A stretch of 15,899 bases of DNA from a virus (Duplodnaviria > Heunggongvirae > Uroviricota > Caudoviricetes), in the IMG/VR virus record IMGVR_UViG_3300020050_014748; one strand, 5' to 3'. Made by a program: the position numbers and the translations under genes. Each line of letters starts with the position of its first letter. Positions within the stretch are counted from its first letter, which is position 1. This document shows, in pieces, positions 1 to 15,899 of this stretch. The notes under the pieces are model-generated. The model was not told the DNA's origin. It did not search any database and saw only the letters and a program-made list of their open reading frames with translations.

Positions 1-360
1 AAATGTATTTGTCCATGCACTTTGCCATGTAACAACTTCGTTTTTTGTAACACCGTTGAACACACATTCACATGAAAACACAGCATCTACAACCTTGAAA
101 ACAGCATATGCATTCGCATTTATCTGAAAAAATCCAAATGTTCTAACATCACCAGATGTTGGTGCTGCTGGAACCTTAACTTTCATTGTCTGATCTGCTC
201 GATATAGATCTGCATAACCTATGATCTTTGCTGCATTAAGACGAATAGCCCCACCAGATACGGTAGGACTACCAGAAACAGTCTTGAACAGGTTAGTGTC
301 ATAGCCTTGTCTAGTAGGATCGTAATAGAATTTAACTCTCGAATTTGTAATTGTTGACAT
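1..360 (-). CDS. Partial (3'-truncated by window edge) hypothetical protein, probably virion structural; beta-rich
   Basis: Not in the ORF track. Manual translation from ATG at 360 is open for 120 codons to the edge: MSTITNSRVKFYYDPTRQGYDTNLFKTVSGSPTVSGGAIRLNAAKIIGYADLYRADQTMKVKVPAAPTSGDVRTFGFFQINANAYAVFKVVDAVFSCECVFNGVTKNEVVTWQSAWTNTF. Structural role inferred from position only. Confidence 0.8.
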   Translation of the reverse strand, partial: MSTITNSRVKFYYDPTRQGYDTNLFKTVSGSPTVSGGAIRLNAAKIIGYADLYRADQTMKVKVPAAPTSGDVRTFGFFQINANAYAVFKVVDAVFSCECVFNGVTKNEVVTWQSAWTNTF

Positions 361-371
361 AATTTTTTATT

Positions 372-403
372 ACTCCCCTATAGACTAATTAGGCAGCGGG
401 AGT
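372..403 (-). other. Bulged intergenic stem-loop covering a GGGGAG sequence
   Basis: Sense strand ACTCC-cgctg-CCTA-attagtcta-TAGG-GGAGT, directly after the TAG of the 186-aa gene; followed by A-rich, not U-rich, sequence. Confidence 0.4.
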
Positions 404-964
404 CTACTGTTCTTCCTTCGTATCTTCTATTTTAACATTAGTCTCCTCTTTTGAGGCCCTTTTGTTTTTAATAGGTGATACATCTTTAGTTTTTACTTCA
501 GATTTTTCTTCTGTTGCATCTTCTTCTATTTTAGAATTCTGATGTTCAGAGATTAAACCTTTCATTGCTTCTTCAAGCATTGATGGCAACATCTTTTTAG
601 CCATTTCCATAGCCTCATCCTGTAAAGCCTTTCTTATTTCTGGGCTAAGTTTCACTGGGTTTTTATTACCCATTGATTTTTCAACGTGACCATAATTTAT
701 TTCTTGGATAACGTGAGCAGGCTCAGATTCGTTTCTCAAGTACATAAATGGATCAGCTTCTGAATCTTCAACTGAAATATAGTCTACATTATAAGCTGGA
801 TGTTTTTTAAGCATATCAATGATAGCTTCATCCTTTACTTCCAAAATTCCATATTGAAATTTTGCTGAAACACCACTTACTGGTGCTGTTCCTGTTAAAT
901 GATTACCTGGAAAACTTGGTTTCAAGATAACCGTAAGATTTTGTTGTTTTGATACGAAACGCAT
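404..964 (-). CDS. Hypothetical phage protein (186 aa) in the head module, with a charged low-complexity C-terminal tail
   Basis: ORF track; ATG with AT-rich leader; co-oriented two genes downstream of the major capsid gene; no family recognised. Confidence 0.8.
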   Translation of the reverse strand: MRFVSKQQNLTVILKPSFPGNHLTGTAPVSGVSAKFQYGILEVKDEAIIDMLKKHPAYNVDYISVEDSEADPFMYLRNESEPAHVIQEINYGHVEKSMGNKNPVKLSPEIRKALQDEAMEMAKKMLPSMLEEAMKGLISEHQNSKIEEDATEEKSEVKTKDVSPIKNKRASKEETNVKIEDTKEEQ

Positions 965-987
965 ATATTTTATTCATAATTAATTTT
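962..987 (-). repeat. 26-nt exact repeat, copy 1 (leader plus start codon AAAATTAATTATGAATAAAATATATG)
   Basis: + strand catatattttattcataattaatttt at 962-987 is identical to 3977-4002. Confidence 0.9.
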
Positions 988-993
988 AATAAT

Positions 994-1048
994 GTTCCAA
1001 CCCTATCAGAGTGCCCAGATTTCTCTAGGAACTCTGTAAGGTAAGAAC
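994..1048 (-). other. Long imperfect intergenic hairpin capped by a GAAA tetraloop
   Basis: Sense strand GTTC..CCTTA-CAGAGT-t-CCTAGA-GAAA-TCTGGG-c-ACTCTG-a-TAGGG..GAAC; no U-tract follows. Confidence 0.7.
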
Positions 1049-1057
1049 TGAGTATTA

Positions 1058-1762
1058 CTACTCAATAACACCTACAACACGAACGAAGTTACCAGCAGCA
1101 TCTGCAAGAGTAGCAGCATCCTTAACGAGAACGATAAATTCGTCTTCGTTTGCACCAGTAATTTTACCTACACCTGAAGCGAAAGTAAGAGTTGTTTCTG
1201 TTGTGTCAACAGAAAGAGCACCGAAGACTTGAGTCTCAACAGTACCACGTCTTTGCCAGATCTGGAAACTGTTAGCAGCTGCTGTACCCATGTTTACTGA
1301 GTAAACAACTTGCTGGAGATGAACTCTGTGACCATTTGGAGTGTCAAAGTTTCTGTGAGCAGAAAGTGAAACTGCAATTTGGAGAGAAGCAGAAGTATCC
1401 TGCTTAACATCCCAAATAACAATTCCATTAGCATCAGTTCCAGATGTGATTGCACCGTCTACAAGAGTAGATGCTGAAGCGAGTGAACGAAGAGCATCAA
1501 GAACTTTTGCTTCGAAGATACCATCAGCGTTGATTGCATCTGCAAGAGTTCCAATTGTAGTGTATGTTGCGAAAGCGTAAGTATCTGTACCGCCATCTGA
1601 TGTTACCATCACGATGTTTGTAGCAGTAGTAACAGTAACAGAAGTTACTGAACCTGTACTTACCTTTCTAAGTCTGATTGCTACAGGAGCATCTGTTCCA
1701 GCCTGGAGTGTTGTCCCAGCGGCAAGAACTGCTCGTGTATTTAATGAATCTAATGAAGCCAT
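1058..1762 (-). CDS. Probable capsid decoration or minor capsid protein (234 aa)
   Basis: Immediately downstream of the major capsid gene; Ala/Thr/Ser/Val/Gly-rich, beta-strand-like composition; tandem TAG TAA stops. Function inferred from position and composition. Confidence 0.6.
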   Translation of the reverse strand: MASLDSLNTRAVLAAGTTLQAGTDAPVAIRLRKVSTGSVTSVTVTTATNIVMVTSDGGTDTYAFATYTTIGTLADAINADGIFEAKVLDALRSLASASTLVDGAITSGTDANGIVIWDVKQDTSASLQIAVSLSAHRNFDTPNGHRVHLQQVVYSVNMGTAAANSFQIWQRRGTVETQVFGALSVDTTETTLTFASGVGKITGANEDEFIVLVKDAATLADAAGNFVRVVGVIE

Positions 1763-1804
1763 AATGTTTTAATTTTAACTTGACTAATAACCCCTAGTCT
1801 TAAT

Positions 1805-1875
1805 GGGGATGGAGGTCGGTGGGAGATAATTTCTTATCTCCCCCTCCATACCCTCTTGATTTTAAATCCCAAGAG
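1805..1875 (-). other. Tandem GC-rich intergenic hairpins after the capsid gene, one with a GAAA tetraloop
   Basis: Sense strand CTCTTG-gg-ATTT-a-AAAT-CAAGAG (1853-1875), then ATGGAGG-GGGAGATAA-GAAA-TTATCTCCC-accga-CCTCCAT (1809-1849); no U-tract follows. Confidence 0.75.
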
Positions 1876-1893
1876 AATGTAGGATTTTAGAGG

Positions 1894-3168
1894 CTAGGCA
1901 GTAACCCCCTTGATCAATGAATGCTTAGAAGCTTGTGCTCTTTGGAGACCTACTTCTGAGATGTATTGATCAATCTGACCGTCAGCGTCTGGGCTTTGTA
2001 TGTTTGTTTCAAGCTTTGTATCGCGGTTGTTCATGAAACGGTAAGCGAAGCAATCCATATCCATCAAGAATGCATAACCTGCGTAATCTTCAACGAACAA
2101 TGGGTTGTGAACAATGTTTATAGAACCGAATGCTGTAACCCACTTGTTGATTTTCATACCATAAGTTGATTCAACTGGTTGCATAAGTATTTGACCACGT
2201 GCAATTTCGTTAATAGCTTGAAGAACTACACCACCAGTGAAAAGCATCTTTGTGTCATCACCGTAAGTGAAACCTTCACGTAGGAAAGTGTTAAAATCAG
2301 TAGCTGTCAAAGGACCTCCTTGGTTTTGAACGTAAGAATTACCTTGTTCAATAAATTCAAGAACTCCACCAGTTGCTCTGCGAGGGTGTCCTTGTGTTCC
2401 ACCTGTATCAGAGGCTTTTTGACCCCACCAGAATGCTCTTTCGATATCAAGGGCATGTTCTGTCCCTTTCTTAGCTCTTTGGTAAGGAAGATCTTTTCCA
2501 CCGTAAAGATTTGCTTCTTTTTCAGTGTTTGAAACAGCGATTGTTGTCTTAAAGATCTGTGTGTAGTTTGTAACTGGAGTTGATTGTGTAGCGTTTACAT
2601 TACGAGCACCTGAGTTTTCCTCATTAGCATTACCGATAATGTAAAGACCATCACCAACAGCTGGAGTTGCAGCCGCAGTAGAACCAAAAGCACGTCCACC
2701 TGATGCAACTGTAATAGTTGTAGATGAGCCGATTGTAGCAACAATCATGTTTTCGTTTGTTCTTGCGTTTTTAATAACATCACCAACAGTGAAAATGTAA
2801 GCAGAAGATGAACCAGCACCTGTAACACCGAGTGTCAAAGCACCAGTTGTACCTGTAACAGCAGAAATACGTGAGTATCTACCACCGTAGAAATCTTCAA
2901 ACCACTTAAATTCAGGATTTCCTGTAGGCTTCTTAAGAATACCTGCTCCTTTCCAAGCTTTTCCATCGTAAACCTTTCCTACGTTTGTAAGAAGAGTTAC
3001 GAGAGGGTGCTTATTAGGTTCAAGAAGGAAAATCTTATCTTGTGCATCAACGATCATTCTTCCTTCAGCAACTGAAGTAGCTGTATCTCGTGCACCATTT
3101 CCTGATGTGTTTGTAACCGGACCCTGTGTGTGGGTTGGTTCGTTGTAATATGGGTAAACGTTAGGCAT
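1894..3168 (-). CDS. Major capsid protein, HK97 fold, SU10/DUF5309-like with insertion domain (424 aa)
   Basis: Motifs recognised as typical of this family: KWFED, NYTQIFKTTIAVSNTE, DIERAFWWG, RATGGVLEFI. Directly follows the scaffold gene; a Gly/Thr-rich beta insertion lies at about aa 97-185. Confidence 0.9.
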   Translation of the reverse strand: MPNVYPYYNEPTHTQGPVTNTSGNGARDTATSVAEGRMIVDAQDKIFLLEPNKHPLVTLLTNVGKVYDGKAWKGAGILKKPTGNPEFKWFEDFYGGRYSRISAVTGTTGALTLGVTGAGSSSAYIFTVGDVIKNARTNENMIVATIGSSTTITVASGGRAFGSTAAATPAVGDGLYIIGNANEENSGARNVNATQSTPVTNYTQIFKTTIAVSNTEKEANLYGGKDLPYQRAKKGTEHALDIERAFWWGQKASDTGGTQGHPRRATGGVLEFIEQGNSYVQNQGGPLTATDFNTFLREGFTYGDDTKMLFTGGVVLQAINEIARGQILMQPVESTYGMKINKWVTAFGSINIVHNPLFVEDYAGYAFLMDMDCFAYRFMNNRDTKLETNIQSPDADGQIDQYISEVGLQRAQASKHSLIKGVTA

Positions 3169-3214
3169 ATATAATTATTTTTAAATTTTAAACTTTTAAG
3201 GGACTTTTTTTGTC

Positions 3215-3979
3215 TTAGAAGTGATTAGCGCTTGCCTTACTCGCGATAAGCGAATCAACAACTCTTTCAGCTTCCCCACCAGAGTAAGTCACTCTGCTGT
3301 TCCCTCCTCCAGCATTTAAAATCAAGTTCTTTTCGTACTCAGCTTGATCTATAGCCGCTCGGTCTCTTGCTTCTTTCTCAGAAAGTTCACCTTTGACTGC
3401 ATAGTATGCAACTCGAATGTCAGTGACATCGTGTTCTTCTAGCCATTGGTTTACATCTTCAGCGTATTTAGCAAAATCAGGTGTATTTGTTATGAAATCT
3501 GAAACATTTGTTTCGAAACTTCTTAATTCTTCGTCTTCCTTTATCTTTTTCATAAATTCTCCACGAATTTCAGAAACTTTTTCATCAACAAGCTTTGCAA
3601 TATCATCAGCAGAAGTTTTGTCATACTTTTTCTCACCAAGTTCTTTTTGAACTGAAGTGTGAGCTTCTGTAATAACCTTAGCTTCGCCAATAGTGATATT
3701 TCCATCAATAACGGCCTTAGTTAGGTCTTTATCAATCTTACCATCTAAGATAGCTTGAACAAGTTCTGGGTTACTATCGAGTTTCTCGAATAGTGGTGCC
3801 ATATCTGACATGAATTTTCTCAATTCTCCCAATTCTTCTCCTTGTCTACCTACTACTTTCTCTAAGTTTTCTTTCTGTGCTAGATCCACAGCTGAGCTAC
3901 CCGAATTCACGGACTCATTTCCTTCTGGTCTACCCGGTGTTCCGGAACCGTTGTTGTAATCAAAATTATTAACTGACAT
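3215..3979 (-). CDS. Capsid scaffolding protein (254 aa)
   Basis: Acidic and helical; contains LEKVVGRQGEELGELRK, a motif typical of podovirus-like scaffolds; directly upstream of the major capsid gene. Confidence 0.8.
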   Translation of the reverse strand: MSVNNFDYNNGSGTPGRPEGNESVNSGSSAVDLAQKENLEKVVGRQGEELGELRKFMSDMAPLFEKLDSNPELVQAILDGKIDKDLTKAVIDGNITIGEAKVITEAHTSVQKELGEKKYDKTSADDIAKLVDEKVSEIRGEFMKKIKEDEELRSFETNVSDFITNTPDFAKYAEDVNQWLEEHDVTDIRVAYYAVKGELSEKEARDRAAIDQAEYEKNLILNAGGGNSRVTYSGGEAERVVDSLIASKASANHF

Positions 3980-4002
3980 ATATTTTATTCATAATTAATT
4001 TT
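3977..4002 (-). repeat. 26-nt exact repeat, copy 2 (leader plus start codon of scaffold gene)
   Basis: Identical to 962-987; similarity continues as aata after a one-base gap. Confidence 0.9.
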
Positions 4003-4012
4003 TAATAGAAAC

Positions 4013-4156
4013 TTAACACTTTTTCATTTTAGAGGAAATCACTTTCTTGATGATACCTTTCTTCTTTTTAGAGAATCCAGCATCAACCTTTAATCTCCCT
4101 TCTTCCTTTGACTGTTCGGTTGTCCTTGGTCCGTGGATTTGTTCAGTATTTTCCAT
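4013..4156 (-). CDS. Small protein with basic C-terminus (47 aa: MENTEQIHGPRTTEQSKEEGRLKVDAGFSKKKKGIIKKVISSKMKKC)
   Basis: ATG at 4156 sits 7 nt after the stop of the 59-aa gene. The track's GTG start at 4216 would overlap that gene and is less likely. Confidence 0.6.
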   Translation of the reverse strand: MENTEQIHGPRTTEQSKEEGRLKVDAGFSKKKKGIIKKVISSKMKKC

Positions 4157-4163
4157 AAACAGT

Positions 4164-4343
4164 TTACTTATTAAGCTTACTAGACAAATTCTTGTACTTT
4201 GACATACCCATTCCACCGATCATTTCTGACCCTGGAGTACCTGGCATGTTCATGTCTGCAACCTTACCAAGACCTGATTTACCTTTTCCAGCCTTTTTAA
4301 CAGCCTTCATGAGCACATTCTTTTTTAAATTCTTATCAATCAT
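4164..4343 (-). CDS. Small basic Lys/Gly/Met-rich protein (59 aa: MIDKNLKKNVLMKAVKKAGKGKSGLGKVADMNMPGTPGSEMIGGMGMSKYKNLSSKLNK)
   Basis: Absent from the ORF track, probably because of its length. Manual translation gives ATG at 4343 with AT-rich leader (aaacaattATG) to TAA at 4164; fills an otherwise empty gap; 13 Lys. Confidence 0.75.
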   Translation of the reverse strand: MIDKNLKKNVLMKAVKKAGKGKSGLGKVADMNMPGTPGSEMIGGMGMSKYKNLSSKLNK

Positions 4344-4416
4344 AATTGTTTAAAATAATTCTTTTAAATACGACCATAAATCCACGAAAACGTGACAACT
4401 TCTTTATACAAGTATA

Positions 4417-4430
4417 ATTATACTATAAGT
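4417..4430 (-). promoter_or_regulatory. Putative promoter motif ACTTATAGTATAAT upstream of the small-protein/scaffold/capsid block; overlaps perfect palindrome AGTATAATTATACT (4411-4424)
   Basis: Consensus TATAAT -10 box; 11/14 identity to the motif at 7918-7931; lies in the 95-nt gap before the ATG at 4343. Confidence 0.55.
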
Positions 4431-4438
4431 ACTACAGA

Positions 4439-4828
4439 TTACCAGTTATTTGGATTAAAATCTCCTTCATCGTCAACAGGAGGAGTTGAATCATCATTTT
4501 TTGCCTGAATAGCAGCTTCTTCTTTTTTGATAGATTCTTTTATTTTATCAACAGCACTATGTATATCCATCAATCCACTTAATATACCTTGAGCTCTTGC
4601 TAATGATGTACCTTCTTTTATTGGATCAAGCGTACAGAGAGTACTTTGAGCAATAAGCATTCTATCTTGAACATATTTTGTAAGCGCAACCCAGTAATGT
4701 GTTTCTTCAAGTTCTTTTATAATCTGAACCATCTCTTGGTTTGTCATTTTATTAACAGAATCATTCAATTCCTTTTTAAAATATGTTTCAACGTACTTTT
4801 TGTTTTCAAATTCTTTATTTTTATTCAT
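4439..4828 (-). CDS. Small helical head-module protein (129 aa), resembling the small proteins often found after portal genes (Bbp19-like)
   Basis: ARAQGILSGLMDI segment and position between portal and scaffold; family call is tentative. Confidence 0.55.
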   Translation of the reverse strand: MNKNKEFENKKYVETYFKKELNDSVNKMTNQEMVQIIKELEETHYWVALTKYVQDRMLIAQSTLCTLDPIKEGTSLARAQGILSGLMDIHSAVDKIKESIKKEEAAIQAKNDDSTPPVDDEGDFNPNNW

Positions 4829-4849
4829 ATTATATATATTATTTATTAA

Positions 4850-5293
4850 TTATCCAATATTATTTACTTTATTATATGCATCTTCTGGATCCATACCATC
4901 GTTTATTAAATTATTTATAGCATCCTGTTTATATCCATCTTGTTTTTTACTTTCCAACTCAAGATCTTTTTTATATGCCTTAAATGGATTAAGTGAGATA
5001 TTTTTTATCTTACTTTTAAGTGTCTTCATTTTATCTGACTTAGCAATATCTTTAATTGTATCAACAGACTTACTTAGACCCATAGCCCCTGGAAACATTA
5101 CCGTTGCTGCACTTTTCATAACCTTACCTGCAACATTAGGGAATCTTGATGGTGAAGTCGAGTCTTTGACTGCCTTTTCAACATTAGATGTTTTCTTTTT
5201 TAATTCTTCCATACCAGCGAAATCTTTTTTCATTTCTGTTTTTGGTATTTTCTTAAGTGATTTCTTAAGAATATCTTTTTTTTGATTATCCAT
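4850..5293 (-). CDS. Lys-rich hypothetical protein (147 aa)
   Basis: ORF track; 31 Lys counted; co-oriented and tightly packed; N-terminal KKDILKKSL motif. Confidence 0.75.
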   Translation of the reverse strand: MDNQKKDILKKSLKKIPKTEMKKDFAGMEELKKKTSNVEKAVKDSTSPSRFPNVAGKVMKSAATVMFPGAMGLSKSVDTIKDIAKSDKMKTLKSKIKNISLNPFKAYKKDLELESKKQDGYKQDAINNLINDGMDPEDAYNKVNNIG

Positions 5294-5312
5294 AACTTAG
5301 TTAATTATATTA

Positions 5313-5702
5313 TTAATGTAATGTCTTTAAATACTTGTACTTATAAACTGATTGTAATATTTCATCTCTTATATTCAACAAAGAAGAATCATAAACATCC
5401 ATACACTTCAAGCAATCTATTATAACATCTGGATCCATACATGACTCTATCTCTTTTTCAAACACAGGTCTTTTCCCGTCATTGAAACCGATAAATGCTT
5501 CTACAAATGTATCTAGTAGACCATCTATTGAATCTTGAATTTCCCTTGTTGCTTTATGTAAAGCAAAATCTGTTGTCTCCCAGTGCGTTAATCTTAACCC
5601 AAGACTAAAACCTTGCATTTTTTGCACAAAATATGGCAAGGAAAACTTATCTCCATATATTGCCTTCTGTATTATATTTTTTTTCTTGAAATCTTCTGAC
5701 AT
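5313..5702 (-). CDS. Dps/ferritin-like protein, phage DUF5856 type (129 aa)
   Basis: THWETTDFALHKATREIQDSIDGLLDTFVEAF keeps the HW, second His and D-x3-E ligands (His to Asp spacing of 15, as in Dps); C-terminal NIRDEIL..YKYLKTL resembles DUF5856. Confidence 0.8.
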   Translation of the reverse strand: MSEDFKKKNIIQKAIYGDKFSLPYFVQKMQGFSLGLRLTHWETTDFALHKATREIQDSIDGLLDTFVEAFIGFNDGKRPVFEKEIESCMDPDVIIDCLKCMDVYDSSLLNIRDEILQSVYKYKYLKTLH

Positions 5703-5722
5703 AAATATTTTTTAATTATTAA

Positions 5723-7906
5723 TTATCCTTGAATGTTAAATGTACGATTCATAAGTGCACTTTCAGGGTTTGAGTTTCCATTCATAGAAATATTCGTGTT
5801 GACTTTTCCGCCCAACTTACGATTAAACCCTCTTGGGTTTGATGTGAACCCTGGGCCACCTCTTCCCTTCGGAATACCTTTTGCTGTTGGTGGACCTCCT
5901 GCTTTCTCTAGAAGATTAATTGGAGCACCAGCTTGGGCAAATGGAGAAGCACCAGAATCTCCAGGTGTTCTCAACATAGACAAAGCCTGACTAAGAACAT
6001 TTGGTGGAACAACATTAGATGTTGGTCCTGAAGGCATAGGAGCAGGCATTCCTCCACCCATCATTGCAGCCATTTCTGGTGGCATACCCTCCATAGGCAT
6101 TTCTCCTGGTGCTCCTTCTGGTGGAAGAGGTTGTCCATCCATACCAATAGGTTGCCCATCTGGTCCCACTGGATTCTCCTCTTGGTCTTCAGCAGATTTA
6201 GCAATAGAATCAAGACTCCAATTCCAATCAGCAAGAACTTTTGTTGTTAATTTCCTAGGATCAACAAACGGAAGTGGTATAAGGAGCTGGAATAGATCCA
6301 TATCTTGTTTCTTTTTAATATCATTTTGTCCAGCAATAGAAGGAAGAACAGCAGCTTTGTAGTCAAATCTACCCAACAGGTCATCTTTCTCAATAATGGG
6401 AAACTCAAGTTCACCATTATCTCCAAGAATTCGTATTGTCATTTTCTCTGTAAATAACTGACGTGACATATCCATCCAATATCTCATCACATCAGAAAGG
6501 CCCTCACCGAGGTGGTTTACAAACAATCGAACTCTTTCTAATGTTGATTCACGCAGGTGTCTAACTTCAGTAGCAGATCCAGCAGATCCCCCAGCCCCCA
6601 TAGAGAAATCATCAACACCGGATGAATATCTCATGTCACTCTTAAGAAGATCTTCTTCTCTATAAGCAGAACCCTTAATATCACTAAACTGAACTTCTCT
6701 CACCCCTTGTGGGTCAACTGAATAAATAATACCAAAAGGTCTTGTTACGAGTTCGTCTTTATTTATGTTTGCAAGAGGGTTAACAATCCACATCTTGTGA
6801 ATACTCAAAGTTGCAGCATCAAGACGCTGGTTCTTAATCATATTGAGCATGATCTGTGGATTTTCAAGAATCATTGGCAAGCCAATACCCTCAAACTCAT
6901 TTGGCATCTTTAAATAAGGAACTTCAATAAAAGGAGTTTCTTTAAAGTCATAAGGAAAAGGAATAGATCCACCCTTTAAGATAGGAACATAACTTCCACC
7001 GATATGTACAGAATATTCATCGTCAAACGGTCTATACCATTCAAAAACTTCATACATTTGAAGATCTTGATCTCCGTAGTTATTGTATTTATCGGTCCCT
7101 ACACCTCGTAAAGCACCATAACTGGCTTCTGCGCCTTTTACAATAAGCTCGTGAGATTTTTTTGTAAGCGCTCTAACAGAAGCGTAATCATTAAGATCAC
7201 CCCCAGGACTATTTAATCCCATTTTAAGTCTTTTTGAGTCAGCCATTGGATATCTTCTCTTTATTTCAGGAGCAGTCAATACAAATCTTTTAAACCAGTA
7301 TTGCTTACTTTGTCGTGCTGTATTATGCCAGTCGTACCACAGTGAGTAGTTATCTACCCATTCACAGTAAGGTGCATCATAAAAAACTTTCTCTTTTGTC
7401 TCGTATTCATACTTCTTACTTGAAACATCTTTTGTTTTAAGAAATTTAAGCTTTCGAACATCTTTCTTCCAACTAACTTGTAAGTAACCAGTACCGTAAA
7501 TAAGAGACGATCTAACGAGTGTCTCCATTGTTGAGTCCATTCCAGCTATTTCCCATAGGTAATCACCAAGCTGTTGTTGTTTCTCTGATTTAAGTTGATC
7601 ATCTGCTGTTCTTCCTTGAACTGTAAATTCAGGACGAGCATCCAAAACACGAGGCATAAGTGTTTCAACCACCGCTTGTGTATACGGCACGAAAACATTA
7701 GCCTGCCATTTCTTTATCTGGATCTGTCGATCACCATTCCATCCTATGTATAGTTTATAAGATCTATCGAGTCTTGGTTTTATTTGATTCAAGAAATGAT
7801 TACGAGCATCTTGCATTTGAAGATGAAACTTATTCATCAAATCCTTATCACCAAAATCGTCTGGTGTATATGATCCTATTTCTCTTGAGCTTCTTGAGTT
7901 TGACAT
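5723..7906 (-). CDS. Portal protein (727 aa) with a long Pro/Gly/Met-rich C-terminal extension
   Basis: Directly downstream of TerL; ANVFVPYTQAVVETLMPRVL, GIGLPMILENPQIMLN..KNQRLD and SATEV motifs of P22/SU10-like portals. Confidence 0.9.
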   Translation of the reverse strand: MSNSRSSREIGSYTPDDFGDKDLMNKFHLQMQDARNHFLNQIKPRLDRSYKLYIGWNGDRQIQIKKWQANVFVPYTQAVVETLMPRVLDARPEFTVQGRTADDQLKSEKQQQLGDYLWEIAGMDSTMETLVRSSLIYGTGYLQVSWKKDVRKLKFLKTKDVSSKKYEYETKEKVFYDAPYCEWVDNYSLWYDWHNTARQSKQYWFKRFVLTAPEIKRRYPMADSKRLKMGLNSPGGDLNDYASVRALTKKSHELIVKGAEASYGALRGVGTDKYNNYGDQDLQMYEVFEWYRPFDDEYSVHIGGSYVPILKGGSIPFPYDFKETPFIEVPYLKMPNEFEGIGLPMILENPQIMLNMIKNQRLDAATLSIHKMWIVNPLANINKDELVTRPFGIIYSVDPQGVREVQFSDIKGSAYREEDLLKSDMRYSSGVDDFSMGAGGSAGSATEVRHLRESTLERVRLFVNHLGEGLSDVMRYWMDMSRQLFTEKMTIRILGDNGELEFPIIEKDDLLGRFDYKAAVLPSIAGQNDIKKKQDMDLFQLLIPLPFVDPRKLTTKVLADWNWSLDSIAKSAEDQEENPVGPDGQPIGMDGQPLPPEGAPGEMPMEGMPPEMAAMMGGGMPAPMPSGPTSNVVPPNVLSQALSMLRTPGDSGASPFAQAGAPINLLEKAGGPPTAKGIPKGRGGPGFTSNPRGFNRKLGGKVNTNISMNGNSNPESALMNRTFNIQG

Positions 7907-7917
7907 ATATAATTCAA

Positions 7918-7931
7918 ATTATAGCATTAGT
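7918..7931 (-). promoter_or_regulatory. Extended -10 promoter ACTAATGCTATAAT upstream of portal
   Basis: Perfect TGnTATAAT ending 11 nt before the portal ATG; no recognisable -35 at 17-nt spacing (GGTGGA). Confidence 0.65.
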
Positions 7932-7934
7932 ACA

Positions 7935-10484
7935 CTAATATCCACCGAAAATAGGAATATGATTATCTGATAATTGTGTTGTTGGTTTCGTACTCATAAC
8001 TTTAAACGCCTGGAATGCGATAGCGAGCGCAAAGACCCCATCATCATGAAAACCGTCCATAGCACCAGATCTATTATTTTTATCATATACAAATACAGTC
8101 ATTTCGTCTAGTAAAACCTTAGAGTGAATTAAAAGGTCTTTATCTCTAATAGCTTGAACAATATCATCTATCATGATGTTTCTAGTCATGAGTGTTGTTT
8201 TCCAGCCAAGTTTATCTGACCACGGTGATGCAACTGTTTCAAATTTTGAAGGTCTGAAGTACATAGACGGATACAGCAACTGCTTTAATATCGTTACTGT
8301 AGTAAGGCCGTGGTTGTTTATTTCCACCGCCATTAATGCATTATTATAATATCTTCCTATTTCATTTAATTGCTCGCCGAATTTATCTGGAGCTATTTGT
8401 GCCCGAAACATAGCAACCTCTTCTCCTGTCGTACGATTAAATATTACTGCAACCGAATAGTCTCCCCCAGTCACCCCTTCCGCAACGTCAGCTCCCACCA
8501 CGTAAAATGCACCGACTTCCGGCTCTTTATAAATTGTCCAATCGTTTTTTTCTCTTACAATATGGACAACACCATGTTCGTCTGTGATTTGGTCACCGAC
8601 TTTTAGTTGGTGTTCTCTCATTTCATTAACAACCTTAGAATCAAAAACCATTCTACCTGAGGCAAGAAACGTAAGTTCGTACTCCTGAGCAAACTTCTGT
8701 GGATCATTCATTCTTCTTCTGATTGTTTCTATCTGTTCTTCTGTATACATCCACCACCAACCATACTCTCTTTTTGCATAGTCGTTATCAGAAACCCACA
8801 TCCTGTGGTATAGATTTCCTGCCCCTTTTGGTGTAGATTCAATTATAATCTTACCCTCAATCGGCACTGATGCTTCAATTGTCATCATTTTTTCATCGGC
8901 TTTTTCCCAACTCGAAAGCTCTGTACAATTATGAACAACACCAGAATGTGTCAAAAAACTATGTGGCTCTTTTTCTAAAACAATATCATACACAAGATCT
9001 TCTTTTTCTATTTCTTTGATACTTCTAATTTTCATCCAATAATGAAATCTCCCTCTTACCCATGTTTTTTGTCCATAATTTCTGCCCGGGTCATTTTCTA
9101 TTATCCACCTAAATCTTCCATTATCATATGTTGGCATTGGAAAATTTAACTTTCTTCTTAGTTTGTAATTACCTGGTCCTAATATTGATAGATTATATCT
9201 AGTTTGATTTTTCACACCATACCTACTTGTTTCACATGAATTAATTGAAGCAAGCCCTATTCGCAATGAAACAAGCAACTTCTTAACCTGATAAACAAGA
9301 GATGGGCTAATTGATACAAGTATAGCCTTACGGTCATTAGTCAAACAACCATCTCCAAGGAAAACACCCCTTAAGAAACCATACCCAAAATCCCATCCCC
9401 AATACCAAACTTTATCTGAGATCGTTTTATTTGCAGCCCCACTCCCAAAGAAATCCGAAAAAAATAATGATAATGGACTTGAATATACACATATTGTTGC
9501 CGTCTCACTTTTTTTACTCAAATAAACACTAATTTTATTAACAACACTACCAACTGTTTTTTGTAGTAATGGCAACAAGTAATCTACCTCATTTTTATTA
9601 ATAGAAAATATTGTTCTCCCTGGTGTAATGGAACCTTCTGCTGCAAACCAACCACAAACTTCCCCAAAATCTCTACTGTATTTTAGAACACCCGTTTTTG
9701 TTCTTGATTTATATTCGTCTTTAACATAAACACTTAAATCAAATTCCTTAAATCTATTTCTTAGTTGAAAGTATGGATACCCAACATAATCCCCACTCTT
9801 TAAAACACCAGCTGGCTTCCAACCATCTCTAGTTAAGACCTCGTGATTCTCTGTCAACTTAAGATCATTAATACACCCAACAGTATCTATTGATAACATT
9901 TTAGTATCAGGCTTTTTTTGAATTACTTTTTTTACTTTTGATTTACCACCATTTCCATTAACAATAAAATCCCCATCTTTTAGGTTTTTTATTTTTATTA
10001 AATTTCCATTGTCACCAAAGACAATAGTATCACCTGACAGACAAAGCACATTATGCAAGGTATACCCGCGTCCCACATTCTCAGTTGAAGGAAGAACGAG
10101 AAGCTTAGATCCTAGTTTAGGAAATGACATTTCATACTTTGAGTTATATTGAACAGTCGGTCTTAATTCACCTGGCGTTGAAGAATAAAATGTTTTAACC
10201 TTATCAAGAAGTTCTGAGGTAAGGTCAGAGTTGTATCCAATAATAGCAGTGTTGGTACCTGGTTGCATAACTGTTCTGTGGTACAGAGCCGCAGTTGCTA
10301 CTGTTGAATATCCGATTTGTCGCGCTTTCAACACAATCATACGGTTAAATTTTTTAAACGTATTTAAGAAATCTTTCTGTGCTTCATTTAATATAAAAGG
10401 AATTAACCCTGGTGTTTTACCTTTGATTTTTAAAAAAGATTCAATATAAAATTTTGGATCAAGTAATTTTTTGATTTTATTCAT
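7935..10484 (-). CDS. terL: Terminase large subunit, intein-containing (likely start ATG 10484; about 477 aa after splicing)
   Basis: Q-motif LNEAQ, Walker A KARQIGYST, Walker B reconstituted as NVL/CTE after splicing, RNase H-like nuclease motifs VGADVAEG, VEINNHG and HDD. The track start at 10499 is TTG; ATG 10484 overlaps the terS stop as ATGAATAA. Confidence 0.95.
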   Translation of the reverse strand: MNKIKKLLDPKFYIESFLKIKGKTPGLIPFILNEAQKDFLNTFKKFNRMIVLKARQIGYSTVATAALYHRTVMQPGTNTAIIGYNSDLTSELLDKVKTFYSSTPGELRPTVQYNSKYEMSFPKLGSKLLVLPSTENVGRGYTLHNVLCLSGDTIVFGDNGNLIKIKNLKDGDFIVNGNGGKSKVKKVIQKKPDTKMLSIDTVGCINDLKLTENHEVLTRDGWKPAGVLKSGDYVGYPYFQLRNRFKEFDLSVYVKDEYKSRTKTGVLKYSRDFGEVCGWFAAEGSITPGRTIFSINKNEVDYLLPLLQKTVGSVVNKISVYLSKKSETATICVYSSPLSLFFSDFFGSGAANKTISDKVWYWGWDFGYGFLRGVFLGDGCLTNDRKAILVSISPSLVYQVKKLLVSLRIGLASINSCETSRYGVKNQTRYNLSILGPGNYKLRRKLNFPMPTYDNGRFRWIIENDPGRNYGQKTWVRGRFHYWMKIRSIKEIEKEDLVYDIVLEKEPHSFLTHSGVVHNCTELSSWEKADEKMMTIEASVPIEGKIIIESTPKGAGNLYHRMWVSDNDYAKREYGWWWMYTEEQIETIRRRMNDPQKFAQEYELTFLASGRMVFDSKVVNEMREHQLKVGDQITDEHGVVHIVREKNDWTIYKEPEVGAFYVVGADVAEGVTGGDYSVAVIFNRTTGEEVAMFRAQIAPDKFGEQLNEIGRYYNNALMAVEINNHGLTTVTILKQLLYPSMYFRPSKFETVASPWSDKLGWKTTLMTRNIMIDDIVQAIRDKDLLIHSKVLLDEMTVFVYDKNNRSGAMDGFHDDGVFALAIAFQAFKVMSTKPTTQLSDNHIPIFGGY
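8928..10043 (-). mobile_element. Full-length intein with LAGLIDADG homing endonuclease (372 aa) in TerL
   Basis: Block A CLSGDT (Cys1 codon 10043-10041), block B LTENH, LAGLIDADG-like GWFAAEG and FLRGVFLGDG, block F VYDIV, block G VHN (Asn codon 8930-8928), +1 extein Cys. Confidence 0.95.
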
Positions 10485-11004
10485 ATAAATTTTTACCAAC
10501 TTTATTCTCTTCCTCCTTTTGTATTCTCAAGAACTCTGGCATTTCAGGTGTAGCAACCTCATACTCAACATCAATTGGTTCTTCTATTTGTTTATCTTCT
10601 TTTTCTGCGGACTTTAATATCATATCTTCCCAACTTCCCGTATCAGCCTGAACGTCTTCATATTTATCCATACCTAGAGATTTAAGTACAATCTGAAGCG
10701 CCTTAATTCTATCAGCTGACTTTTCAGCTGTTTCTGCTTCAACTTTTAGACCTTGTGCTATCCATCCAAAATCCATCCCTAGTCTTTTTAACGCAGAATA
10801 ATATTCTTTTCTATTTGCAATCTTATCAAAGGTACGAGAAACATCGGCCATGGTTTTTGCGCCGATCATTTTTTGTAACATCTTTGGATCACTCGTAACC
10901 TTAAGAGCCTTAAGAAGAAGGAACTCTTTTAAGTTATCCTTTCCGTAATAATTATATCTACCTGAAATAAAAGAAACTGGTTTTAGTTTTTTGTCTTCAT
11001 TCAT
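10477..11004 (-). CDS. terS: Terminase small subunit (175 aa)
   Basis: Immediately upstream of and overlapping terL; ADRIKALQIVLKSLGM matches the common TerS 'DRlKAlelLgK.lGm' oligomerisation helix. Confidence 0.75.
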   Translation of the reverse strand: MNEDKKLKPVSFISGRYNYYGKDNLKEFLLLKALKVTSDPKMLQKMIGAKTMADVSRTFDKIANRKEYYSALKRLGMDFGWIAQGLKVEAETAEKSADRIKALQIVLKSLGMDKYEDVQADTGSWEDMILKSAEKEDKQIEEPIDVEYEVATPEMPEFLRIQKEEENKVGKNLYE

Positions 11005-11005
11005 A

Positions 11006-11650
11006 TTATTTTAATCGTTTAACATACATTGGATGCCTCTTGCTTCTAATAATCCCAAATACATCTTTCCCTTCACTATCATTATACTTTCCTATGTAGT
11101 TTATAACAAAATCTGCAAAACTAGTAAAGTTCATCTTGTGCTCATCTGCATAATTTAAAAGATCTATTCTTTCAGGGAGTTGGTGAACAAGAACAAGAAA
11201 GTCTAATGTAATGTTTTTAAACGGATACTTAAACTTTTCTGGGTTTTTAAATGGATCAGATTTACTAAACAATGGGTATAACTCCTTGAAGTAAGTTACA
11301 ATTTTATTATAACAAAATGAATACGAAATAAAATGAGTGTTTGATCCAATTAATTCTTTTGTGAACACACTAAAAGCTGACCTAGAACAGACACCAGTTT
11401 GGGTTCCATTCCTATAACCAGTATATTTAAACTTGTCGGATAACCATGACATCTTAATGAAAGTATCCCAAACCGAAAAAGAAGACTCAATAAGAAAGCC
11501 CTTAAATGTGTCTCTGTATTCAGCTATACTATCAAATCCCTTTGGAGATTCTATTCTGTCTATTCTTAGCCTACTTAAATATCGAGTAGACTGGAATACT
11601 TTTTCATAATCTTGCATCTCTGGAGGGAATACTCTCATTTTTTTATTCAT
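11006..11650 (-). CDS. Hypothetical protein (214 aa), aromatic-rich and basic; possible DNA-binding protein
   Basis: ORF track; stop lies 1 nt before the terS ATG. The C-terminal helical pattern only weakly recalls LmbU/DUF1016-type domains. Confidence 0.7.
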   Translation of the reverse strand: MNKKMRVFPPEMQDYEKVFQSTRYLSRLRIDRIESPKGFDSIAEYRDTFKGFLIESSFSVWDTFIKMSWLSDKFKYTGYRNGTQTGVCSRSAFSVFTKELIGSNTHFISYSFCYNKIVTYFKELYPLFSKSDPFKNPEKFKYPFKNITLDFLVLVHQLPERIDLLNYADEHKMNFTSFADFVINYIGKYNDSEGKDVFGIIRSKRHPMYVKRLK

Positions 11651-11671
11651 ATTATAATTTAAATCTTAAAA

Positions 11672-12139
11672 CTAAATTTGGGGAACTTGATTTATTGGTT
11701 GTTCCATGTCCGGTCCCGGGACTGGAGGTGGAAGTTCTTGTACCATATCTATTTTACTTTGTGGATCTTCCATTCCCTCTGGGATTTGCGCTGTTTCTTC
11801 TGCCTCCTGATAAGATAATATTTTACTTACTGCTTGTTCGAAAATCATATACACATCAGGATTTTCTTCTTTTAATTCAAGTAAGAACTGAGCTACTTGT
11901 TCTTGGTTTGATGGATCAATTCCATTCTTTTGTAGTATTTCAAAAAGCATTGCAATAGATTCATCTTTAATTTTTCTCACCTGAGCATCAGATGAAGAAA
12001 GTTGTCCTTCAAACATTTTATATTTATCAGTAACAGCTTCCATAAGACCTTCAAGGTCGTCTCTTTTTTCTTCTGGTGTCATCATACTACCGATTTCTCT
12101 AGGTAGTTGAACTCCACCAGACATTGTTAATTCATCCAT
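11672..12139 (-). CDS. Acidic helical hypothetical protein (155 aa) with Pro-rich tail
   Basis: ORF track; ATG lies 2 nt after the stop of the 1004-aa gene (TAAttATG). Confidence 0.75.
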   Translation of the reverse strand: MDELTMSGGVQLPREIGSMMTPEEKRDDLEGLMEAVTDKYKMFEGQLSSSDAQVRKIKDESIAMLFEILQKNGIDPSNQEQVAQFLLELKEENPDVYMIFEQAVSKILSYQEAEETAQIPEGMEDPQSKIDMVQELPPPVPGPDMEQPINQVPQI

Positions 12140-12141
12140 AA

Positions 12142-15100
12142 TTATTTTTTAGGGTTATCTTGTAAATAAGTAATATCCATTGTATCAACAGGGAGACCGG
12201 CGAGGCCTGACAATGCTTTTGTAACCAACTCTGCAGAACTTTCCTTCTTAGGTATTCCAAGAGAAGATTTTTGTTGAGTTGCATTCGCTAATTTTCTAAA
12301 TGTATAACTTGGAATATATTTACTACTTCCAGGTGCAACATTTTCCATAACGCCACCCACTGGTAAACCAGCAGCACCCAAGAATCCAGGGACATACGCC
12401 TCACCGAGTGTTCTTGCTGCATACCCAAGTTTATTAATACCAGTTGCTGATTCTGGATATAACGGTTGACCAAATTGGTTTAATGGTCGCTCTCCATCCA
12501 ACAATAACGGCATTATAAAGTAATCAAACAACACTTGTCCAGCAGGGTCTTTGAATAACTGAGATTTATCAACGGTCTTTACAAGAGTGTCTGGTAGCAT
12601 ATCTTTGTAAGATCTATTTGACTGACTCCAGAGTGACATAGAATAATACGGAAGGAAGTTTGCAAGATTAACATACGCAGGGTGAGAATCCATAAACGGG
12701 ACTCTTAGCATTGCTGGTGAATTAAACCACTGTGCGTACTTACTCTCAAGATTCTTTTTCTCTATCGGGGTCTTAGCGCCAGAGAGCTCGTGAATCATAA
12801 AGTTTATTTGATTAAAAGAAGCTGGATTATGAAGAAGCGTCTTGGCTGTTTTAGGAACCATGGCATACGAGAATGACAGGAACGGAGCACCTAATATTGG
12901 CATTGATCTCATCATACGAACGAATGCAGGCATAGCTGAGTAATTCATGTTTGTTTCATTAACTAAATCAGTTGCCTTATCCCATGTTAGTCTATATCTT
13001 TTTCGTCCATTAACAACAGCTTCTCCAACTATATCAGCACGTGAAATACCTCCTGGTACAAGACGAGAAAGCTTTGCAAGTGATTCAGCGGTAAGACCTG
13101 TTTTTGTTGCGTGTATTGCTTTTCCTAGTTTTGAGGCTTGGTCGTGCATTTCAAAAGTATTCATACCTTTCTCCATTATGTTCTGAAGACCTTTATACAC
13201 AATATTACCTTCTGCTGCTTTTCTTTTTATAAAATCCATTCCAGGACCCCCAGTTATACCGAGGTCTTGAATAACAGAAGAGGGATCACCAGCGAGTTCA
13301 GGCTTACCGGCTTTACTATATCTCTCAATCATTTCTGTTGGAGTTTCAATCTTCATTGATTTATTTGATTTAACAAAATCTTGCAACTCTCTTACGGCAC
13401 TCCCCTTAGCAGCTCCTGCTGCTTCAGCGGCGTTATCAAGAGCAGCACGTAACTCTTCTGGCATCTTTGCTAATTGTTCCAAAAACTCTTGCTCATTCTT
13501 TGCTGTTAATAAGCCAGTTGCTCGTAGGTCTTTACTGAGGTGGTCAATAAAATACTTTCCGCCAACAAGCGATGGGTCAAAACCGTACGTCCCCTTAAAT
13601 GCATTAGGATTAGTGGCTACGAACTTTGCATAGTCACTCGCTTCTTTCATGAAATTATCAATAATAAATTTAGGCCCCTGCTTTCCACTTAAAAACTTAT
13701 ACGCCTGAATAACTTCAGGTACTGTTTCTGTAACATCCCATCCAGCCATTTTATCCATAACAATGTTACCTACAACCGCGTTGGTATGCGAAGCTGGGTT
13801 TAATGGAACTTTAGCCATCTTGAAAAATTTAGTTGCAAAATTTAGTGTGTTTAAAAATTTCTCACCAGCCTTAATATCACCGACTTTAAAATCTTTTATT
13901 TTTTTACCCCACGCATCACTTAGATCGTCATAAAACTTTATTCCAGTTTTATCTTTGTTCATTCGAAGATATTTCTGTACAGCATTTTTGGTTATACCTT
14001 CAGCTTCGGCTTCAGCTAGCATTCGTGCTTCAAAATCAGCAATATTATCTGCGTGAATATAACTACCAGGGACTCCTTCTTTGGCGATAAACTCAGCATC
14101 ATCAATACCTTCTCTAATTACATTTTCAAGTTTTGACAACTCAACAGAACTACCTGGTTTCATCGGACTCCCTATTGAATTATCTATTATTTTTGAAACA
14201 TCAGCATCAACAGTAGAAAGATCATCACCTTTGTTTGTGATCTTTGTAATCTTGTCTTTTATTTTTACCAATCTCATGTACTCATGCGGATCATACTTGA
14301 ATTTCTCAATAAATTCTTCACCCCCAGGGAAACTTCTTATCCTATCTTCAACATAATTTCCGAGAGTTACACCATCCGCTGAATTAAACTTACCAAAACT
14401 TGCAAGACCTTCCATTCCACCCTTATTAAGACCAGCGAGTTCATCATACCCAGTTAGAGCGTTATATCTTTCTGCTTCATTCCAAATCTTCTTAGCAGCT
14501 TTCTGGAATGTGCTTGTTTTTTTAACTCCAGGAATTAAAGAGGCTGCATCAACGAAACCCTCACCGGCCGCTGATGTAAAACCATGCAGTGCACCTTTTA
14601 CACCACCTTTTGTAAGTCCACGTAATGTTTTAGGAACAACAGCAGTAGTTCCTGCAGTAACCCAGTTTACGGGATCAAGCGCAACGTCAAGCATAAAGCC
14701 AAGTGGTGCAGAAATAAAGCCAGGAGTCCCCGCTTTTTCCATGAGATCACCAAATGTTCTATGTCCAACCTGCGTGTTCTCTTTTATATTTTCAAGAACT
14801 CCATCTTTTGCTCCAGCACCCACAAGGGATTCAGTTGCCCCAACAATACCATAAAGTGGGCGAGACAACGCAGTCAAGATTCTATTTATAGGACCCTGGT
14901 TTTCTTTCTTACCAGTCTCAGGAGACTCCAATCCTAACGCACTCTCTTTGCCGTACCAATCTTCTTTTAATTTTTGTCCCTCAAGAGAACGAATTCTCTC
15001 CTTTATTTTAGACAATTGCACATCGGTATTAACATCACTAGAACTAGGAACACTAGAACCATACGATGTAGGAGAAGAAGCCAGTGAATCTTCCAATTCA

Positions 15101-15156
15101 CTTCTTGTTTTCATTGCAGACTCAAGATCTGCTTTATTAAAAGGTGTTATAGCCAT
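12142..15156 (-). CDS. Large internal virion / DNA ejection protein (1004 aa), podovirus-like
   Basis: Ala/Gly/Lys-rich and helical; motifs GFMLDVALDPVNWV, NPASHTNAVVGN and NYSAMPAFVRMMRSMPILGAPFLSFSY recall large polyvalent/internal virion proteins (LPD38-like C-terminal region, recalled and not verified). No catalytic motif recognised. Confidence 0.65.
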   Translation of the reverse strand: MAITPFNKADLESAMKTRSELEDSLASSPTSYGSSVPSSSDVNTDVQLSKIKERIRSLEGQKLKEDWYGKESALGLESPETGKKENQGPINRILTALSRPLYGIVGATESLVGAGAKDGVLENIKENTQVGHRTFGDLMEKAGTPGFISAPLGFMLDVALDPVNWVTAGTTAVVPKTLRGLTKGGVKGALHGFTSAAGEGFVDAASLIPGVKKTSTFQKAAKKIWNEAERYNALTGYDELAGLNKGGMEGLASFGKFNSADGVTLGNYVEDRIRSFPGGEEFIEKFKYDPHEYMRLVKIKDKITKITNKGDDLSTVDADVSKIIDNSIGSPMKPGSSVELSKLENVIREGIDDAEFIAKEGVPGSYIHADNIADFEARMLAEAEAEGITKNAVQKYLRMNKDKTGIKFYDDLSDAWGKKIKDFKVGDIKAGEKFLNTLNFATKFFKMAKVPLNPASHTNAVVGNIVMDKMAGWDVTETVPEVIQAYKFLSGKQGPKFIIDNFMKEASDYAKFVATNPNAFKGTYGFDPSLVGGKYFIDHLSKDLRATGLLTAKNEQEFLEQLAKMPEELRAALDNAAEAAGAAKGSAVRELQDFVKSNKSMKIETPTEMIERYSKAGKPELAGDPSSVIQDLGITGGPGMDFIKRKAAEGNIVYKGLQNIMEKGMNTFEMHDQASKLGKAIHATKTGLTAESLAKLSRLVPGGISRADIVGEAVVNGRKRYRLTWDKATDLVNETNMNYSAMPAFVRMMRSMPILGAPFLSFSYAMVPKTAKTLLHNPASFNQINFMIHELSGAKTPIEKKNLESKYAQWFNSPAMLRVPFMDSHPAYVNLANFLPYYSMSLWSQSNRSYKDMLPDTLVKTVDKSQLFKDPAGQVLFDYFIMPLLLDGERPLNQFGQPLYPESATGINKLGYAARTLGEAYVPGFLGAAGLPVGGVMENVAPGSSKYIPSYTFRKLANATQQKSSLGIPKKESSAELVTKALSGLAGLPVDTMDITYLQDNPKK

Positions 15157-15166
15157 ATATTTTTAT

Positions 15167-15180
15167 AGTATACCATTAGT
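15167..15180 (-). promoter_or_regulatory. Extended -10 promoter ACTAATGGTATACT upstream of the 1004-aa gene
   Basis: TGnTATACT ending 10 nt before the ATG; 12/14 identical to 7918-7931. Confidence 0.6.
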
Positions 15181-15499
15181 TCGGCAATATAATATCTATT
15201 CCATTGATATATTTCTTTAAAGTATCAGCAGAAACGAACTCAACCTCCTTGTGACCCTTCCTAATCACAATCTCCCCCTTGTTAACATTAAACCCCTTAC
15301 TTGGCTTATACTGTTTAACATACAACTTACCTAACCCAGGCATATTAATATCCCTCCCTACCCTAAATTGATCAACAACAACCTTAAGTAATGCATAATA
15401 CACCATTCTCACAGAATCCTCCGGCATACCATTCGCCCTAATAGAAAGGTTTCTAAAAAACTCATCAGGACTTATAGAATTATTTTTTGATTTTAACAT
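15176..15499 (-). CDS. HU/IHF-family DNA-binding protein (about 107 aa; likely start ATG 15499)
   Basis: INMPGLGKLYVKQYKPSKGFNVNKGEIVIRKGHKEVEFVSADTLKKYIN aligns by eye with the HU signature V.l.GfG.F.v..r..R.GrNP.TGe.i.i.a.k.v.F.pg..LK..vN. The track start at 15526 is TTG. Confidence 0.85.
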   Translation of the reverse strand: MLKSKNNSISPDEFFRNLSIRANGMPEDSVRMVYYALLKVVVDQFRVGRDINMPGLGKLYVKQYKPSKGFNVNKGEIVIRKGHKEVEFVSADTLKKYINGIDIILPN

Positions 15500-15653
15500 C
15501 TTTTTTGGTATAATAGGTATTCCCAAATTCTTTTTTGATCTTTATACTCCTCTTTATCATCATCTCAGATAAATAAAACCTTCTGCATGTATCAGAGCAG
15601 AATTTCTTTGTCGATGAGCAAGTGCTTTTTTTACAATTAAGACACTGTTTCAT
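15480..15653 (-). CDS. Small Zn-finger protein (57 aa from ATG 15653; CxxC...FCSxxC treble-clef type)
   Basis: MKQCLNCKKSTCSSTKKFCSDTCRR. The track start at 15686 lies deeper inside the upstream HNH-like frame. Confidence 0.7.
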   Translation of the reverse strand: MKQCLNCKKSTCSSTKKFCSDTCRRFYLSEMMIKRSIKIKKEFGNTYYTKKDVKIKK

Positions 15654-15843
15654 CTTTTTTTCTATATTTATTTGCGTTTTCATCATTTTCGTATTTCTTT
15701 ATCCAATTACAATTAGCACACAAGAGTTGATATTTATTTTCTTGTGCTAAAAAACTCTTTTCAACAAGATTAAACCATTTATTATTCTTCGTTATACCCT
15801 TATCGCTTATCCCATAACCCTCAATCTTCAGCTTACGCGAGCT
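15637..15843 (-). pseudogene. Probable remnant (C-terminal half) of an HNH/His-Me finger endonuclease
   Basis: 68-codon open frame SSRKLKIEGYGISDKGITKNNKWFNLVEKSFLAQENKYQLLCANCNWIKKYENDENANKYRKKDETVS*, with the YQLLCANCNWIK motif but no usable ATG/GTG/TTG start, no N-terminal CxxC and no DH motif; in-frame TAG at 15844-15846. Confidence 0.55.
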
Positions 15844-15898
15844 CTATCACAGCTGTCATTTTTTGCACTACTTCGTGTATGGAGTTACCCGTGAAATA
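15833..15898 (-). CDS. 3' end of an upstream ORF cut by the window edge (...YFTGNSIHEVVQKMTAVIELA*)
   Basis: Only minus-strand frame open from the window edge; stops at TAA 15835-15833. Too short to confirm. Confidence 0.35.
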   Translation of the reverse strand, partial: YFTGNSIHEVVQKMTAVIELA

Positions 15899-15899
15899 C

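Follow-up and report, generated by a model that had tools for sequence, protein, structure and literature searches.

A terminal basic helix module in the portal-scaffold cassette of uncultured phages with SU10-type head genes: a candidate docking signal for the head interior

Known loading signals and the locus

To our knowledge, it is largely unknown how the proteins of the head interior are chosen in tailed phages other than T4, and internal head proteins are hard to see by cryo-EM. The targeting peptides of encapsulin cargo have a consensus rich in Gly, Ser and Leu. In T4, the subject of two reviews (PMC3012670, PMC9958956), a short terminal sequence (CTS) is common to the otherwise unrelated proteins IPI-III and Alt and presumably guides their entry into the head during its assembly. 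In P22, the terminal hook of the scaffold contacts the coat N-arm (Arg293 and Lys296 with Asp14, Glu15 and Glu18), and the ejection proteins assemble together with the scaffold (PMC12005531).

The locus described here lies in a window of 15,899 nucleotides (the whole stretch of DNA that was analysed; IMG/VR record IMGVR_UViG_3300020050_014748). It belongs to a clade of uncultured phages of ~100 kb with SU10-type capsid and portal proteins. All features discussed below are located on the minus strand. A cassette of five small genes is bordered upstream by a portal gene of the SU10/P22 type (5723..7906; Pfam PF23899, E 5.5e-20, and PF16510) and downstream by a putative scaffold gene (3215..3979; 254 aa, pI 4.6, net charge -19), followed by the gene of the major capsid protein (MCP, 1894..3168), which has the HK97 fold and belongs to the SU10_MCP family (Pfam PF17236, E 1.5e-54). 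The scaffold gene gave no above-threshold family match in Pfam, and its identity is inferred from composition and from a location flanked by the portal and MCP genes. The cassette is flanked by portal, an intein-containing large terminase and the scaffold-like gene.

The first small gene encodes a DUF5856 (Dps-like four-helix-bundle) protein of 129 aa (5313..5702; Pfam PF19174, E 1.3e-9). It is followed by a gene for a 147-aa protein with 21% Lys, which is probably disordered (4850..5293; ESM Atlas model, pLDDT 0.53), by a gene for an all-helical protein of 129 aa with a long helical hairpin (4439..4828; AF2 pLDDT 84.6), and by a 59-aa gene (4164..4343) and a 47-aa gene (4013..4156). Besides its motif (see below), the product of the 59-aa gene has a second conserved peptide, KYKNL (4185-4199), on its C-terminal side. 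No Pfam or PHROGs family was matched by the 147-, 59- and 47-aa proteins, the ESM Atlas search with the 147-aa protein came back empty, and a fold search with the all-helical protein gave no informative PDB match. The gene content of the cassette turns over fast between close relatives. The only small-gene family of the cassette that is common to most relatives is that of the all-helical protein (53 members in 60 loci).

The other four small genes had drawn attention in a first-pass annotation, which reported that they share a basic nine-residue motif, KK-x-[IV]-[IL]-x-K-[ASV]-[IVL]. On re-checking, all four copies were found where that annotation had placed them: KKNIIQKAI at 5658..5684 (aa 7-15 of the DUF5856/Dps-like protein), KKDILKKSL at 5255..5281 (aa 5-13 of the 147-aa Lys-rich protein), KKNVLMKAV at 4299..4325 (aa 7-15 of the 59-aa protein) and KKGIIKKVI at 4037..4063 (aa 32-40 of the 47-aa protein). 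The first three copies are thus N-terminal, while in the 47-aa protein the motif follows a copy of the MCP N-arm. The all-helical protein lacks the motif.

As a short terminal peptide on otherwise unrelated proteins, the motif is comparable to the CTS of T4. Its sequence is different, however, and whereas the CTS is located at the N-terminus, right after the start Met, the motif is C-terminal about as often as N-terminal. The phages differ as well: the CTS is that of a T4-like myovirus, while the motif carriers lie together in a single cassette of a phage whose head genes are of the SU10 type. When prohead proteases were searched for in a complete 97-kb relative, Peptidase_S78, CLP_protease and Peptidase_S77 were all unmatched, which leaves room for a divergent protease. 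Because no prohead protease of the T4, HK97 or ClpP type was found, a cleaved signal in the style of T4 is unlikely, and the motif would probably not be removed, in contrast to the T4 signal.

The motif also resembles encapsulin cargo peptides. Here too a short conserved terminal peptide is present on unrelated putative cargo next to the gene of an HK97-fold shell, and one of the candidate cargo proteins (the DUF5856/Dps-like protein) is putatively ferritin-like. An encapsulin is an HK97-fold shell that lacks portal, terminase and tail, whereas the present shell is that of a genuine phage head, with a portal, a scaffold and a terminase, and the motif is Lys-rich and helical rather than rich in Gly, Ser and Leu.

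The motif can also be set beside the C-terminal coat-binding hook of the P22 scaffold, a helix-turn-helix. Both are basic, terminal, helical elements, and that of P22 docks on the inner capsid surface. A conserved acidic stretch is likewise found in the MCP N-arm of the present phage. The P22 hook, however, sits on the scaffold, whereas the motif sits on small accessory proteins. The putative scaffold of this phage has no basic end of the P22 hook kind, and inspection of its ends and conserved blocks for the motif gave nothing convincing.

Significance, conservation and terminal place of the motif

In all six frames of the whole window, the original pattern and a looser version of it matched at the four sites only. 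The copies do not constitute a DNA repeat, as had already been stated in the annotation: the 27-mers are identical at 15-18 of 27 positions and synonymous codons differ between copies. Its description of the carriers as otherwise unrelated also held, since the four window proteins form separate BLAST groups once the motif is masked.

In a de novo search, the top ungapped 9-mer block in four of the five small proteins was exactly the motif, with a sum-of-pairs score of 158. The comparison with shuffled sequences that had been suggested was carried out in two ways. Composition-preserving shuffles scored 91.8 +/- 8.7 (maximum 130, z 7.6) and none of 1000 reached the score of the motif; with local shuffles in 12-aa blocks the scores were 97.2 +/- 9.7 (z 6.3), and again none of 500 reached it. 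The annotation had cautioned that Lys-rich proteins may match by coincidence, and three of the four carriers are indeed Lys-rich (21-23% Lys, pI 9.7-10.3). A genome-wide scan for the motif was done on two complete relatives of ~100 kb, and in that of 101 kb all six matches (6/6) belong to genes within the 2.8-kb cassette, while 13 other small Lys-rich genes outside it remained below the threshold. In the complete 97-kb relative, the sole match outside the cassette is a SNF2 helicase. A chance likeness among Lys-rich, low-complexity proteins has a negligible probability: it is refuted by the shuffles, by the conservation and cassette confinement of the motif in relatives and by the Lys-rich genes that are free of it.

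The motif is conserved in homologues, and it recurs both in orthologues and in numerous other small proteins that the cassette encodes and that are unrelated to the first carriers. That of the 59-aa protein, for example, is kept in a family alignment of eight members (A6). Across 60 related loci, a position-specific scoring matrix (PSSM) found the motif in 87/316 proteins between portal and scaffold versus 8/614 elsewhere, although this matrix was trained on cassette proteins, so that counts resting on it are circular, and counts across relatives are inflated by common ancestry. Six of the eight carriers outside the cassette are small ORFs adjoining the portal gene. The only test free of circularity is the application of the window-derived pattern to 11 relatives: in these and the window, 22 of 72 cassette proteins match versus 2 of 113 others, where shuffling predicts 0.6 and 1.1, respectively.

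The distribution of the motif is nevertheless restricted. Many relatives have no clear copy or only one, and the motif degenerates with distance. This sparseness indicates that the motif is dispensable for head assembly. Since it is also absent from the giant putative cargo proteins of the complete relatives, it is not a general loading signal of the phage group. A profile search of the genomes with a 15-column motif alignment recovered only part of the copies found by the PSSM, and owing to this low sensitivity its negatives carry little weight. No PDB sequence was matched by a profile of the motif. In a phage collection no cultured relatives were found: the best MCP identity was 28.5%, the conserved motif-less 129-aa protein was unmatched and the portal had only two weak matches. 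Contigs of the clade occur in MAG bins labelled Bacteroidales, Saccharibacteria and Shapirobacteria, which is a weak guide to the host.

The consensus of the motif is KKxILKKAVKK, so that the module comprises ~11 residues. Among the family representatives, 95-97% have a hydrophobic residue at positions 4, 5 and 9, and 54% have Ala at position 8. Such a residue pattern is better accounted for by packing on the surface of a protein than by unspecific effects of charge. The suggestion that a set of proteins has a terminal peptide in common was borne out as well: in 71 of 82 distinct carriers the motif lies at most 15 residues from the N- or C-terminus, versus 38.5 expected (P < 5e-5). By place, 40 copies are N-terminal, 38 C-terminal and 15 internal, and the end that carries the motif is mostly constant within a family. 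With the motif masked, BLAST grouping yielded at least 37 sequence-unrelated groups of carriers, a count tempered by the fact that such short, fast-evolving proteins could be undetected homologues. The 9-mers are copies of a conserved, transferable basic amphipathic helix module in a fast-changing portal-scaffold cassette.

The occurrence at either terminus, together with a common KKA[IV] core, would also suit a tag for a host or phage AAA+ machine that times the turnover or unfolding of the carriers, a ClpX-type signal such as the C-terminus of MuA. The motif, however, usually lies a few residues in from the extreme terminus (N-terminal copies begin at aa 3-12, never at aa 2) and is linked to no AAA+ gene. 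There is only a slight chance that it serves as such a tag.

Portal tail, capsid N-arm and the Dps-like carrier

The motif resembles a helix of the clade's own portal. In an alignment of portal tails, a conserved helix near the C-terminus (PPNVLSQALSMLRT, aa 634-647, 5966..6007) displays the same hydrophobic pattern (phi-phi-x-x-A-phi, then Gly). In four relatives, the portal C-tail is partly duplicated (BLASTP E 1e-7 to 1e-9), and in the duplicates the motif occupies the same place and replaces the conserved helix of the tail. A PSSM made from portal helices only falls in register on the motif in 21/79 carriers, versus 1.3 expected. The two differ in charge: the portal tail helix is mostly uncharged, whereas in the motif all positions that are not hydrophobic are taken by Lys.

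Being terminal, basic and amphipathic, with moderate helical hydrophobic moments (0.23-0.49), the motif could also bring its carriers to the membrane of the host, either in the course of infection or once they have been ejected, in the manner of the terminal helices of MinD or FtsA, which bind anionic membranes. The hydrophobic face is narrow, however, and Ala, Val and Ile are favoured over bulky aromatics. The positional homology to the portal-tail helix and the restriction to a cassette of head genes likewise speak against membrane targeting, which we judge very unlikely.

A second link to the head is provided by the 47-aa protein, whose segment aa 9-26 (GPRTTEQSKEEGRLKVDA, 4079..4132) copies a part of the MCP N-arm (aa 24-42, 3043..3099). 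When the 47-aa protein was compared to the MCP of the window, 10 of 19 residues were identical (BLASTP, E 8e-4), and an HMM built from 23 segments of the 47-aa family matched aa ~20-43 of 45 MCPs (best E 2e-6). In this family, the motif is located at most 15 residues from the C-terminus in 15 of the 17 motif-bearing members and mid-protein in the other 2. The likeness to the portal C-tail helix and the copy of the MCP N-arm would thus both be links to inward-facing parts of the head, and they agree with a role inside it.

The same copies would be expected of assembly regulators or decoys. Here the helix would likewise dock in the procapsid, but its carriers would not be cargo: they would vie with the portal tail and the N-arm of the capsid protein for the partners of these two, would thereby tune nucleation or size, and would exit with the scaffold. 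Besides the 47-aa protein with its N-arm copy, other small ORFs copy the portal tail, and all are encoded alongside assembly genes. Such a role does not explain, however, why a folded Dps-like protein is tagged, nor the rapid turnover of the cassette; such turnover characterises accessory or host-directed proteins more than the core factors of assembly. Regulation of assembly is in our opinion distinctly unlikely.

The Dps-like protein is assigned by Pfam to DUF5856 only, and a literature search found no paper in which DUF5856 is mentioned. Its AF2 model is a helical bundle with a separate N-terminal motif helix. As the annotation had proposed, the motif precedes the first helix of the bundle: a low-confidence helix at aa 3-14 is followed by a helix at aa 22-42. 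In Foldseek, the top 13 matches and nearly all of the first 50 were of the Dps type but weak (E ~0.1), with probabilities of 0.97-0.99 and TM scores of 0.55-0.6. H40, W41, H49, D64 and E68 are invariant, which we take to resemble the ferroxidase pattern of Dps. The orthologues of this protein keep the N-terminal motif. Among the best 150 representatives of the DUF5856 family, however, the full motif is present only in the closest one, and three representatives without it were traced to contigs that have no recognisable head module. Judged from these sequences, the motif is a clade-specific add-on to a widespread DUF5856 (Dps-like) domain.

E. coli Dps binds DNA through a Lys-rich N-terminal tail. 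The motif could be a parallel to this tail, that is, a contact element with which the Dps-like protein and its small Lys-rich neighbours bind or condense phage DNA, in the head or in the cell. The high Lys content and pI of three carriers are in line with this, as is, weakly, the Dps-like fold. Charge alone, however, leaves the strict hydrophobic pattern and the Ala at position 8 unexplained. In addition, the matching portal-tail helix is mostly non-basic, and other small Lys-rich genes in the same genomes lack the motif. DNA binding alone also offers no route into a closed procapsid, as far as head assembly is generally understood. A DNA-binding or DNA-condensing helix is therefore considered unlikely.

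A possible docking helix and its meaning

It is tentatively proposed, at somewhat less than an even chance, that the motif serves as a helix for docking inside the head, independently of any protease. The helix would anchor small proteins within the head while the latter assembles, by which they would be built into the procapsid; the cargo would consist of the small Lys-rich proteins together with the Dps-like one. The docking site is probably the same as that of the conserved helix in the inward-facing C-terminal tail of the portal, because the motif and the portal helix have an equal hydrophobic pattern and an equal place in the duplicated portal-tail genes. Likely receptors would be the core of the scaffold and, in the capsid protein, the inner face or the N-arm. 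Binding, its receptor, the presence of the carriers in the virion and any delivery to the host are what we infer. In a complex prediction with the 59-aa carrier as partner of the MCP, the scaffold and the conserved all-helical 129-aa protein, a score of 0.02 was obtained versus a mark of 0.32, which neither supports nor opposes binding.

A wider proposal, possible though rather doubtful, is that of an encapsulin-like cargo system in a tailed phage. A single helix derived from the interior tail of the portal, independent of a protease and able to work at either terminus, would load small proteins of a rapidly changing repertoire, and with them a Dps/ferritin-like protein, into a capsid of the HK97 fold, and a second class of proteins would enter via copies of the MCP N-arm.

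With a short sequence rule for proteins of the head interior, cargo could be predicted in uncultured phages, and accessory proteins that are possibly delivered with the DNA would be flagged. The rule would also provide a small natural tag with which foreign proteins could be brought into shells of the HK97 fold. That the motif proteins resemble the portal tail and the N-arm of the capsid protein suggests a way in which tags of this kind may originate, namely by the copying of inward-facing extensions of structural proteins. The tagged Dps-like protein beside a capsid gene recalls the ferritin-like cargo of encapsulins. If the encapsulin-like cargo system is true, the virion cargo of this group would be predictable from sequence, and the system would form a natural bridge between phage heads and encapsulins.

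Gene layout and the shared motif of the cassette

All genes of the window are located on the minus strand. A 1004-aa protein and three unknowns come first in transcription order, with an HU/IHF-type DNA-binding protein gene (15176-15526, -; Bac_DNA_binding, E 9.7e-11) upstream of the former. The large terminase gene (7935-10499, -) carries an intein (Intein_splicing, LAGLIDADG_3 and Vint matches) that includes a LAGLIDADG homing-endonuclease domain. It is followed by the portal gene (SU10/P22 type) and by a cassette of five small genes encoding proteins of 129, 147, 129, 59 and 47 aa, in that order. Next comes an acidic 254-aa protein (pI 4.6), taken as the putative scaffold from its position and composition. 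The last gene encodes the major capsid protein (MCP) with HK97 fold (SU10_MCP family, E 1.5e-54). The regions upstream of the small genes and the scaffold gene are AT-rich, and no Shine-Dalgarno-like sequence was present before them (3980-4000, 4157-4175 and 4344-4375 examined). Related contigs reach up to 97-102 kb; a search for a close cultured phage found none (top MCP identity 28.5%). Contigs of the clade have been binned with Bacteroidales and CPR MAGs. In several related loci (L013-L016, L047-L051, L054, L063) the MCP gene is found in pieces 1-3 kb apart with other ORFs between them, an arrangement that points to introns, inteins or mobile genes inserted within it.

Four of the five small proteins share the 9-residue motif KK-x-[IV]-[IL]-x-K-[ASV]-[IVL]: the first 129-aa, Dps-like protein (5658-5684, -), the 147-aa protein (5255-5281, -), the 59-aa protein (4299-4325, -) and the 47-aa protein (4037-4063, -). 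The first-pass annotation, which proposed a common capsid-loading peptide, had placed all four exactly, and neither its pattern nor a looser version matched elsewhere in the six frames of the window. Its dismissal of a DNA repeat also holds: only 15-18 of 27 bases agree between copies, and the synonymous codons differ. As the pattern had been drawn up with the data in view, an unbiased search was run for the best ungapped 9-mer block common to four of the five small proteins (BLOSUM62 sum of pairs). The same four peptides were recovered with a score of 158. This score was not reached by any of 1000 shuffles that left the composition of each protein intact (91.8 +/- 8.7, maximum 130), nor by any of 500 shuffles within 12-residue blocks (97.2 +/- 9.7), the comparison for which the annotation had called. 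A chance resemblance is practically negligible as an explanation.

The fifth, motif-less small gene (4439-4828, -) represents the sole small-gene family of the cassette common to most relatives (53 members in 60 loci). Its 129-aa product is confidently predicted to be all-helical with a long hairpin (pLDDT 84.6), and searches of Pfam, PHROGs, PDB folds and cultured phages gave no match. Members of the 59-aa family also conserve another peptide, K-Y-x-N-[LIV], near the C-terminus (4185-4199, -, in the window; also in L002, L007, L008, L012, L023, L025 and L036). A further small family (~50-58 aa, C-terminus ...DI.KKLS.KKFGKK), not represented in the window, is encoded immediately upstream of the scaffold in many relatives (L004, L005, L006, L008, L009, L012, L028, L030).

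Distribution and anatomy of the motif

Relatives were collected by MCP-based searches as 60 non-redundant loci, mostly with 65-92% MCP identity and a few at 24-43%. A loose pattern derived from the window only was applied to the first 11 relatives. Including the window, it matched 22 of 72 portal-to-scaffold proteins versus 2 of 113 other proteins, where shuffling predicts 0.6 and 1.1, respectively; both non-cassette matches come from a single relative, where they are small genes located between terminase and portal. Over all 60 loci, a partly circular 15-column PSSM matched 87/316 proteins inside the cassette versus 8/614 outside, counts that share ancestry. Conservation in related phages is thereby borne out. 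Six of the eight outside matches are small ORFs adjoining the portal gene. Many relatives possess no or one clear copy, and with distance the motif decays to a looser K-K-x-phi-phi-x-x-phi-phi.

A gene-by-gene scan of two complete relatives showed their giant proteins to lack the motif. In the 97-kb genome it is carried by two genes of the cassette and, close to the end of the protein, by an SNF2 helicase; all six matches of the 101-kb genome fall within the 2.8-kb cassette. In the latter genome, 13 other small genes whose Lys content is 15% or more all scored under the threshold. The earlier caveat that Lys-richness might produce coincidental matches is therefore no explanation for the motif.

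The consensus K-K-x-I-L-K-K-A-V-K-K was built from one representative each of 37 groups, separated by BLAST with the motif masked. Hydrophobic residues fill positions 4, 5 and 9 in 95-97% of the representatives, position 8 is Ala in 54%, and positions 1, 2, 6, 7, 10 and 11 are mainly Lys; Gly often follows. The carriers appear to be mutually unrelated, though for very short proteins unrelatedness cannot be proven. Of 82 distinct carriers, 71 have the motif no more than 15 residues from a terminus (expected 38.5, P < 5e-5). N- and C-terminal copies are about equally frequent, and the end is mostly constant within a family. AF2 models the Dps-like protein with the motif in a helix of its own (aa 3-14, low confidence) that precedes the first helix of the bundle (aa 22-42); a position before that helix is also what the annotation had given.

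Modular spread and likeness to head proteins

The Dps-like protein (5313-5702, -) was assigned to DUF5856, for which an exhaustive search returned 401 representative clusters (E <= 1e-3). Among the best 150 of these 401, the motif occurs in the nearest one only (58% identity, same clade), and two at 44-45% identity show a degenerate version. The remaining ones mostly begin directly with the bundle or bear other extensions. The motif-bearing representative is found within a run of small genes resembling this cassette. Three motif-less members could be placed on contigs (among nucleotide-metabolism genes, near MazG and beside a C1 peptidase), none of which had a recognisable head module. In this small sample, the DUF5856 domain appears to bear the tag when located in the cassette, as a modular tag would predict. 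H40, W41, H49, D64 and E68 are invariant among the orthologues. The protein may bind iron, because their spacing resembles that of the Dps ferroxidase residues.

The portal of the clade has a long Gly/Pro/Met-rich C-terminal tail of ~170 aa (5723-6230, -) with three conserved islands: a helix (P-x-V-[AL]-x-x-A-L-x-M-L-[RG]-G), SPFxxAxxPINLL and PPT...NPRG..N..GKVNTN...NPE. In four relatives, a small gene immediately downstream of the portal duplicates part of this tail (BLASTP E 1e-7 to 1e-9 against 25-41 portals), and the portals of the three of these loci that were inspected keep their own tail. In the alignment, the basic motif of the tail copies occupies the position of the portal helix. 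A portal-only PSSM from 26 portal helices was scanned over 79 motif proteins, tail copies left out, and its best match and the motif were exactly in register in 21 of 79 (expected 1.3). The C-terminal crown and barrel of solved portals are directed into the capsid (see the papers on crAss001 and SU10). Taken with this inward orientation, the kinship indicates that the motif is a basic version of a helix working inside the head, likely derived from the portal tail. Small cassette proteins also contain a G[KR]GGPG peptide resembling one in the portal tail.

Residues 8-26 of the 47-aa protein match residues 24-42 of the MCP of the window (10/19 identical, E 8e-4). Built from this segment in 23 family members, an HMM matches the N-arm of 45 MCPs (E down to 2e-6, 930-protein set). 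The 47-aa protein is thus more than a Lys-rich peptide: its family consists of an MCP N-arm copy with the basic helix behind it.

A candidate docking helix for the head interior

The motif may well be a docking helix for the interior of the assembling head, although this reading is held tentatively. Several features fit it: a hydrophobic stripe that is strictly kept and has a small residue 8, the location at protein ends, the spread among unrelated proteins, the restriction to the head cassette and the relationship to the portal-tail helix. The helix would pack against a protein surface within the assembling head, the candidate receptors being the acidic scaffold (net charge -19) and a conserved acidic stretch of the MCP N-arm. 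P22 offers a precedent for such docking: the hook of its scaffold uses basic residues to bind acidic ones in the coat N-arm, and its ejection proteins co-assemble with the scaffold (PMC12005531).

The Lys-rich positions might instead belong to a DNA-binding helix, which is unlikely, and the carriers might be assembly decoys departing with the scaffold, which is somewhat more doubtful. Both overlap with docking, as a basic protein docked in this way could contact DNA too. That such a helix targets a membrane is improbable, and that the terminal peptide is a tag for an unfoldase is very improbable. With docking as the preferred reading, the tag would probably be retained after loading, unlike the T4 signal, since a search of a complete relative gave no protease of the S78, S77 or ClpP type.

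T4 and the encapsulins already provide the principle of one terminal peptide, common to several proteins, that steers them into a capsid. Judged from sequence, the present case departs from these in five respects: the peptide has another sequence, it occurs at either end of a protein, no protease seems to go with it, the phage is of another type, and the peptide likely stems from the portal tail, with the MCP N-arm being copied by a second class of small proteins.
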